Shown here one piece after another: positions 1 through 64,000 of a DNA stretch of 64,000 nucleotides. Origin of the DNA: Eubacteriales bacterium (GTDB lineage Bacteria; Bacillota; Clostridia; Oscillospirales; CAG-272); NCBI GenBank assembly GCA_045594705.1, contig JAZNZB010000038.1, positions 20,234 to 84,233 on the forward strand, written 5' to 3'. Under the pieces are notes generated by a model. The model saw only the letters and a program-made list of their open reading frames with translations. It was not told the origin of the DNA and did not search any database. Position 1 is the stretch's first letter. Every line of letters starts with the position of its first letter. The translations under genes and the position numbers were made by a program.

Positions 1-118
1 CAGCCTCCGGAGTGGTCTGCTCATCACCTGTGCTACCGGGATCGCATGCAGCAAACTGCAGCAGCATCACAAAGCAAAGGCAGAGTGCAAAAACAGAAAT
101 GAGTTTTTTTGCATTCAT
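1..118 (-). CDS. N-terminal fragment of a putative lipoprotein (gene continues past the window start)
   Basis: Minus-strand ATG at 118 reads MNAKKLISVFALCLCFVMLLQFAAC-DPGSTGDEQTTPEA: basic n-region, hydrophobic core, FAAC lipobox. Preceded by a canonical promoter at 152-180. Absent from the ORF track because it is truncated. Confidence 0.55.
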   Translation of the reverse strand, partial: MNAKKLISVFALCLCFVMLLQFAACDPGSTGDEQTTPEA

Positions 119-151
119 GGGAATCATTCCTTTCGTTGGTGTAATACATAT

Positions 152-180
152 ATTATACTACATAATTCTCTATTTGTCAA
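152..180 (-). promoter_or_regulatory. sigma-A type promoter (TTGACA-N17-TATAAT)
   Basis: Minus strand reads TTGACA aatagagaattatgtag TATAAT, about 35 nt upstream of the ATG at 118. Confidence 0.55.
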
Positions 181-257
181 TAAAGCCATATACGCATATC
201 CTCTGTATATTGATATAATCCATAAAATGAAAAAACCAAAAAAGTGCAAATATCACA

Positions 258-290
258 ACAAAAAGGGCTGACAACCAGCGTCAGCCCTTT
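258..290 (-). terminator. Rho-independent terminator of paralog A
   Basis: GGGCTGAC/GTCAGCCC stem (265-272 / 280-287) followed on the minus strand by TTTTTTG, directly after the stop at 304. Confidence 0.75.
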
Positions 291-303
291 GAAATCCATA
301 GGA

Positions 304-1839
304 TCAGTCTCTCTTTTTTGCAACGAATGCAACGCCCAGCAGTGCGATCAGTGCAGCTGCGGGAGCTGCTACGACAGCGCCGCAACCGGACTTTTCAGCC
401 TCGGTGGTCTGCTCTTGGCTCTCAGTCTCGCTTTGGTCTGCCGAAGGCTCTTCCGTTTCGGGAGCATCGGTCTTTGGAGGCTTGGTTTCCTTTTCGGTCG
501 TCTCGGGCAATGCACCAAGCAGATCGATCAGATAATCCTTTGCATACTGCTCTGCGTCCTCGATGGTGCGGAAGCATGCAATGTACGCAATGTCGTAGTG
601 CTTCAATTCCTCGTCAGTATTGTTCACGTTCTGAATATCCATACGGATCATATTGACTCTGCCCTGCCAATCAAGGTCGTCGGTCAGATCCAGAACACCC
701 ATGCACCATTCATCGCCAAAATCATATTCGGCAATATCGATCTCACAGCTGCAATCGGGCTGTGCACTCAGATTCTTGCCTGCACTGTAGAAAACAAGGC
801 CGGATTCAGCATAGCAGGCTCTTGTGAGAATCGCGATCACGGGGAAATCTGCAGCCTCATAGGACACGGCCACCTTGGGAGAGAAAATGATATAACCCGA
901 AGCGGTCAGCGCGGTTGCCTTCATCGTACCGTCCTCGTTGACGGCAAGGTCGATATTCGAGCTCTGGAACTGGTTGAACTGCTCCTTGGCAGAATTCCAG
1001 ATCAATGCAGGCTGACCTTCGGGAACGGTGGAAGAATCCGCGATAGGCGCAAAGTTGTTGCGGTTTTCCTCGGGCTCCATGCTGTCCTCACCAAAAGGAA
1101 CCTCGCCCTGGAACTTGCTGATGTTCGCTCCGATGGAAGAACCGGACTCGGTAGAATAGAAGGAAATACCCACGTATGCACCGTCTGCGCAGTAAGTATC
1201 CAGAGTCTCGTCCGCTAACTTGGTCACGTCCTCAAACTTGGTTCCGCACAGATAGAAGGCATAGCCCGTACCTGTATACTCTACCTCAAAGGTATAGGTT
1301 TCCTGTCCCTGCTCGTTGACCGGGATAGTGACTTGCTGCTGGCTGAACAGCGTGTATCCTCTGTCGTCATTGAGATAGTGGAACTGCGCAACAGCAGCGC
1401 CTTCGCCTGCTCCGCGGATCAGCACGGAAACGCCCTCGCCGTATCCCTTCTGACCGGGTGCGAAGATCTCTTTGCTGTGCAGAGAGATGCCAACCCAGTG
1501 GTCACTGCCTTCATAAGCAAAATCGGTTACGGTGAATTCCAAGGAAATGGATCTGCCGTTACCTGCTGCGTTGGTATCCTTGAGATTATAGGGGGTCTTG
1601 GTATGAATGTGGGTATAGGGGGTGTTATTGGTATAGTCTGCAGAATCCAACACAAGGCCCTTGTCTACTTCATAGTGAAAACCGCAATAAGGTCTGTAGC
1701 TATCGGGATCCTGATAGTCGTCCGCAGCGCGGGTTGCAACCCAGTCACCTTCAACCGCTGCTGCACCGGGAATGATCATCACGGACGCAACGGACAGAAT
1801 CATCACTGCTGTCAAAGCCAAAACAAGAATTTTTTTCAT
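304..1839 (-). CDS. Secreted, C-terminally anchored two-domain protein, uncharacterised family (paralog A)
   Basis: 511-aa ORF with GGAG RBS. Signal peptide MKKILVLALTAVMILSVASVMIIPGAAA, mature start VEGDWVATRAADDY. Blocks shared with the three neighbours (LIRGAG, KFQGEVPFGEDS, SYEAADFP, DIAYIACFRTIEDAEQYAKDY), P/T/E linker, tail EKSGCGAVVAAPAAALIALLGVAFVAKKRD. Confidence 0.9.
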   Translation of the reverse strand: MKKILVLALTAVMILSVASVMIIPGAAAVEGDWVATRAADDYQDPDSYRPYCGFHYEVDKGLVLDSADYTNNTPYTHIHTKTPYNLKDTNAAGNGRSISLEFTVTDFAYEGSDHWVGISLHSKEIFAPGQKGYGEGVSVLIRGAGEGAAVAQFHYLNDDRGYTLFSQQQVTIPVNEQGQETYTFEVEYTGTGYAFYLCGTKFEDVTKLADETLDTYCADGAYVGISFYSTESGSSIGANISKFQGEVPFGEDSMEPEENRNNFAPIADSSTVPEGQPALIWNSAKEQFNQFQSSNIDLAVNEDGTMKATALTASGYIIFSPKVAVSYEAADFPVIAILTRACYAESGLVFYSAGKNLSAQPDCSCEIDIAEYDFGDEWCMGVLDLTDDLDWQGRVNMIRMDIQNVNNTDEELKHYDIAYIACFRTIEDAEQYAKDYLIDLLGALPETTEKETKPPKTDAPETEEPSADQSETESQEQTTEAEKSGCGAVVAAPAAALIALLGVAFVAKKRD

Positions 1840-1878
1840 TTTGTCTCTCCTTGAATAGGAATTATTGAATACACATTT

Positions 1879-1907
1879 ATTATATCACTTTTTCATTTTT
1901 CTGTAAA
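1879..1907 (-). promoter_or_regulatory. sigma-A type promoter of paralog A (TTTACA-N17-TATAAT, TG-extended -10)
   Basis: Minus strand: CACCATTTACA gaaaaatgaaaaagtga TATAAT. The same layout precedes all four paralogs. Confidence 0.6.
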
Positions 1908-1943
1908 TGGTGACATTCCACAAATATGTGTCCCCGTTTCGTG

Positions 1944-1980
1944 CAAAATAACAAGGGCTGACGCCAAAGCGTCAGCCCTT
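1944..1980 (-). terminator. Rho-independent terminator of paralog B
   Basis: AAGGGCTGACGC/GCGTCAGCCCTT stem (1953-1964 / 1969-1980) followed by a T-rich tract on the minus strand, after the stop at 1995. Confidence 0.7.
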
Positions 1981-1994
1981 AAAATAGTGATATC

Positions 1995-3542
1995 TTAGTC
2001 CTTCTTTTTTGCAACGAATGCAACGCCGACAAATGCAACCAGTGCTGCAACGGGAGCGATCGCTACAGACTTGCAGCCGCCGGACTGCTCTGCATCGGTG
2101 GAAACTTCCTCGGAGGGAATCTCTTCGGTGGGAGCATCGGTCTTTGCCTCAGTCGTGGGAGCTTCGGTGGTGGGCTCTTCGGTAGGCTTTTCGGTGGTCT
2201 CGGGCAGCTTGCCAAGCAGTGCTACAAGAGTATCCTTTGCATACTGCTCTGCTTCCTCGGCAGAACGGAATGCACCGAAGAATGCAATGTCAAAGCTCTT
2301 CATAGAATCATCTGTGTAATCGATGTTATAGAAGTCGAGACGGAGACCGTTCATCTTTCCTTCCCAGTCGGGGTCTTCGTTCAAGTCAACAATAGACATG
2401 CCCCAGCCTTCGCCAAGATCGACCTCATACATGTCGAAATCACAGTAGTTCTGCGAGCCAACGCCCAGCGTCTTACCTGACATATAGTAGAATCTTCCGG
2501 ATTCTGCATTACAGTTCTTGTAAAGAACAGCAAGATACGGGAAATCGGATGCCTCATAGGTATAATCCATGTTAGGTCCGAAGTTAATGTAGGGAGAAGG
2601 AGCGTTGGCGGCAATGGTTACTATACCGTTTTCCTGAATGGTATAATCACCGTTGCTGAGAGAAACCTTATCATACTGCTCCATCTTACCATCCCACTTG
2701 ATTGCGGGCTGACCCGCGGGAACGTTGGAGGAATCAATGATCTCCGCAACCTTAGTAACGTTGGGTTCGGGCTCAGCACTATCTTCACCATAAGGAACAT
2801 CGCCCTGGAACTCAGTAATCAAGAAAGATGCAGGGGTTTCGATCTCCTGGGTCATAAGAGTGATGCCGAGGTATGCACCGTCAGCGCACTTTTCGTCCAA
2901 AATTCTGTTGAGCTCGCCGGTAGAATCGGAGAACTCAGTGCCGCAAAGGTTCATTACATACTCGCTGCCATTATGTCTGATCGAGAAGGAATATTCCTCC
3001 TGGCCGGCTTCATTGAGTGTGGGATAGACAGTGCCTTCGGTAAACATCTTGAAGATGTTGTTGTCCTGGTCTACGTAGCAGGGCTGACCCGTAGTAGCGC
3101 CGTTACCAAAACCACGCATCAGGATGCAGAGGCCGGAACCGTAATTGGTGTTACCCTGTGCAACCTTATCCTCGCTGTTAAGGGTGATTGCGATCCAGTG
3201 GTCACAGTCGCCATACGCATACTCGGTAATGGTAAACTTAACAGAAAGCGCGTTTCCGTTACCGTCAGCATCGGGGTCCTTCAAATTATAGGGCTTTCTC
3301 GTATTGACTTGCACGTAAGGTGCGCAGTTAGTAAAGTCTGGCGAAATGACTTGGAATCCCTCGGTGGTATACTTGTAACCGGCAGCGGGGGTGTAGTGTT
3401 CCTCATCTTCGTAACCGTCGGCAGATCTCGTTGTAATAAAATCACCTTCAACAAGCTCTGCAGCAGAGGTGGTGGTTGCAAGTACAGTCAGTGTAGAAAT
3501 AGCCATGGTCAGTACAAGCAACATAGTCATCAATTTTTTCAT
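1995..3542 (-). CDS. Secreted, C-terminally anchored two-domain protein, uncharacterised family (paralog B)
   Basis: Start moved to the internal ATG at 3542 (MKKLMTMLLVLTMAIS...), which has an AGGAG RBS and a promoter at 3588-3616. Signal peptide, mature LVEGDFITTRSADGYEDE, family blocks, tail EQSGGCKSVAIAPVAALVAFVGVAFVAKKKD. Confidence 0.9.
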   Translation of the reverse strand: MKKLMTMLLVLTMAISTLTVLATTTSAAELVEGDFITTRSADGYEDEEHYTPAAGYKYTTEGFQVISPDFTNCAPYVQVNTRKPYNLKDPDADGNGNALSVKFTITEYAYGDCDHWIAITLNSEDKVAQGNTNYGSGLCILMRGFGNGATTGQPCYVDQDNNIFKMFTEGTVYPTLNEAGQEEYSFSIRHNGSEYVMNLCGTEFSDSTGELNRILDEKCADGAYLGITLMTQEIETPASFLITEFQGDVPYGEDSAEPEPNVTKVAEIIDSSNVPAGQPAIKWDGKMEQYDKVSLSNGDYTIQENGIVTIAANAPSPYINFGPNMDYTYEASDFPYLAVLYKNCNAESGRFYYMSGKTLGVGSQNYCDFDMYEVDLGEGWGMSIVDLNEDPDWEGKMNGLRLDFYNIDYTDDSMKSFDIAFFGAFRSAEEAEQYAKDTLVALLGKLPETTEKPTEEPTTEAPTTEAKTDAPTEEIPSEEVSTDAEQSGGCKSVAIAPVAALVAFVGVAFVAKKKD

Positions 3543-3587
3543 TCTAACTTCACTCCTTTTCTCATAAAAGTTATCGATTACTATTAT

Positions 3588-3616
3588 ATTATATCTCTTA
3601 AAATTAATTATGTAAA
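3588..3616 (-). promoter_or_regulatory. sigma-A type promoter of paralog B
   Basis: Minus strand: CACTATTTACA taattaattttaagaga TATAAT. Confidence 0.6.
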
Positions 3617-3664
3617 TAGTGAACCTACACAAATATTCTGACGCAAAACTATAAAATAATACAA

Positions 3665-3694
3665 TAAAAAAGGGGCTGCCGAAATCGGCAGCCC
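3665..3694 (-). terminator. Rho-independent terminator of paralog C
   Basis: GGGCTGCCGA/TCGGCAGCCC stem followed by TTTTTT on the minus strand, after the stop at 3721. Confidence 0.75.
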
Positions 3695-3720
3695 AAACGG
3701 TTAATAAATTCAGTCAAGAA

Positions 3721-5280
3721 TCAGTCCTTCTTTTTTGCAACGAATGCAACACCGAGAAGTGCGATCAGTGCAACTGCGGGAGCGATGACTACGGACTTGC
3801 ATCCACCGGACTGTTCAGCATCGGTGGTAGCTTCCTCGGAAGGATTCTCTTCCGTAGGAGCATCGGTCTTTGCCTCGGTCGTGGGAGCTTCGGTGGTAGG
3901 CTCTTCGGTAGGCTTTTCAGTCGTCTCGGGCATCTTGCCAAGCAGAGCAATCAGATAATCCTTTGCGTACTGAACGGCTTCCTCTTCGGTGCGGAATGCT
4001 GCAAAGAAAGCAACGTCAAAGTTTGCAGTTTCTTCATCGGTATAATCCACATCTTTGAAGTCAAGTCTCATACCATTGATTCTGCCCTCCCATTCGGGAT
4101 CATCCGTCAGGTCAAGAACAGACAGACCCCAGCCTTCGCCAAAGTCATAATCGTCATACATGATATCCATCAGGCAATCGGAATTTGCACCCAGGGTTCT
4201 GCCGGAATAGTAATACATCTGTCCATCGAGATCTAAGCAATTTCTGGTCAAAGCAACAACGATCGGGAAATCGGAAGCTTCGTAAGAAATATCGTTTTTG
4301 AGGTTGAAACTGATGTAAGGACCGGTACCGTTTGCTTTCAGGGATACAATACCGCTTTCCTGAACTGTATAGTCAGCATTGGAAACAGAAATCTTATCAT
4401 AATACTCAGCCTTACCATCCCAAATAACAGCAGGCTGGCCTGCGGGAACGGTTGAGGAATCAGCGATCTCAGCAAAATTCTTCACGTTAGCTTCGGGATC
4501 TGCACTGTCTTCACCGTAAGGAACAGCGCCCTGGAATTCAGTGATCACAAAGGATGCGGGAGTTTCGATCTCGGTGGTCATCAGAGTAATACCGAGATAT
4601 GCACCTTCAGCACACTGCTCGTCAAAAACTCTATCCAGATTTCCGTCGGGATCGGAAAATTCAACACCGCACAGATTCATCACGTATTTGGTGCCGTCAT
4701 GCTTGATCGAGAAGGTATATTCTTCCTGGCCGTCATCGTTCAAAGTAGGATTGATCTGGCCCTGCGTGAAGAGAGAGAACTTATTGTTCTCTTTGTCAGA
4801 ATAGTGAGGCTGTCCGGTAGCAGCACCGTTACCTGCACCGCGGATCAGAATGCAAAGGCCGGAGCCGTAAGCGGGATTACCCTGGGTTGCAGTAGGCTCG
4901 CTGTTGAGAGTGATAGCGATCCACTCGTCCTTGTTGTTGTACTCGCCGCCATAAGCGAATTCCTGAACGGTGAATTTTACGGAAAGCGCATTGCCGTTCT
5001 CATCAGCATTAGGTGCCTTGAGATCATATGCTTCTTTTGTATGCGCTTGAATGTAGGGGCTGCAATTGGTAAAATCGGGAGCAACCGTCTGGAAGCCCTC
5101 GGTTGTATACGTGTAGCCTGCAGCGGGCGTATAATCGGTAACACCCTCTTCGTATGCATCGCCTGCTCTGGAGGTTACCCAGTCGCCTTCTACCTCGGCT
5201 GCATTTGCGGGGATTGCCAGAACAGTCATAGTTGCCAGCAACAGACACATTGCGAGCATGATTGTCAATAATTTTTTCAT
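3721..5280 (-). CDS. Secreted, C-terminally anchored two-domain protein, uncharacterised family (paralog C)
   Basis: Start moved to ATG at 5280 (MKKLLTIMLAMCLLLATMTVLAIPANA) with AGGAG RBS. Mature EVEGDWVTSRAGDAYEE, family blocks, tail EQSGGCKSVVIAPAVALIALLGVAFVAKKKD. Confidence 0.9.
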   Translation of the reverse strand: MKKLLTIMLAMCLLLATMTVLAIPANAAEVEGDWVTSRAGDAYEEGVTDYTPAAGYTYTTEGFQTVAPDFTNCSPYIQAHTKEAYDLKAPNADENGNALSVKFTVQEFAYGGEYNNKDEWIAITLNSEPTATQGNPAYGSGLCILIRGAGNGAATGQPHYSDKENNKFSLFTQGQINPTLNDDGQEEYTFSIKHDGTKYVMNLCGVEFSDPDGNLDRVFDEQCAEGAYLGITLMTTEIETPASFVITEFQGAVPYGEDSADPEANVKNFAEIADSSTVPAGQPAVIWDGKAEYYDKISVSNADYTVQESGIVSLKANGTGPYISFNLKNDISYEASDFPIVVALTRNCLDLDGQMYYYSGRTLGANSDCLMDIMYDDYDFGEGWGLSVLDLTDDPEWEGRINGMRLDFKDVDYTDEETANFDVAFFAAFRTEEEAVQYAKDYLIALLGKMPETTEKPTEEPTTEAPTTEAKTDAPTEENPSEEATTDAEQSGGCKSVVIAPAVALIALLGVAFVAKKKD

Positions 5281-5320
5281 GTTTTTTCTCCTTTCCTTAT
5301 GAAATAATTCTGACTTAATT

Positions 5321-5349
5321 ATTATAACATCAATCCACACCGCTGTAAA
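5321..5349 (-). promoter_or_regulatory. sigma-A type promoter of paralog C
   Basis: Minus strand: CACTATTTACA gcggtgtggattgatgt TATAAT. Confidence 0.6.
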
Positions 5350-5404
5350 TAGTGAATTTGAACAAATCAGCCTTCTCTAAAACAACACTTTCAACAATGA
5401 CATA

Positions 5405-5429
5405 GGGGCAGTCGCGATGCGACTGCCCC
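5405..5429 (-). terminator. Hairpin terminator of paralog D
   Basis: GGGGCAGTCGC/GCGACTGCCCC perfect stem after the stop at 5459. The trailing T tract is weak. Confidence 0.55.
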
Positions 5430-5458
5430 TGATTCGGGTCACTATATTCAGTTATGAA

Positions 5459-7048
5459 TTAGTCCTTCTTCTTTGCTACGAAAGCAACGCCCAGAAGAGC
5501 AACCAGAGCTACTACGGGAGCAGCAATGATGGAGCCGCAGCCGGACTTTTCAGCCTCGGTGGTAGCTTCCTCGGTGGGAGCCTCAGTGGAGGGAGCGGTG
5601 GTTGCGGGAGCATCGGTAGTGGGAGCCTCGGTCTGTTCCTCAGTGGTGGGTTCCTCAGTGGTAACTTCTTCTGCATTGTAGCCCTTAGAGGTCAGCCAAG
5701 CCTGGGTGTAAGCGGTAGCCTCTTCAACGGAGCGGAATGCGCCGTAGAAAGCGATATCGAAGTTGTTGTACTCTTCGTTGGTAATATCGTCTGCATCAAA
5801 GTCGTAACCAATACGGATGCTGTTGATTCTGCCTTCCCAACCACCAATAGCGGTCTCATCATCATCGTCGGTGTAATCGGAGAAGTCAATGATACCCATG
5901 GTCCAGCCGCCACCGAAGTCATACTCGGTGGGATCCCAGGTTTCGCTGTAGGTGTTCTCAGCGCTCAGGATGTCACCTGCGCAGTAGTAAACGTTACCCT
6001 GGTTAGCCCAGCAGTTTCTGGTCAGAACTGCGATGTAGGGGAAGTCAGCTGCTTCGTAGGAAACCTCGGACTTAACGCCCAACGTGATATAGGGGGACTG
6101 AGTCTGTGCGGTAACCTTAACGGAACCGTCCTCGTTGATCTCGTGTACGCCACCTGCTACGCTGATCTTTCTGAAGTCTCTGAGGGTAGAATCCCACAGA
6201 ACTGCAGGCTCGTTAGCGGGGATGTTTTCGGAGGGAGCGATGGGAGCCTTAGCACGGAGGTCCTCTTCGGGAACTGCGGAGTCGTCACCTACAGGGATAT
6301 CGCCCTGCCACTCGGTGATAGCAAAGGAAATCTTCGAATCAGCAACACCGGTCTGAGTGCAGATATTTACATAGCAGCCTTCAGCAAACACTTCATCAAA
6401 GTGAGCGTTCATCTTATCGTCGCCAACAAATTCGTGACCGTTTACAGCAACTACGTAGCCGCCATCAGCATACTTAACAGTGAAGGTGTACTCTTCCTGA
6501 TCATTGTCGTTCATAGGAACTTCAATCGTGGGGAAAGCAGCAGTAAGAGGAACCCAGTTAGCGTCCTTATCAACGTAGAAGGGCTGAGCCTGGGCGGAGC
6601 CGTAGCCGCCGCCACGAATCAGAATGCAAAGACCCTCGCCGTATTCAGCACTGGGGGGAGCAGACATATTGCCGCTGGACAGGTTGAAGGAGATCCACTG
6701 GTCCTTGCCTTCGCCGCCGTCATAAGCGTACTCAAGAATGGTCATCTTGAGGTTAACGGAATAACCGTTACCATCGTTATTAGCCTTGAGATCTACAGGG
6801 TTCTTGAGGTGTACCTGAACGAAGGGAGTATTGTTGGGAGCGTACTCGGGAGGATCAACAACAAAGCCCAGTTCGGGATCGTAGTGGTAGCCAGCTGCGG
6901 GGCAGTAGCTGCCTTCGTCTTCATAGTCGTCAGCACTTCTGGAGGTTACCCAGTCACCTTCGAGCGCTGCGGAGGTAGAAACTACCATAGCAGCTGCCAG
7001 GGACAGAACCATCAGAGAAGCGAGCAGCACGGAAAGAAATCTTTTCAT
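5459..7048 (-). CDS. Secreted, C-terminally anchored two-domain protein, uncharacterised family (paralog D)
   Basis: 529-aa ORF, AGGAG RBS. Signal peptide MKRFLSVLLASLMVLSLAAAMVVSTSAA, mature LEGDWVTSRSADDYEDE, family blocks (LIRGGG, EWQGDIPVGDDS, SYEAADFP, FDIAFYGAFRSVEEATAY), tail EKSGCGSIIAAPVVALVALLGVAFVAKKKD. Confidence 0.9.
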   Translation of the reverse strand: MKRFLSVLLASLMVLSLAAAMVVSTSAALEGDWVTSRSADDYEDEGSYCPAAGYHYDPELGFVVDPPEYAPNNTPFVQVHLKNPVDLKANNDGNGYSVNLKMTILEYAYDGGEGKDQWISFNLSSGNMSAPPSAEYGEGLCILIRGGGYGSAQAQPFYVDKDANWVPLTAAFPTIEVPMNDNDQEEYTFTVKYADGGYVVAVNGHEFVGDDKMNAHFDEVFAEGCYVNICTQTGVADSKISFAITEWQGDIPVGDDSAVPEEDLRAKAPIAPSENIPANEPAVLWDSTLRDFRKISVAGGVHEINEDGSVKVTAQTQSPYITLGVKSEVSYEAADFPYIAVLTRNCWANQGNVYYCAGDILSAENTYSETWDPTEYDFGGGWTMGIIDFSDYTDDDDETAIGGWEGRINSIRIGYDFDADDITNEEYNNFDIAFYGAFRSVEEATAYTQAWLTSKGYNAEEVTTEEPTTEEQTEAPTTDAPATTAPSTEAPTEEATTEAEKSGCGSIIAAPVVALVALLGVAFVAKKKD

Positions 7049-7103
7049 GATGAAAATCTCCTTTGATAAAAATAGTTTTGGTATCGCATATATGCGCAGT
7101 ATT

Positions 7104-7132
7104 ATTATAGCACAATTGTCAAATTCCGTAAA
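7104..7132 (-). promoter_or_regulatory. sigma-A type promoter of paralog D
   Basis: Minus strand: GCCTATTTACG gaatttgacaattgtgc TATAAT. Confidence 0.55.
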
Positions 7133-7203
7133 TAGGCACTTTTACGAAAAATCACTTAATTTACTGGTATTATTGCACAAAACAAGTTCACATCGGCATC
7201 ACA

Positions 7204-9300
7204 TTACAAAAGCGTCTCATAGTAGTATATAGGCAGTGCGCTCCAGCCGTGACAAAGGCTTGCGGCGTGCCCGAAATCCGAAAGGCCGATGATGGTCTCC
7301 CAGAAGGTGGTTGCACCGTTGCGCAACATATGAAAATAGTCACGGTCCAGCTCGTCAATGATCACCCCTGCGTATGCTTCCCTGTCATATGATAGCAGCG
7401 CGTCAAAGCGGAAGGAGTTCATGCTCAGCGTATTGGGATGCACCGTATATCCGCAATTGTCTTTTCCGTTGGTAGCGAGAATACGCAAAATATTGGTCTT
7501 ATCAACGCCATCTGCCGCGCCGCACAGCATGCAAAGTGCATTGGTCAGCACGCTGTATTCCCCTCTGCAACGGTTTTCAAACGACTCGAACAGGCGAGTC
7601 TCGGGATTATAGAATTCCCTTGCGATCGCTGCGTTGACGCGCTTTGAAAGCTCGCGGTATTCCCCTGCCTCTCGGGTCTTGCCGAGCGCATCACAGATCT
7701 TTGCCATATGCACAAGCGCAAGCGAGAAAAAGGCGTTGAGCGGTGCTTCCATGCTGCGGTTTTGCTCAAAGAAATGGCCGTTCATGCCGGGACTCCATTC
7801 ATAGAAGTTCCAGTATCCTCCCTCACCGTAGAAATTCTCGATCAGGCCGCTTTCCTGCAGCTTTCCGATAAACGTATGGATGATGGTATCCAGCACGGGA
7901 TAGCACTCCTCTGCGAGCGTCACGTCGCCCGTGTAGCGAATGTATTCCTCCATCTGGATAAAATACACGGTTGAGAAGGACGGAATGGGAAAATCCTTGC
8001 CTGCGGGATAGCAAAGCGTCAGAATGCCGTCCGGGCGCAAGCCCTTGGAGATCAATTTCAGATTGGCGCGCGGGAAATCCTTTTCGCCAAAGGCATAATA
8101 GCCGCAAAGCATCTGATTGCGCGAGTCCATGCAATAGAGTGCCTGCTCTCTCCAGGGGCAGTCCTCATAGTGCTCGTGCATGCATTGCAGCAGCGTATTG
8201 GCACAGACCTCGTAGATGGTATTCTGCAAGAGATTTCCCTTTTCGAATTTCTTGGCGGTCACGGGATACAGCGTAGGTCTCAGACCTGCGTAATGCACGG
8301 TAAATTCGGTGGCGTTGACAAAGAACTGCACGTATCGGCAGCCAAAGCGTCGGAAGGTATGCAGGTATTGGTTTCTTCCCTTTTTGGCTCTGTAATCGGC
8401 CGAGAATCCTCGCACGGACGTGCGGCATCTGCCGTCGGCCAGGTGCTCTCCGTAGCCGATCTCGATCTGACAGTCGTGCGGTACTTCAATGTCAAAGTCC
8501 AAAAATCCCGCCCATTCCTGTCCGAGATCCACAATAAAGAAGATGCCCTGCGCCACGTCCTCTGTCTTAAAATGCACCGGCTTGTCAAAGCCGAAGAATC
8601 CGCGCATATCCGAGATCTGCTCGGGATAACGGTGACGAAGCGCTGCGTGTTGCATCATCTTATCGGGGCTTGTATGCTGCTTTTCCACGTAATCAAAAAG
8701 GCCTTGCATACACATCTGCGCTTGTGTTCTCGGAGCAAGCTCCAGCATTTTGACGGGTCGCAGCGTAAAATCGGTGGAGATCATGGGCATGAGCACACTC
8801 GGCGCAAAGCCATCGGTCACATCCCGTTCGATAAAGCCATCGTACGAGGTAGCGTCGTAGTGATAGGTATAGCCCAGCTGCCCCGAGATCAGCTGTCTGA
8901 CGTGCGAAATGTAGTCGCGCGACAAGCGCGAAAGCGTGCTTTCATCCGAGTAACAGATGGGAGTATCCTGCTCACGGATCTCGAAGATCACACCCGGATC
9001 ACCGTGAATGTAGGTCTGCGTGTCGTCGCCATAGTACCACACTACGATGACCAGTTTGTTCTTGCCTGCCTTGACAAATTTGGTGACGTCCACGCGGTCA
9101 CAGACCTTGTAGGTGGGATAATCGGCATATTGGCCAAAGGCGGCAAGCTCGCCGTTAAGGTACACGGTATAATTGGAGTCTGCGGCTATGGTCAGCGTAT
9201 AAGGTGCTTGCCCGCTTGCATCAAATTCCGCAATGAAGTCCGCAAATTCATCCGACAGGAGCTCCCCTGCCTTCCAGATCCATTTAGCTTTCTGAAACAT
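7204..9300 (-). CDS. GH78-like (alpha-L-rhamnosidase-related) six-hairpin glycosidase, cytoplasmic
   Basis: 698 aa. N-terminus MFQKAKWIWKAGE... is typical of the rhamnosidase N-terminal domain, and EDCPWREQALYCMDSRNQ resembles the GH78 DCPxRE(R) motif. No signal peptide. Family call is from motif memory only. Confidence 0.6.
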   Translation of the reverse strand: MFQKAKWIWKAGELLSDEFADFIAEFDASGQAPYTLTIAADSNYTVYLNGELAAFGQYADYPTYKVCDRVDVTKFVKAGKNKLVIVVWYYGDDTQTYIHGDPGVIFEIREQDTPICYSDESTLSRLSRDYISHVRQLISGQLGYTYHYDATSYDGFIERDVTDGFAPSVLMPMISTDFTLRPVKMLELAPRTQAQMCMQGLFDYVEKQHTSPDKMMQHAALRHRYPEQISDMRGFFGFDKPVHFKTEDVAQGIFFIVDLGQEWAGFLDFDIEVPHDCQIEIGYGEHLADGRCRTSVRGFSADYRAKKGRNQYLHTFRRFGCRYVQFFVNATEFTVHYAGLRPTLYPVTAKKFEKGNLLQNTIYEVCANTLLQCMHEHYEDCPWREQALYCMDSRNQMLCGYYAFGEKDFPRANLKLISKGLRPDGILTLCYPAGKDFPIPSFSTVYFIQMEEYIRYTGDVTLAEECYPVLDTIIHTFIGKLQESGLIENFYGEGGYWNFYEWSPGMNGHFFEQNRSMEAPLNAFFSLALVHMAKICDALGKTREAGEYRELSKRVNAAIAREFYNPETRLFESFENRCRGEYSVLTNALCMLCGAADGVDKTNILRILATNGKDNCGYTVHPNTLSMNSFRFDALLSYDREAYAGVIIDELDRDYFHMLRNGATTFWETIIGLSDFGHAASLCHGWSALPIYYYETLL

Positions 9301-10288
9301 GCTCTACCTCCGATTGATAGTATTTTCCTTGGTACAGGTCGTTTTGATACAGAATTTTATCCACGTCGTTGACCACGGCCGTTTTGCGTCTGCTCCAGTC
9401 GGGCGCAAGCAGCGAATCCGGTGCACCGTCTCCGGTCAGACGCGCGATCACGGTATCGGGCGGCAGCAGCGTCAGGGCCTTGGCCACGATTTCGGTATAT
9501 GCCGATTGCGTCATGGGCTCGTAGTCACCGTTCAGATATATATCAGCCATGACGGTATTTTTGATCACGTGCAAAAGGTGCAGCTTGACCTGATCGGGAT
9601 GCAATTCCGCCACGTCGCGCACGCTCTGCAGCATGGTCTGCTCGTCTTCGCCCGGCAGACCGAGGATCAGATGGATGCAGATGTGAATATGCGGGCTTGC
9701 CTCTCGCAGTGCGCGATAACCGGCAACAAAAGAGGCAAAGTCGTGCCCGCGGTTGATCAGCGCAGCGGTTTGATCGTCCGAGCTTTGCAGACCCAGCTCG
9801 ACTGTCAGATAGGTGCGGCCAGCAAGCTCCGCAAGATAAGCGACAACGTCACTCTCAAGGCAATCTGCACGCGTTGCGATATTCAAGCCCACCACGCCCG
9901 GGTATGCGAGTGCCTGCTCGAATTTCTCGCGCAAGATCTCAAGCGGCGCGTAGGTGTTTGTATGCGCCTGGAAATACGGAATGACCTTGTCGGTCTTCCA
10001 TTTTCCGCTGATCAGCGCGTGGGATCTTTGCATCTGCTCCAAAATCGGCACGTCGGGTGGCGGTGCAAAATCCCCGCTTCCCTTGTCCGAGCAGTAAATG
10101 CAGCCGCCGTGCGCGCATTTGCCGTCGATATTCGGACAGGTAAAGCCCGCGTCGATGGGCAGCTTGGCAACCTTACCGCCAAAGGTATTTTTGAGAAAAT
10201 AGTCGTAGGTATAATAGCGTTTATTTGTATCGCTGAACGCAAACGGATTACTTGCCGCCTGCGTGACCTTCTTGCCCATGCCCATCAC
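9284..10288 (-). CDS. TIGR01212-family radical SAM protein (YhcC-like)
   Basis: NKRYYTYDYFLKNTFGGKVAKLPIDAGFTCPNIDGKCAHGGCIYCS is the hallmark N-terminus of this family. Exact start is ambiguous (ATGs at 10288, 10285, 10279). The 3' end overlaps the next gene by 17 nt. Confidence 0.88.
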   Translation of the reverse strand: MMGMGKKVTQAASNPFAFSDTNKRYYTYDYFLKNTFGGKVAKLPIDAGFTCPNIDGKCAHGGCIYCSDKGSGDFAPPPDVPILEQMQRSHALISGKWKTDKVIPYFQAHTNTYAPLEILREKFEQALAYPGVVGLNIATRADCLESDVVAYLAELAGRTYLTVELGLQSSDDQTAALINRGHDFASFVAGYRALREASPHIHICIHLILGLPGEDEQTMLQSVRDVAELHPDQVKLHLLHVIKNTVMADIYLNGDYEPMTQSAYTEIVAKALTLLPPDTVIARLTGDGAPDSLLAPDWSRRKTAVVNDVDKILYQNDLYQGKYYQSEVEHVSES

Positions 10289-10302
10289 CTCACTTTGGTT
10301 TT

Positions 10303-10331
10303 ATTATACAGGAAATATTTTGCAATGTCAA
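10303..10331 (-). promoter_or_regulatory. sigma-A type promoter (TTGACA-N17-TATAAT)
   Basis: Minus strand: TTGACA ttgcaaaatatttcctg TATAAT, just upstream of the radical SAM gene. Confidence 0.6.
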
Positions 10332-10365
10332 TAAAAAATAAGAATCCCCGCACAGCGAGGATTCT
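10332..10365 (-). terminator. Rho-independent terminator of the aminotransferase gene
   Basis: AGAATCC/GGATTCT stem followed by TATTTTTTATT on the minus strand, after the stop at 10376. Confidence 0.6.
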
Positions 10366-10375
10366 CTGTTCGATA

Positions 10376-11656
10376 TTATTCTGCCAGCAGCTTTTCAAGT
10401 GCCGCAAGTCTGACGCAAACGGTCAGCACGTTCATGGCGTCGGTCAGATCGGGAATGGACGGATAGGTGGGGGCAATACGGATGTTGGAGTCGGCGGGGT
10501 CTTTGCCGTAAGGATAGGTAGCTCCTACCTTGGTCAGCACCACGCCTGCCTCTTTTGCAAGCTCGCCTGCTCTCTTAGCCGTGCCGGGCATAACGTACAA
10601 ACTGACGAAATAGCCGCCCTTGGGGTCTGTCCAGTGGGCAATTCCCTTGTCGCCGAGATCGCGCTCCAGCGTCTCTTTGACGATCTCAAAGCGAGGACGC
10701 AGAATGGCCGCCTGCTTTTGCATGATGACCTTGACGTTCTCTGCCGTACCGAAGTACTTGACGTGACGCAGCTGGTTAAGCTTGTTATAGCTGATGGTCT
10801 GAACGGTCATTTCCTTCTTGGCGTGGTCTAAGTTCGCATCAGACATAGCCATCACGGCAACGCCTGCACCGGGATAGGTGATCTTGGAGGTGGAGGCAAA
10901 ATAGAAGATTCTGTCCTCGTTGCCATACTTGCGGCAGAGCGCGAAAATGTCAGCCAAGTGGTCCTCCTGTCCGTACAGCGCATGGACGACGTATGCGTTA
11001 TCCCAAAAGATACGGAAATCGGGGGCTGCGGTTTTCATGCTTGCAAGACGCTCAACCGTTTCGTCGGAATAGATATATCCGTCCGGATTGGAGTACTTGG
11101 GGTTGCACCAGATACCCTTGATGGATGCGTCATTTGCAACCAATTCCTCAACCATGTCCATATCGGGACCGGTTTCAAGCATGGGAATGGTGATCATTTC
11201 AATACCCATCTTTTCGCAGATCGCAAAGTGGCGATCGTAGCCGGGAGACGGACACAAAAACTTGATCTGATCCAGCTTGCACCAAGGGGTCGAGCCCTCG
11301 GTTGCGGTGCCGTACAGCATACAGCGGCACATGGTATCGTACATCAGCGTCAAGGACGAGTTGCCTGCTACGAAAATACTGGAAGCGGGGATGCCGAGCA
11401 GATCGCCAAACAGCTTTTTTGCCTCGGGCACGCCGTCCAGCATGCCGTAATTGCGGCAGTCAAAGCCACTCTCGGAAAAGCAAGATTCACGGTCGATGCA
11501 AGTCAGGAGACCGTCTATCATATCCAGCTGCTCCGTACAGGGCTTGCCTCTCGAAAGGTCAAGCGAAAGGCCCTTTGCCTTGATCTGTTCATATTCCTTT
11601 TGTAAGGATTGGTATTCGGCAAGCAGCGTCTGCTGGCTTTGTTCTATATAATGCAT
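10376..11656 (-). CDS. PLP-dependent aminotransferase (class I/II fold)
   Basis: 426 aa. [15 protein letters not shown] near the N-terminus and [13 protein letters not shown] (PLP-lysine context) match the aspartate-aminotransferase-like subfamily. Substrate unknown. Confidence 0.85.
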
Positions 11657-11690
11657 GTCAGTAATACTCCTATTTCAATTCAACTCGTTC

Positions 11691-11719
11691 ATTATACCAC
11701 GGAGCTTGACAATTTGCAA
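11691..11719 (-). promoter_or_regulatory. sigma-A type promoter (TTGCAA-N17-TATAAT)
   Basis: Minus strand: TTGCAA attgtcaagctccgtgg TATAAT, upstream of the aminotransferase gene. Confidence 0.55.
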
Positions 11720-11753
11720 TAGGTATTTTGAAATATTTTCAAAAATTATTGCA

Positions 11754-14120
11754 TTATTTATCGGGATATTGCGCTTTTTTCCAAAATCCCGCCACGATTT
11801 TTGCAAGAGATTGCGCGTCGCTTGCAAATTGTACATCCTCCCAATGTGGGGGAAACAGGTCAATATAGCGTTGCTCGGCATATCTTTGATCCAGCAAGAT
11901 TACAACACCGCGGTCGGTATCGGTACGGATCACGCGACCCGCCGCCTGCAGCACGTGATTCATGCCGGGGTAAACGTAGGCGTATTCGTAGCCCATACCG
12001 TTTTGGTCTGCGTAATAATCGCGGATGATGTTTCTCTCGTCCGACAGTCCGGGAATTCCGACCCCCACGATGATGCTGCCGATCAGTCTGCCGCCGGGCA
12101 GATCCACACCCTCGGAAAACGAGCCGCCCAGCACACAAAAGCCGATCAGCATGCTTGGGTTATCCGCGCAGAATGCATCGAGAAACTGCTCCTTCTGCTC
12201 CTGTGTCATACCGCGCTTCTGCACTAAGATGGGCACATCGGGGTAACGGTCGGAAAATGCCGCAACCACCTTTTCCATATAGGAATATGACGGGAAATAC
12301 ACCATGTAATTCCCTACCTTGCCACAAACCGACGCAGCAATATAGGAAGCAGTCTTTTTGATGGATCTGTCCCTATCCTCGTATCTTGTGCTGATGCCCT
12401 CTGCCACTGCCACGCAAAGATTCTCACGCGGAAAGGGTGACGGGAAATTGACCGAAACGGCATGCTTCCCACCGCCCAGCGTTTGCGCAAAATAGCTTGG
12501 AGGCGTCAGCGTTGCGGAGAACATGATCACTGCTTCCGCTTTTTCGTTACACTGCTCAAGCTGACTGCTGGGATCAAGACAAAGCTGCTTGAGTGTGACC
12601 TCTTCTCCCTGCACGGTCAGATAGGTCACAAACCCGGAATCATAAAGCTCAGCTGTTGCCACGTAGGCGCGCAAAGAGGTATAGAAGGTCTCGATACAAT
12701 CGTATAATGCATCATAGCTGTGATTTTTCAGCCATTTATCGATGCTTGATGAAAGACTTGAAAGAACCTCGTTGACGTCGTCCAATGGCTCGCGCGAGAA
12801 ATAATAGCCGCATTCGATGCCCTCGCTGCTTTTTTGCATGGTATCGCGGCAATAGCTGCGGACGGTTTTGAATACACGCATGCTTTCCTTGATCTTTTTT
12901 TGCAGCGGCTCGGACTCGGGCAGCATTTGGAGCAAGGAGGCAAATCCGGTGCTCCGGAGCTCGCAGGAAAACATATCTCTCGCTCTATCCGTCAGGTTAT
13001 GCGCCTCATCGACAAGAAGTACGTATTTCCCGTTATTTTCCACGAAATATCTGCGCAGCTTGACAGCAGGATTATACACGTAATTATAGTCACAGATGAT
13101 AATGCTGCAGAATTCGGACAGATCCAGCGAAAGCTCATATGGGCATACACCGTATTTCTCTGCCACGCGGCGGATGAGTGCCGAGGTATAGCCGTTCTGG
13201 AAGGTCAACAGCTCGGAGATAGCTTGCATGATCTTGGTATGCGAGAGGCTGCGCGGACACTCGTGCTTGCAGGTGCGGTGCGTACAGCCGTCAACAGGAC
13301 ACATTTGCTCCTTGGCTGAAAGCACAATGGTACGCAGTGGGGCGCCCGCGTCAAACAGGCGTTTTGCCGCTGCAAAGGCCTCGCGGCGCGTGCTGGATTT
13401 GGCAGTCAGATAAAAGATCTTATCGCATTTCCCTTTTCCCATGGCGCGTACGGCGGGATACATGGTGGAAATGGTTTTGCCGATACCGGTCGGGGCTTGA
13501 ATAAACAAGCGGCTGCCGTGCATAATATCGCGGTAGCACTCACGCATGAATTCCTCCTGCCCCTCGCGGATCTCGGGATACGGAAACGCAAGCGTTGCCG
13601 CACGCGGCCTGACATCGCGGTTCTGCTCTACGCAATTCTCAATATAAGGCATGGCGCGCGATAGAATGGAGGTATATTCCTCTTGCAGCGTTTGGACAGT
13701 ATAGGTCACGGCAGTGTTTGCGGTCTCTCCCGAGGAAGTGACAGTAATTCTGCGCAAGGTTACACAGTCAAGCTGCTTGGCTGCAGCCAGAAAATACCCA
13801 AGACATCGTTGACGCACGGGGATATTGATGATTTCATCCCGCTCGGGCAGATTGGCTGCGCGGCGGGAGTGATCGATGATCATGCGCTCACCGTCGATCT
13901 CAATGCCCTGCGCAATGCCGCTGACCTTGATAAGCACGCCCGAAAAACGGCAGGTATGCTGCAGCTGCACATCGGAAAAATACGTTCCGTTCTGTGCACT
14001 GACGGCATCCAGCGCGATCTCACACGCAGGCTCTTCGCGAAAGTTGCCGCGCCCGAAAGCAACGGCACACAGCTCGCCAAGCTCCAGCTCAACAGCTCCC
14101 GTCTGCTCATTGTATCGCAT
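11754..14120 (-). CDS. XPD/DinG-family (Rad3-like) Fe-S DNA helicase with an N-terminal extension
   Basis: Start set at ATG 14120 (AGGAGG RBS). Walker A APTGIGKT, DEAH box LLVDEAHNL, Cys cluster MCPVDGCTHRTCKHEC...VCPYE typical of XPD-type 4Fe-4S domains, C-terminal helicase motifs (QAAGRVIR). About 190 aa precede the helicase core. Confidence 0.88.
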   Translation of the reverse strand: MRYNEQTGAVELELGELCAVAFGRGNFREEPACEIALDAVSAQNGTYFSDVQLQHTCRFSGVLIKVSGIAQGIEIDGERMIIDHSRRAANLPERDEIINIPVRQRCLGYFLAAAKQLDCVTLRRITVTSSGETANTAVTYTVQTLQEEYTSILSRAMPYIENCVEQNRDVRPRAATLAFPYPEIREGQEEFMRECYRDIMHGSRLFIQAPTGIGKTISTMYPAVRAMGKGKCDKIFYLTAKSSTRREAFAAAKRLFDAGAPLRTIVLSAKEQMCPVDGCTHRTCKHECPRSLSHTKIMQAISELLTFQNGYTSALIRRVAEKYGVCPYELSLDLSEFCSIIICDYNYVYNPAVKLRRYFVENNGKYVLLVDEAHNLTDRARDMFSCELRSTGFASLLQMLPESEPLQKKIKESMRVFKTVRSYCRDTMQKSSEGIECGYYFSREPLDDVNEVLSSLSSSIDKWLKNHSYDALYDCIETFYTSLRAYVATAELYDSGFVTYLTVQGEEVTLKQLCLDPSSQLEQCNEKAEAVIMFSATLTPPSYFAQTLGGGKHAVSVNFPSPFPRENLCVAVAEGISTRYEDRDRSIKKTASYIAASVCGKVGNYMVYFPSYSYMEKVVAAFSDRYPDVPILVQKRGMTQEQKEQFLDAFCADNPSMLIGFCVLGGSFSEGVDLPGGRLIGSIIVGVGIPGLSDERNIIRDYYADQNGMGYEYAYVYPGMNHVLQAAGRVIRTDTDRGVVILLDQRYAEQRYIDLFPPHWEDVQFASDAQSLAKIVAGFWKKAQYPDK

Positions 14121-14150
14121 GCCGTCACCTCCTTTGCCATCATTATTTCT

Positions 14151-14179
14151 ATTATAACACAATGCGTGCACTCCGTCAA
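14151..14179 (-). promoter_or_regulatory. sigma-A type promoter (TTGACG-N17-TATAAT)
   Basis: Minus strand: TTGACG gagtgcacgcattgtgt TATAAT, upstream of the helicase gene. Confidence 0.55.
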
Positions 14180-14267
14180 TGTCAATTACCATATTTTTAG
14201 GGGTACACAAAGTCGTGTATTTCGCTTATAATGTTATTAAGAAACGTAACACCGAAAGGATTTCTAT

Positions 14268-14897
14268 ATGGATTTGATCAAGATCAGCGATTCCAAGCTG
14301 AAAATCATGCTGACCCCTTCGGACATGACCTATTACGACTTACATAACGACTCCGTCAGCTTTGCTGACGCACACGTACGCCGCGTATTGCGCAGGCTTT
14401 TATCCGATGCGCGCGAGCAGACCGGATTTGACGGAGATATGACACGCCTTTACGTGCAGATGTACCCTTGCGCGGATGGCGGATGTGAGCTTTTTATTTC
14501 AAAGCCGGAGGAAGCAGACGCGCAGACCGATGCTTGCTATTCTTCGCCCATGCTGCCCTCTCCCACCATCCAAAGCCGAGCGTTGCGCGGCAAAGAAAGG
14601 CACGGCCCCGATATGTGTGCATACTCATTTACCAGCCTCAAGGACGTCATCAGCACCTGCAAGCGGTTGCTTGCAATCGGATTTCCCGGAAAAAGCACGC
14701 TTTACACAGATCAAAAAAACCTTTATTACCTGCTTTTACGTGATTTTTCCGCGCCTTCCTTGTATTCCCCCGATGAATACTGCTTTCTTGTTGAATACGG
14801 TGTACGCGAGAATGCCAGAATCATACAGACATATATTGGTGAGTATGGCATGCTGATTTGCGAGGATAATGCCGTGCAAATCATGTCAAAGCTATAA
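14268..14897 (+). CDS. MecA-like adaptor protein
   Basis: 209 aa. MDLIKISDSKLKIMLTPSDMTYYDL... and the C-terminal LYYLLLRDF...LVEYGVRE...EYGMLICEDNA follow the MecA N- and C-domain pattern (recalled from B. subtilis MecA). Confidence 0.7.
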   Translation: MDLIKISDSKLKIMLTPSDMTYYDLHNDSVSFADAHVRRVLRRLLSDAREQTGFDGDMTRLYVQMYPCADGGCELFISKPEEADAQTDACYSSPMLPSPTIQSRALRGKERHGPDMCAYSFTSLKDVISTCKRLLAIGFPGKSTLYTDQKNLYYLLLRDFSAPSLYSPDEYCFLVEYGVRENARIIQTYIGEYGMLICEDNAVQIMSKL

Positions 14898-14911
14898 TTT
14901 TTGTCAAACAC

Positions 14912-14940
14912 TTGCAATCCTTGCATCTATTTGGTATAAT
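14912..14940 (+). promoter_or_regulatory. sigma-A type promoter (TTGCAA-N17-TATAAT)
   Basis: TTGCAA tccttgcatctatttgg TATAAT, upstream of the uracil-DNA glycosylase gene. Confidence 0.55.
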
Positions 14941-14957
14941 GGTAGCATGAAAGCGAG

Positions 14958-15518
14958 GTGCTACCATTGACCTGGGATCAACTTTATGAATCTTGCGCGG
15001 CTTGCGAGAAATGTGAGCTTGCCAAAACAAGGACCAACTGCGTATTCGGTACGGGAAACCGCGAGGCGGACATTCTGTTCGTGGGCGAAGCTCCCGGTGA
15101 GCAGGAGGATCTTTCGGGCACGCCCTTTGTGGGCAGAGCCGGTCAGCTGCTGGATAAATATCTGTACGCCGTGGATATCGCGCGAGAGGACGTATATATT
15201 GCCAACATTCTCAAATGCCGTCCGCCCAAGAACCGCGATCCGCTGCCCGCAGAGGAAGAGGCTTGCATAGACTATCTGCGCGAGCAGGTGAGATTGATCA
15301 AGCCCAAGATCATCGTATGTCTTGGCAGAATTGCCGCTATGAAGCTGATCAAGCCCGATTTCAAGATTTCCAAGGAGCATGGCATCTGGTTTGAAAAGGG
15401 CAACTTTGTCATGACCGCGGTCTATCACCCCGCCGCGCTTTTGCGTGATCCGCGTCGCAAGGAGGAAATGCTTGCGGATATGCAGGAAATCAAGAAAAAA
15501 CTGGATAGCTTGAAATAA
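14958..15518 (+). CDS. Family 4 uracil-DNA glycosylase
   Basis: CEKCELAKTRTNCVFGTGNREADILFVGEAPGEQEDLSGTPFVGRAGQLL is the family-4 UDG signature. Start uncertain: GTG at 14958, or TTG at 14967 which is better spaced from GAGGTG. Confidence 0.9.
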   Translation: MLPLTWDQLYESCAACEKCELAKTRTNCVFGTGNREADILFVGEAPGEQEDLSGTPFVGRAGQLLDKYLYAVDIAREDVYIANILKCRPPKNRDPLPAEEEACIDYLREQVRLIKPKIIVCLGRIAAMKLIKPDFKISKEHGIWFEKGNFVMTAVYHPAALLRDPRRKEEMLADMQEIKKKLDSLK

Positions 15519-15530
15519 AGGACTCTGCGT

Positions 15531-16508
15531 ATGAAATTCGACTTTACTTCCCTGCTTGTCGTCATCATCGTCATGTTTCTGATGATGGTGGTCGGCTTTT
15601 TCTGCCGCAAGATCGGCTGGATCGACGAGGCAGCCTCCAAAAGGCTTTCCACACTGATCATCAAGGTCGGACAGCCCATGATGATCATTGACGCGCTTGT
15701 CAACGTTCAGTACACCACCGAAAATCTCAAAAAAGGACTGCTGATCCTGGGCATCGGATTCTTTTTGCATTTTCTCATGGCTTTGCTGGCTTTCCCGCTT
15801 TGTATGCCCTATAAGGATCTTAACGAGCGCAAGATCACCGAGTTCTCGCTCATTTTTACCAACTGCGGCTTTATCGGCCTGCCCATTCTGGGGGCCTTGT
15901 TCGGTGACATCGGCAAATTTTACGGCGCGTTCTATCTGATCAGCTTTAACATCTTCATGTACATCTGGGGTCTGATGATCCTCGGTCGAAAGAGAGACGA
16001 CATTCGCATGACGCCCAAGAAAGCACTGATCAACTTTGGCTCGATTCCCTGCGCAATTGGCGTGGTGCTGTATCTTTTGCGCAATCCCGCGCTTAACAAT
16101 CCTTTGATCGGCACTGTTGTAGACGACGCGTTTTTGATGCTGTTTGCAAAGCTTGCTGCTTTGTGCCTGCCAATCTCGGTACTGATCACGGGTGCGCTGC
16201 TTGCAACAAGATCCCCAAAGCAGCTGTTCTGCTCGGGCAAGATCTATCTGTTCTCGCTGCTCAAGCTGATCCTGATCCCCGCTTTGGTATTCGTGATCTG
16301 CAGACTGCTCGGGTTTTCGCACGATATCATCATGTTTTCAACAGCCGTTACGGCACTGCCCACAGCGTCCATCATTTCGATGTTTTCCGAGACCTACGAC
16401 ATCTCACCCGGCTACGCCTCACAAACCGTGGGCGTGTCCAGCATGCTTTGTCTTGTCACGCTGCCGCTTGTGCTGACCTTGGCAGATAAGGTGTTGCAAA
16501 TATGGTAA
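15531..16508 (+). CDS. AEC-family (auxin efflux carrier) transporter
   Basis: 325 aa, about 10 hydrophobic segments. N-terminus ...MVVGFFCRKIGWIDEAASKRLSTLIIKVGQPMMI is typical of AEC permeases. Confidence 0.85.
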   Translation: MKFDFTSLLVVIIVMFLMMVVGFFCRKIGWIDEAASKRLSTLIIKVGQPMMIIDALVNVQYTTENLKKGLLILGIGFFLHFLMALLAFPLCMPYKDLNERKITEFSLIFTNCGFIGLPILGALFGDIGKFYGAFYLISFNIFMYIWGLMILGRKRDDIRMTPKKALINFGSIPCAIGVVLYLLRNPALNNPLIGTVVDDAFLMLFAKLAALCLPISVLITGALLATRSPKQLFCSGKIYLFSLLKLILIPALVFVICRLLGFSHDIIMFSTAVTALPTASIISMFSETYDISPGYASQTVGVSSMLCLVTLPLVLTLADKVLQIW

Positions 16509-16512
16509 AGTG

Positions 16513-16547
16513 AAACCACCGGTTCAAAAACCGGTGGTTTATTTTTA
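16513..16547. terminator. Bidirectional hairpin terminator between convergent genes
   Basis: AAACCACCGGTT/AACCGGTGGTTT stem followed by ATTTTTATTATT. Confidence 0.75.
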
Positions 16548-18398
16548 TTATTCATACATTTCAATCGATCCCGTTTCAGTATAAACCATACCGTCCGTAC
16601 AGTATATCGCTATTCCCTTCCTGATAGCTCCCTGAGCGATATCGATTTTCAACCATTCTTCAACCGTTCCTTGGTAATCCACGCGCCATAACGAAGTTCC
16701 CGGAACCAGTGCATTGCTTTCAATCCTATTGAGACTTGTCGGAAGTGTCACGCTTGTTAACCATTCACAATTGTAAAACACGTGACTTGGCAAGACCTCG
16801 ATCGGTTGTTCAAATACAATATCACAACCGATTCCGCTTTCCCTGAATGCGGATGCTCCGATTTTCTGAATTTTGACAAGCCCGTCAATCTCATAAAGAA
16901 CGTGACATTTTCTGAATGCAAACGCTCCAATTTCAGTCAGGTTTTCATTGACTGATACATGTTTGAGCGAGGCGCATCCATCAAACATGTTCGAAGGAAT
17001 AGCCAAAAGACCGCCAAGATCTGCACGCATCAGATTTTCACATTGCAAAAACACTCCTTCTCCTATATGCTCAATGTTTTCGCCAATCTTTACAGAGGCG
17101 ATAGAATTACACTTAGCAAATGCCTCGTCTCCTATGCTTGTGACATTCACAATGCTTAAGTTACTTAATGAAGTACATTGATAGAATGCTTTTTCACCAA
17201 TTTCTCTCACATACGCCAAATCTACTTTTTCAAGTGAGATACAGCCCATAAAAGCTTCGTCCCCAATTTTTTGTATGGTGTCGGGCAAGTCAACCATTGT
17301 GATCGATTCATTTCCCTTAAATGCGCCGTCGCCGATACTCGTCACTTGCGCCATCTCTATCTCTTCCAGTGCACTGCAATATGCAAATGCAGAATCACCG
17401 ATCGAAACGGGACCATCGGGGATGGAAAGCCGCTGCAAGGCAGAGCAGTTTTCAAACGCCTGCTTGCCGATCTCTTGCAGCTTATCGCTGCTGATCTCTA
17501 CCGAATTCAGAGCGTGACAGCCTGCAAAGGCTCTCTCACCAATGCTTTGCAGCTCAGCAGGAAATTCAACGCTTTCAAGCGAGGTGCACTTTTCAAATGC
17601 GCTGTTCCCAATGGTGATAATGCTGTCACTCATTCTGACCGTCTTGAGCTGCTTGTGCCCCTTAAAAGCGCCCTCATTGATGGTCGTGACGGGAATCCCC
17701 TTGTATTCACCGGGGATATAGATCTCCCCCCAGGTGCCGTTCATCGCGTGTATCCAATACTCAAGCGACTCCGTTTGCTCGTTGAAATGCAAATACAGCA
17801 TCACACCGTGAATACTCGTGATCTCGGGAATATCATCGGGAATCGTAACGTCGGGCGGGATTATATCCTCGACTCGCTCTGTCTCTGTGCCCTGTATGAT
17901 CTCTCCGAAGGTCTCGTCGCTCAGATCGTTTTCCAAATAATACTGATACATACGGTCCAAAAACGTGCCGAGATCAGCGGATAGATCTCCGACAAGGCCG
18001 CCCGAACCCTGCTTCATGGCTTCGATGATGGAGTGCTCTCCTCCTGCGCCAAGCACGTCAAACAGCGTATCGGTCAGTGGCCAATGTACCCACAAGGCTT
18101 CGGATCGGTTGCCGTCCTCGTCGCCGCTCTGAGGAAACATGACATGGTCAACGACCTCGGACACGGTGTTATTGATCGGCTCTCTGAACACGATATAGGT
18201 CAGCGGCAGGCTGCAAAGCAGCAGCGCAAATACAAGCACAAGGCAGGCGGCACTGATCAGCAAAGCACGCATATAGTGCTTTTTGTGCGGAGGCTTTTTG
18301 GCAAGCCCTGCGTCCATTCGTTCAAATTCATCCAGATAATCCGGATCGATCTTGCCGATCGCATCGGTCAGCAGATCGCGATTGATTTGCTTACTCAT
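16548..18398 (-). CDS. Single-pass membrane protein with extracellular BspA-type leucine-rich repeats; putative anti-sigma/sensor partner (L1)
   Basis: 616 aa. Short cytoplasmic head (LLTDAIGKIDPDYLDEF), a TM segment (ALLISAACLVLVFALLLCSL), a juxtamembrane block shared with L2/L3, then about 23-aa repeats of the form xxIGxxAFxxCxxLxxVxIPxxV. The start ATG overlaps the stop of the upstream sigma gene (ATGA). Confidence 0.85.
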   Translation of the reverse strand: MSKQINRDLLTDAIGKIDPDYLDEFERMDAGLAKKPPHKKHYMRALLISAACLVLVFALLLCSLPLTYIVFREPINNTVSEVVDHVMFPQSGDEDGNRSEALWVHWPLTDTLFDVLGAGGEHSIIEAMKQGSGGLVGDLSADLGTFLDRMYQYYLENDLSDETFGEIIQGTETERVEDIIPPDVTIPDDIPEITSIHGVMLYLHFNEQTESLEYWIHAMNGTWGEIYIPGEYKGIPVTTINEGAFKGHKQLKTVRMSDSIITIGNSAFEKCTSLESVEFPAELQSIGERAFAGCHALNSVEISSDKLQEIGKQAFENCSALQRLSIPDGPVSIGDSAFAYCSALEEIEMAQVTSIGDGAFKGNESITMVDLPDTIQKIGDEAFMGCISLEKVDLAYVREIGEKAFYQCTSLSNLSIVNVTSIGDEAFAKCNSIASVKIGENIEHIGEGVFLQCENLMRADLGGLLAIPSNMFDGCASLKHVSVNENLTEIGAFAFRKCHVLYEIDGLVKIQKIGASAFRESGIGCDIVFEQPIEVLPSHVFYNCEWLTSVTLPTSLNRIESNALVPGTSLWRVDYQGTVEEWLKIDIAQGAIRKGIAIYCTDGMVYTETGSIEMYE

Positions 18399-18976
18399 AC
18401 CGAATATCCCTCCTCTTCCAATCTTTGTTTAAGCTCAGATCTGAGACTTGCAAGCTCCTTGTTGATCTTAGAGCGGCTGCGACCCAGTTTTTTTGCAATC
18501 TGATCAATCTGATGCCCATAGAAATAACGGCTGATGAAAATATACTGACTCTCTCCTTCAAGCCCTGCCATAAACTCATCCAGGACGCTCGACAAAACGT
18601 CACTGTCCTGCTCTGTGTATCTGATCGGTTCTTCCGAAACGAACGAAAAATCCGAGAGCGAGATGGGCTGGCTGTCCCCTCCGCGCTTTTGTCTGTTATG
18701 GTGTCTGTAATACATCATAGCCTGGCGGCGCATGATGACAGACAAAAAGGCCTTAAGCACGCGAGGACGCTTGGGCGGCATGGAGTTCCATGCGCCGAGA
18801 TACGTATCGTTCAGGCATTCCTCGCTGTCCTGGAGATCATGCAGAATATTGTTTGCAACCGTCATCAAATATGCACGGTATTTCTGATCAGTCAGACGAA
18901 TGGCCTCCTGATCTCTTGCCCAATACAGATCAATGATGGTCTCGTCATCAGGCAGGTAGGTTTTGATTTGTTGCAT
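18395..18976 (-). CDS. Sigma-70 family (ECF-like, regions 2 and 4) RNA polymerase sigma factor (S1)
   Basis: Start set at ATG 18976 (AGGAG RBS), 193 aa. IIDLYWARDQEAI...LQDSEECLNDTYLGAWNSMPP (region 2) and YIFISRYFYGHQIDQIAKKLGRSRSKINKEL (region 4 HTH). Confidence 0.9.
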   Translation of the reverse strand: MQQIKTYLPDDETIIDLYWARDQEAIRLTDQKYRAYLMTVANNILHDLQDSEECLNDTYLGAWNSMPPKRPRVLKAFLSVIMRRQAMMYYRHHNRQKRGGDSQPISLSDFSFVSEEPIRYTEQDSDVLSSVLDEFMAGLEGESQYIFISRYFYGHQIDQIAKKLGRSRSKINKELASLRSELKQRLEEEGYSV

Positions 18977-18995
18977 GTCATCTCTCCTTGTTGAG

Positions 18996-19034
18996 CTTTT
19001 CACCTATATAGATGCTAAAATTTTGAAAATGTGT
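18996..19034 (-). promoter_or_regulatory. Conserved upstream motif of sigma gene S1 (candidate alternative-sigma promoter)
   Basis: Minus strand: ACACATTTTCAAAATTTTAGCATCTATATAGGTGAAAAG. Related blocks sit at the same place upstream of S2 and S3. No TTGACA-N17-TATAAT is present. Confidence 0.45.
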
Positions 19035-19088
19035 ACGCTTTTGATTCAATTTTATCATATTTTCAAAAAAAATCAACAGACAAACAAA

Positions 19089-19114
19089 GGCAGAGAGCCA
19101 AAATGCCCTCTGCC
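19089..19114 (-). terminator. Hairpin terminator after L2
   Basis: GGCAGAGAGC/GCCCTCTGCC stem (one mismatch) with T-rich flanks on both strands, directly after the stop at 19128. Confidence 0.65.
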
Positions 19115-19127
19115 CTGCTTTTTTTGT

Positions 19128-21230
19128 TTATTCTATTACGATCTCACCGTCGGTGCAGACGATTTTGACTCCGCTTGGGATTGCGCGAGTGTCGACTTGA
19201 ACCTTGCTTTCAAATTCCTGCACAGTTCCCGGATAGTATATTGACTTAAGATTTGCACATCCGGTAAATGCATCGGATACGATATGCTCAAAATTCTCAG
19301 GCAGATAGACCTCTTCCAGATTTGCACAATCCTGAAATACGCGGCTATCAATCGTATCAACCTTATCCGGCAGTGTAATTCGCACAAATCCTGTGTTTGT
19401 AAACATGCCAATGCACAAGTCTCTTCCGTCAAATCCCTCTCCAAAGGTGACGTTTTTGAGCGAATAGCATCCCATAAAGAGCTCGAACGAATCCGGGAAT
19501 TCCTCAATGAATGCGGGCACGTATGCACTCTGCAGGCTCACACAATCCTGGAATACGCGTTCACCCATTTGGTCTACGCCGTCAGGTATCGAAACGCTTG
19601 ATAAGGACGTGCATCCTTTAAAGGATTCGAGCCCTACGGTAAGCAAAGTCTTTGGCAAATACAGTTCCTTGACATTGGTACAATTCAAAAACGCCCTTTG
19701 ACCTATGATTTCAAGCCCTTCAGGCAATATCACCGCCTCAAGAGAGCTGCAGGTTGAAAATGCGTATTCGTATATATTCTTCAAATTTTTAGAAAACGTG
19801 ACCTGCTTTAAGCCTGTGCAGCCTCCAAACGCGCTGCTTTCGATTGTTGTAACGCCATCGGGTATGACGATCTCTTGGAGCGATACACAATAGTTGAAGG
19901 CAGACGCACCGATGGTTTGGCACGAAGTTGGCAGTACGATCTCTTTGAGCTTTCCGCATCTGTAAAAGCAATCGGACGGTACGGTCTCAAGGCTCTCAGG
20001 CAACGTGACGCTGACAAGCTCCGAGCAACCCGAAAATGCCGACGGCTCTATCGTGGTCACACTTGGCGGCAGGACGATCGATTCCAGTCCACTTCCTGTA
20101 AAGACTGCACTGCCGATATCCTGCAGCTGCGCGGGTAGTTCGATCGTTTTGATTGCAATACAACCTGAAAAAGCATGATCGAGAATTCTTATACAGCCTT
20201 CCCCGATGATCACCTCTGTCAAATTCACGCTATCCGAGAAGCATTTTGCGGGAATGGTTGTAAGATTCTTGGGCAAAACCGCACGATTCATTCTCTGGCT
20301 GTTTAAGAATACACCTTCATCCATGCTTTGTAAGGAATCCGGAAGCTCCAGCTCTCTGATATCATTGCAGTAAAAGGCTTCCCGACCGATATGCTGCAAA
20401 TTCTGCGACCACTTGACCGTATGCAGCTGCGTACTGTAGTAAAAAGCCTCTGCTTGAATTTCGGTAATACTGTCGGGCAATATGAGTTCTTTTATAAACA
20501 CGTTGTTATAAGCCGCTTTTTCTACTATGACCTGAACGGGCAGACCGTTGATCTCTGCAAGAATTTCCACGACACCGTCACCGTTCGAAAGCTCTGACGT
20601 AGTTTTGATATTCGTGACTTGCCAATAGTCGTCCTTTTCTCCGCGCTCATAAACGATGCCGTTATGCTCGTATACGGTTTGCTCACCTTGCGTCGTAGGC
20701 TCCTCAGGCTCGTCTGTCGTTTGCTCGGTATCCTGCTCGATCGGGGGCTCCGGATCAGTCTTGTGCTTATGGTAATACTCATACAAGCGTTCAAGGAACG
20801 CACCGATGGATTGCATGATCTCCCCAAAAAGACCGCCCTGCATTCCCTGCATCTGATCGATGACGGAATCTTCTGTGCCCGCGCCCAAGGCTGCAAACAA
20901 CTCTTCCGAAAATTCCCACTCGATCCAATTGAGCAACAGATCCTCTTGCTTGATATCGGTTTCTTCATCATCTAAGGGGAAAAGCACGCGGTCGATCGAT
21001 TCGATTACGGCAGAATTGATCTGCTCGCGATGCACGATATAGGTCAGCGGCAAGGATGCCAGCAGCAAACTAAAGGTCAAAAGCAGACAAGCCGCTGCGA
21101 TCAGTAGCTTGCCCCACGCGGGCATGCGGCGCTTTTTTCGCAGCAAAAGACGGGTTTCCATTTGCGTATAGCTCTCAAGCAGATCGGTATCGATCATGCC
21201 GATCGCATCCAATAACATATCCTGCGTCAT
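19128..21230 (-). CDS. Single-pass membrane protein with extracellular BspA-type leucine-rich repeats; putative anti-sigma/sensor partner (L2)
   Basis: 700 aa. MTQDMLLDAIGMIDTDLLESY head, TM (LLIAAACLLLTFSLLLASL), conserved juxtamembrane block, acidic linker, long LRR array. ATGA overlap with S2. Confidence 0.85.
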   Translation of the reverse strand: MTQDMLLDAIGMIDTDLLESYTQMETRLLLRKKRRMPAWGKLLIAAACLLLTFSLLLASLPLTYIVHREQINSAVIESIDRVLFPLDDEETDIKQEDLLLNWIEWEFSEELFAALGAGTEDSVIDQMQGMQGGLFGEIMQSIGAFLERLYEYYHKHKTDPEPPIEQDTEQTTDEPEEPTTQGEQTVYEHNGIVYERGEKDDYWQVTNIKTTSELSNGDGVVEILAEINGLPVQVIVEKAAYNNVFIKELILPDSITEIQAEAFYYSTQLHTVKWSQNLQHIGREAFYCNDIRELELPDSLQSMDEGVFLNSQRMNRAVLPKNLTTIPAKCFSDSVNLTEVIIGEGCIRILDHAFSGCIAIKTIELPAQLQDIGSAVFTGSGLESIVLPPSVTTIEPSAFSGCSELVSVTLPESLETVPSDCFYRCGKLKEIVLPTSCQTIGASAFNYCVSLQEIVIPDGVTTIESSAFGGCTGLKQVTFSKNLKNIYEYAFSTCSSLEAVILPEGLEIIGQRAFLNCTNVKELYLPKTLLTVGLESFKGCTSLSSVSIPDGVDQMGERVFQDCVSLQSAYVPAFIEEFPDSFELFMGCYSLKNVTFGEGFDGRDLCIGMFTNTGFVRITLPDKVDTIDSRVFQDCANLEEVYLPENFEHIVSDAFTGCANLKSIYYPGTVQEFESKVQVDTRAIPSGVKIVCTDGEIVIE

Positions 21231-21808
21231 ACCAAGTAGCCCTCCTTTGCCAAATGCTCGCGAAGACCTCGCTTGATGTCATAGACGTCCTTATTGACCG
21301 TGGATTTGCTGCATCCAAGCTCGGATGCGATCTGATCCAAGCCCTTTGCATAATAATATCGGCTGATGAATACATAGCGCTGTCGTGCGCTCAGCGTACG
21401 CAGCCAATCGCTGATGGCCTGACCCAATTCGGCAGTTTCCTGCATGGTATACGAGCCCTCCTGATCAGGCACATAGTCCTCAAAATCGGTCAATGAAAAG
21501 GTGACCCTCAGATCCCTTTTCTGCCTGTGCTTTTCCCTGTATTTGCTGATGGCGATCCTGCGCATGATCGAGCCCAAGAAGCTTTGCAGCACGTTGGGAC
21601 GGTGCGGCGGAATGGCATTCCAGGTGCTGACGTAAGTATCATTCAAGCATTCCTCGCTATCCTGCATATCGTGCAGGATATTCTGCGAGACGCTGATCAA
21701 AAATCTGCGATACTTGACGTCGGTCGCCTCTATGGCCTTTTCGTCGCGTGCCCAATACAGTGCAATGATCTCTTGGTCACTGCGCAAACTTACGTTTTGT
21801 TCTTGCAT
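21227..21808 (-). CDS. Sigma-70 family (ECF-like) RNA polymerase sigma factor (S2)
   Basis: Start set at ATG 21808 (AGGAG RBS), 193 aa. IIALYWARDEKAIE...MQDSEECLNDTYVSTWNAIPP and YVFISRYYYAKGLDQIASELGCSKSTVNKDV. Confidence 0.9.
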   Translation of the reverse strand: MQEQNVSLRSDQEIIALYWARDEKAIEATDVKYRRFLISVSQNILHDMQDSEECLNDTYVSTWNAIPPHRPNVLQSFLGSIMRRIAISKYREKHRQKRDLRVTFSLTDFEDYVPDQEGSYTMQETAELGQAISDWLRTLSARQRYVFISRYYYAKGLDQIASELGCSKSTVNKDVYDIKRGLREHLAKEGYLV

Positions 21809-21837
21809 TGTCACGTCTCCTTTTTGTTTGATATGGG

Positions 21838-21876
21838 CTTTCGTAAGTATAGTCGCCAAACGAAATGGAAAAGTGT
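21838..21876 (-). promoter_or_regulatory. Conserved upstream motif of sigma gene S2
   Basis: Minus strand: ACACTTTTCCATTTCGTTTGGCGACTATACTTACGAAAG. Aligns with the S1 and S3 blocks. Confidence 0.4.
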
Positions 21877-21945
21877 AAAGATATTGATAATTTTCCTCTA
21901 TTATCATTTTATCATAAAATCGCAATTTTGCAAGAGGAAAAGCAA

Positions 21946-21972
21946 GGCAGAGAGCCCGAAGACTCTCTGCCC
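21946..21972 (-). terminator. Hairpin terminator after L3
   Basis: GGCAGAGAG/CTCTCTGCC stem followed by TTGCTTTTCC on the minus strand, after the stop at 21982. Confidence 0.65.
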
Positions 21973-21981
21973 TGCAAAATT

Positions 21982-24273
21982 TTAGTGGATAGTAATGACC
22001 TCGCCATCATCGCAGATTACGGAAACTCCGGCCATCAAAGCATCCTCGGCAATTGCAAGCGCATGCCATTGCTGTAATGTGCCTCGGTATTGAATGGTAT
22101 CAAGCTTTTCACATCCCGTAAAGGCTTGACTGCCTATGCTTTGCACCGACTCCGGAATGGTGATGGTTTGCAAGGATTTACAGTTCATAAAGCATTGTTC
22201 CGGCAGCTCGCGCAAGGAATTGGACAATACGATATTCTCAAGACTTGTGCATCCCATAAACTCGCCAACACCGATGTATTCGATCGTATTCGGCAGATAC
22301 ACGTTTTTGACACTGTACGCCCCTGTAAATGCCTTTTTAAGTCCAACCACTTTATCATAATAGTAATACGCAGCAACGTTGATCGTGTCGTAATACCTTG
22401 TCATTTCCAAAGAGGTCAACTCGTATAGTCCTTGATACTCACCGCTTTTTATCGGTAAGTAGTTCATTTCCTGTGTAACATCTGCAAAATATTCTCCGTC
22501 CGCAAGCTTGACGATCGCTCCCGATCCGAATACACGACCAAGAGGCTCACGATATATTCCGCAAAACCATTGCGGAGCTGTAACGTTCATTATGACGTAT
22601 TGCACGTTTTCAAAGCTTTGTGCCCTGAGTGCTGTAAGCGTGGAAGGCAGCTCGATCTTATTGATCGAAGTTCCCGAAAACGCACTGCTTCCGACTTCAA
22701 CAAGCCCCTCCGGCAGGCTGATCGCAGTCAATGATTTGCAGCCTTCAAACGCGTTTGATTGAATCTCAGTCAAGGTACTTGGCAGCACAACGCTTTGTAA
22801 ATTTTCACATTCCGCAAACGAGTGCTGTCCTATAGTAGTTGTGCCTTCAGCAAGAATCACACTTTCCAAAGCATGACATTCCTCGAATGCACGGAGAGAA
22901 ATAACCTCTACGCTGCCCGGAATGATGATCTCGGTCAATGCCGTTCCCGAGAAGGCCGACTTGCCAAGATTGGTAAGTCCCTGCGGGAGTTCAATACCAT
23001 GCAGATTGCCGCAGCCGCTGAACGCTGATTCTCTGATTTCGGTAACGCTTTGCGAAAGCTGTGCTGCAGTCAGCTGTGTACAATTTTCAAAACATGCGCT
23101 GCTGATCAGCGTTGTTCCCTCCGGAATATCCAAAACGACCAATCCGGTTTCCGCAAAGGCTTGCGGACCTAAAGATTCAAGATTTTTCGGCAGATCGACG
23201 CTTCCAAGCGCGCTGCATTGATAAAAGGCTTGCGTCATGATCTGTGTCACCGAATCCGGGATTTCCACGGAATTCAAGAAAGGATTCATTGCAAAGCAGT
23301 ATTGCGGGACCTCTGTCAGGCCATCGGGCAAGGATACGTATTCAATTCCCTTTCCACCGGCTTCATTTGAGCATTCGTAGAATGCATACGATCCCAATTT
23401 GGTCAAGCTATCAGGCAGTTCAACACGGGTAAGCGATTGACAATATGCAAACGCGTATTCGCCAATCTCTTCAAGATTTTGTGACCAAGTGATCGAAGAT
23501 AGATTTCCACAACCCAAAAAGGCTTTTTCACCAATATGTGTTATCGAATCCGGAAGAATCAGCTCACGTAACGTGCTTCGCTCTTTGGCTGCTTCTTGCC
23601 TGATTTTAGTCACGGGAAGACCTTCGATCGCTTCGGGAATTGTCAATACACCGTCTTTTACCTTATCAACACTGTACAGCATCCAATAATCCTGACCGAC
23701 GCCCTTTCTGTAAGTGCAACCGTCAAGCTCCAACATGATCGCTTCTTGACTTTCGGATTCAGTCCCTGATTCCTTTTCCGTGGGGCTATCAATGTCTTCT
23801 TTATACTTTTCATAGTAATCAAACAACTTATCCAAAAGCCCACCAAGGCTTTGCCAAGCCTCACCCGCAAGTCCACTTTGCTCACCTATCATCCAGTCGA
23901 TAACCGAGTTTTCCGTGCCTGCGCCCAGTGCATTGAATATCTGTTCCGTAATCGGCCATTCGGTCCAGTTCAGCAACAGATCCTCTTGCTTGATATCTGC
24001 ATCCTCGTCGTCCAACGGGAAGATCACGCGGTCGATCGCGTCCGAGACGGCCGAGTCGATTTTTTCACGGTTGACAATGTACACAAGCGGCAGCGAGGTG
24101 ACAAGCAATGCAATCACCAACAGCATAGAGATCGCTGCTGCCAGCAGCGTGACAAGATACCGCTTTGTTTTGCTCCGCTTGCGGCTTCGCAGTGCCATAT
24201 CCTTGAGCACGTATGCTTCGACAATATCGGCATCCACCATGCCGACCGCGTCCATAAACATGGATTTATTCAT
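21982..24273 (-). CDS. Single-pass membrane protein with extracellular BspA-type leucine-rich repeats; putative anti-sigma/sensor partner (L3)
   Basis: 763 aa. MNKSMFMDAVGMVDADIVEAY head, TM (LVTLLAAAISMLLVIALLVTSL), conserved juxtamembrane block, LRR array interrupted by a non-repeat insert. ATGA overlap with S3. Confidence 0.85.
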   Translation of the reverse strand: MNKSMFMDAVGMVDADIVEAYVLKDMALRSRKRSKTKRYLVTLLAAAISMLLVIALLVTSLPLVYIVNREKIDSAVSDAIDRVIFPLDDEDADIKQEDLLLNWTEWPITEQIFNALGAGTENSVIDWMIGEQSGLAGEAWQSLGGLLDKLFDYYEKYKEDIDSPTEKESGTESESQEAIMLELDGCTYRKGVGQDYWMLYSVDKVKDGVLTIPEAIEGLPVTKIRQEAAKERSTLRELILPDSITHIGEKAFLGCGNLSSITWSQNLEEIGEYAFAYCQSLTRVELPDSLTKLGSYAFYECSNEAGGKGIEYVSLPDGLTEVPQYCFAMNPFLNSVEIPDSVTQIMTQAFYQCSALGSVDLPKNLESLGPQAFAETGLVVLDIPEGTTLISSACFENCTQLTAAQLSQSVTEIRESAFSGCGNLHGIELPQGLTNLGKSAFSGTALTEIIIPGSVEVISLRAFEECHALESVILAEGTTTIGQHSFAECENLQSVVLPSTLTEIQSNAFEGCKSLTAISLPEGLVEVGSSAFSGTSINKIELPSTLTALRAQSFENVQYVIMNVTAPQWFCGIYREPLGRVFGSGAIVKLADGEYFADVTQEMNYLPIKSGEYQGLYELTSLEMTRYYDTINVAAYYYYDKVVGLKKAFTGAYSVKNVYLPNTIEYIGVGEFMGCTSLENIVLSNSLRELPEQCFMNCKSLQTITIPESVQSIGSQAFTGCEKLDTIQYRGTLQQWHALAIAEDALMAGVSVICDDGEVITIH

Positions 24274-24857
24274 ACCTTGTATCCCTCCTTTTCCAGCGTT
24301 GCTTTCAAAGAAGTCTTGATGTATGCGATGTCCGCATTGACGGTCGATCGTGCACAGCCGAGTGCTTGCGCGATCTCTTCAATGGAGCGGGCATCGAAAT
24401 ACCGGCTCATAAAGACGTAGCGTTTGCGCTCATCCAATGTTCTGATCCAAGCGCTGATCACATCGGACAGTTCCCTTGCTTCTCTTTCATCATAAGAGGC
24501 AAAGTCGTCCGATAACACGCCCTCCAAATCGGAAAGCGGTGCAACAAATGCGGGCGGAATGGCCTTTTTGGTATGCTTTTTTCTGTATCGGTCAATGGCA
24601 AGATGACGCGTAATGGTGCTCAAGAACGCCTGCAGCACGTTTGGTCTGTGCGGCGGCATGGACTCCCATGCACCAAGATAGGTGTCGTTGAGGCATTCCT
24701 CACTGTCCTGCATATCCGAAAGGATGTTATGCGCGACGCGCAGCAAATAATTGCGGTATTTGAGATCCGTATACTTGATCGCCGCTTCATCTCTTGCCCA
24801 ATACAGCTCAACAATGGCCGAATCGCTGAGCATATAGGTCTGATTCTGATTCATCAT
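24270..24857 (-). CDS. Sigma-70 family (ECF-like) RNA polymerase sigma factor (S3)
   Basis: 195 aa, AGGAGG RBS. IVELYWARDEAAIK...MQDSEECLNDTYLGAWESMPP and YVFMSRYFDARSIEEIAQALGCARSTVNADI. Confidence 0.9.
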   Translation of the reverse strand: MMNQNQTYMLSDSAIVELYWARDEAAIKYTDLKYRNYLLRVAHNILSDMQDSEECLNDTYLGAWESMPPHRPNVLQAFLSTITRHLAIDRYRKKHTKKAIPPAFVAPLSDLEGVLSDDFASYDEREARELSDVISAWIRTLDERKRYVFMSRYFDARSIEEIAQALGCARSTVNADIAYIKTSLKATLEKEGYKV

Positions 24858-24874
24858 GAAGCCTCCTTAATTGT

Positions 24875-24914
24875 CCTTTCACCTATACAGACGAGAAAGA
24901 TTTCGAAAAAGTCC
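24875..24914 (-). promoter_or_regulatory. Conserved upstream motif of sigma gene S3
   Basis: Minus strand: GGACTTTTTCGAAATCTTTCTCGTCTGTATAGGTGAAAGG. Shares CT(A/G)TATAGGTGAAA with S1. Confidence 0.45.
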
Positions 24915-24933
24915 GACGGTTATTGAAATAATT

Positions 24934-24966
24934 TCAAAAAACAGGCGAAATTTCTTTCGCCTGTTC
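24934..24966 (-). terminator. Rho-independent terminator of asnS
   Basis: AACAGGCGAAA/TTTCGCCTGTT stem followed by TTTTTGAAA on the minus strand, after the stop at 24976. Confidence 0.8.
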
Positions 24967-24975
24967 ATTTTTGCA

Positions 24976-26370
<1,395 letters not shown>

Positions 26371-26391
26371 GATAATCTCCTTGAATGTGTT

Positions 26392-27126
26392 TTACTGTGT
26401 AAGTCCGCCCAAAAGACCACTGAGCTGCCCGTAGCCCGGGATATTCTCTTCCAGAATTCCCTCCATAAAGCCCTCGTTGCCCTTCATGGCATGATAGACC
26501 GATTCGTAAATGGCATCGCGTACCGTACCGTTTGCCACCTCGTTGATGCGTTCCACGATAGCATCAGCAACTGCATCCGCCGTTTTCTGCGCAATATACT
26601 CACGCAGAGAGTCCGGCTTATCATCAGGCAATTGCACTTCGGTTGTTATCTCTTCCTCGGTTGTTTGCTCCTCCGAGCCAATGCCATCAAATCTATCCTC
26701 GAGCCAATTCTTGATCAGCCCCTTGATAAATTCCGACGTGCTGCTGCTTCCTATGTACAGATCCAAAACCTCACCGATGATCTGAGAGTAATCGTAATCT
26801 CCATTGCCAAGACCGCCAAGTGATCCGAGAATGCCCTCAACAATGCCCGCATACTCGGTGGTTTCCTCTTCGGAGTCAGATTCTGTGGTTCCACCCTCTA
26901 CCTTACCGAGAGCCTCCAGTATAGATTCGGACATGTCGGCTTTAAGCTGTTCCAGCTCTTCTTGGCTGATCTCATGCTCGGTCTCTGCTTCACGTTCGGT
27001 TTCTGTTTCTTTTTCGCTGTCCTTGGGATCGTCATTATTACTACCGTCATCCTTACAAGCGGTCATGACGGTGACTGTCATCAGCAATACAAGGAGCACA
27101 GAGATCATTCTGATAAACTGTTTCAT
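26392..27126 (-). CDS. Acidic putative lipoprotein, unknown function
   Basis: Start moved to ATG 27126 (MKQFIRMISVLLVLLMTVTVMTAC-KDD, lipobox) because a promoter at 27182-27210 lies inside the longer ORF. Mature protein is very Glu/Asp/Thr rich. Ends 21 nt upstream of asnS. Confidence 0.7.
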   Translation of the reverse strand: MKQFIRMISVLLVLLMTVTVMTACKDDGSNNDDPKDSEKETETEREAETEHEISQEELEQLKADMSESILEALGKVEGGTTESDSEEETTEYAGIVEGILGSLGGLGNGDYDYSQIIGEVLDLYIGSSSTSEFIKGLIKNWLEDRFDGIGSEEQTTEEEITTEVQLPDDKPDSLREYIAQKTADAVADAIVERINEVANGTVRDAIYESVYHAMKGNEGFMEGILEENIPGYGQLSGLLGGLTQ

Positions 27127-27181
27127 TGCGTATGCTGTTCCTTTCTTAGTAAATATTCGTTGATTTGGAAAACTTCTACTC

Positions 27182-27210
27182 ATTATAGCACTATTCATCG
27201 AGAATGTCAA
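27182..27210 (-). promoter_or_regulatory. sigma-A type promoter (TTGACA-N17-TATAAT)
   Basis: Minus strand: TTGACA ttctcgatgaatagtgc TATAAT. Confidence 0.6.
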
Positions 27211-27257
27211 CTGTTTTGCACAAACATGATAAAATTACCAAGAAAATTCAGGATTAT

Positions 27258-27292
27258 TCAAAATAGCCTCATCCGCATTGGCGGATGAGGCT
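27258..27292 (-). terminator. Rho-independent terminator closing the 36135-27297 gene string
   Basis: AGCCTCATCCGC/GCGGATGAGGCT 12-bp stem followed by ATTTTGAAT on the minus strand, after the stop at 27297. Confidence 0.7.
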
Positions 27293-27296
27293 TGGA

Positions 27297-29249
27297 TTAT
27301 TGCACGTATTCTATTTCAACCGAAAGCGCGGTGCTGTCGTATGCGGAGGTTTTGCCCATGTTGACTGCGATCCAGATGCGATCACCCTTCTTAACGGTCA
27401 TCTGAATGCTGCCCTTTCCGACCTCCCCGTACGGTGCATCCACATATCCGTAGCGATCTCCCTGTGTCATTGCTTGCTTTTCATGCATGACGCGATATCG
27501 GATGCCGTCTCCCTCGGGCGAGGTAACGCTTACGTTGAAGGCATACAGGATATTTCCATCCTCGGGCGCTTCAAATACGAGTACTGCATCGTATTGATCC
27601 GGATGCACGGCACTGCTCATAATCAGAGAAAACTCGGATTTTCCTTGCCAGCGTTGATTGGCGGCATCAAAGGTCATCTCGTAAAGCTTATCTTTTCCGG
27701 GCTGTGCGCACATATAGTACCAGCCGCCCTTTCCCTGCTCAGTGGAGTATCCACCGGGGAATGAAAACACGCTCTGCGGCTTGTCTACCGCAACGGCGGT
27801 CAGGTCGTTGATCACATGAATGTTAACGTATTCTCCATTGGGAGCAATATTGTAGTACTCGGTTATATACGCATAAGGATTGCCTCTGCGCAGCATCTGG
27901 GAAAGCTTGATTTCCATTTGGATGCTCGTATCCGCAGTATCTATAACAGGGGGCGGATTATCACCAAGCCAGGTGCTTGCCAGCTGCTCCCATACCCATT
28001 TGTAGCTTTCATAATCTGCGTCGATCGTCCAGTTTGCAATGCTGAGATACGTACAGCCACGGGAGTACGCATCCATGCCCTGTTCAAGATACTTTTCAGG
28101 TGTCGCGCCAACCTGGTTCGGGCCATCGATCTCCTGTGCAAGCAGCACGCTTGGAGCAAAGGTTGCATCTGCGTAGTCCATGGAAAATTCGTGCTCGGAA
28201 ATAGGTCCGTCATCGATCCATACCACGTCGGCGTTCTCTGCAAGGTCACCTGCATTGAGCGTGCATCTCAGCAAGGACGCCGCATCAAAGTGGCTGCCGA
28301 ACTGCAAAGCGAGCTTGGACTCGGGTGCTGCATCCTTTTGTACCTTGGCAAGTGCGTCAATAAAGCCCTTGAGCTTTTGATGGCGGAACTGATACCAAAG
28401 CACGCCAAGGTTATCCGATGCGGTGCAGGAAGGTGGCTCTACCCGGGAGAAATCAGAATAATTTGTTCCGAGAATGACGTTCAAGGCGGCAATATCACCG
28501 TATTTGTCCTTCAAGAAAGCACGGAAGGCATTCTTGGCAAGATCCGAATAATCATATTCTCCGGCCGGCCAATATTCTGTTTCGGCAAACTGCGTAAATG
28601 CGGGCAGATAAAACAGGATATCGTCACCGTAAAGTGCGTCGTAACGCTTAACTGCATCCTCATAAAATGCCACTGCCGCACCAACGGCACTCTCAGAGCA
28701 AAACGAGATCACTGTACGCATCCCGTCGATTGAGCCCCCCTGGCAAAGATTGCCCGCGGGGTCTCTCTGCATCTGATCAAGGCCGATCACCTTGTCGTCC
28801 GCACGGCGGGTCAGATCGATCGAGATCGCGACCTTGAGCCCCTTGGTCTTGACCACATATTCGATCATGGGATCAAACGCAGAAAAATCGTATTCTCCTG
28901 CCGTCGTTGATTCCACACGACTCCACGGAATGTGCACCTTGATAGCATTAAAGCCGGTCGCAGCTGCAGCGTCAACCGTTTGCTCAAATTGCACCTGCGT
29001 CTGAGACGTAAAATTCCAGATGCGGTAGATATAGTATCTCTCGCCTATCTCTCTCTGTGCTTTCATATCGGTGTTCTCCTGTGTGGTCTCCTCCAAGGAT
29101 TCTGTCGTATCATCGCTTGTCTGGGACAAGGTCGTGGATTCTGTATTGTCCTGTATGGGCTCGTCAGGCACAGGCGTGCACGCAACCGCTCCGAGCACAA
29201 GTGCACCGGGCAGCAGCATGCACAGCAGCTTTCTGATCGTTCCGAACAT
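27297..29249 (-). CDS. Putative lipoprotein glycoside hydrolase (TIM-barrel, GH42/clan GH-A-like)
   Basis: Start set at ATG 29249 (AGGAGG RBS). MFGTIRKLLCMLLPGALVLGAVAC-TPV signal/lipobox. GFNAIKVHIPWSRVESTTAGEYDFSAFDPMIEYVVKTKGLKVAISID resembles the N-terminal barrel strands of GH42/GH35-type enzymes. Family not certain. Confidence 0.6.
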   Translation of the reverse strand: MFGTIRKLLCMLLPGALVLGAVACTPVPDEPIQDNTESTTLSQTSDDTTESLEETTQENTDMKAQREIGERYYIYRIWNFTSQTQVQFEQTVDAAAATGFNAIKVHIPWSRVESTTAGEYDFSAFDPMIEYVVKTKGLKVAISIDLTRRADDKVIGLDQMQRDPAGNLCQGGSIDGMRTVISFCSESAVGAAVAFYEDAVKRYDALYGDDILFYLPAFTQFAETEYWPAGEYDYSDLAKNAFRAFLKDKYGDIAALNVILGTNYSDFSRVEPPSCTASDNLGVLWYQFRHQKLKGFIDALAKVQKDAAPESKLALQFGSHFDAASLLRCTLNAGDLAENADVVWIDDGPISEHEFSMDYADATFAPSVLLAQEIDGPNQVGATPEKYLEQGMDAYSRGCTYLSIANWTIDADYESYKWVWEQLASTWLGDNPPPVIDTADTSIQMEIKLSQMLRRGNPYAYITEYYNIAPNGEYVNIHVINDLTAVAVDKPQSVFSFPGGYSTEQGKGGWYYMCAQPGKDKLYEMTFDAANQRWQGKSEFSLIMSSAVHPDQYDAVLVFEAPEDGNILYAFNVSVTSPEGDGIRYRVMHEKQAMTQGDRYGYVDAPYGEVGKGSIQMTVKKGDRIWIAVNMGKTSAYDSTALSVEIEYVQ

Positions 29250-29271
29250 GCGAACCTCCTGTGATTGGTTT

Positions 29272-30219
29272 TTAATAGAAAGTGGCAACCTCTTGTGCGG
29301 GTTTGGTGGCAAACTCGGTCTTTTCTGCGTAAAGCACGGGACCCGGTCTGCCGTAAAGCTTATGTGATTCTACGCGAATCTTGGCAGTCACAATGGTCCA
29401 ATCGCGCGTTTTGAGGTTGATCGCGGACGGGAAATTGCATACAAGCGCGTTATATTCGATATCATCCGCACAGCAGGTCATGACATGACGACCGATGATC
29501 AGCGAGGACTTGCCAAGCTTGGCATCACGTGCCACAATGCCCTTGAAGCGCACCGTTTTGCCGTGATACTTGTCTGTTTCCTCTGCCAGGTCGCGATACC
29601 AGATCGCGTAATCTTCATCCTTGATGTCAATGATGGGAGCATCAATATCGAAAGGCAGCGGATCCTCAATCTCGTCGTATTCTACGTGCCCGTCGGGATA
29701 ATCGTAGGTGATGGACGCTCTGATGCTGACGCTGCGCACCACACGGTGAATCTCTTCTTTATCAATCACCTCGGGCGTGCGGTTGAGTACGATCATTTCG
29801 CAAGCCTGCAGCTTATCCACCATGAGCTGACGCATGTTGGCGTTGTAGGTCAGGAAGGTGTTGGCGTCCGCAAACATCATGTTCTGGAAAATAAACCAGT
29901 CTGCAGGCAATGCTGCGTACAGTCGGTCAAGCAGCCACATGCCGTTGTATTCAATGATCACGCGATCGATCTTGTGCTTTTTGTAAAGCAGGGTCAGATA
30001 GTCGCGGTTGAGATCCTCGGGATCATCGATCAGTTCAAAATAGCAGTTCTTCCCCCAGAAGCGATCGAGCTCCAGCTCCTCTTCGCCCTCCTCGCACATG
30101 ATGATCAGCGTTTTTTCACCGGAATTGAAGCGTTGATCCTCCATGGATTCCTGGATGATGTGCGTCTTTCCGCCCTCCAGGAAACCGGTAAATAGATATA
30201 CAGGTATTTTTTTTGCCAT
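29272..30219 (-). CDS. Divergent P-loop GTPase related to COG0523, lacking CxCC, with a Cys-Cys-containing C-terminal domain
   Basis: 315 aa. Walker A TGFLEGGKT. Where COG0523 has the GCICC motif there is none. The C-terminal part contains GRHVMTCCADDIEYNALVC. Starts 1 nt after the stop of the upstream COG0523 gene. Confidence 0.7.
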   Translation of the reverse strand: MAKKIPVYLFTGFLEGGKTHIIQESMEDQRFNSGEKTLIIMCEEGEEELELDRFWGKNCYFELIDDPEDLNRDYLTLLYKKHKIDRVIIEYNGMWLLDRLYAALPADWFIFQNMMFADANTFLTYNANMRQLMVDKLQACEMIVLNRTPEVIDKEEIHRVVRSVSIRASITYDYPDGHVEYDEIEDPLPFDIDAPIIDIKDEDYAIWYRDLAEETDKYHGKTVRFKGIVARDAKLGKSSLIIGRHVMTCCADDIEYNALVCNFPSAINLKTRDWTIVTAKIRVESHKLYGRPGPVLYAEKTEFATKPAQEVATFY

Positions 30220-30220
30220 A

Positions 30221-31372
30221 TCAGCCCTCCGAGCGTCTGAGGCTTACACCAAGCAAATTGCCAATGGCCTCAATATCAAGACCTGAACCGATCACACAAA
30301 GACGGCCGATGATGCCGGCAGCACCCGTACGGATATCGGGCTCACCGGGCACATAGTCAAAGTGGATCCAGTTGCCGTCGTCGCCTGCCACAATACCCTT
30401 TGCACGCAGCACGATGCCGTATTTACCCTCGTCACAAAGCTCCTCAAGCTGCTCTGCAAGCTTTTGGGCATTGAATTTCGCCGTGGTCTCAGCACCCGCG
30501 CTGACAAATACTTCGTCGGCATGGTGATGATGGTGGTGACCGCCACAGCCGCAGCTGCAGCCCTCATCGTGGTCGTGATGATGGTGATGTCCGTGCTCAT
30601 GGTCATGCTCGTGGCGGCCGCAATCACATTCCTCGTCGTGATCGTGATGATGGTGATGTCCGTGCTCATGGTCATGCTCGTGGCAGCCGCAATCACATTC
30701 CTCGTCGTGGTCGTGGTGATGGTGGTGTCCGTGCTCATGGTGCGCATGCGCCAGTCTCGCAAGCTCAGCCTGGAGTGTATCCTTGCGCTCCATGGCCTCC
30801 AGCAGCTGCTCTGCACTCAGCACATCCCAATCGGTGGTAACAATGGTAGCAGTCTCGTTGTGCTCTCTGAGCATAGCTACGCAGTCCGCGATCTTTTTCT
30901 CGCTTGCTGTGCCGGTATGCGACAGCACGATGCAGCCTGCATTGGCAACCTGGTCGTTAAAGAACTCACCGAAGTTCTTCATGTACATCTTGCACTTGCC
31001 TGCATCCACCACAGTGGTGAACGCGTTGAGCTCTGCTCCTTCGATCTCGAGATTCTGTACCGCTCTGATCACGTCGGACAGCTTTCCGACACCCGAGGGC
31101 TCGATCAGAATTCTGTCGGGAGCATACTGCTCCAGCACCTGAGTCAGTGCCTTGCCGAAATCGCCAACCAGCGAGCAGCAGATGCAACCGGAATTCATTT
31201 CATTGATCTGAATACCGGCCTCGGCTAAAAATCCGCCGTCAATACCGATCTCGCCGAATTCGTTCTCAATCAGCACCAGCTTTTCTCCCTTGTATGCCTC
31301 TTCGATCATCTTTTTGATCAGCGTGGTTTTACCCGCGCCCAGAAATCCCGAAAAAATATCAATCTTGGTCAT
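30221..31372 (-). CDS. COG0523-family (CobW/ZigA-like) metallochaperone GTPase with a His-rich insert
   Basis: 383 aa. Walker A SGFLGAGKTT, metal-binding NSGCICCS, and the insert HAHHEHGHHHHHDHDEECDCGCHEHDHEHGHHHHHDHDEECDCGRHEHDHEHGHHHHHDHDEGCSCGCGGHHHHHH, then a CobW_C-like end. Confidence 0.9.
   Translation of the reverse strand: MTKIDIFSGFLGAGKTTLIKKMIEEAYKGEKLVLIENEFGEIGIDGGFLAEAGIQINEMNSGCICCSLVGDFGKALTQVLEQYAPDRILIEPSGVGKLSDVIRAVQNLEIEGAELNAFTTVVDAGKCKMYMKNFGEFFNDQVANAGCIVLSHTGTASEKKIADCVAMLREHNETATIVTTDWDVLSAEQLLEAMERKDTLQAELARLAHAHHEHGHHHHHDHDEECDCGCHEHDHEHGHHHHHDHDEECDCGRHEHDHEHGHHHHHDHDEGCSCGCGGHHHHHHADEVFVSAGAETTAKFNAQKLAEQLEELCDEGKYGIVLRAKGIVAGDDGNWIHFDYVPGEPDIRTGAAGIIGRLCVIGSGLDIEAIGNLLGVSLRRSEG
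30575..30742 (-). repeat. In-frame 69-bp tandem repeat (about 2.4 copies) encoding the His/Asp/Cys-rich insert
   Basis: 30575-30643 and 30644-30712 differ at only a few positions by eye. A partial third copy follows. Each unit encodes 23 aa (HEHDHEHGHHHHHDHDEECDCGx). Confidence 0.85.
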
Positions 31373-31384
31373 TTTTCTACCTTC

Positions 31385-33073
31385 TTAGTTCTTATTCTTA
31401 GTTCCTCTGTAAACGTAGTTGAGTCTGCCCAAAGGTGCGGCATCCCCCTTATCGTAAAAGTCCTCAATATTTGTCAGCTCCTCGGTGCTGTCCGCAGCCT
31501 TGAACCAGACAGTAAAATCGTCACGGTCAAGACCGAGTACCGCTCTGGGTGCAATGATCAGCAGCATGTTGCCGGAGCATCTGTATACCACGTCCCCGAA
31601 ATCGGCTGCGCGCAGGCCGTCTACGATCACAGCCACGGTGCTCTTATGGTCGTCGTAGGGCTTGTTGTTCAGCACGTACTGATACTCTTTCCCACCGTCT
31701 GTATTGAGATAGATCTTCATCCAGCTTCCCTGTCCGTCCCAAGGCTTGATCTCGTCCTTGGTAATAATCCCGAAATAGATAAAATCGTCGTCGTGGCTGA
31801 CGGTCATTCCTGTAATAGCATTGCGCTGGGTGCGGTTTTCATATACCGTGCCGGAGCCCTGGGCGCATCTTGCAAAGTCACCGTCTGAGAAATTATGATA
31901 CTCAGCCCAGACCTCCTCGGCTTCATCCTGCTCGGAATCGTTGTAATAATCCACGGGGGCAAGCTCTGCAAAGGTATCGTACTCGTCCACGCCTTTATAC
32001 TTACGGACGTAGTCGACCAGCTGCATGAAGTAATTGTCAAAATAACCTCCGCGCATCATTTCAATATCGCGGCTATATTCATAGTTGGCACAGTCCACAA
32101 ACATAATGGGACGCTCGGGAATGCCCTGCCAATGGCCTGCGATCCATTCGTTCCAGCCCGTGACCAGCACGATGGGCGGATCGGTCTCGATGGCGCGCTC
32201 AAACTGCTCGGCGAAATTGTAGCCGTGCAGGTAGGCATCCGGATCAGGATCGTTATGCATATCGTGGAAGCCGCGGCCGTTGTTATCGGTCTCGCCATAC
32301 ATCACCGAGTCGCCAAAGCGCAGCTGCGGATGCTGGGCAACAGAGACGTTGATCACCTCGTCCTCGCCCTTCAGATTGGCAAACACGCGCTGCGGACGGG
32401 TAAAATCCATCCAGGGCCAGCCGCCCAGCTTATCGGGCTCGTTGGGCCACTGCGACATCTTAATATTGAAGAATTCTCTGCATTCGGGCGAGCACTCCTC
32501 TTCTACTGCGATAATGACCGGTTTGCCTTCAAAGCAGAACCAAGTGTCGGGGCAATAGTTTACGGCATAGATCTTATCATAGATTTCCTGCACGGTCTTG
32601 CCGGAATGCGTGTTGGTATAGAACATGACCTTAGGGATCTTCCAGCCGTCGCGAGCGTATTCGTCCAGCACGCGCATGACAAGCTTGACGTTGTGCTCGT
32701 AGATGCAGGCATTGGTGGTATCGAAGAACAAAAAGTCAACGTCCGCCTGGATCAGCAGCTTCATGTGACGGCGTACGACCCACTCGTCATCGGAATAATA
32801 ATATCCGTAAAAGGGCTCGCCCCAATGGTGATACGTGCCAATGCCACCCCAGTACTCCGCATCCGGGTGCTGCCCTGCGTCGGGGTGCTTGGCCGTGATC
32901 TTGGAGATATCGTAGGGCTTGTGTCTGCCATGCTCGCCAAGCCACAGAAAATAAAACATACCAACAAGGCGGTTTTCTCTGCGCGCCGGAGCGTTTTCGC
33001 GGTCGGCTGTCCTTCTGCCCAGCGCATCGGTAGCCATCAAAGGTCCGTTTGCATAATTCTTATATTGCTTCAT
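31385..33073 (-). CDS. Cytoplasmic hypothetical protein, possibly a glycoside-hydrolase-like TIM barrel
   Basis: 562 aa, no signal peptide. GMFYFLWLGEHG...WGEPFYGYYYSDDEWVVRRHMKLLIQADVDFLFFDTTN resembles the N-terminal pattern of some endo-glycosidase families. I cannot assign a family. Confidence 0.55.
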   Translation of the reverse strand: MKQYKNYANGPLMATDALGRRTADRENAPARRENRLVGMFYFLWLGEHGRHKPYDISKITAKHPDAGQHPDAEYWGGIGTYHHWGEPFYGYYYSDDEWVVRRHMKLLIQADVDFLFFDTTNACIYEHNVKLVMRVLDEYARDGWKIPKVMFYTNTHSGKTVQEIYDKIYAVNYCPDTWFCFEGKPVIIAVEEECSPECREFFNIKMSQWPNEPDKLGGWPWMDFTRPQRVFANLKGEDEVINVSVAQHPQLRFGDSVMYGETDNNGRGFHDMHNDPDPDAYLHGYNFAEQFERAIETDPPIVLVTGWNEWIAGHWQGIPERPIMFVDCANYEYSRDIEMMRGGYFDNYFMQLVDYVRKYKGVDEYDTFAELAPVDYYNDSEQDEAEEVWAEYHNFSDGDFARCAQGSGTVYENRTQRNAITGMTVSHDDDFIYFGIITKDEIKPWDGQGSWMKIYLNTDGGKEYQYVLNNKPYDDHKSTVAVIVDGLRAADFGDVVYRCSGNMLLIIAPRAVLGLDRDDFTVWFKAADSTEELTNIEDFYDKGDAAPLGRLNYVYRGTKNKN

Positions 33074-33091
33074 GGTCGTTTCCTCCCCGCA

Positions 33092-33448
33092 TTATTCGAT
33101 ATAGGACGTAACGATAATATCCGCTCCCGTATCAAGAATATTGGCCACGACAACGTCGCCCTGACGGACGCAGTCGGAAACGCTAAGCGCGTTAATCAGC
33201 TTCATTGCGTCAAACAAAAGCTCCTTGGGGATTGCTTGATTGGATTTTACCGCTACCACCTCACCGCTCTTGGTCATGACGGTGGTAGTCAAGGTTCTTG
33301 TGGGGCAAGTGCATTCGGCAACTGCATAGTCGTTGCCTCGCTTACATGCGTTTCCCTTAACAGACAATACGTTTTTACCCTCGTATTCCACGGTCAGCTG
33401 ACAGCCGCGAGGGCAAATGATACAAGTCATTTCTCTGATATTAGCCAT
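33092..33448 (-). CDS. DUF1667 domain protein
   Basis: Start set at ATG 33448 (GGAGGG RBS). MANIREMTCIICPRGCQLTVEYEGKNVLSVKGNACKRGNDYAVAE is the characteristic Cys-rich DUF1667 N-terminus. It is the usual third gene of this oxidoreductase trio. Confidence 0.85.
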   Translation of the reverse strand: MANIREMTCIICPRGCQLTVEYEGKNVLSVKGNACKRGNDYAVAECTCPTRTLTTTVMTKSGEVVAVKSNQAIPKELLFDAMKLINALSVSDCVRQGDVVVANILDTGADIIVTSYIE

Positions 33449-33452
33449 TTTC

Positions 33453-34697
33453 TCAGCCCTCCAATCCGATGCTGATCTCGCCCGTTCCGATCTCGGCCAG
33501 CACCTTTGCATCCAGCTTTACCGTCTCCATCTCACCGGGAGCAAGCTTGATCTTTTTCTTACTTGAAATCACATTCTCTCCGCATCTGACCACGATCTTT
33601 TTGTCGCGGAACACGTCGGATACACGGAAATAGACCACGGTATCCTGTGCGCTGGTGATCCTTTGCGGTACGGTATAGCGTACACCGTTGACGGGACGCA
33701 CACAAATATCCACACGCTCGCTCCCGATTCCTGCAATGTAATCCGCAGCGGCACAGCCCGCGATCTCAGCCTCGTCGGACACGTAGTCCACAAGGTCGTG
33801 CACGTGCAGCACGTTGCCGCAAGCAAATACACCGGGCACGGAGGTTTGTCTGTTCTGGTCGGTCACGGCTCCACCCGTGATGCGGTCAATATCAATACCC
33901 GCACCCTTGGTCAGCTCGTTTTCGGGCAGCAAGCCGCAGGAAAGCAGCAGCGTATCGCACGCGATGTACTGCTCGGTCTCTTTGATGGGTCTGCGCTGCT
34001 CATCCACCTTGGCAATGGTCACACCCGTGACTCTTTCCTTACCGTGAATCTGCACGACCGTGTGAGAAAGCAACAGCGGAATACCGAAATCGTTCAGACA
34101 CTGCTCAATATTTCTTGCAAGGCCACCGGAATAAGGCATCAGCTCACAGACCGCCTTGACCTTTGCGCCCTCCAGCGTCATGCGGCGCGCCATGATCAGA
34201 CCGATATCGCCCGAGCCGAGGATGACCACCTCTTTACCGGGCATATAGCCCTTGATATTGACGTACTTCTGTGCAGTGCCCGCAGTATAAATACCCGACG
34301 GACGTGAGCCTGCGATGTTGAGCGCACCCTTGGGACGCTCGCGGCAGCCCATGGCTAAAATGATGGCGTCTGCCTTGATATGCATAATTCCATCGGTGGA
34401 GTTGATGGCGGTGATTTCCTTATCGGGCGTGATCTTTGTGACCATAGTGCCCACCTTATAAGGAATGCCAAGCTCCTTGACCTGCTCTGCATAGCGAGCA
34501 GCATACTCGGGGCCCGTCAGCTCCTCGCCGAATTTATGAAGGCCGAAGCCGTTATGAATACACTGGCGAAGGATGCCGCCAAGATGCGCCTCGCGCTCCA
34601 GGATCAGAATATCCTTGACCCCTGCCTTGTATGCAGCAACCGCTGCACTCATGCCTGCAGGGCCACCGCCCACGATGACAAGTGAGACTTTAAGCAT
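33453..34697 (-). CDS. NAD(P)/FAD-dependent oxidoreductase (pyridine nucleotide-disulfide oxidoreductase fold)
   Basis: 414 aa. Two dinucleotide-binding motifs (VIVGGGPAGMSAA; VVILGSGDIGLIMA) and GVFACGNV. Confidence 0.85.
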   Translation of the reverse strand: MLKVSLVIVGGGPAGMSAAVAAYKAGVKDILILEREAHLGGILRQCIHNGFGLHKFGEELTGPEYAARYAEQVKELGIPYKVGTMVTKITPDKEITAINSTDGIMHIKADAIILAMGCRERPKGALNIAGSRPSGIYTAGTAQKYVNIKGYMPGKEVVILGSGDIGLIMARRMTLEGAKVKAVCELMPYSGGLARNIEQCLNDFGIPLLLSHTVVQIHGKERVTGVTIAKVDEQRRPIKETEQYIACDTLLLSCGLLPENELTKGAGIDIDRITGGAVTDQNRQTSVPGVFACGNVLHVHDLVDYVSDEAEIAGCAAADYIAGIGSERVDICVRPVNGVRYTVPQRITSAQDTVVYFRVSDVFRDKKIVVRCGENVISSKKKIKLAPGEMETVKLDAKVLAEIGTGEISIGLEG

Positions 34698-36135
34698 TGT
34701 CCTTCCCTCCTTTGGTTCTTCCGTAATTGATGATTGAGGCGCCGCCCGATTTGGTGACCTGCTCGTAAGGAATGCCCAACTCGCGGGACAAAATCTCGAC
34801 TACGATGGACGAGCAGAAGCCGCCCTGGCATCTGCCCATGCCGCTGCGTGTGCGTCTCTTGACGCCATCCACGTCGCGTGCACCGGGATTTGTGCGGATC
34901 GCGTACACGATCTCGCCCTCGGTGACTTCCTCGCATCGGCAGACCATATTGCCATACGCGGGCTCTTTTGCAATGACCTCATTCTTCTGCTCGTCGTCAA
35001 GCTTACGATACCAGCCCGACGGCTTGCGAATGGGATTCCAGTCCTCTTTCTTTTCAAGCACAAGGCCTTCCTTGCCAAGCAGCTCGACGCAATACTCGCC
35101 AAGTGCGGGTGCGCTTGTCAGGCCGGGGCTTTCAATGCCGCCGAACGTGATAAACCCGGGGGCGGATGCATGGATGATAAAATCGCCCGTACTGCCGACT
35201 GCACGAAGCCCTGTAAAGCTTGTGATCACTCCGCCGAACGGAATGCCCTTGATGTATCTTGCGCTCTGCTCGCGGATGCTTGCAGTACCCTCGGCGGTGG
35301 TATCAAGGTCCTCCTTGTCTGTCATATCCACAGCGGTAGGCCCTAACATGACGTTGCCACCCGTGGTTGCCGTGACCAGGATGCCCTTGCCCTTGGGTGT
35401 GGGCGTGGAGAACAGCGTATAGCCGGTCAGAGAGGGCGTGTACGCCTTGTCCAGCACCATATATTCACCGCGTCTGGGATGCACGTCAAACGACTCATCC
35501 CCTACCATAGCTGCGATCTTATCCGAATAAAGGCCTGCTGCATTGACAACATATCTTGCTTCGACCTTCTGATCCCCCGCATACAGCGTATAACCGCCGT
35601 CAGCGGATTCGATGCGGTCCACTTCAAAATTGCGAATAAACTGCGCGCCGTTGTCCATGGCGTTGCCAAGTCCCGCGTCGCAAAGACCAAACGGGCTGAC
35701 AATCGCACCCGTAGGTGCCCAGAGTGCACAGGTGACCTCCTCGGTCACGTTGGGCTCAAGTGCAAGCACACCTTCGCGGTCAAGCACCGCAAGTCCCTCG
35801 ACGCCGTTTTTGACGCCGCGCTCGTAAAGGTCTTCAAGCGTAGCCTTGTCCTCGTCGCCATAGCCAAGCACCAAGGAGCCGTTACGCACGTACTTGACAC
35901 CAAGCTCTGCGCAGACCTGCTCCATCATCTTGGAGCCCGCTACGTTAAAGCGAGCCTTGAGCGTGCCCGGCTTTGCATCAAAGCCTGCGTGCACGATGGC
36001 GCTGTTGGCGCGCGAGGCGCCCGTGCAAACGTCGTTGGCTCTCTCCACAACGCACACGTCCAGCTTGTATGCGGACAGGGCTCTTGCGCACATCGCGCCC
36101 ACGACGCCCGCACCTATAATACATACGTCAAACAT
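34690..36135 (-). CDS. FAD-dependent oxidoreductase, glycerol-3-phosphate dehydrogenase-like, with a BFD-like [2Fe-2S] domain
   Basis: Start set at ATG 36135 (GGAGG RBS). MFDVCIIGAGVVGAMCARAL (GxGxxG) and the C-terminal CRCEEVTEGEI...RRTRSGMGRCQGGFC. Confidence 0.85.
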   Translation of the reverse strand: MFDVCIIGAGVVGAMCARALSAYKLDVCVVERANDVCTGASRANSAIVHAGFDAKPGTLKARFNVAGSKMMEQVCAELGVKYVRNGSLVLGYGDEDKATLEDLYERGVKNGVEGLAVLDREGVLALEPNVTEEVTCALWAPTGAIVSPFGLCDAGLGNAMDNGAQFIRNFEVDRIESADGGYTLYAGDQKVEARYVVNAAGLYSDKIAAMVGDESFDVHPRRGEYMVLDKAYTPSLTGYTLFSTPTPKGKGILVTATTGGNVMLGPTAVDMTDKEDLDTTAEGTASIREQSARYIKGIPFGGVITSFTGLRAVGSTGDFIIHASAPGFITFGGIESPGLTSAPALGEYCVELLGKEGLVLEKKEDWNPIRKPSGWYRKLDDEQKNEVIAKEPAYGNMVCRCEEVTEGEIVYAIRTNPGARDVDGVKRRTRSGMGRCQGGFCSSIVVEILSRELGIPYEQVTKSGGASIINYGRTKGGKDNA

Positions 36136-36178
36136 ACCGTAATACCTCCAAGTATACATAGTAATCCTATTATAAGTT

Positions 36179-36207
36179 ATTATAACACTATCCTTTTGAT
36201 TCGTCAA
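36179..36207 (-). promoter_or_regulatory. sigma-A type promoter (TTGACG-N17-TATAAT) heading the 36135-27297 gene string
   Basis: Minus strand: TTGACG aatcaaaaggatagtgt TATAAT. Confidence 0.6.
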
Positions 36208-36225
36208 GAAATCAGAGCGTTTTTA

Positions 36226-36254
36226 TTGACAATTTTCTTTGGCTGTGATAAACT
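36226..36254 (+). promoter_or_regulatory. sigma-A type promoter (TTGACA-N17-TAAACT), divergent
   Basis: TTGACA attttctttggctgtga TAAACT, about 30 nt upstream of the ATG at 36287. Confidence 0.45.
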
Positions 36255-36286
36255 GAAATTATCATACAGCCGAAAGGAGCATACTG

Positions 36287-37903
36287 ATGAACAAGCATTT
36301 CAAGTTAAGCCTTCCCGACTCCGGCAAGGATATTTATATGCCCAGAAAGACACAGACCTGGGGATACCGCTACGGCCCTTCTATCATGGTCGAGGGCGAC
36401 GTTTGCCGCGCATGGTTCGCCTCCCCCGGAGATTGCTTTGAAGCAGACTGGTTTACCTATCGCGAATCCCGCGACAAGGGCGAGACCTGGACCGACGAGC
36501 GCGTGGTGCTGACTCCCACGCCCGATTCCATGGACTGGTTCTCTGTTTGTGACCCTGCGGTTTTCAAATACGGGAAATACTACTACATCGGCTACACTTC
36601 CACCATTTTTGCTGACGGTGGCGGCGTTTGCAACAACGGATTCGTGGCAAGAAGCGAAAACCCCGACGGTCCCTTCTTCAAGTGGACGGGCGACGGCTGG
36701 GGCGAATACCGCAACGGCTGTGCATGGATGGGCAAGCCTGCGCCCATTATCTACTACGACGAGGATTGGAAACACTGGGGGGCGGGTGAGTTTTCCTTCG
36801 TGGTCAAGGACGACCTGCTCTACATCTATTACACCTGGACCTCCAAAAAGGCAGACGGAACAAGCTACTCACAGACACGTGTGGCAACCGCCGACATCAC
36901 GCGCGAGGATTGGCCGCGCACCATCGTGCAGCACGGCGTGGCTGCGGTGCGCAACGGCGGCGGAAACGATTCCTATGACGTAGTCTTTTGCGAAGAGCTC
37001 GGCAAGTTCATTGCCCTTTCCACCGACAAGCGGTTTTCGGGGGACAGCTTTTTGTCTGTTTCCGAGTCGGACGACGGCCTTGTATTTACCCGAGTCAACG
37101 ACATCCGCACCAACACCTGCTTTATGCTGCACAACTGCGGCATTTCGGGTGACGCACAACACCATATAGGGCAAGGCGATACCCTGCTGCTCGGCTATGC
37201 TTACGGCAACCAATGGGGCAAATGGGGTACGAGATTGCACAGATACGAGTACACTCTCATGGACGAGGACTACTATTCCGAGCTGGATCTGCCCAATCTT
37301 GCCATGGAGAGCGAGCTTTGGGAGCGCGACCCCGACATGCAGCCCATGATCCTGACAGCCGTGAAACCGCACTACATCCGCGTCAAGCCCGGCACAACCG
37401 CACCGATTGAAATGAAGACCTACAACTCCTGCTACGAGCCGGAAATGATAGATCCGTCTCTGCTCACGTTTGACAACTTTGACACCGAGATCGTAGAGAT
37501 CAAGGACGGTATGGTCATCGGTAAACAGGTGGGATACACCTACGTGGATGCGCATCTTGGAAACCTTTGCGGCACGGTGCTTGTGTACGTGGATGCGCCC
37601 GATACCTGCTACGATGCGGGCACGCGCACGGTGGTTTCGTTTGAGCCGATGCTCGACACATACGTCATTTCCCTTTCCGAGGGCGTCGCCAAGCAGCTGC
37701 GAGGACTGGCGCATTGGTCGGACGGCAGGTGGTACGAGATCTGCGAGGTCAAGGACGGCGTGACCTATCAAAACCACTCCCCCGAGCTGATCAGCGTAGA
37801 CGAACGCGGCATTTGCAAGGCACTCGGCACCACGGGTACGGCCAAGGTCACCCTGCAAGCGGGAGATTTTGCATTTGACGTCAACGTCATTGTGACAAAA
37901 TAA
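36287..37903 (+). CDS. Beta-propeller glycosidase-like protein with one Asp-box and a C-terminal Ig-like region
   Basis: 538 aa, AGGAG RBS, no signal peptide. SRDKGETW matches the BNR/Asp-box SxDxGxTW. Blade-like repeats (VCDPAVFKYGKYYYIGYTS). C-terminal beta-sandwich-like end (TGTAKVTLQAGDFAFDVNVIV). Family unassigned. Confidence 0.6.
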   Translation: MNKHFKLSLPDSGKDIYMPRKTQTWGYRYGPSIMVEGDVCRAWFASPGDCFEADWFTYRESRDKGETWTDERVVLTPTPDSMDWFSVCDPAVFKYGKYYYIGYTSTIFADGGGVCNNGFVARSENPDGPFFKWTGDGWGEYRNGCAWMGKPAPIIYYDEDWKHWGAGEFSFVVKDDLLYIYYTWTSKKADGTSYSQTRVATADITREDWPRTIVQHGVAAVRNGGGNDSYDVVFCEELGKFIALSTDKRFSGDSFLSVSESDDGLVFTRVNDIRTNTCFMLHNCGISGDAQHHIGQGDTLLLGYAYGNQWGKWGTRLHRYEYTLMDEDYYSELDLPNLAMESELWERDPDMQPMILTAVKPHYIRVKPGTTAPIEMKTYNSCYEPEMIDPSLLTFDNFDTEIVEIKDGMVIGKQVGYTYVDAHLGNLCGTVLVYVDAPDTCYDAGTRTVVSFEPMLDTYVISLSEGVAKQLRGLAHWSDGRWYEICEVKDGVTYQNHSPELISVDERGICKALGTTGTAKVTLQAGDFAFDVNVIVTK

Positions 37904-37926
37904 TTGACAGTTGTGAAACATTCGCT

Positions 37927-38050
37927 GTAGGGGGCGACGTCCTCGACGCCCCCTCCCATATATACCACCTTATTAACGGACAGCCGAGGACGCCTGTCCC
38001 TACATGACGTTGTTGATGCAAAACGGGCTGTCGAGGACGTCAGCCCCTAC
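37927..38050. repeat. Three REP-like hairpin units with a conserved loop
   Basis: Unit 1 (37927-37956, inverted): GGGGGCG-TCGAGGACGT-CGCCCCC-TAC on the minus strand. Unit 2 (37978-38003): GGACAG-CCGAGGACGC-CTGTCC-CTAC. Unit 3 (38025-38050): GGGCTG-TCGAGGACGT-CAGCCC-CTAC. Confidence 0.8.
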
Positions 38051-38074
38051 CGACAGACGGATTGCATAGAATAG

Positions 38075-38114
38075 CCCCCGACGGACTCAAAAATCCTTCG
38101 GGGGTGCTTTTATT
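38075..38114. terminator. Hairpin terminator between convergent genes
   Basis: CCCCCGA/TCGGGGG stem followed by TGCTTTTATT on the plus strand. Lies 4 nt from the GH35 stop on the other strand. Confidence 0.65.
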
Positions 38115-38117
38115 CAA

Positions 38118-39896
38118 TTATTTCATCTGCAAATTCTGCAGCTCCGGTGTATCCGTGAACATGATTACGGGATCGGTATAGCCATCCGATTCAAAGACCA
38201 CGATCTCGTTGTCGCCCGTGTGCAAGAGTGGTGCGGGCAGGTACAGCGTTTTCTGCGGACCTGCGGGATTATAGTAACGGCCGATATTGAAACCGTTGAC
38301 CGTGACAAAACCTTTGTGAAAGCCATCAAGGCGAACGAAGGTATCTTTAGGGGCCTCATCAAGATGCAGATTGCCGCGCAGGAATGCGGGTCCGGAAAAC
38401 CCGTGCTCGGGTGCATAGGTCAGACCGGTCAGATCGTCCATGGTCATGGGGTACATCTCCCAGCCGAAGTGATAACGCTGCCCCAGGCGCACGCCGCCCA
38501 AAATTCCCTTCTTATCCAGCAAATTGATGCCGTAATTAACTCTGCCCATGTTCTCGACCAGAATATCCACCACGGCGGACTCACCGAAATCAAGCGAAAC
38601 GTTGATCTCATCGTTTCGGCGGTCACGCTCCTTGATGCCTGCAAATTGCCCGTTGACAAACACAATGGCGCGGTCGTGCAGCTCACCAAAGCAAAGCGGC
38701 AGCGGCTCAATCGGGCCATGAATGGTGGTGCGATACAGCGTAAAGCCGAAGTCCTGCCCCAGCTGCTCCATGGTTTTGGGGAATGCAGCCCTGACGGGAG
38801 AAGACAGCTTGTCAAGATTCTCAAACAGCTCCGCCTGCTCGGTCAGCGTAAGGTTGCCGTAGGCTGCCTTTTCGGAGTTTTTGACCTCGATTTCGGGCGC
38901 AGGCTTGCCCGTTCTTCGTGCGATCAGATCCTTGACTGCCTCATAAAGCGGGGTGGTATCCCCTGCTTCGGTCAACAGCGCGCGGTAGTCGTAGCTTGTG
39001 ATGGTGGGCTGATACTCGCCCGGATGATTTGCGCCGTTCCAAAAAGCGAAATTGGTGCCGCCATGGAACATATACAAATTAAAGGACGCGCCGAGATCAA
39101 AGAACTTTTCGATCTCGCGCACGATGTCCTCGATGGGTCGCAGCTGCGTGCCCGACTCGTACCAATGGTCAAACCAGCCGTCCCAGAACTCACCGCACAT
39201 CAGAGGGCGATCCTTTTGGAACTCGTTCAAGGTCAAAATCTGCTCGGTATAGCTGCCGAAATTGGCCACGGCCAGCACCTCGGGCAACGTACCGCCGCTC
39301 AGCATCCACTTAGCCGTGCCGTCCGAGGTGAACAGCAGACAATCAATGCCGTTTTCGCGGTAGATATCCACGATCTTTTGCAAATAGACCTTATCGTCGC
39401 CGTAGCTGCCGTACTCATTCTCGACCTGTACCATGATGACGTTGCCGCCGTTGGTGCACAGATGCGGACGGATGCGCGAGAGCAGCTCGCGATAATACGG
39501 CTTTACCTTGGATAGGTACATGGGATCGTCACAGCGCAGCGCAATATCGGGATAAGAGAGCAGCCAGGAAGGAAGTCCACCGAAATCCCATTCGGCACAA
39601 ATGTAAGGCCCCGGACGAAGGATGACGAAAAGACCCAGCTTTTCTGCCGTTTCGATAAATTTCTCAATATCAAGCAGCCCCGAGAAATCAAACTGCCCTT
39701 CCCGTCTCTCGTGCAGATTCCAGCAGGTATAGGTCTCGACCGTATTGAGTCCGCATGCCTTGAGCTTGAGCAGTCTGTCCTCCCATTGCTCGGGCAGGGT
39801 GCGGAAATAATGCACAGCACCCGACAGAATGGTCACGGGCTGACCGTCATAAAGAAATTGTGCGTTTTCGTATGCAAATGTGTGCTTCATATCCAT
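38118..39896 (-). CDS. GH35 beta-galactosidase
   Basis: 592 aa. GAVHYFRTLPEQWEDRLLKLKACGLNTVETYTCWNLHERREGQFDFSG...ILRPGPYICAEWDFGGLPSWLL and VQVENEYGSYG are GH35 signatures. Confidence 0.93.
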   Translation of the reverse strand: MDMKHTFAYENAQFLYDGQPVTILSGAVHYFRTLPEQWEDRLLKLKACGLNTVETYTCWNLHERREGQFDFSGLLDIEKFIETAEKLGLFVILRPGPYICAEWDFGGLPSWLLSYPDIALRCDDPMYLSKVKPYYRELLSRIRPHLCTNGGNVIMVQVENEYGSYGDDKVYLQKIVDIYRENGIDCLLFTSDGTAKWMLSGGTLPEVLAVANFGSYTEQILTLNEFQKDRPLMCGEFWDGWFDHWYESGTQLRPIEDIVREIEKFFDLGASFNLYMFHGGTNFAFWNGANHPGEYQPTITSYDYRALLTEAGDTTPLYEAVKDLIARRTGKPAPEIEVKNSEKAAYGNLTLTEQAELFENLDKLSSPVRAAFPKTMEQLGQDFGFTLYRTTIHGPIEPLPLCFGELHDRAIVFVNGQFAGIKERDRRNDEINVSLDFGESAVVDILVENMGRVNYGINLLDKKGILGGVRLGQRYHFGWEMYPMTMDDLTGLTYAPEHGFSGPAFLRGNLHLDEAPKDTFVRLDGFHKGFVTVNGFNIGRYYNPAGPQKTLYLPAPLLHTGDNEIVVFESDGYTDPVIMFTDTPELQNLQMK

Positions 39897-39899
39897 ATC

Positions 39900-40583
39900 T
39901 CAATCGTTACTTGTGGGAATATACGGTGCAATGGCTGCCGCTGTTGCCATAATGGGCATGGACTGTACCCAGATCTTACCCGGGCCGGTCACACGCGTGT
40001 TAAAGAAGCCCTCGCCGCCAAACAGCACGTTTTTCGCGCCCTTGACGCTCTCCAGCTCCATGGTACAGGCCTCGGTCATGGCTGCAAGATACCCTGTGCC
40101 GAGAATAATGCTCTGCCCTGCGGCAAGCTCATATTCTTTGCAGTAGCCGTCGATCTCAACAAACACAAGGCCATCACCCGTGATCTTCTGCATGATAAAG
40201 CCTTCACCGCCAAACAACCCTTGGCCGATCTTTTTGCGGAAATGGATGGACAGATTCAGTCCCTTCTCCATGGCCAAAAAGCCCTTTTTCTGCACGATGA
40301 TGCCATTGCCGGGCGTGACGTGAAAAGGCAGGATCGAGCCCGGGAAGGAGGACGAAAACGCGATCATGCCGGGGCGACCCTCTGCGGTATATTCGTTCAA
40401 AAACACGGATTCGCCCGAAAACAGTCTGCCCATGGCCTTGCCAAATCCGCCTGCGTTTGTTTCCATTTTCATATTGGGGCTCATCCAGCTCATAGCCCCT
40501 CTCTCTGTGCAAAGCGTTTGCCCTGCCTCGGGATAACAGATCACAACGGGAAGCGAATCTCCTTGAATTTCATATTTGATCAT
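39900..40583 (-). CDS. TIGR00266/AIM24-family protein (DUF124)
   Basis: 227 aa. MIKYEIQGDSLPVVICYPEAGQTLCTERGAMSWMSPNMKMETN... and ...GEGFFNTRVTGPGKIWVQSMP fit the family pattern. Confidence 0.85.
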   Translation of the reverse strand: MIKYEIQGDSLPVVICYPEAGQTLCTERGAMSWMSPNMKMETNAGGFGKAMGRLFSGESVFLNEYTAEGRPGMIAFSSSFPGSILPFHVTPGNGIIVQKKGFLAMEKGLNLSIHFRKKIGQGLFGGEGFIMQKITGDGLVFVEIDGYCKEYELAAGQSIILGTGYLAAMTEACTMELESVKGAKNVLFGGEGFFNTRVTGPGKIWVQSMPIMATAAAIAPYIPTSND

Positions 40584-40647
40584 ATTGAACTCCTTTCATG
40601 GACAAAGCCCTGCACGGAATACTCCGTGCAGGGCTTGATATAGGTTA

Positions 40648-42006
40648 TCAGTAACCGATCACGGTCTGGTAAACGACCTGCGCGTAAATTCTGCTCAGGA
40701 AGTCGTTGGGATGGTTGATATTGTTACCGGTATGGTCGCGGAAGCGCTTGTTCTCCAGAATTCTCTGGCTCATGGTGGTCATCTTGGCGACGGCGCAGGA
40801 CTTACCGTCCTCTACGTAATCTGCTGCAAGCGCTTCAAACACATTCTCAAAGCGGTGCTGATTGCCGTACCAGCCGTTGGTGGCCTCGGGATTGGGAATC
40901 ATGGTTGCCACAAGCAGCATCTCTGCCTCGGGTGCGATCTCATACAGCTTATCCGAGATCTTCTTGATTGCCTTCTGCTCGTTCTTGGGAGAATTTCCTG
41001 CATCGTTCATACCGAATGCCAGCAGGAAGAAATCACAGCCGTACTGCTCTACGAAGGGCTTGACGTATTCGTCAAACTTGTTAAAGCCGTCAGCACTGGT
41101 CCAACCGCCCACGGCGGGATTGATATAGGTAATGGTACCGTTTGTGCCGAACACGGTGTCCTCTGCGGGAGGAACTGCAGCACCGGTAAGGCCGGTGTTG
41201 ACGTACTTGACGGTATAGCCGTACTTCTGCGCCAGGTACTGCGTGAACAGCTGGGTATAGGAGGGTGCGTAAGGATTGGTGCCGGAAAGACCCGACGAGG
41301 ATGCGCCGAAGGTGATGCTGTCGCCATAGAAGATCATGGTAGCATCCTGACCTGCCTCCAGCTTTGCGATCAGCTTTGCAAACTGATTCGAGGTCTCGGG
41401 TACAAAGCCCTCCCAGGTCTGGCTGTGCGTGTAGGTCACGGCGATCTGCCACTGGGTCATCACAACGCCCTCACCCCAATAGGTATAATATTGCTTTCCG
41501 TCATACTTGGTAACAAGCTGTGCGGGCATACCGGGGATCTCGGTTTCGTGATAGTATTCCTCAAAGGTGATGACGGGAATGCGCGTGCCCTCAAGCAGCA
41601 CCAGCTGTCCGTCCACAACGTCATAGTCCTTGCCCTGCTCGTAAACCGTTTTCAGGTCGTAAGAGGTGACGGAAAGAATCTCGTCGGGCGTATACAGCAA
41701 GGACGCCTTGTCGTCCATGCCGACGAACATGACAGTCTCGTTATACATGTACTTGCCCTTCCAGATAGGCTTCATATAGGTATCCAGATAGTAGGTGTCG
41801 TAAGCAAGCAGCTCCTCGGGCTTTTCGGGCTCGGTCTGCTCCTCGGTGGTCTCTTCGGGTGTGGTCTGCTCGGGAGCTGTAGTACCCTCGGGAGCCGTGG
41901 TATCCTCGGGAGTTGTGGTCTCTTCGTTTCCGCCGTCACAGCCGACAAAGCAAACGCCGAGCATCAACATCGCAAGGATCATGGAAAGAAATCTGATCGT
42001 TTTCAT
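40648..42006 (-). CDS. SGNH/GDSL-type hydrolase lipoprotein
   Basis: Start set at ATG 42006 (GGAGG RBS). MKTIRFLSMILAMLMLGVCFVGC-DGG lipobox, T/E/P linker, FYGDSITFG (block I) and LLAFGMNDAG (block III). Confidence 0.8.
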   Translation of the reverse strand: MKTIRFLSMILAMLMLGVCFVGCDGGNEETTTPEDTTAPEGTTAPEQTTPEETTEEQTEPEKPEELLAYDTYYLDTYMKPIWKGKYMYNETVMFVGMDDKASLLYTPDEILSVTSYDLKTVYEQGKDYDVVDGQLVLLEGTRIPVITFEEYYHETEIPGMPAQLVTKYDGKQYYTYWGEGVVMTQWQIAVTYTHSQTWEGFVPETSNQFAKLIAKLEAGQDATMIFYGDSITFGASSSGLSGTNPYAPSYTQLFTQYLAQKYGYTVKYVNTGLTGAAVPPAEDTVFGTNGTITYINPAVGGWTSADGFNKFDEYVKPFVEQYGCDFFLLAFGMNDAGNSPKNEQKAIKKISDKLYEIAPEAEMLLVATMIPNPEATNGWYGNQHRFENVFEALAADYVEDGKSCAVAKMTTMSQRILENKRFRDHTGNNINHPNDFLSRIYAQVVYQTVIGY

Positions 42007-42045
42007 ACGTTCCTCCAAAATGATTATTTTAGTGTTTTGATTTAC

Positions 42046-42483
42046 TTACTTCGTGCCGGTCGAGCCAAAGCCGCCCGTGCCTCTCTCGGTTTCCTGCAGT
42101 GCATCCACCTCGCAGAACTGTGCTTGGTACACCGGTGCGAAAACCATCTGCGCCACTCTCTCACCCGGCTCAACCGTCTGCGGCTGCTCGGTATGATTAT
42201 GCAAAGAGACCATGACCTGGCCGCGGTAGTCGCTATCAATCACGCCGACCTTATTGGCAGGCGCAAGCCCGCGCTTGGTGGCAAGGCCGCTGCGCGCATA
42301 GATAAATCCCGCAAAGCCCTGCTCGATCTCCATCGAAAGTCCCGTGGGGATCAGCACGGTCTGACTTGGCTGTATGGTCACCGCCTCGTCAATGCATGCA
42401 TACAGATCCGCGCCTGCTGCGTCGGCGCTTCCGTAGGTGGGGACGTGTGCATTTTGCTGCAGCTTTACGATCTTGACTGTCAC
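42046..42483 (-). CDS. dut: dUTP diphosphatase
   Basis: 145 aa, GTG start with GGAGGA RBS. AAGADLYA, ARSGLATKRGL, GVIDSDYRGQV and GGFGSTG are the dUTPase motifs. Confidence 0.95.
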   Translation of the reverse strand: MTVKIVKLQQNAHVPTYGSADAAGADLYACIDEAVTIQPSQTVLIPTGLSMEIEQGFAGFIYARSGLATKRGLAPANKVGVIDSDYRGQVMVSLHNHTEQPQTVEPGERVAQMVFAPVYQAQFCEVDALQETERGTGGFGSTGTK

Positions 42484-42561
42484 AACTTTCCTCCGGGTAA
42501 GATAATATATTCATAGTGTAACAAATATTTTTTAACACGGTGTGAACATATGCAATTATTC

Positions 42562-42590
42562 TTGACGAATTGATCAAAAAGGAGTATAAT
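42562..42590 (+). promoter_or_regulatory. sigma-A type promoter (TTGACG-N17-TATAAT)
   Basis: TTGACG aattgatcaaaaaggag TATAAT, about 30 nt upstream of the ATG at 42623. Confidence 0.6.
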
Positions 42591-42622
42591 CATGGTAACA
42601 GTTTTATCAAGGAGGACGACCC

Positions 42623-43690
42623 ATGAGCAAAACAAAGGTTGCCGTGATCGGCTGCGGAACGATCGCTAACAGCGCACATATTCCCGCATACATGAACAAT
42701 CCCGAGGTAGAGATCAAGTATTTCTGTGACATCATTCCCGAAAAGGCTCAGGCTGCCGTGGAAAAATACGGCTGCGGTACTGCCATCGTGGACTACCACG
42801 AGATTTTGGACGACCCGGAGATCGAGGCAGTTTCGGTCTGCACCCCCAACCGTATGCATACCACCATTGCCATTGACTTTTTGGAGCACGGCAAGCACGT
42901 GCTTTGCGAAAAGCCCGCGGCACGCACCTATGCCGAGGCAAAGCTGATGCAAGAGGCACAGCACAAGTCGGGTAAGGTACTCAACATCGGCGTGGTCAAC
43001 CGCTTCAATACGGCTGTCAACGAGATCAGAAAGCTGATCGAGAACGGTGATCTTGGCGAGGTCTATCACGTATACGTATCCTTCCGCGCATGGCGTTCGA
43101 TCCCGGGACTTGGCGGTGCGTTTACCACCAAGGAGATCGCAGGCGGCGGTGCTTTGATCGACTGGGGCGTGCATTACCTGGATATCGTGATGTACTGCAC
43201 GGGCGATCCCAAGCCTCTGACCGTTTCGGGCAAGGCATTTTGCAAGCTGGGCGTAGATATGCCGAACTACGTTTATGAGGGCATGTGGGCTGAGGATACC
43301 AAGGACGTAAACGGCACCTACGACGTGGACGACAGCGTCACCGGCTTTATCCGCACCGAAGGCCCGACCATCACCTTCAACGGTGCATGGGCGCAAAACA
43401 TCGGCATTGGCGAGGCTTATATCGACTTCCTTGGCGACAAGGCAGGCGTTCGCCTCAACTATGGCGGCAATTTCACGGTATTCGGCACCAAGGACGGCAA
43501 GCTGACCAAGGAAATTCCCGAATACGACAGCGTACATATGTTCCAGAACGAGATCGATTCCTTCATCCGCTGCATCAAGACGGGCGAAAAGCTTCCCTCT
43601 CACATCGACCAGGTCATCATCACCGCGCGTATGATGCAAGCCATCTACGACAGCTCCGAGCAAAACGAGGAAATCAAGCTGGAGTGGTAA
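42623..43690 (+). CDS. Gfo/Idh/MocA-family NAD(P)-dependent oxidoreductase
   Basis: 355 aa, AGGAGG RBS. KVAVIGCGTIANSAHIPAY Rossmann start and EKPAARTYAEA motif. Confidence 0.9.
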   Translation: MSKTKVAVIGCGTIANSAHIPAYMNNPEVEIKYFCDIIPEKAQAAVEKYGCGTAIVDYHEILDDPEIEAVSVCTPNRMHTTIAIDFLEHGKHVLCEKPAARTYAEAKLMQEAQHKSGKVLNIGVVNRFNTAVNEIRKLIENGDLGEVYHVYVSFRAWRSIPGLGGAFTTKEIAGGGALIDWGVHYLDIVMYCTGDPKPLTVSGKAFCKLGVDMPNYVYEGMWAEDTKDVNGTYDVDDSVTGFIRTEGPTITFNGAWAQNIGIGEAYIDFLGDKAGVRLNYGGNFTVFGTKDGKLTKEIPEYDSVHMFQNEIDSFIRCIKTGEKLPSHIDQVIITARMMQAIYDSSEQNEEIKLEW

Positions 43691-43694
43691 AATA

Positions 43695-43727
43695 GAAAAG
43701 GTGAATGCAGATTGCATTCACCTTTTC
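43695..43727. terminator. Bidirectional hairpin terminator
   Basis: GAAAAGGTGAATGCA/TGCATTCACCTTTTC 15-bp perfect stem with A/T-rich flanks, between convergent genes. Confidence 0.8.
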
Positions 43728-43735
43728 TATTCCGG

Positions 43736-44077
43736 TTAAATTTTTTCCTTAACCTTGGAAGCCTTACCAACTCTGCCGCGCAGGTAGTACAGCTTTGCAC
43801 GTCTGACCTTACCACGACGGATAGTGTCAACAGCTACTACGTTGGGAGAGTGGATGGGGAAAGTCTTTTCAACACCGCAGCCGTAAGAAATTCTTCTTAC
43901 AGTAAAGGTAGCGGAGATACCTGCACCGTGCTTCGCGATAACAGTACCCTCGAAAAGCTGGATTCTCTCTCTGGAACCCTCTTTGATCTTGTTGTGAACA
44001 CGTACGGTGTCACCAACGTTGACAGAAGGAATTTCTGCCTTCAATTGCTCGTTTGTAAAAGCCTCGATCAGATTCAT
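43736..44077 (-). CDS. rplS: 50S ribosomal protein L19
   Basis: 113 aa. [10 protein letters not shown]-type start ([35 protein letters not shown]), [21 protein letters not shown] and [10 protein letters not shown]. Confidence 0.97.
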
Positions 44078-44160
44078 TTTGATGGCCCTCCTTATATTAT
44101 CGGATGTTCATGCGAGCATGCAGCGGACCACCCGTTCTAATGCCGTGCTCATGGCACGCA
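44078..44160 (-). promoter_or_regulatory. Structured 5' leader of rplS (possible ribosomal-protein autoregulatory leader)
   Basis: About 85-nt leader between the promoter and the ATG. Contains the hairpin ATGCGTGC-CATGA-GCACGGCAT and further GC-rich segments ahead of the AGGAGGG RBS. Not compared to any covariance model. Confidence 0.3.
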
Positions 44161-44166
44161 TCGGTT

Positions 44167-44195
44167 ATTATAACATATACTTTCTCAAAATGCAA
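44167..44195 (-). promoter_or_regulatory. sigma-A type promoter of rplS (TTGCAT-N17-TATAAT)
   Basis: Minus strand: TTGCAT tttgagaaagtatatgt TATAAT. Confidence 0.6.
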
Positions 44196-44243
44196 GAGCT
44201 TTTTGAAAAATAATTTACATTTTTCTCATGTTTTTTTGCATTT

Positions 44244-45659
44244 TCAGCGTTTGAGTCTTCCCTTCAGCATCTCGGGCAGCATTTTGAGCATGGAGAGCAG
44301 CGCGGGCGCATTCAACCCCACTACCGCAACAGCCAAAAGACCGATGTACAGCTGCCAGAGATACGGCTCGGTCATCATAATGACCGTCATGCCGCCAAGC
44401 AGCACGGTATTGATTGCAATGCGCGGGATCTGCAAATTGAAGCGGATAAAACGATGCATGGTAGCCGCACGCAGTACAAAGACAGCAAAATAGCTGACAA
44501 ACGTTGCAACCGACGCACCGACCGCACCCCACGACGGGATCCAGATCAGATTGAGCACGATATTGAAAATCGCGCCCACCATGGAGGTATAAAACGACAC
44601 CATGGTCTTTTTCTTGGTGAAATATGCGGTTGCCAGGAACGAGTCAAATGAGGTGAATACCGTGGCAAGCACCAGAATCGGCACGTACAGCCATGCCTGA
44701 TAATAAGAATCGGCAAACAGCAGCACCGAGGCCACCTTGGCAAATGCAATCAAGCCTGCCCCGCCCACAAACACAATGGCCACGTAATAGCGGAACACCT
44801 TGCCAAAGAAATCGGCGCATGCATCGGGGTCATCCGACTCCTTGACAGCGGACAGTCTCCACGCTTCGTTGAAGACCGAGACCATATACGTCAGCAGCGT
44901 GGGGATCTTATAGGCAGCCGCGTAAAGGCCGTTCTCTGCATCCGAGCGCATGCGCGCGACCAGATAGCGGTCGGAAACTCCCGTGATCCACCAGAATACG
45001 GTGGTGGGGATCAGCGGCAAGGAAAAGCGCAGCATCTCACCCATGATTTTTTTGGAGATCTTTTTGAACGAAAAGGCGCGCCACAGTCTGCAATACACAA
45101 TCAGCACAAGCGTGGTGACAAAATCGGCACACACGACGCTGAGCACGTATCCCTCGATCTTCATTCCAAAGCCCAAAAGGAACAACAGATTGAAGCCAAT
45201 ATTGAGTGCGGTATTCAGAATGCCCTGAAAAGCAAAGGTTTTTGTGCGACCGATAGCACAAACGTACTGCGCGCAAACCGAATGAAAATTGGAGCACAGC
45301 ACGAAAATGACGATCAGCCAAACGTAGGATGCGAAGTATTCCAGCAGCAAAAGCAGCGGCGAGAGCAGCAAAAAGCCTGCCGAGCTGATGGCCAAAATGG
45401 CCATGCCGCTTGAGAAAAAGGCTTCCTTATCCCCTTCCTTGGCTGCTGCATTGCGGAACAGTCCCTCGGCAATGCCAAGGCAAGCCAACGGGATGAGCAG
45501 ATTGGCAAGCTGCGTGATCAGATCCGCGGTGGAATACTGCGCCTCGGACAGGCATGCGGTATACAGCGGCATCATCAAAAAGACCAGCATTTTGGATACA
45601 AATTTTCCCACTGTAAAGATCACGGTATTTCCAAACAGTCTCTTGATTCTGGCGTCCAC
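44244..45659 (-). CDS. MOP-superfamily oligosaccharide/polysaccharide flippase (Wzx-like)
   Basis: 471 aa, GTG start with GGAGG RBS, about 12-14 hydrophobic segments. N-terminus ...LFGNTVIFTVGKFVSKMLVFLMMPLYTACLSEAQYSTADL is typical of polysaccharide-biosynthesis flippases. Confidence 0.8.
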   Translation of the reverse strand: MDARIKRLFGNTVIFTVGKFVSKMLVFLMMPLYTACLSEAQYSTADLITQLANLLIPLACLGIAEGLFRNAAAKEGDKEAFFSSGMAILAISSAGFLLLSPLLLLLEYFASYVWLIVIFVLCSNFHSVCAQYVCAIGRTKTFAFQGILNTALNIGFNLLFLLGFGMKIEGYVLSVVCADFVTTLVLIVYCRLWRAFSFKKISKKIMGEMLRFSLPLIPTTVFWWITGVSDRYLVARMRSDAENGLYAAAYKIPTLLTYMVSVFNEAWRLSAVKESDDPDACADFFGKVFRYYVAIVFVGGAGLIAFAKVASVLLFADSYYQAWLYVPILVLATVFTSFDSFLATAYFTKKKTMVSFYTSMVGAIFNIVLNLIWIPSWGAVGASVATFVSYFAVFVLRAATMHRFIRFNLQIPRIAINTVLLGGMTVIMMTEPYLWQLYIGLLAVAVVGLNAPALLSMLKMLPEMLKGRLKR

Positions 45660-45693
45660 GTGCTCACCTCCCCTTTTTTGCCGACTAACCTAT

Positions 45694-45722
45694 ATTTTAT
45701 CACTTTGCCGCTTGGGTGTCAA
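45694..45722 (-). promoter_or_regulatory. sigma-A type promoter (TTGACA-N17-TAAAAT)
   Basis: Minus strand: TTGACA cccaagcggcaaagtga TAAAAT, upstream of the flippase gene. Confidence 0.5.
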
Positions 45723-45740
45723 GGCAAGCAGAGATGTTTT

Positions 45741-47552
45741 TCAAACATTTTCCATCCAAAATCCGTTTGCCGGCGGTAGGGGGGCGAGAAGAATTCCCGA
45801 AAGTCCTTGCAAATCAAGCGTGACCCATCCTTCACCGTCGGTCTGTAGACGATTGGGCTCGCTTTGCTCATTCGTAGCAAAGATCTGCTCATAATACGGA
45901 TATCTGCCGCCAAGCTGCGCGCGTACGCCCTGTGCCTCTTTCAAGCTGAAATTGATCAGCACGCAAACCTCCCTGCCCGCCCGGTCGAAGCGTCGGAAGG
46001 CGATCACACCCTCGGGTGCATTATCAAGCATCACTGCCAAGATCCCATCCTTGCCAAAATCACATTCCCACAGCGCAGGGATTTGCCCATACAGTCGGTT
46101 GAGTGCCCTTACATATTGGTACAATTCCTTATGAAAATCCAGTTCCCTTACAAACCATTCCATACTACCGCCCACCTGCCAGGCTGTCGACTGCCCGATC
46201 TCATTGCCCATAAAGATCAGCTTTTTTCCAGGCAGACAGGTCATATAGAAAAACAGCAGCCGCATAGATGCAAATTTTTGCACTCTGTCACCCGCCAAGG
46301 CTTCAAGCACAGACGTAGCGCGCTCTGCAATCAACTCGGATGACAGTGCAAGAATGCAGTCCTCAGCGAATACATATCCGGCAGGCTCGCGCCAGGCCTG
46401 TCTGCCAAGGCGAATATCCGTCGGCATGGCAAAGCAATCAAGCATGGCTCTCTCGACGCGCGGATCGATGACCAGATCGTAGCCCAGTCCTCCCCATGCG
46501 GCATCCGTGCTCAGCCCCCGGTGACCCGCACCGCGCAAAAGCAGCAATGCATCAGGCATCCCTTTATGCACGTGAGCCGCAAGTCCTCTGACAAAGTCTC
46601 CCGTTGATCGGTCGGGACTCATCCCTTCTGCATTGATATACAAGCCGTCCAGATGATATTCGCGCAGCCAGAACATAACCGCAGAATACAGCAGAGTGGT
46701 AGCGTAAGGGTCTGCATAAGCAAATCGAGCCCTGCCGTCCCGCATGGATGCATACGCGCCCGCGCCGTCAAAGTTGACAAGACCGCCCACGTGCGTGCCG
46801 GGGGCACGGCACTCCAGCTCCATGATCACACCGATCTGCTCCTTGTGCATGCGATCCACAAAGTATGCAAAATCATCCTGCGTGCCAAGCACACTGTCGG
46901 GAGCGAAATATGACACGATGCCCTCTTTGCCTGCATTCTGACGGCAAACACTGTGCAAAAGCAGGTGCGTATATCCCATATCGGCCAAATATTGCGCGAG
47001 CAGATCGGCTATGATGCGGTAATTGGCGTCCACACCCACGGCATCCCGATCCAACCAGCCAAGAAGCTCTGCTTCATAGATGTTCATGGGATATGCATAC
47101 TTTTCGTGTTCACTGTGATGCATGGCTCTTGCGGAAAGATAATCACGGTCGTGCCAGACGTAATGCTGCTCGGTGCTGATATAAGATGCGCCTTCCCCGC
47201 TGCACTCACTCGCACGGGCATACGGATCGGCCTTATAATGCCTGCCATCTCCCGTTTCTACAAGATACTTGTACCGCAAGCCCTCGGGGCAGATTCCCGC
47301 GCGCATGCAAAGCTCCCATACACCACTTTGTGGGATGCGCTGCATGGGCACGGGCTCCCAGCCATCCCACTCCCCAACCAGACTGACCCGATCCGCTCCG
47401 GGCGCAGCTACGCGAAATACGTAGCTCCAATCCGGCCTGTCAAGCAACCTGTGCACGCCAAAATAGCGATAGGCATGCGTTCCGTTTCCCTTTTGCAGAT
47501 AATAGTCGGCAAGAGAGGCCGCGCCGCTCGATGCCTGCGTTTCATAGATCAT
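45741..47552 (-). CDS. GlgB-like GH13 protein (CBM48 plus alpha-amylase barrel) with substituted catalytic motifs; probable pseudoenzyme
   Basis: 603-aa intact ORF. It is collinear with 1,4-alpha-glucan branching enzymes (YRYFGVHRL, FRVAAPGADRVSLVGEWDGW, PGKKLIFMGNEIGQSTAW). GH13 regions I-IV read ELECRA, LYINAE, LLLRGAG and ALSSELI in place of DWVPGH, LRVDAV, MAEEST and LSHDEV. Confidence 0.8.
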   Translation of the reverse strand: MIYETQASSGAASLADYYLQKGNGTHAYRYFGVHRLLDRPDWSYVFRVAAPGADRVSLVGEWDGWEPVPMQRIPQSGVWELCMRAGICPEGLRYKYLVETGDGRHYKADPYARASECSGEGASYISTEQHYVWHDRDYLSARAMHHSEHEKYAYPMNIYEAELLGWLDRDAVGVDANYRIIADLLAQYLADMGYTHLLLHSVCRQNAGKEGIVSYFAPDSVLGTQDDFAYFVDRMHKEQIGVIMELECRAPGTHVGGLVNFDGAGAYASMRDGRARFAYADPYATTLLYSAVMFWLREYHLDGLYINAEGMSPDRSTGDFVRGLAAHVHKGMPDALLLLRGAGHRGLSTDAAWGGLGYDLVIDPRVERAMLDCFAMPTDIRLGRQAWREPAGYVFAEDCILALSSELIAERATSVLEALAGDRVQKFASMRLLFFYMTCLPGKKLIFMGNEIGQSTAWQVGGSMEWFVRELDFHKELYQYVRALNRLYGQIPALWECDFGKDGILAVMLDNAPEGVIAFRRFDRAGREVCVLINFSLKEAQGVRAQLGGRYPYYEQIFATNEQSEPNRLQTDGEGWVTLDLQGLSGILLAPLPPANGFWMENV

Positions 47553-47606
47553 AAAAAACCTCCGTGCGGTAATACGGTAAGTATTGCCCGTGCACGGAGG
47601 TTTATT
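47553..47606 (-). terminator. Strong Rho-independent terminator after the YebC-family gene; contains the RBS of the GlgB-like gene
   Basis: Minus-strand RNA: AACCUCCGUGC...GCACGGAGGUU (11-bp stem, extendable through GGCAAUAC/GUAUUACC) followed by UUUUUU and then the AUG at 47552. Confidence 0.8.
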
Positions 47607-47619
47607 TCAATCTTTCTGA

Positions 47620-48354
47620 TTACTCGTCCTGGTTTTCCCAGTTGTGGAATACGGAGAGAACGTCGTCGTCCTCCTCCAGCTTTTCAAGCAGCAGGTTCAT
47701 GAACTTCTTATCGTCGTCGGTGGTCAGCTCAACGTAGGTGGAAGGAATCATGGTCTGCTCTGCGGAGAGCACGTTGTAGCCCTTAGCCTTGATGTCCTCT
47801 GCGACTGCGAAAACGTCGGCAGACTCGGTGTAAACCTCGAATACCTCGCCCTCGGCTGCAAAGTCCTCGGCACCTGCCTCCATAGCATCCTCCATCAGCT
47901 TATCCTCGTCAATGTCGCCATCCTCGTTGTCAATGACGATCAGGCCTTTTTCGGAGAACATGAAGCTGACGCTGCCCGAGGTACCAAGGTTACCGTGGTA
48001 CTTGGAGAAAGCGGCACGCACGTTGCCTGCGGTTCTGTTTCTGTTATCGGTAGCAGCTCTGACAATGACTGCCACGCCTGCGGGACCGTAGCCCTCGTAG
48101 GTAATCTCTTCAAAGTTGTCGCCGCCTGCGCCAAGTGCCTTTTCGATACTTCTCTTGATGTTATCGTTGGGCACGTTGTTTGCCTTTGCCTTGGCGATCA
48201 GATCTCTGAGCTTGGAGTTGTTGTTGGGGTCGCCGCCGCCAGCCTTGACGGCTACAGCGATTTCCTTACCGATCTGGGTAAAAATCTTACCCTTAGCGGC
48301 GTCGGTCTTTTCCTTCTTGTGCTTGATGTTGGCCCATTTGCTATGTCCGGACAT
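47620..48354 (-). CDS. yebC: YebC/PmpR-family DNA-binding transcriptional regulator
   Basis: 244 aa. MSGHSKWANIKHKKEKTDAAKGKIFTQIGKEI... is the invariant family N-terminus. Confidence 0.95.
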   Translation of the reverse strand: MSGHSKWANIKHKKEKTDAAKGKIFTQIGKEIAVAVKAGGGDPNNNSKLRDLIAKAKANNVPNDNIKRSIEKALGAGGDNFEEITYEGYGPAGVAVIVRAATDNRNRTAGNVRAAFSKYHGNLGTSGSVSFMFSEKGLIVIDNEDGDIDEDKLMEDAMEAGAEDFAAEGEVFEVYTESADVFAVAEDIKAKGYNVLSAEQTMIPSTYVELTTDDDKKFMNLLLEKLEEDDDVLSVFHNWENQDE

Positions 48355-48390
48355 GATATATTACCTCACTACAATTAAATTTTTCAAAAA

Positions 48391-50115
48391 TCAGATCTTC
48401 TCGGTCTTTTTCAGACAGATCATCTCAAACGCGCTGCCAAGCACGTGCTTGGTGGCAAGCGTGAGCGCGATTCTTGTCTGCTTGACGCGCTCGTCGGTCT
48501 CCGACAGGATGCGGCAGTTATGATAGAAGCGGTTGAACGCAACGGCAACGTCCAGAATGAATCTGGTGATAACCGAGGGCTCATAATCGCGCAGTGCCAG
48601 CAGCACCTTTTCTTCATAGGCGGCAAGCACCTTTAAGAGTGCCTGCTCCTCGGGGGCGGTGATGACAAAGTCCGCACCGCTCGGCTGCCCTGCCTTTTCA
48701 AGCACCGAGCAAGCACGTGCGTACGTGTACTGCACGTAAGGACCTGTATTACCGTCAAAGGACAACGCGTCGTCCATGTTGAAGTCGATATCCTTGATGC
48801 GGTTATTGGTCAGATAGTAAAACACGATCGCACCAACGCCCACAGCCTCTGCGACGTCAGTTCTGCCCTTCATCTCGGGATTCTTTTCCTCCATGATCTC
48901 AGTGACCTTTTCAATGGCCGCACCGAACAAGTCACGCAACAGCACCACGTTGCCGGTTCTGGTTGCCAGCTTTGCACCGCCGATGCTGACCGTACCGTAG
49001 GGCACGTGCACCAGCTGATCGTGCCAGTCGTAGCCCATCAGCTCCACGACCTTGAACCACTGCTTGAAGTGCAGAATCTGCTGAGTGCTGGTCACGTAGA
49101 TACACTTATCAAAATGATAGTTTTCCTTACGGTAGACAGCAGCTGCGATGTCACGCGTGGGATACAGCGTGCTGCCGTCTCTCTTGAGGATCAGGCAAGG
49201 AGGCATGCCGTATTCGTCCAGATCGACGATGGATGCGCCGTCGTCCAGCTTGAGTAGACCCGCATCTCGCAGCTTTTGCACCTGCGCGGGCATCTTGTCG
49301 GTATAAAAGGACTCGCCAAGATAGCTGTCAAAGGTAATACCCAGCTGTGCGTAGGTCTTTTCGTATTCCTCAAGTGAGATCTGAATGAACCACTTCCACA
49401 GTGCGAGATTTTGCTCGTCGCCCGTCTCCATCTTATGGAACTCGGCACGCGCTGCGTCTGCAAGCGCGGTCTTGCCCTGCTCCTTTTCCTCGGTGATGGC
49501 GTTATTGATCTTGACGTAAAGCTCAACCAGCGTATCAATACCGCCCTGCTCGACCATTTCCTTGCTGCCCCAGGTATTATACGCTAAGATCAGCTTACCG
49601 AACTGGGTGCCCCAGTCGCCAAGGTAGTTGATACCGAAGCAATCATAGCCTGCAAACTCGTGAATCTTCTTGAGTGAATGGCCAATAACCGTGGTACCCA
49701 GGTGTCCGATATGGAAGGGCTTTGCCACGTTGGGAGAGGAATAATCCAGTACGACCTTTTTGCCCTTACCGATTTCAGGGGCGCCGTACCTTTCCTTTTT
49801 CTCAAGCACGGCACAAAGCACGTGGCTTGTCAGGTATGCAGGGCTCAGACGGATATTGAGATAGCCGTTGACTGCCTCTGCGCTCACGATGCAATCGCAG
49901 TCCAGATGCTCTGCCAGCGTCTGCGCGATCATAACGGGTGCGCGACGCAGCGTTTTGGAGAGCTTGAAGCAAGGCAGCGCAAGGTCGCCCATGCCCGCAT
50001 CGGGGGGATATTCCAGCATGCCTGCCAGCTCGTCCACCGTCAGCTCTGCTGCGGGATTGATGGCAAGAATGCCCTTTTGAATGTTACTTGCAATATTCTG
50101 TTTGATTTTCAGCAT
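48391..50115 (-). CDS. argS: Arginine--tRNA ligase
   Basis: 574 aa. DYSSPNVAKPFHIGHLGTTVIGHSL (HIGH motif region) and an ArgRS-type N-terminal and anticodon-binding domain layout. Confidence 0.95.
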   Translation of the reverse strand: MLKIKQNIASNIQKGILAINPAAELTVDELAGMLEYPPDAGMGDLALPCFKLSKTLRRAPVMIAQTLAEHLDCDCIVSAEAVNGYLNIRLSPAYLTSHVLCAVLEKKERYGAPEIGKGKKVVLDYSSPNVAKPFHIGHLGTTVIGHSLKKIHEFAGYDCFGINYLGDWGTQFGKLILAYNTWGSKEMVEQGGIDTLVELYVKINNAITEEKEQGKTALADAARAEFHKMETGDEQNLALWKWFIQISLEEYEKTYAQLGITFDSYLGESFYTDKMPAQVQKLRDAGLLKLDDGASIVDLDEYGMPPCLILKRDGSTLYPTRDIAAAVYRKENYHFDKCIYVTSTQQILHFKQWFKVVELMGYDWHDQLVHVPYGTVSIGGAKLATRTGNVVLLRDLFGAAIEKVTEIMEEKNPEMKGRTDVAEAVGVGAIVFYYLTNNRIKDIDFNMDDALSFDGNTGPYVQYTYARACSVLEKAGQPSGADFVITAPEEQALLKVLAAYEEKVLLALRDYEPSVITRFILDVAVAFNRFYHNCRILSETDERVKQTRIALTLATKHVLGSAFEMICLKKTEKI

Positions 50116-50169
50116 AATATATTCCTTATATGATGATTTTCATAATGATGACGATTTTCACAATTCTGT

Positions 50170-50198
50170 ATTATAACACATATTTGACGTGAATGCAA
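50170..50198 (-). promoter_or_regulatory. sigma-A type promoter of argS (TTGCAT-N17-TATAAT, TG-extended)
   Basis: Minus strand: TTGCAT tcacgtcaaatatgtgt TATAAT. Leader is only about 55 nt. Confidence 0.6.
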
Positions 50199-50212
50199 CA
50201 GCATTTTGCGAA

Positions 50213-51889
50213 TTATTCGCGATCCTTTGCACAAAGCATGTCTCTTGCCGCCTGCATTTGCGCATCCGTGATATGGATGCCGCCCAGAATTCGTGCGATC
50301 TCGCAAACGCGATCCTCGCCCTCAAGCGTATTCACCGAGGTAAAGGCTCTTCCCTCCCTTTCCTGCTTGGAAATGTGCAGATGCTGCTTACCAAGAGAAG
50401 CGACCTGTGCCGAATGGGTGATGCAGATGATCTGTTGCCCCTTTGCCATATCGGCAAGCCTGATGCCGATCTTGCGAGAGGTCTTGCCGGAAATACCCGT
50501 ATCCACCTCGTCGAAAACCGTGGTCGGCACACCGTCCTTTTGATTCATAACGCATTTGATAGCCAACATGATGCGCGAAAGCTCACCGCCGGACGCAATG
50601 CGGATCATGGAAGAAAGCGGCTCTCCCGGGTTGGTGGCGATCATGAATTCCACGCGGTCAATGCCGCCCGGACCCAGTTCCTTTTCTCTTGTTACGGCAA
50701 TGCGGAAGCGCACGCCTGCCATATCGAGATAAGCAAGCTGTCCTGCGATTTGCTCTGCCGCCTCAATTGCCGCCTTTGCGCGGACCGTGGACATTTGCTC
50801 TGCCAGCGTCATCGCACGCTTATGTATTTCTGCGATCTCGGCGTCGTATTGCTCCGCAAGCACGTCCGAGTGCTCGATCTCATCCAGTCGCGCTTTGGCA
50901 TTTACCAAAAATTCCAATACAGCTTCAACAGAGCCACCGTACTTGCGCTTGAGCTTGGAGATCGCCTCGAGTCTGTCCTCGATCCTATCAAGCATTGCCA
51001 CGGGATCGTCGTCGATATCCTCTGCGTACGCTTCAATACGTTCGGACAGATCGCGCACACGGTAGGAAAGGTCGATCAGCTCCTCGCCAACCTCGGCAGC
51101 ATCCGGCACGTAAGCGGCCAGCGCATTCATGGAAGCAGCGCATCGCTCCAACATATATGAAACCGCACCGTTTGATCCCGCGCCCGTGAGCACCTTGGTG
51201 GAAAATTTGACCTGCTTTTGCACCTTTTCGGTATTTTGCAGCTTATTTCTCTTTTCGATCAGCAGCTCCTCTTCACCCGCCTTGAGCTTTAAGGCAGAGA
51301 TATCGGCTATCTGATAGCTCAACATTTCTATGGTGCGCAATCTCTCACCCGCATCACGCGTCAGTGCATCACGCTTTTCACAAAGGCTGCGCCACTGCTC
51401 ATAAAGCAATCCGTACTCAGCCTTCTGTGCATCAATGCCTGCGTAAGCGTCCAGCATATCCATATGGTAGCGCAGATCCGCAAGCAAGCGGTTATCGTCC
51501 TGCCCGTGAATCGAGATCAGATATATGCTCGCTTCTCGCAGCATACCCAGCGTCGCCACCTTGCCGTTGATGCGCGCGCCGCTCTTTCCGTCCGCGCCAA
51601 GCGTTCTTTGCAAAACGACCTCGCCGTCATCGCAAGCAATGCCCAGACCGGCAAGGCCTTGGATCGCTCCCTTAGTCAGATCAGAAAAATGGGCGGTAAC
51701 GCATGCGCTGCTCTCACCCGAACGCACAAGCTCACGGTCACCCTTGGCACCGCAAACCAGCATAATACTATCCACGATCACGCTCTTGCCCGCGCCCGTC
51801 TGACCCGTCATGACACAAAAGCCGGACGAAAAATCGATCTCTGCTTGCGAGATGACCGCGATATTTTCTATATGCAGTCCCTTTAGCAT
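50213..51889 (-). CDS. recN: DNA repair protein RecN
   Basis: 558 aa. MLKGLHIENIAVISQAEIDFSSGFCVMTGQTGAGKSV (Walker A), coiled-coil middle, C-terminal ASGGELSRIMLAIK and VFDEVDTGISG. Confidence 0.96.
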   Translation of the reverse strand: MLKGLHIENIAVISQAEIDFSSGFCVMTGQTGAGKSVIVDSIMLVCGAKGDRELVRSGESSACVTAHFSDLTKGAIQGLAGLGIACDDGEVVLQRTLGADGKSGARINGKVATLGMLREASIYLISIHGQDDNRLLADLRYHMDMLDAYAGIDAQKAEYGLLYEQWRSLCEKRDALTRDAGERLRTIEMLSYQIADISALKLKAGEEELLIEKRNKLQNTEKVQKQVKFSTKVLTGAGSNGAVSYMLERCAASMNALAAYVPDAAEVGEELIDLSYRVRDLSERIEAYAEDIDDDPVAMLDRIEDRLEAISKLKRKYGGSVEAVLEFLVNAKARLDEIEHSDVLAEQYDAEIAEIHKRAMTLAEQMSTVRAKAAIEAAEQIAGQLAYLDMAGVRFRIAVTREKELGPGGIDRVEFMIATNPGEPLSSMIRIASGGELSRIMLAIKCVMNQKDGVPTTVFDEVDTGISGKTSRKIGIRLADMAKGQQIICITHSAQVASLGKQHLHISKQEREGRAFTSVNTLEGEDRVCEIARILGGIHITDAQMQAARDMLCAKDRE

Positions 51890-52347
51890 TACTGGCCTCT
51901 GATAATTTCCTTGATTTTGGTGTTCAGATCAGCCGCAGCCTCAGCGGAGCGCGAAATGACGATGATGGTATCATCCCCTGCCACGCAGCCGAGAATGACC
52001 GGCAGCCTCAGATTATCAATACCTACGGCAACCGCCTGCGCCATGCCCGGGAAGGTTTTGATCAAGACCGTGTGCTGCGCATAGTCCACCGAGGTAATGG
52101 ATTCTGCAAGCGCATGATTGAACTTGAAATTGCCAAGAGGCTCGCTCGTCTTGGGCAGCTCGTAACGGTAAGAGCCCTTTTCGCCCATCACCTTGGTCAG
52201 CTTGAGCTCACGGATGTCACGGGACACGGTTGCCTGCGTAACGTCATAGCCCATTTTGCGCAGATACTCGATCAGCTCGTCCTGCGTCTCGACGTCGTAT
52301 TTTTCCACGATCTCTATGATCTTCTCATGTCTGTTCTTTTTCATCAA
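51889..52347 (-). CDS. argR: Arginine repressor
   Basis: 152 aa. RHEKIIEIVEKYDVETQDELIEYLRKMGYDVTQATVSRDIRELKL (winged helix) and the C-terminal GCVAGDDTIIV. Confidence 0.95.
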   Translation of the reverse strand: MMKKNRHEKIIEIVEKYDVETQDELIEYLRKMGYDVTQATVSRDIRELKLTKVMGEKGSYRYELPKTSEPLGNFKFNHALAESITSVDYAQHTVLIKTFPGMAQAVAVGIDNLRLPVILGCVAGDDTIIVISRSAEAAADLNTKIKEIIRGQ

Positions 52348-52365
52348 ATGTCACTCCGTTTTCGT

Positions 52366-53244
52366 TTATTCGTTCTCGGTCATCTTCTGGCGCAGCTTTT
52401 TATAAAAGCCACAGCTTTTGATGCGCACCAGATTGGTCTGCAGTGGGGATTTGCTGATGCGGACAACGTCGCCCTTATACATTTCATAATTGGTTCTGCC
52501 ATCCACGGTCAGATACAGCATCTTTTCACGCTGGCAGATATTTTTGATCTCAAGCACTGCACTATCCGGGAAGATCATGGGTCTTGCTGCCAGAGAGTGC
52601 GGGCAGATGGGCGTGACACAGAAGCAGGACACACGGGGATCCACAATCGATCCGCCGGCCGACATGGAATAAGCGGTAGATCCCGTAGGCGTTGCCACGA
52701 TCAGGCCGTCTGCACGGTAAGAGGTCACGGGTACACCGCCCTCAGAAAGCTCAAGGTCGACAATGCGTGCGATCGATCCGTTGGAGATCGAGGCATCGTT
52801 GAGTGCGTAGCACAAGGAACGCAGATTTCCCTTGGAGCCGATCAGTTCCACGTTAAGCATCGAACGCTTTTCCAAGGTGTATCCATCCGGCTCGAACAGC
52901 CTGTCAAGATCTGCCACATCGCGCATCTCCAACTCAGCCATAAAGCCAAGTCTTCCCAGATTGATTCCCAGAATGGGCGTGCCGCGCGTGGCCGACCGTC
53001 TTGCCGCCTCTAAAATCGAGCCGTCTCCGCCAAGCACCACGATCATTTCTGCAGTTGCGTACACCTCGTCGATAGGCAGAAGCAAAAACTCAGCCTTTCC
53101 CTGTGCCATTTTGAGAAAACGCTCCCGATTATATACGGCAGCCACCACCTCACAGCCATGCGAGATCAGCCGCTGCGCCACAGTAATGGCGGCATGCGCT
53201 TTTTCGGTGATATTATAATTCGTAATGATCGCAACTCTCTTCAT
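52366..53244 (-). CDS. nadK: NAD(+) kinase
   Basis: 292 aa. VVLGGDGSILEAARR (GGDG motif), NLGRLGFMAE and GLIVATPTGSTAYSMSAGG. Confidence 0.94.
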   Translation of the reverse strand: MKRVAIITNYNITEKAHAAITVAQRLISHGCEVVAAVYNRERFLKMAQGKAEFLLLPIDEVYATAEMIVVLGGDGSILEAARRSATRGTPILGINLGRLGFMAELEMRDVADLDRLFEPDGYTLEKRSMLNVELIGSKGNLRSLCYALNDASISNGSIARIVDLELSEGGVPVTSYRADGLIVATPTGSTAYSMSAGGSIVDPRVSCFCVTPICPHSLAARPMIFPDSAVLEIKNICQREKMLYLTVDGRTNYEMYKGDVVRISKSPLQTNLVRIKSCGFYKKLRQKMTENE

Positions 53245-53253
53245 GCCGATCTC

Positions 53254-54045
53254 CTACTTTCTCTTGTCCAAAAACAGCCGTTGCACCGTCGATGTGCGTG
53301 CGATACCGTTTTGTCCGTTTTTTACATAATATGCAAGGTATTCGATATTGCCGTCTCCGCCCTCAATGGGAGACTCGGTGAGTCCGTAAAGACACAGAGC
53401 CTGCTGCTCTGCTGCTTCCAATACACGCTCAACCGCTGCGCGACGGTCCTTGGCATTCCTGACGATGCCGCCCTTGCTAAGTGCTGCTCTGCCCGCTTCA
53501 AATTGCGGCTTGATCAGTCCGACGTATATACCGCCATCCTTCAAAAGGTTGGATACAACAGGAAGGATCAGCGTCTGCGAAATAAACGAAACGTCCATGA
53601 CCACAATATCCACGCAGCCTCCGATATCGTCCGGCTGCAGGTGTCTTGCATTGACGCCCTCCATATTGGTCACGCGCTCGTCAAGCATCAGGTCGGGATC
53701 CAGCTGATCCCTGCCCGAATCAATGGCGTACACGTGCGCTGCACCCGCTTGCAGCAAGCAATCGGTAAAGCCGCCCGTGGATGCACCGATATCGGCCGCA
53801 CGCAGGCCTTCGACGTTGATGCCAAAGGTACGCAACGCCCCCTCCAGCTTTTGTCCGCCGCGGCTGACGTATCGCTCGCGTTCCAATATCTCAACGGTAT
53901 GCTCTGCATTCTCGTCGATCTCCTGCGAGGGCTTTTTCATCACCTGCCCGTCAATAACGGCATGCTCTTGCTCTATATATTTTCTTGCAGCGGTACGGCT
54001 TTTGACGTAACCGTACTCAACAAGGTACAGATCCGCTCTCATCAT
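53254..54045 (-). CDS. tlyA: TlyA-family rRNA (cytidine-2'-O)-methyltransferase
   Basis: Start set at ATG 54045 (ATGA overlap with the upstream stop). MMRADLYLVEYGYVKSRTAARKYIEQ (S4 domain), YVSRGGQKLEGAL and DIGASTGGFTDCLLQAGA (SAM site). Confidence 0.9.
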   Translation of the reverse strand: MMRADLYLVEYGYVKSRTAARKYIEQEHAVIDGQVMKKPSQEIDENAEHTVEILERERYVSRGGQKLEGALRTFGINVEGLRAADIGASTGGFTDCLLQAGAAHVYAIDSGRDQLDPDLMLDERVTNMEGVNARHLQPDDIGGCVDIVVMDVSFISQTLILPVVSNLLKDGGIYVGLIKPQFEAGRAALSKGGIVRNAKDRRAAVERVLEAAEQQALCLYGLTESPIEGGDGNIEYLAYYVKNGQNGIARTSTVQRLFLDKRK

Positions 54046-54542
54046 CCCACGCCCTGCAGTTGCAAAATGCTTTCGCGGAAGAACGGGATAAACTGCAAAA
54101 GCAGCGGTACGACAATACCAACGCCGCAGCCTGCCCACACCTGCAAGGGCGTATGGCCGACCAGCTCCTTGAGTCTCTTTTCTCTGTTCTCTTCATTCTC
54201 GGCGTTGATCACGTCAATCACCAGCTTGTTGATAATGGCTGCCTGCTTGCTGACCTCACGACGCACGCCCATAGCGTCACGCATGACGATCATGGCCAGC
54301 ACGCCCGCAATAGCAAACTCAAAGGAGGCGGGCGAAAACACGACCGCAGTTGCCACGGCCATAGACATCACGGCTGCGGTGTGCGAGCTGGGCATACCGC
54401 CCGTGCCAAAAAGGATATTGGGAATATCCAGCTTCTTTTGCTTAAAGCCTCGGGTAAATATTTTCAATATCTGAGCCGTAAACCATCCGGTCAGTGCGGA
54501 CATGACTATGTAGTTGGTAAAAAAATCTCTAACTGCTTGCAT
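54042..54542 (-). CDS. Divergent PAP2-family membrane protein (DUF212)
   Basis: Start set at ATG 54542 (GAGGA RBS). GTGGMPSSHTAAVMSMAVA and MRDAMGVRRE are typical of the family. Confidence 0.85.
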   Translation of the reverse strand: MQAVRDFFTNYIVMSALTGWFTAQILKIFTRGFKQKKLDIPNILFGTGGMPSSHTAAVMSMAVATAVVFSPASFEFAIAGVLAMIVMRDAMGVRREVSKQAAIINKLVIDVINAENEENREKRLKELVGHTPLQVWAGCGVGIVVPLLLQFIPFFRESILQLQGVG

Positions 54543-54562
54543 GTTGTCATTCCTCTGTTTTA

Positions 54563-55444
54563 TCAATAGTTTCTTTTTGCAAGAAATTCTGCCAAAGTCA
54601 CCAAGCTTTGACTGTTTTCCAAGGTCCCGATCGCCGAAACGGCATCCTCCGTCAGCTGCTTGGCATATGCGCGCGCGCCATCCACGTCGTAAAAGCGCAT
54701 AAACGTGGTCTTGCCGTCCTTTTGGTCACTGCCCACGCTCTTGCCGAGTGCCTCTGCGCTCTGCGTGCAATCCAGGATATCGTCAATGACCTGAAAAGCA
54801 AGCCCGATGCTGCGTGCATACGTCACGAGTGCTTCAGTCCTTGCGTCGTCCGAAGCAAGCTCGGCTGCATGACAGCCGAGTCTGACGGCAGCCTCGATCA
54901 GAGCACCCGTTTTGCCGCGATGCAGCTCGAGCAGCTCCTCTTCTGTCAAAACGTTTTTCTCACCGAACATATCAATGACCTGCCCCTTGACCATACCAAA
55001 GCTGCCCGCACCGCACGAGAGCGCAAGTGCTGCATCCGCGCGGCTTTGTGCCGATGCGTACGGGCAGGACAGGATCACGCCAAAGGCGTCGGTCAGAAGT
55101 CCGTCGCCCGCCAGGGTGGCAATATCCTCGCCAAACACCTTGTGATTGGTGGGTCTGCCTCGACGCAGATCGTCATCGTCCATACAAGGCAGATCATCGT
55201 GGATGAGCGAATAAGTATGCACCATTTCCACGGCGGCTGCATAATCCAGCGCAACTCTTTGGTCACCGCCAAGCATGCGGCAGGTCTCAAGCACCAGTAC
55301 GGGGCGAATACGCTTGCCCCCTGCAAGCAGGCTGTATTTCTGGGCGTCGTACAGCACCTTGGTCGTACGGCTACCCTCGGGATATATCTGTGCAAGACGC
55401 TCACCGACAAGGGCTGCGTCTTGCTCTATGAATGCAGGAATCAT
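54563..55444 (-). CDS. ispA: Polyprenyl (farnesyl/geranylgeranyl) diphosphate synthase
   Basis: 293 aa. First DDxxD in LIHDDLPCMDDDDLRRGRPTNH, second in FQVIDDILD. Confidence 0.93.
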   Translation of the reverse strand: MIPAFIEQDAALVGERLAQIYPEGSRTTKVLYDAQKYSLLAGGKRIRPVLVLETCRMLGGDQRVALDYAAAVEMVHTYSLIHDDLPCMDDDDLRRGRPTNHKVFGEDIATLAGDGLLTDAFGVILSCPYASAQSRADAALALSCGAGSFGMVKGQVIDMFGEKNVLTEEELLELHRGKTGALIEAAVRLGCHAAELASDDARTEALVTYARSIGLAFQVIDDILDCTQSAEALGKSVGSDQKDGKTTFMRFYDVDGARAYAKQLTEDAVSAIGTLENSQSLVTLAEFLAKRNY

Positions 55445-55456
55445 ATCGAATCTCCT

Positions 55457-55696
55457 TTAAGCGTCTGTATCTTCAGTGATAAAATCGACGGCAACGATCT
55501 CGCCCTGCGCGTTCTGCTGCAGGATCTTGATCTTTCTCTCCGCCTCGTCAAGCTCGGCGGACAAGCGGCGCACGATGGCAACGCCCTCCTCATACATTTT
55601 CAAAGACTCCTCCAGAGGAATTTTATCGCTTTCCATGGCACGGATGATCTGTTCCAGTCTCGCCAGTGCCTGCTCATAACTCAATTTCTGTTCCAT
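55457..55696 (-). CDS. xseB: Exodeoxyribonuclease VII small subunit
   Basis: 79 aa. SYEQALARLEQIIRAMESDKIPLEESLKMYEEGVAIVRRL. Confidence 0.93.
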   Translation of the reverse strand: MEQKLSYEQALARLEQIIRAMESDKIPLEESLKMYEEGVAIVRRLSAELDEAERKIKILQQNAQGEIVAVDFITEDTDA

Positions 55697-56913
55697 AATT
55701 GCTCCTTCTTGACAGAATCCACGGTGGCATCCACCGCTCCGTCCGCAAATCTGACCGTAATTCTTTCGCCCGCGTCAAAGGCAGCAGCACTTGTACTTAC
55801 CTCGCCATCCGCATTTTGCGCCACGGCGTAGCCTCTTTGCAGCACTGCCAGCGGGCTGAGTGCCTCCAGCTTGCCAACCGAGGCCGCAAGCCCCTGCCGT
55901 TTGCGATCCAGCAGCATCTGTCCCGCCGTATGCATGCGCACCGAAAGCTCGTCTAAGCGCATCTGCTTTTCTGCCGTGACGGCAGCGGGAGAGCGCATGG
56001 CGCGCGAGGAGGCCAGCACGCGAAGCTGATCCCTCTTGGCTGCAATATCCGCGCGCAAAAGCGCGCCGATCTTATTAAGCCTTGCGTCAAGCTCTGCTTT
56101 GAGCGCAAAGCGATCCGGGAAGACCAGCTCTGCTGCGGCACTCGGCGTAGGCGCGCGCAGATCTGCCACAAAATCACAGATGGTAAAATCTGTCTCGTGT
56201 CCGACCGCGGAAATGACCGGAATGGCCGAGGCTGCGATCTCTCTTGCAAGCCGCTCGTCGTTGAACGCCCACAGGTCCTCGATCGAGCCGCCGCCGCGTC
56301 CGATGATGATGACGTCCACGTTCCCCGCACGGTTAAAATAACGGATACCGCCCGCCAGATATGCGGCAGCCTGCTCGCCCTGCACCAGCGACGGGAAGAT
56401 GAGCAGCTCGCCCTGCGGGTATCTTCTGCCCGTGATATTGATGATATCGCGGATGGCCGCGCCCGTGGGAGAGGTAATGACACCCACACGCCGCGGCAAG
56501 CTTGGGATGGGCTTTTTGCGGCTTTGGTCGAAAAGCCCCTCGGCGGCAAGGCGCGCCTTGCATTGCTCAAAGGCAAGGTACAGGCTGCCAAGTCCGTCCG
56601 CCTCCATCAGATCGGCGTAAAACTGGTACTGACCGCCCGCCACGTAAGCCGAGACTCTGCCGTGCAGCAGCACCTTCATGCCGTCGCGCGGCTCAAACTT
56701 CAGTCTTGCTGCATTGGAACGGAACATGACCACGCGCAAGGTCGCGCCCGCGTCCTTGACCGAGAAGTACATGTGCCCCGTTCTGTATTGATTGGTGAAA
56801 TTCGAGATCTCACCCTTGATCCATATATCCGAGAGTACTGCGTTGCCGTCCAGCAGCATTCGCACGTATTCGTTGAGCTGTGTCACGGAAAAATACTGCC
56901 TGACGTCTTGCAT
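55681..56913 (-). CDS. xseA: Exodeoxyribonuclease VII large subunit
   Basis: 410 aa. FSVTQLNEYVRMLLDGN...IWIKGEISNFTNQYRTGHMYFSVKD (OB fold) and VGHETDFTICDFVAD. 16-nt overlap with xseB. Confidence 0.95.
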   Translation of the reverse strand: MQDVRQYFSVTQLNEYVRMLLDGNAVLSDIWIKGEISNFTNQYRTGHMYFSVKDAGATLRVVMFRSNAARLKFEPRDGMKVLLHGRVSAYVAGGQYQFYADLMEADGLGSLYLAFEQCKARLAAEGLFDQSRKKPIPSLPRRVGVITSPTGAAIRDIINITGRRYPQGELLIFPSLVQGEQAAAYLAGGIRYFNRAGNVDVIIIGRGGGSIEDLWAFNDERLAREIAASAIPVISAVGHETDFTICDFVADLRAPTPSAAAELVFPDRFALKAELDARLNKIGALLRADIAAKRDQLRVLASSRAMRSPAAVTAEKQMRLDELSVRMHTAGQMLLDRKRQGLAASVGKLEALSPLAVLQRGYAVAQNADGEVSTSAAAFDAGERITVRFADGAVDATVDSVKKEQLWNRN

Positions 56914-56915
56914 GT

Positions 56916-57884
56916 TTACTCCCCTTTCAAAAATTGATTACGGCACAAAAGGCTTGTGCCTGCGGCGTTGTCCGCAGAGAATGCGGGTGCGCCGAAATAG
57001 GCGTGGAACTTGCGCTCCAATCGCTCGCGGATGCGGCAGTTGCTCATAACGCCGCCTGCGTACAGTACGGGCATTCTGCCATATTCGGTCAAAATGTTCT
57101 CGGTCATCTTAGAGAGCGTTTCCGCCACGAAATCCAGGGTATACGCGCTGACAAGCTCCTTGTTGCCCGTCATGTTGTACAGCTTGAGAGCCAGATTTTC
57201 AAGCCCGGACAGATTGCACACGCTGCCCTTGACCGACACGCGCGGCTTGGGGATCTTGCCCGTGGCGTTTGCTGCCAGCAGCTCAATGGCTCTGCCGCAT
57301 GGGAACGAAAGCCCCATGGCAACGCCGATGCGGTCAATGGCCTGCCCTGCGTTGAGGTCGGCCGTCTCGCCCACCAGCGTGACCTTGCCGATGCTGCCAT
57401 GCTCGGGCGTGACCAGCACCGCCTCGGTGGTGCCGCCCGACACGTGGAACGCAACGAACGGTCCTTGCATCAGCTTTTCCATCTGTCCCGAAGCATACGC
57501 TGCCGCCATAATATGGCCGTTCTGATGCGAAAACGCGTAAAGCGGCACGCCAAGTGCAGCCGCAAAGGAGGTTGCAGCCGTCTTGCCTGCCAAAAAGCAA
57601 GGCATATAAGAGCCCTCGGCATCACGCGGATAGGCGGAATAGCCCACTGCAGCCACGGTATAATCGGCCGTGACGGCACGCAGCACCTCGCAAACATCGG
57701 GCAGATTTTTCAGGTGCGCAAACACCGCATCACTCTGTCTGAGTCCGCAAGCACCCGCTTCTACGGGTAAAGGGCTTTTGATATTGGCAATCACCTTTCC
57801 GTCCTCGGTGCAAACTGCTGCCGAGGTGGTATAGTTGCTGGTATCAAAGCCAACGAAGCATACGGGTTTATTCTGCATGTGCAT
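56916..57884 (-). CDS. Kae1/TsaD-like (peptidase M22 / ASKHA fold) paralog of unknown role
   Basis: Start uncertain (ATG 57884 or 57878, both overlapping the nusB end). FVGFDTSNYTTSAAV, HQNGH (HxxxH metal site) and AGGVMSN resemble TsaD/Kae1 motifs. Otherwise divergent. Confidence 0.65.
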   Translation of the reverse strand: MHMQNKPVCFVGFDTSNYTTSAAVCTEDGKVIANIKSPLPVEAGACGLRQSDAVFAHLKNLPDVCEVLRAVTADYTVAAVGYSAYPRDAEGSYMPCFLAGKTAATSFAAALGVPLYAFSHQNGHIMAAAYASGQMEKLMQGPFVAFHVSGGTTEAVLVTPEHGSIGKVTLVGETADLNAGQAIDRIGVAMGLSFPCGRAIELLAANATGKIPKPRVSVKGSVCNLSGLENLALKLYNMTGNKELVSAYTLDFVAETLSKMTENILTEYGRMPVLYAGGVMSNCRIRERLERKFHAYFGAPAFSADNAAGTSLLCRNQFLKGE

Positions 57885-58287
57885 CCAGCTCGTTCTTAAT
57901 ACCGTTGAGTACGCCGTTGACAAAGCCGCGTACCTTTTCGTCGTCATACTTCTTGGTCAGCTCGATCGCCTCGTTGATGGCAACCGCGCAGGGTACGTCC
58001 TTGACGTACGCCATTTCATACGTGCAAAGACGAATGACAGCGCGGGAGACGCGGGTCAGGCGGGAGACCTTCCAGCCGTTGGAGTGACGCTCGATGGTGG
58101 CGTCGATCTCGTCCAGCTTTTCGCAAACGCCGAAAAAGGCGTCCTTGATATAAGCTCCCTCGGGCTCGCCATTCTGCTCACACCAGGTCGCATAGACCTC
58201 TTCGGGGGTCTCGTCTCTTCTGAAATCACTTTCAAAAAGCAGTCCAAATACTGCCTCTCTTTGCATTTTTCTACTCATTTGTGCCAT
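57868..58287 (-). CDS. nusB: Transcription antitermination factor NusB
   Basis: Start set at ATG 58287 (AAAGGAAA RBS; the longer ORF would begin almost at the predicted transcript start). REAVFGLLFESDF... and AINEAIELTKKYDDEKVRGFVNGVLN. Confidence 0.9.
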   Translation of the reverse strand: MAQMSRKMQREAVFGLLFESDFRRDETPEEVYATWCEQNGEPEGAYIKDAFFGVCEKLDEIDATIERHSNGWKVSRLTRVSRAVIRLCTYEMAYVKDVPCAVAINEAIELTKKYDDEKVRGFVNGVLNGIKNELDAHAE

Positions 58288-58340
58288 AGCTGTTTCCTTT
58301 CGCACGAATTTGGGCATATATAGTCATTATATAATATTTT

Positions 58341-58369
58341 ATTATACACAATACCGCGCAAAAAGTCAA
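58341..58369 (-). promoter_or_regulatory. sigma-A type promoter of the nusB gene string (TTGACT-N17-TATAAT)
   Basis: Minus strand: TTGACT ttttgcgcggtattgtg TATAAT. Confidence 0.6.
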
Positions 58370-58420
58370 CACAAAAATGCATAAATGTTTGCATAAAGTG
58401 AATATTTCCATCCGAGCACA

Positions 58421-58455
58421 AAAGAAAAAAGATCCCCGCGGCTAATGCCGCGGGG
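58421..58455 (-). terminator. Rho-independent terminator of the two-gene AT-rich insert
   Basis: CCCCGCGGC/GCCGCGGGG stem followed by TCTTTTTTCTTTT on the minus strand, after the stop at 58465. Confidence 0.8.
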
Positions 58456-58464
58456 AATGTGAAA

Positions 58465-59445
58465 CTACTCTGCTCTCACTGTGGGTTCTGTAATGGGAAT
58501 CATAAACCATGCGCCGTCGCTGACTGTATTACCGTCTTTTGTTGTGATCTTGGCCTGAACGCTGCAATCCAGAGCAAGGCTTCCGTCTTCCAATCGGACA
58601 AGCTGATCTATTTCAGCCTCATAGGTCCAAGTGCAGCCTTCCTCCTCTAACTCTCGATATATGCTATTCGCCTCTTCCTCCAACACTCGATAGACGCTTT
58701 TCATAAATTCCTCCGGAATGGGCTTAACGTTTTTCATATCACCCAGATTATTGTGGCTATACGAAAATACTGTTCCCGCGTCATCAACTGCAATCACCAT
58801 GTGATCGCATGTTTTCAGTTCTCCGATGTACCTGTAAAACCAAAAAAAGCTGATTCCAACCCCTATTTCGGGATCCCATTTGTAATTTTGAGGATCTTCC
58901 ACATGCTTTGACAAAAAATCGTAAGCAATTTCGTATCTTTGCTCTTCCGTATACGATACCTCACCGTTTTCACTGTAGTGAGGAAAAAACGAAAACTCAA
59001 TGCATTTTCCGGTTTTTGCATCAATGACAAGTTCGGATGGTTTGCCATTATACACACCATCATACCAGTGTTTTCCATCGTTATACAGCCATCCATCGGT
59101 TGAATATGCATACACGTATTCGTATTCAATGTCATTGACGGTGTATTTGACGATCTTCTCTGCTCGGTCATCCTGATAATTCTTCGTATTCAGCGAAATA
59201 TCTTCTGAATGATTTGGATCTAAAGATGATTCCGATGAATCATATTGTAATCCATTAAGTTTTTTTAAAAAAGCACCGTCAACGATCATGTCTTCCGTGT
59301 TATCAGCATCATTATCCGATACAAATTCCGTATGTAAGGATCCTTCCTCATATTGCGAACGATCCGGTACATTTAACTCTTGACACGCTGCAAGAGAAAT
59401 AACCATAACGAATATCATTAAAAATAAATAAAATGTTTTTCTCAT
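58465..59445 (-). CDS. Hypothetical lipoprotein
   Basis: 326 aa. MRKTFYLFLMIFVMVISLAAC-QELN canonical lipobox. Visibly more AT-rich than its neighbours. No family recognised. Confidence 0.7.
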   Translation of the reverse strand: MRKTFYLFLMIFVMVISLAACQELNVPDRSQYEEGSLHTEFVSDNDADNTEDMIVDGAFLKKLNGLQYDSSESSLDPNHSEDISLNTKNYQDDRAEKIVKYTVNDIEYEYVYAYSTDGWLYNDGKHWYDGVYNGKPSELVIDAKTGKCIEFSFFPHYSENGEVSYTEEQRYEIAYDFLSKHVEDPQNYKWDPEIGVGISFFWFYRYIGELKTCDHMVIAVDDAGTVFSYSHNNLGDMKNVKPIPEEFMKSVYRVLEEEANSIYRELEEEGCTWTYEAEIDQLVRLEDGSLALDCSVQAKITTKDGNTVSDGAWFMIPITEPTVRAE

Positions 59446-60176
59446 AGAAACCTCCTGACATTAAGATGATTAATATTCGGGGTAAATCCATAAACCAATC
59501 TCCTTGCGAAGGTGTTGGGAACCCGACAACAACATTTTGTATTAAAATTCAGCAAGCTAACATTTGCCACACCCGTACTTGCATTAACGGATCCGGCCTT
59601 TACTCGAGTTGATACTGTGTTCCCGGATAAATCAACAGGATATATAGTAAAATATGCCATATTTTTTTCTGGCTTCCACGTATAGCTCAAGAAAAACTCT
59701 TGCGCATTAGGAATGCTTTTCTCACTCTGTTGACAAACATTTGTCCCATGCGCAGTCGAACCATTCGGTATTGTCAAATAATTTTTGGATGACTTGTTTT
59801 TGAAGCCTATGTATCCCTCATGAAGCAAAATGCCAATATAGGGTTCAATATTTTCCCAATTATCGATTGCAGCAACCTCGGGCTCTTGCAAATTAATTGG
59901 TTGCAGTGGGTCAAGTTCAACTGCTGCAAATTCATCCTGTTCGCTCGAAGTCACGCTTTCTACGGACTCCGAGCCAGTGTCTTGTGAGGCCGCGGGCGTT
60001 TCGGTCTGTTCGGTTTGTTGTTCACCCGCATATACGGACAACAAGGAAAGCACAAGCAAAAGTGCCAGTGCCCGACCTATGGCCAAGAATATTATACCAT
60101 ATATTCTATGGCTTGTCAACTTTATTTGTGCATTATGTACACTGCATGCAGGTATTGATTCTCCTTCACTATACAA
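59442..60176 (-). CDS. Hypothetical secreted or membrane-anchored protein, possibly with one ricin-type beta-trefoil-like repeat; start uncertain
   Basis: The track ORF starts at a TTG with no RBS. Hydrophobic segment ALALLLVLSLLSVYA, acidic linker, then KNYLTIPNGSTAHGTNVCQQSEKSIPNAQEFFLSY, loosely like a lectin (QxW-type) subrepeat. Overlaps the downstream gene by 4 nt. Confidence 0.45.
   Translation of the reverse strand: MYSEGESIPACSVHNAQIKLTSHRIYGIIFLAIGRALALLLVLSLLSVYAGEQQTEQTETPAASQDTGSESVESVTSSEQDEFAAVELDPLQPINLQEPEVAAIDNWENIEPYIGILLHEGYIGFKNKSSKNYLTIPNGSTAHGTNVCQQSEKSIPNAQEFFLSYTWKPEKNMAYFTIYPVDLSGNTVSTRVKAGSVNASTGVANVSLLNFNTKCCCRVPNTFARRLVYGFTPNINHLNVRRFL
60091..60119 (-). promoter_or_regulatory. 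Perfect TTGACA-N17-TATAAT inside the 5' part of ORF 59442-60176
   Basis: Minus strand: TTGACA agccatagaatatatgg TATAAT. If used, the transcript would begin near 60084, just before the hydrophobic segment. Confidence 0.4.
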
Positions 60177-60312
60177 ATGTCGAAAAACACTATATGATTA
60201 CATTTATTACAAAAGATAATTGTAAATGATTTGTAAACAAGTGGTTCTTTTCACACTTTACCGACCGGTTGACCGTCCCTGTAAAGGTTTCGTAAAAATT
60301 TCGCACGCGGGC

Positions 60313-60341
60313 TTGCATTTTTCGCGCGAATATGGTAAAGT
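60313..60341 (+). promoter_or_regulatory. sigma-A type promoter (TTGCAT-N17-TAAAGT)
   Basis: TTGCAT ttttcgcgcgaatatgg TAAAGT, upstream of the 60357 ORF. Confidence 0.4.
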
Positions 60342-60356
60342 ATATATATCTGTACT

Positions 60357-60821
60357 ATGAAAGGTTCTCCCCGCATGAAATTCAAGTCCTTGATCAAAGC
60401 TTTTTTGATACATACCTGTATTTATACAACCGTGGCGTTCGGGGCATCCATGATCTTCATTGCCGCATGCGGCATGACCTCGTTTGCCGTTCCCACGTAT
60501 TTTCTCGTGCTTGCCTTCTGCGCGTTCTTTGCAATGGCCAACGCCGTTTTTGCTCACTCGGGTCTTTCGATCTGGTGGCGTTCGATCCTGCACGCCATCT
60601 TGACGCTGGGCGGCTTTTACTTATGCATTTATTCCAGATATGCGGATATCGGCATGAATCGTGACGCGCTGCTGCTCTTCTCTGTGCTGATGACGCTTTT
60701 GTACGGTGCTTGCATGGGTACGTTTTTGGCAGTCCGCTACGCGCGCCTGCGCAAAAAGGAGCAAAAGGCTTATCAAAGTCAATTTTCAAGTCCCAACAAT
60801 AAAGATCAGAAACGGAGATGA
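60357..60821 (+). CDS. Small integral membrane protein, unknown function
   Basis: 154 aa, four hydrophobic segments and a basic C-tail. The first ATG lacks an RBS; ATG at 60375 (MKFKSLIK) is an alternative start. Confidence 0.6.
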   Translation: MKGSPRMKFKSLIKAFLIHTCIYTTVAFGASMIFIAACGMTSFAVPTYFLVLAFCAFFAMANAVFAHSGLSIWWRSILHAILTLGGFYLCIYSRYADIGMNRDALLLFSVLMTLLYGACMGTFLAVRYARLRKKEQKAYQSQFSSPNNKDQKRR

Positions 60822-61681
60822 CCCCGACCATGAATCAAGATTCGATCATTAAAGTACTGCTTATCGTAATCATTGCGCTGCTCGCTGTAAATATTCTTTT
60901 GCTGACCGCTTGGGGCGTGATCGCGCTTGTCCAAGGCGTTACCACTCCCGGTGCTCAAGGATCAGTCGGCACCCCCAACGACACAAAGGATACACAGGAC
61001 GTTCCCGCCTGGCAGCCCGACCCCTCGGTCATTCTCGGACAGAGCGAGGATATGGGTGATGAATATATTGACAGCATCATTTTCCTTGGCGACTCGACCA
61101 CCTATCACATGATCAACCGCGCCGTGCTCAAGGGCGGCAAACAGACCACGCAGGTGTGGTCCGGTGCTTCGGGCTGGCTGAATCTGGACGGAACCATCCA
61201 CACCACCACCATCCGCTATCCCGAAACGGGCGAGGAGATCAAGATCGCCGATGCGGTCGCACTCAAAAAGCCCGAATATCTGGTTATCACGTTGGGCATC
61301 GACTACGGTGTTGCTTACTGTGATCAGAACAAGTTCACCACCTACTACGGCAAGCTGCTCAGCGCCATCCGCCAGGCAAGCCCCGATACCAAGATCATGC
61401 TGCAATCCATCTTCCCCGTTTCCGCTGCCTACGAGCAATCGGTCATCGACGCGGGAAATGAGAAGAACGGCATTACCAATGCAAAGATCGATACCGCCAA
61501 CACCTGGGTCATGAAGCTGGCCAAGGATTACGGCTGTAAATATCTTGACACGGCAAGCGTGCTCAAAAACGACAGCGGCGCAATGAGTGCCCTGTACGAC
61601 GCAGGCGACGGCATCCACATGACTGCCGAGGCCTACAGAGCGATTTTGCAATATATCCGCACACACGGATACACCGACTGA
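60818..61681 (+). CDS. Membrane-anchored SGNH/GDSL-family hydrolase
   Basis: 287 aa. N-terminal TM (VLLIVIIALLAVNILLLTAWGVIALV), IIFLGDSTTYHM (block I) and DGIHMTAEAY (block V DxxH). ATGA overlap with the previous gene. Confidence 0.8.
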   Translation: MTPTMNQDSIIKVLLIVIIALLAVNILLLTAWGVIALVQGVTTPGAQGSVGTPNDTKDTQDVPAWQPDPSVILGQSEDMGDEYIDSIIFLGDSTTYHMINRAVLKGGKQTTQVWSGASGWLNLDGTIHTTTIRYPETGEEIKIADAVALKKPEYLVITLGIDYGVAYCDQNKFTTYYGKLLSAIRQASPDTKIMLQSIFPVSAAYEQSVIDAGNEKNGITNAKIDTANTWVMKLAKDYGCKYLDTASVLKNDSGAMSALYDAGDGIHMTAEAYRAILQYIRTHGYTD

Positions 61682-61698
61682 TCAAAGGAGATAAGGAT

Positions 61699-62196
61699 AT
61701 GAAAAAACTGACTATGATCGCAGCTTTGCTGCTTTGCTTTGCTTGTATGATAAGCGCATGCTCCTCCGTCAGGGATGACGTTGCTGTCAAGGATATTTCC
61801 ACTGCTGTTCTTGGCAAGGTCAGCACGCAGGGCGGCTTTACCGCAGCGGACACCGACTACGTTTCTCTCGAATTTGCGCAGCCCGGTGTGATCGATTCCA
61901 ATGTTTCCGAATGGATCATCTGCGCATCCACCTCTTCGCAGACAGTAGATGAATTCGGGATTTTCCACGTCAAGCAGGGCGGCGACGTAAGTGCGGTCAA
62001 GAACGAGGTACAGGCTTACGTGCAGTCCATGCAGGTCAAGTTGGAGGTTTATCTTGACATGTACGATCCTGCCGAAAAGACCAAGCTGGAAAATGCACAG
62101 GTCACGGTATTCGGCAATTACGTGGTCTACACCATGCTCAGCGACGCGGACACCACCGCATGCACCTCGGCAATCTCGGACGCTCTGAGCGAATAA
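61699..62196 (+). CDS. DUF4358-domain lipoprotein
   Basis: 165 aa, AGGAG RBS. MKKLTMIAALLLCFACMISAC-SSV lipobox. EFGIFHVKQGGDVSAVKNEVQAYV...VFGNYVVYTML fits the DUF4358 pattern. Confidence 0.75.
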   Translation: MKKLTMIAALLLCFACMISACSSVRDDVAVKDISTAVLGKVSTQGGFTAADTDYVSLEFAQPGVIDSNVSEWIICASTSSQTVDEFGIFHVKQGGDVSAVKNEVQAYVQSMQVKLEVYLDMYDPAEKTKLENAQVTVFGNYVVYTMLSDADTTACTSAISDALSE

Positions 62197-62225
62197 TCTT
62201 CGGCTATAACAAAGCACGTTATAAC

Positions 62226-62254
62226 AAAAAGCCCTTGCAGCTGCAAGGGCTTTT
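62226..62254. terminator. Bidirectional hairpin terminator
   Basis: AAAAAGCCCTTGCAG/CTGCAAGGGCTTTT palindromic stem between convergent genes. Confidence 0.8.
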
Positions 62255-62267
62255 CTCTATGCTTCAT

Positions 62268-63134
62268 TCAGTTCACCGGTCTGCAAACGTGTGCGACGAT
62301 CCCCTCCCTGTTGATCTGCTTGCACACCTGCTTTGCCGTGCTTTCGCTCTCAAAAATTCCCACGATGCTGGGTCCGCTTCCGCTCATCATAGCCGCGATC
62401 GCACCGCCGTGCTCCATTTCTTGCTTGAGTACACTTGCCACCCCGTGCACAGGAAGCACCACTGATTCAAACACGTTATACATGGCATCACTCATGCCCT
62501 TCAGGTCTTTCTTTTGCATCGCGTCAAGGATACGTGCAAGCCTATGCTCGCTCTGCGCGGCTTGCTGCGCAAAATCTCCGTACTGCTCATCCAGTGCGCG
62601 ATATGCCCAAGGTGTGCTCACACCCTGTCCGCCGCGCGCAATGACCAGATAGCAATCGGGCATGGGAACGCAGCTCTGCAGCCGTTCACCGATGCCGCGA
62701 GTGATCTGCGTTCCGCCCACAAGGCAAAACGGCACATCCGCGCCAAGGCGCGCACCCAGCGCAAGCAGCTCCTGCTCGGAATATTTGGCAAACTGCATAT
62801 TCAGCCCGCGCAAAACAGCCGCGCAATCCGCACTGCCGCCGGCAAGTCCCGCCTCGGCAGGAATGCGCTTTTGTACGTCAAGCGTCACGTGACACGGGAT
62901 ATCACCGCCGAAATACAAGGCAGCCGCGCGATAGGCAAGATTTCGCTCATCACACGGCAATCCTCCGTCACAGTGCAGTGTGATCCCGACGGGCAAGGCA
63001 TCCGTGCAGGCAATTCTGACCGTATCATAAAGATCCACTGCTTGCATGATGCTGACGATATCATGATAACCGTCACTGCGCTTGGCAGTCACGTCCAGAT
63101 ACAGATTGATTTTCGCATAAGCACGCAATTCCAT
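62268..63134 (-). CDS. ispE: 4-(cytidine 5'-diphospho)-2-C-methyl-D-erythritol kinase
   Basis: Start set at ATG 63134 (GGAG RBS). MELRAYAKINLYLDVTAKRSDGYHDI, KRIPAEAGLAGGSADCAAVL (GHMP kinase motif) and MSGSGPS. Confidence 0.93.
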   Translation of the reverse strand: MELRAYAKINLYLDVTAKRSDGYHDIVSIMQAVDLYDTVRIACTDALPVGITLHCDGGLPCDERNLAYRAAALYFGGDIPCHVTLDVQKRIPAEAGLAGGSADCAAVLRGLNMQFAKYSEQELLALGARLGADVPFCLVGGTQITRGIGERLQSCVPMPDCYLVIARGGQGVSTPWAYRALDEQYGDFAQQAAQSEHRLARILDAMQKKDLKGMSDAMYNVFESVVLPVHGVASVLKQEMEHGGAIAAMMSGSGPSIVGIFESESTAKQVCKQINREGIVAHVCRPVN

Positions 63135-63260
63135 TCGGTCAGTCTCCTTGCTTTGTCCGTTTTTTTGATTATACCATACCTCGATGCATTTGGCAAGGGC
63201 GAAATCTGTGCGCAAGGCAAAAAAATTCGCGCACGCGCGCGTAAAACTTTAGTCCGGCTC

Positions 63261-63289
63261 TTGACGCGCGCGCGGAATTGTTATATAAT
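63261..63289 (+). promoter_or_regulatory. sigma-A type promoter (TTGACG-N17-TATAAT)
   Basis: TTGACG cgcgcgcggaattgtta TATAAT, about 55 nt upstream of the ATG at 63344. Confidence 0.55.
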
Positions 63290-63343
63290 TTAATGTGCGG
63301 GATTATTTTTTCGCATACAGACCGAGATCAAGGAGACCTTTTT

Positions 63344-64000
63344 ATGGAGTTACAAAAAAACAAAGGATACAAAGCCTATTTCTTTGCTGCAATTGCCGTA
63401 GCAATCGTGGGCATTTTACTTTATGCTATCGTAAATATTGACAGCCTGAAAGCATTTATCAATCGCTTGATGCTGATCTTCGGACCGGTGATCTACGGTT
63501 TTTGCATTGCATACCTGTGTAATCCCATCATGAAGGTGTTTGATAATTACGTATTCAAAAAGGTCAAGTTCCCCGGTCTGCGCCGAGCGCTCTCCCTGAC
63601 CATGACCGTGATCGTCGTGCTTTTGGGAATCTCCGTCGTCATCGGACTTCTGGTACCCGAGATCATTCGCAGTATCCAACACCTGTTTGCCAACTATGAC
63701 TCGTATCTGGAAGAGGTCATCGGCATTGTCAATGGCTTCATTATCTGGCTGGAAAAGATGATCGGTAATTCCCCTGCCGAAAACGCACAATATATCAGCG
63801 TTGAGGAGATCAAGGAGATCGTGACCTCGACAGTCAACTCCGTATTCGACTCCTCCAAGAGCATACTGCAGCAGATCACCGAGATTTTTGATGAGAATTC
63901 CACGTCCATGCTCAAAAAAGTATTCGAAAAGCTGTTCCCCTATACCGGAACATTGATCAATAAGATCTACGTCTTTATTATCGACGCCTTCTTCAGCATT
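63344..64000 (+). CDS. AI-2E-family (PerM/YtvI-like) transporter, 5' part (runs off the window end)
   Basis: My own translation from ATG 63344 (AGGAG RBS): MELQKNKGYKAYFFAAIAVAIVGILLYAIV...LMLIFGPVIYGFCIAYLCNPIMKVFDNY...RRALSLTMTVIVVLLGISVVIGLLVPEII. Open to position 64000. Not in the ORF track because it has no stop. Confidence 0.75.
   Translation, partial: MELQKNKGYKAYFFAAIAVAIVGILLYAIVNIDSLKAFINRLMLIFGPVIYGFCIAYLCNPIMKVFDNYVFKKVKFPGLRRALSLTMTVIVVLLGISVVIGLLVPEIIRSIQHLFANYDSYLEEVIGIVNGFIIWLEKMIGNSPAENAQYISVEEIKEIVTSTVNSVFDSSKSILQQITEIFDENSTSMLKKVFEKLFPYTGTLINKIYVFIIDAFFSI

Follow-up and report, generated by a model that had tools for sequence, protein, structure and literature searches.

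A GlgB paralogue lacking the GH13 catalytic residues, kept under purifying selection in a genus of ruminant-gut Clostridia

Within the window (the whole 64-kb stretch of DNA that was analysed), a gene here called pGlgB encodes a homologue of the branching enzyme GlgB. It lies among housekeeping genes, between a yebC/TACO1-family gene and a flippase gene, and no glucan gene adjoins it (Table 1). An earlier note on this DNA had described the 603-aa reading frame as intact and remote from glycogen genes, and both statements hold: the frame, on the minus strand, has no internal stop, and glgC, glgA and glgP are absent from the 64-kb window, all three lying on contig C89 of the same genome. The flippase gives no SpoVB match in NCBIfam and only weak MATE/HfsF matches, leaving it without a specific identity. 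A partnership of pGlgB with this flippase, by analogy with rBAT/4F2hc, was considered and rejected: the flippase gene has a strong promoter of its own, and both gene and promoter occupy the same site in four members of the genus that have no pGlgB.

Directly before the pGlgB start codon stands a conserved hairpin, the intrinsic terminator of yebC, with the GGAGG Shine-Dalgarno sequence of pGlgB inside its 3' arm. The start context GGAGG-T6-ATG is conserved where pGlgB persists and has degenerated in three of the four genomes that lost the gene. No obvious promoter for pGlgB was found upstream. Codon bias is weak (Nc 50; genome median 44), which, together with the sequestered Shine-Dalgarno sequence, suggests that expression is low.

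Table 1. Features at the pGlgB locus, in window positions
Feature	Position	Strand	Basis or remark
MOP-superfamily (Polysacc_synt) flippase gene, downstream neighbour	44244..45659	minus	kept, with its promoter, where pGlgB is missing
Flippase promoter TTGACA-17-TAAAAT, extended -10	45694..45722	minus	between pGlgB stop and flippase start
pGlgB, predicted catalytically dead GlgB paralogue, 603 aa	45741..47552	minus	stop codon 45741-45743
C-terminal beta domain, residues 501-603	45744..46052	minus	family alignment, AF2
Former catalytic (beta/alpha)8 domain, residues 136-500	46053..47147	minus	AF2, divergence analysis
GH13 region IV equivalent LSSELI (canonical xSHDEV), residues 403-408	46329..46346	minus	alignment
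GH13 region III equivalent LLRGAG (canonical IAEEST), residues 338-343	46524..46541	minus	alignment
GH13 region II equivalent LYINAE (canonical LRVDAV), residues 304-309	46626..46643	minus	alignment
GH13 region I equivalent ELECRA (canonical DWVPxH), residues 245-250	46803..46820	minus	alignment
N-terminal helix and CBM48, residues 1-135	47148..47552	minus	most conserved part of the family
Conserved hairpin CCTCCGTGC...GCACGGAGG, then T6, directly before pGlgB ATG	47553..47600	minus	yebC intrinsic terminator
yebC/TACO1-family gene, upstream neighbour	47620..48354	minus	conserved neighbour of pGlgB

The protein has the fold of GlgB, with CBM48, (beta/alpha)8 and C-terminal beta domains identified by AF2, Foldseek and Pfam. 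The predicted AF2 model (pLDDT 90.1, pTM 0.91) matches the GH13_9 branching enzymes 8zqa, 3k1d, 6joy and 1m7x at a TM score of 0.87 (Foldseek). Pfam CBM_48 (PF02922) reaches 45.7 bits (cut-off 22.4), the Pfam Alpha-amylase match is marginal, and all three NCBIfam GlgB equivalog models fall below their cut-offs (315 against 577, 289 against 741 and 246 against 464 bits). Identity is 25-28% to solved GlgB structures and 33% to the GlgB of the same genome. The best matches are bacterial GH13_9 enzymes (HMMER E 1e-54 to 1e-46), with eukaryotic branching enzymes at E 1e-12 or worse. The motifs GYTH, HxDG, GGLG and PGKKxxFMGxE are common to pGlgB and GlgB. Family-specific motifs include QxGxGTHAY and CPEGLRYKY in the N-terminal/CBM48 part, which also carries W65 and W79, and the invariant GGRYPYY (548-554) and GFW (597-599) in the C-terminal domain.

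The former active site has lost its catalytic residues. The earlier note had proposed that all four GH13 regions are substituted between clean flanks, and each was found where it was claimed, opposite DWVPGH, RVDAV, AEES and SHDE, with GGLGF and PGKKxxFMxxEFGQ aligning to Cyanothece BE1 (5gr3 and others; HMMER E 2e-54); a 104-sequence alignment with canonical GlgBs gave the identical motif register. In region I the Asp is replaced by Glu245 and the His by Ala250, which is variable in the family, while Cys248 is invariant. In region II the Arg is Tyr305 and the nucleophile Asp is Asn307 (N/D/C/H/R across the family). The acid/base Glu of region III is Arg340, invariant in 29 of 29 family sequences, and in region IV the His is Ser405 and the transition-state Asp is Glu406 (mostly Ala in the family). 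With Glu210 in place of the stacking Tyr, the GH13 hallmark Y-D-H-R-D-E-H-D reads E-E-A-Y-N-R-S-E, all eight positions being replaced. The loss runs through the 29-sequence family, though Asp stands at the nucleophile position in eight members, and half of the hallmark positions, the former nucleophile among them, vary freely.

Glu397 and Glu451 of pGlgB are kept as in the canonical enzyme. Cleft residues of Cyanothece BE1, taken from the mutant chains among the structure matches, are not conserved: Y500/D501 correspond to Ala-Trp, W655 to Val and L541 to Gly. Invariant Cys248, His254, Asp281, Arg340, Asp363, Arg384 and Ser404 lie at or beside the ends of former active-site strands (beta3, beta5, beta7), as placed by the DSSP string of the predicted model. 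Formal alignment and structure model agree that the GlgB fold is kept, and that neither the sites expected to be catalytic nor those close to them carry a catalytic residue. Because the nucleophile, the acid/base, the transition-state stabiliser and five other hallmarks are gone, pGlgB is not expected to perform GH13 double displacement.

A second, canonical glgB was sought in the genome and found on contig C89, in an intact glgB-glgC-glgD-glgA-glgP operon; its product scores 845-847 bits with the NCBIfam GlgB models.

The pGlgB family comprises about 29 sequence clusters, all with intact full-length representatives, at 53-97% identity; below it comes a sharp gap, canonical GlgBs following at 36-37%. 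When 1.84 billion representatives were searched exhaustively with HMMER, the whole family fell in one cluster, the next score was 319 bits, and no intermediates between the family and canonical GlgB emerged; better-scoring matches in sister genera (G025, G022, G034) are canonical GlgB. Its members occur in a single genus of ruminant-gut Clostridia MAGs, invariably between yebC and the MOP-flippase gene, and no internal stop occurs among 11 genomes. Of 16 genomes of the genus, 11 carry pGlgB and 5 lack it. It forms a separate long-branch clade with a stem of 1.3-1.5 substitutions/site, and because of this long stem and long-branch attraction its deep origin is beyond the resolution of the tree. 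Horizontal transfer is unsupported: GC and GC3 are in the range of the genome, synteny is fixed, and the gene tree broadly tracks the species tree. At least three losses of the gene have occurred in the genus, and it is in this sense dispensable; yebC and the flippase gene are unchanged in genomes that lost it.

Comparison with orthologues, which the earlier note had called for, revealed purifying selection. Values of dN/dS were 0.07-0.26 over 34 pairwise comparisons and 0.07-0.21 (NG86) with the window pGlgB as reference; the closest, unsaturated pair is separated by 81 synonymous and 22 nonsynonymous changes (dN/dS 0.07, dS 0.23). These values are close to those of recN and the flippase gene. 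For the same genome pairs pGlgB gave 0.08-0.26 against 0.05-0.11 for canonical GlgB. Overall, pGlgB evolves 2-8 times faster than its canonical paralogue and reaches 53-72% identity where neighbour genes reach 85-100%. The divergence is unevenly spread: set against canonical GlgB over identical pairs of genomes, it amounts to 1.4-fold in the N-terminus and 1.2-fold in CBM48, against 4.5- to 6.8-fold in the A domain and 2.9-fold in the C domain. By 15-aa windows, the four best-conserved stretches of the family are residues 13-38, 46-62, 107-123 and 182-198.

Near-invariant positions number 151 in the family, and 56 of these residues are family-specific. Thirteen of the family-specific residues (L198, G208, C248, G252, H254, D281, Y283, L287, M311, R340, D363, R384 and others) replace residues conserved at 96% or more in canonical GlgB, which indicates that these positions were re-fixed rather than left to drift. 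The N-terminus and CBM48 contain 15 family-specific invariant residues; within CBM48, residues common with canonical GlgB have a density of 0.25 per residue, against 0.10 for family-specific ones. Across the family and canonical GlgBs W65 is invariant and W79 is at least 90% conserved, their designation as a glucan-binding pair following the literature (PMC13172542) and homology.

Among the 149 nearest 50%-identity clusters from public metagenomes, 101 have a broken Asp-Glu-Asp triad; GlgB homologues of this kind are widespread in metagenomes. Full-length examples (P0124, the G035 copy/P0127 type, P0057/P0078/P0081, P0038/P0043 and P0046) come mostly from gut Clostridia metagenomes. The P0124 copy occupies the glgB slot of a glgB*-C-D-A array and the G035 copy that of glgB*-C-D-A-P; a genome search of G035 found no canonical glgB. 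Since P0124 and G035 sit in glycogen operons, such proteins can be tied to glucan metabolism. No published description of a catalytically inactive bacterial GlgB was found in the searchable literature, and a comprehensive review from 2024 on the alpha-glucan enzymes of prokaryotes makes no mention of an inactive GlgB or pseudoenzyme.

In light of the retained fold, the lost catalytic residues, the purifying selection and the canonical glgB elsewhere, the suggestion of the earlier note that pGlgB is an intact pseudoenzyme is supported; the designation combines homology, residue loss and selection, with inactivity deduced from the residues. Its role is most likely that of a non-enzymatic binding or regulatory protein. 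The more specific proposal, that pGlgB is a dead GlgB paralogue kept by selection, probably as a low-abundance, non-catalytic accessory that binds alpha-glucan, is given about an even chance of being correct. The working module would consist of the N-terminal/CBM48 region, the new aromatic-rich C-domain motifs and the rebuilt former pocket, and the ligand would be glycogen that the cell itself makes with its intact glgBCDAP operon. From these data we infer that pGlgB binds glucan, is expressed at a low level and acts as a modulator: the scarce protein may modulate polymer structure or enzyme access, like plant non-catalytic CBM48 proteins and dead starch-enzyme paralogues. The focus of selection on the N-terminus and CBM48, and retention of both CBM48 tryptophans, strengthen the case for glucan binding.

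Some observations run counter to a glucan role, namely the lack of an adjoining glucan gene, the unconserved BE1 cleft positions and the three or more losses. The 15 family-specific residues of the N-terminus and CBM48 could also mark a non-glucan interface, as in MKIP1 (PMC13172542).

A role unconnected with glucan, as a protein-protein scaffold or a small-ligand sensor acting through the rebuilt pocket and new CBM48, N- and C-terminal surfaces, is unlikely but deserves serious weight. It would account for the 56 family-specific near-invariant residues, 13 of them at positions at least 96% conserved in GlgB, for the new invariant motifs (QxGxGTHAY, CPEGLRYKY, GGRYPYY and the C-terminal GFW) and for a location among housekeeping genes away from glucan genes; it also has a precedent in MKIP1, a subunit of a splicing complex (PMC13172542). 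However, no partner gene travels with pGlgB, as yebC and the flippase gene persist without it and the flippase has its own promoter, and in CBM48 canonical-type residues are denser than family-specific ones.

That pGlgB is a new enzyme, whose rebuilt pocket acts on a sugar or sugar phosphate through, for example, Cys248/His254 or Asp281/Asp363 plus Arg340, is distinctly improbable. The seven invariant residues at or near the former active-site strand ends, and the retained Glu397 and Glu451, would suit such a site, but the whole A domain evolves 4.5-6.8 times faster than that of the active paralogue, which is unusual for a catalytic domain, and half of the hallmark positions, including the former nucleophile, are unconstrained. 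To our knowledge there is no GH13 chemistry without an Asp nucleophile, and this too counts against a new enzyme.

It is very improbable that pGlgB is a functionless remnant heading for decay and intact by chance. Such a fate could be read from its low identity relative to neighbour genes, the repeated losses in the genus, the missing promoter and the buried ribosome-binding site, but the selection data contradict it: dN/dS is far under 1 and similar to that of recN and the flippase gene, 29 clusters are full-length and intact, 11 genomes are free of stops, 151 family positions are near-invariant, and GGAGG-T6-ATG is kept with the gene and eroded in most genomes that lost it. That pGlgB still works as a branching enzyme, with its catalytic residues moved elsewhere, is scarcely credible: despite the intact fold and an Asp at the nucleophile position in 8 of 29 members, that position is Asn in the window protein, an invariant Arg has taken the place of the acid/base, neither His remains, nor do the Arg of region II, the Asp of region IV or the stacking Tyr, and GlgB HMM scores reach about half the cut-off.

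The pseudoenzyme reading, with alpha-glucan as the probable ligand, has wider implications. In plants, it is established that dead starch-enzyme paralogues such as ISA2, MKIP1, BAM4/9 and the PTST proteins organise starch metabolism; for bacterial glycogen, the literature searched yielded no counterpart. The present genus offers a clean case, with an active and an apparently dead GlgB in one genome, measurable selection on the dead copy concentrated on CBM48, and natural knock-outs through at least three independent losses. Broken-triad GlgBs may also bear on whether gut Clostridia store branched glycogen or granulose-like polymers, because they make up 101 of 149 clusters, some occupy the glgB slot, and in one such genome no active copy was found. 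Annotation is affected as well, broken-triad genes being labelled 'hypothetical' or, wrongly, 'GlgB'. A bolder and rather improbable extension is that dead GlgBs are widespread, unrecognised proteins of bacterial glycogen granules, that the pGlgB pocket (Cys248, His254, Asp281, Arg340, Asp363, Arg384) was rebuilt for a new ligand or catalysis, and that pGlgB would be an alpha-glucan sensor or modifier made only on read-through of the terminator that sequesters its Shine-Dalgarno sequence.

Among known systems, GlgB itself (GH13_9; E. coli 1M7X/4LPC, Rhodothermus 6JOY/8ZQA, M. tuberculosis 3K1D, Cyanothece BE1 5GQU) has the architecture and fold of pGlgB. In pGlgB, however, the Alpha-amylase_C Pfam match is lost, new invariant C-domain motifs have appeared, the gene is outside the glg operon, and conservation is inverted, CBM48 being the most conserved part and the barrel among the least. 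Two of the other broken-triad GlgBs (P0124, G035) reside in glycogen operons, whereas pGlgB comes in addition to a canonical GlgB and lies at a housekeeping locus, and its family has the most complete residue loss among the broken-triad GlgBs observed.

The dead isoamylase subunit ISA2 and the CBM48 proteins PTST1-3/FLO6 bind glucan and/or target or modulate enzymes (PMC6243121, PMC12510319). Like pGlgB they are dead or enzyme-less proteins carrying a CBM48; unlike it they are eukaryotic and have known partners (ISA1, GBSS, SS4). MKIP1 (AtBE1), a plant class III branching enzyme, has a broken triad, is inactive but constrained, and has about 30% identity to active enzymes; it is essential, has an additional MSR domain, takes part in intron splicing together with MatK, and has its CBM48 turned into a protein-protein surface (PMC13172542). 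Both proteins are branching-enzyme homologues with a broken triad under constraint. Yet MKIP1 is eukaryotic and essential, whereas pGlgB is of the bacterial GH13_9 type, free of insertions and dispensable. With bacterial best matches and no inserted domain in its 603 aa, pGlgB falls outside the eukaryotic class III clade, so that MKIP1 serves as an analogy only, of independent origin.

The reading frame that the earlier note took for an intact GlgB-like gene is open throughout, and its product, here called pGlgB, appears from sequence and structural model to retain the GlgB fold and to have lost GH13 chemistry. Three NCBIfam GlgB equivalog models align with it end to end, scoring 315, 289 and 246 bits where the cut-offs are 577, 741 and 464; in Pfam, CBM_48 is recognized (45.7 bits) and the Alpha-amylase match is marginal. 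The best match among solved branching enzymes is Cyanothece BE1 (E 2e-54). Alignment to the solved enzymes sets four pGlgB motifs exactly across from the GH13 regions, with flanks that align well, and the eight hallmark active-site residues, Y-D-H-R-D-E-H-D in canonical GlgBs, read E-E-A-Y-N-R-S-E in an alignment of 104 sequences that includes canonical GlgBs. The substitution of all four motifs, claimed previously, is thus borne out by the BE1 and 104-sequence alignments alike. It is also consistent with a confident AlphaFold2 model (pLDDT 90.1, pTM 0.91), which superposes on GH13_9 branching enzymes with a TM of 0.87 and places the substituted residues at the C-terminal ends of barrel strands beta3, beta4, beta5 and beta7, the sites of the catalytic residues.

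Positions of the features discussed (window coordinates unless a locus or residues are named)
Feature	Position	Strand	Remarks
pGlgB ORF	45741-47552	minus	603 aa, no internal stops
GH13 region I	residues 245-250		ELECRA; canonical DWVPGH
GH13 region II	residues 304-309		LYINAE; canonical RVDAV
GH13 region III	residues 338-343		LLRGAG; canonical AEES
GH13 region IV	residues 403-408		LSSELI; canonical SHDE
Hairpin + T6 before pGlgB ATG	47553-47600	minus	also upstream of each pGlgB start at loci L006-L023
Flippase promoter	45694-45722	minus	near-consensus extended -10, TTGACA-17-TG-TAAAAT; conserved across genus
Insert upstream of pGlgB hairpin	L023 6661-7797; L024 552-1688		LigT-like 2',5' RNA ligase, 47-aa ORF, DUF559 protein
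Loci of broken-triad GlgBs	L050 7001-8794; L049 7454-9379

A search of 5.8 billion proteins yielded 28 full-length relatives (53-97% identity), all with CBM48 as sole Pfam match and, where named, labelled 'hypothetical protein'; beyond them comes a sharp fall, to canonical GlgBs of at most 36% identity. Likewise, an exhaustive HMMER search of 1.84 billion 50%-identity representatives returned the whole family as one cluster at 806 bits, the next match scoring 319. Its members come from MAGs of sheep, cattle and yak gut, annotated as Clostridia or Eubacteriales bacterium. The family is confined to one genus: among GTDB species representatives, 11 of the 16 genomes in the window's own genus have it, and none of the 45 from sister genera and families does, their matches being canonical GlgBs. 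In a maximum-likelihood tree it forms a single clade (SH-aLRT 100) whose stem measures ~1.3-1.5 substitutions per site; this tree does not fix where among GlgBs the family branched off.

The gene is under purifying selection. Against the window copy, dN/dS is 0.07-0.21 (Nei-Gojobori), comparable to the 0.05-0.14 of recN and the flippase gene, and the closest, unsaturated pair differs by 81 synonymous and 22 nonsynonymous changes (dS 0.23, omega 0.07). Evolution is nevertheless rapid, with pGlgB identities of 53-72% where YebC, ArgS and the flippase show 84-100%. When canonical GlgB and pGlgB were compared across the same seven genomes, identity was 82-97% versus 56-94% and dN/dS 0.05-0.11 versus 0.08-0.26; dN of pGlgB was 2.2-8.4 times (median 3.6) and dS likewise 2-3 times that of canonical GlgB. 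For the same genome pairs, dS is also 2-3 times that of adjacent genes (e.g. 1.34 versus 0.14-0.67). The raised dS fits the weak codon bias of pGlgB (Nc 50 versus a genome median of 44, and 33-46 for neighbours and canonical glgB), and is tentatively put down to low expression. GC3 (0.586) is native to the genome (long ORFs, mean 0.636, SD 0.078).

Constraint is unevenly distributed. Divergence relative to the canonical paralogue, taken over the same genome pairs, is 1.4x in the N-terminus, 1.2x in CBM48, 4.5-6.8x in the catalytic barrel (A domain) and 2.9x in the C domain, reversing the pattern of active GlgB, in which the barrel is best conserved. Of the most conserved 15-aa windows, which span residues 13-38, 46-62, 107-123 and 182-198, all but the last lie within the N-terminus and CBM48, and W65, W79 and 24 other CBM48 positions are common to pGlgB and canonical GlgB. 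The catalytic domain has, however, undergone more than plain drift. Fifty-six near-invariant residues are specific to the family, 13 of them at positions where canonical GlgB is >=96% conserved; these 13 include Leu198 (formerly Glu), Gly208 (Trp), Cys248 (Pro), His254 (Asp), Asp281 (Arg), Tyr283 (Glu), Arg340 (the acid/base Glu), Asp363 (Asn) and Arg384 (His). Half of the eight hallmark positions are re-fixed (Glu245, Tyr305, Arg340, Ser405), and the other four vary, including the former nucleophile (N/D/C/H/R). The C domain carries two new invariant aromatic motifs, GGRYPYY and a C-terminal GFW. Cyanothece BE1 cleft positions Y500/D501, L541 and W655 (from mutant chains) are not conserved in pGlgB by pairwise alignment.

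Gene order at every locus is xseB-ispA-DUF212-tlyA-nadK-argR-recN-argS-yebC-[pGlgB]-MOP flippase-rplS, with no glucan gene among these neighbours; the flippase has no specific NCBIfam assignment. A second, canonical glgB is present in the same genome, in a complete glgB-glgC-glgD-glgA-glgP operon on contig C89, its product scoring 845 bits with 8/8 hallmark residues and 33% identity to pGlgB. Four genomes of the genus (G001, G006, G010 and G014; loci L035, L034, L033 and L036) have yebC and its terminator directly adjoining the flippase promoter, and pGlgB was found nowhere in them. In a tree from ArgS, YebC, flippase and RecN they are scattered among pGlgB-bearing species, so that presence and absence require four changes, at least three forced by well-supported branches. 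Because of this scatter and the forced changes, pGlgB is taken to be ancestral to the genus and then repeatedly lost; at least three independent, clean losses are implied.

The 67-nt yebC-pGlgB gap contains a stable hairpin (-26.8 kcal/mol) and T6, with the ATG coming next and the GGAGG Shine-Dalgarno forming the end of the hairpin 3' arm; no sigma-70-like promoter was found in it. In 14/14 loci examined, pGlgB is preceded by the hairpin, T-run and ATG, even with a different upstream gene; compensatory changes occur in some of the stem pairs. Where pGlgB is lacking, this hairpin serves as the yebC terminator, and only one of the four genomes concerned, G014, keeps the GGAGG-T6-ATG context, itself without the ATG. 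These signals suggest that pGlgB is made at a low level via terminator read-through, its translation start probably masked by default. Between yebC and the hairpin some genus members carry a small insert, absent from the window, and the same sequence borders the hairpin upstream in loci L011, L013 and L022.

Of the 149 nearest cluster representatives at 50% identity (P0123-P0271; canonical GlgB HMM alignment, public data), 101 carry a broken Asp-Glu-Asp triad; such sequences arise at >=4 separate places in the tree. One such protein, P0124, is encoded at the head of a glgB*-glgC-glgD-glgA operon, glgB* denoting the broken-triad homologue; in the sister-genus genome G035 (97% complete, 8% contamination), where no canonical GlgB was found, glgB* is the leading gene of a glgB*-C-D-A-P operon. 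Among the publications searched, none deals with a catalytically dead bacterial GlgB, and a 2024 review covering alpha-glucan enzymes of prokaryotes does not mention one.

The best-supported reading is that pGlgB would be a non-catalytic protein with the N-terminus and CBM48 as principal functional module. Most likely, by analogy, it would bind the cell's alpha-glucan and modulate its synthesis or turnover. A non-glucan role, like that shown for plant MKIP1 (PMC13172542), is a real alternative, to which the re-fixed pocket residues and new invariant surfaces may point; these same features could reflect a new catalytic activity, which is less likely. A decaying gene is rejected by intact frames, omega far below 1 and 151 near-invariant family positions, and a working GH13 transferase by the loss of nucleophile, acid/base and supporting residues. 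Since pGlgB has been lost repeatedly and its expression signals are weak, its function is probably accessory rather than core. The finding would gain significance if dead copies turn out to influence what storage polymer gut Clostridia make, or to possess a rebuilt binding pocket. Pseudoenzymes that descend from storage-glucan enzymes are a well-established concept in plants, and for a glucan-binding, modulatory pGlgB the analogues would be ISA2, PTST/FLO6 and other dead starch-enzyme paralogues (PMC6243121, PMC12510319).
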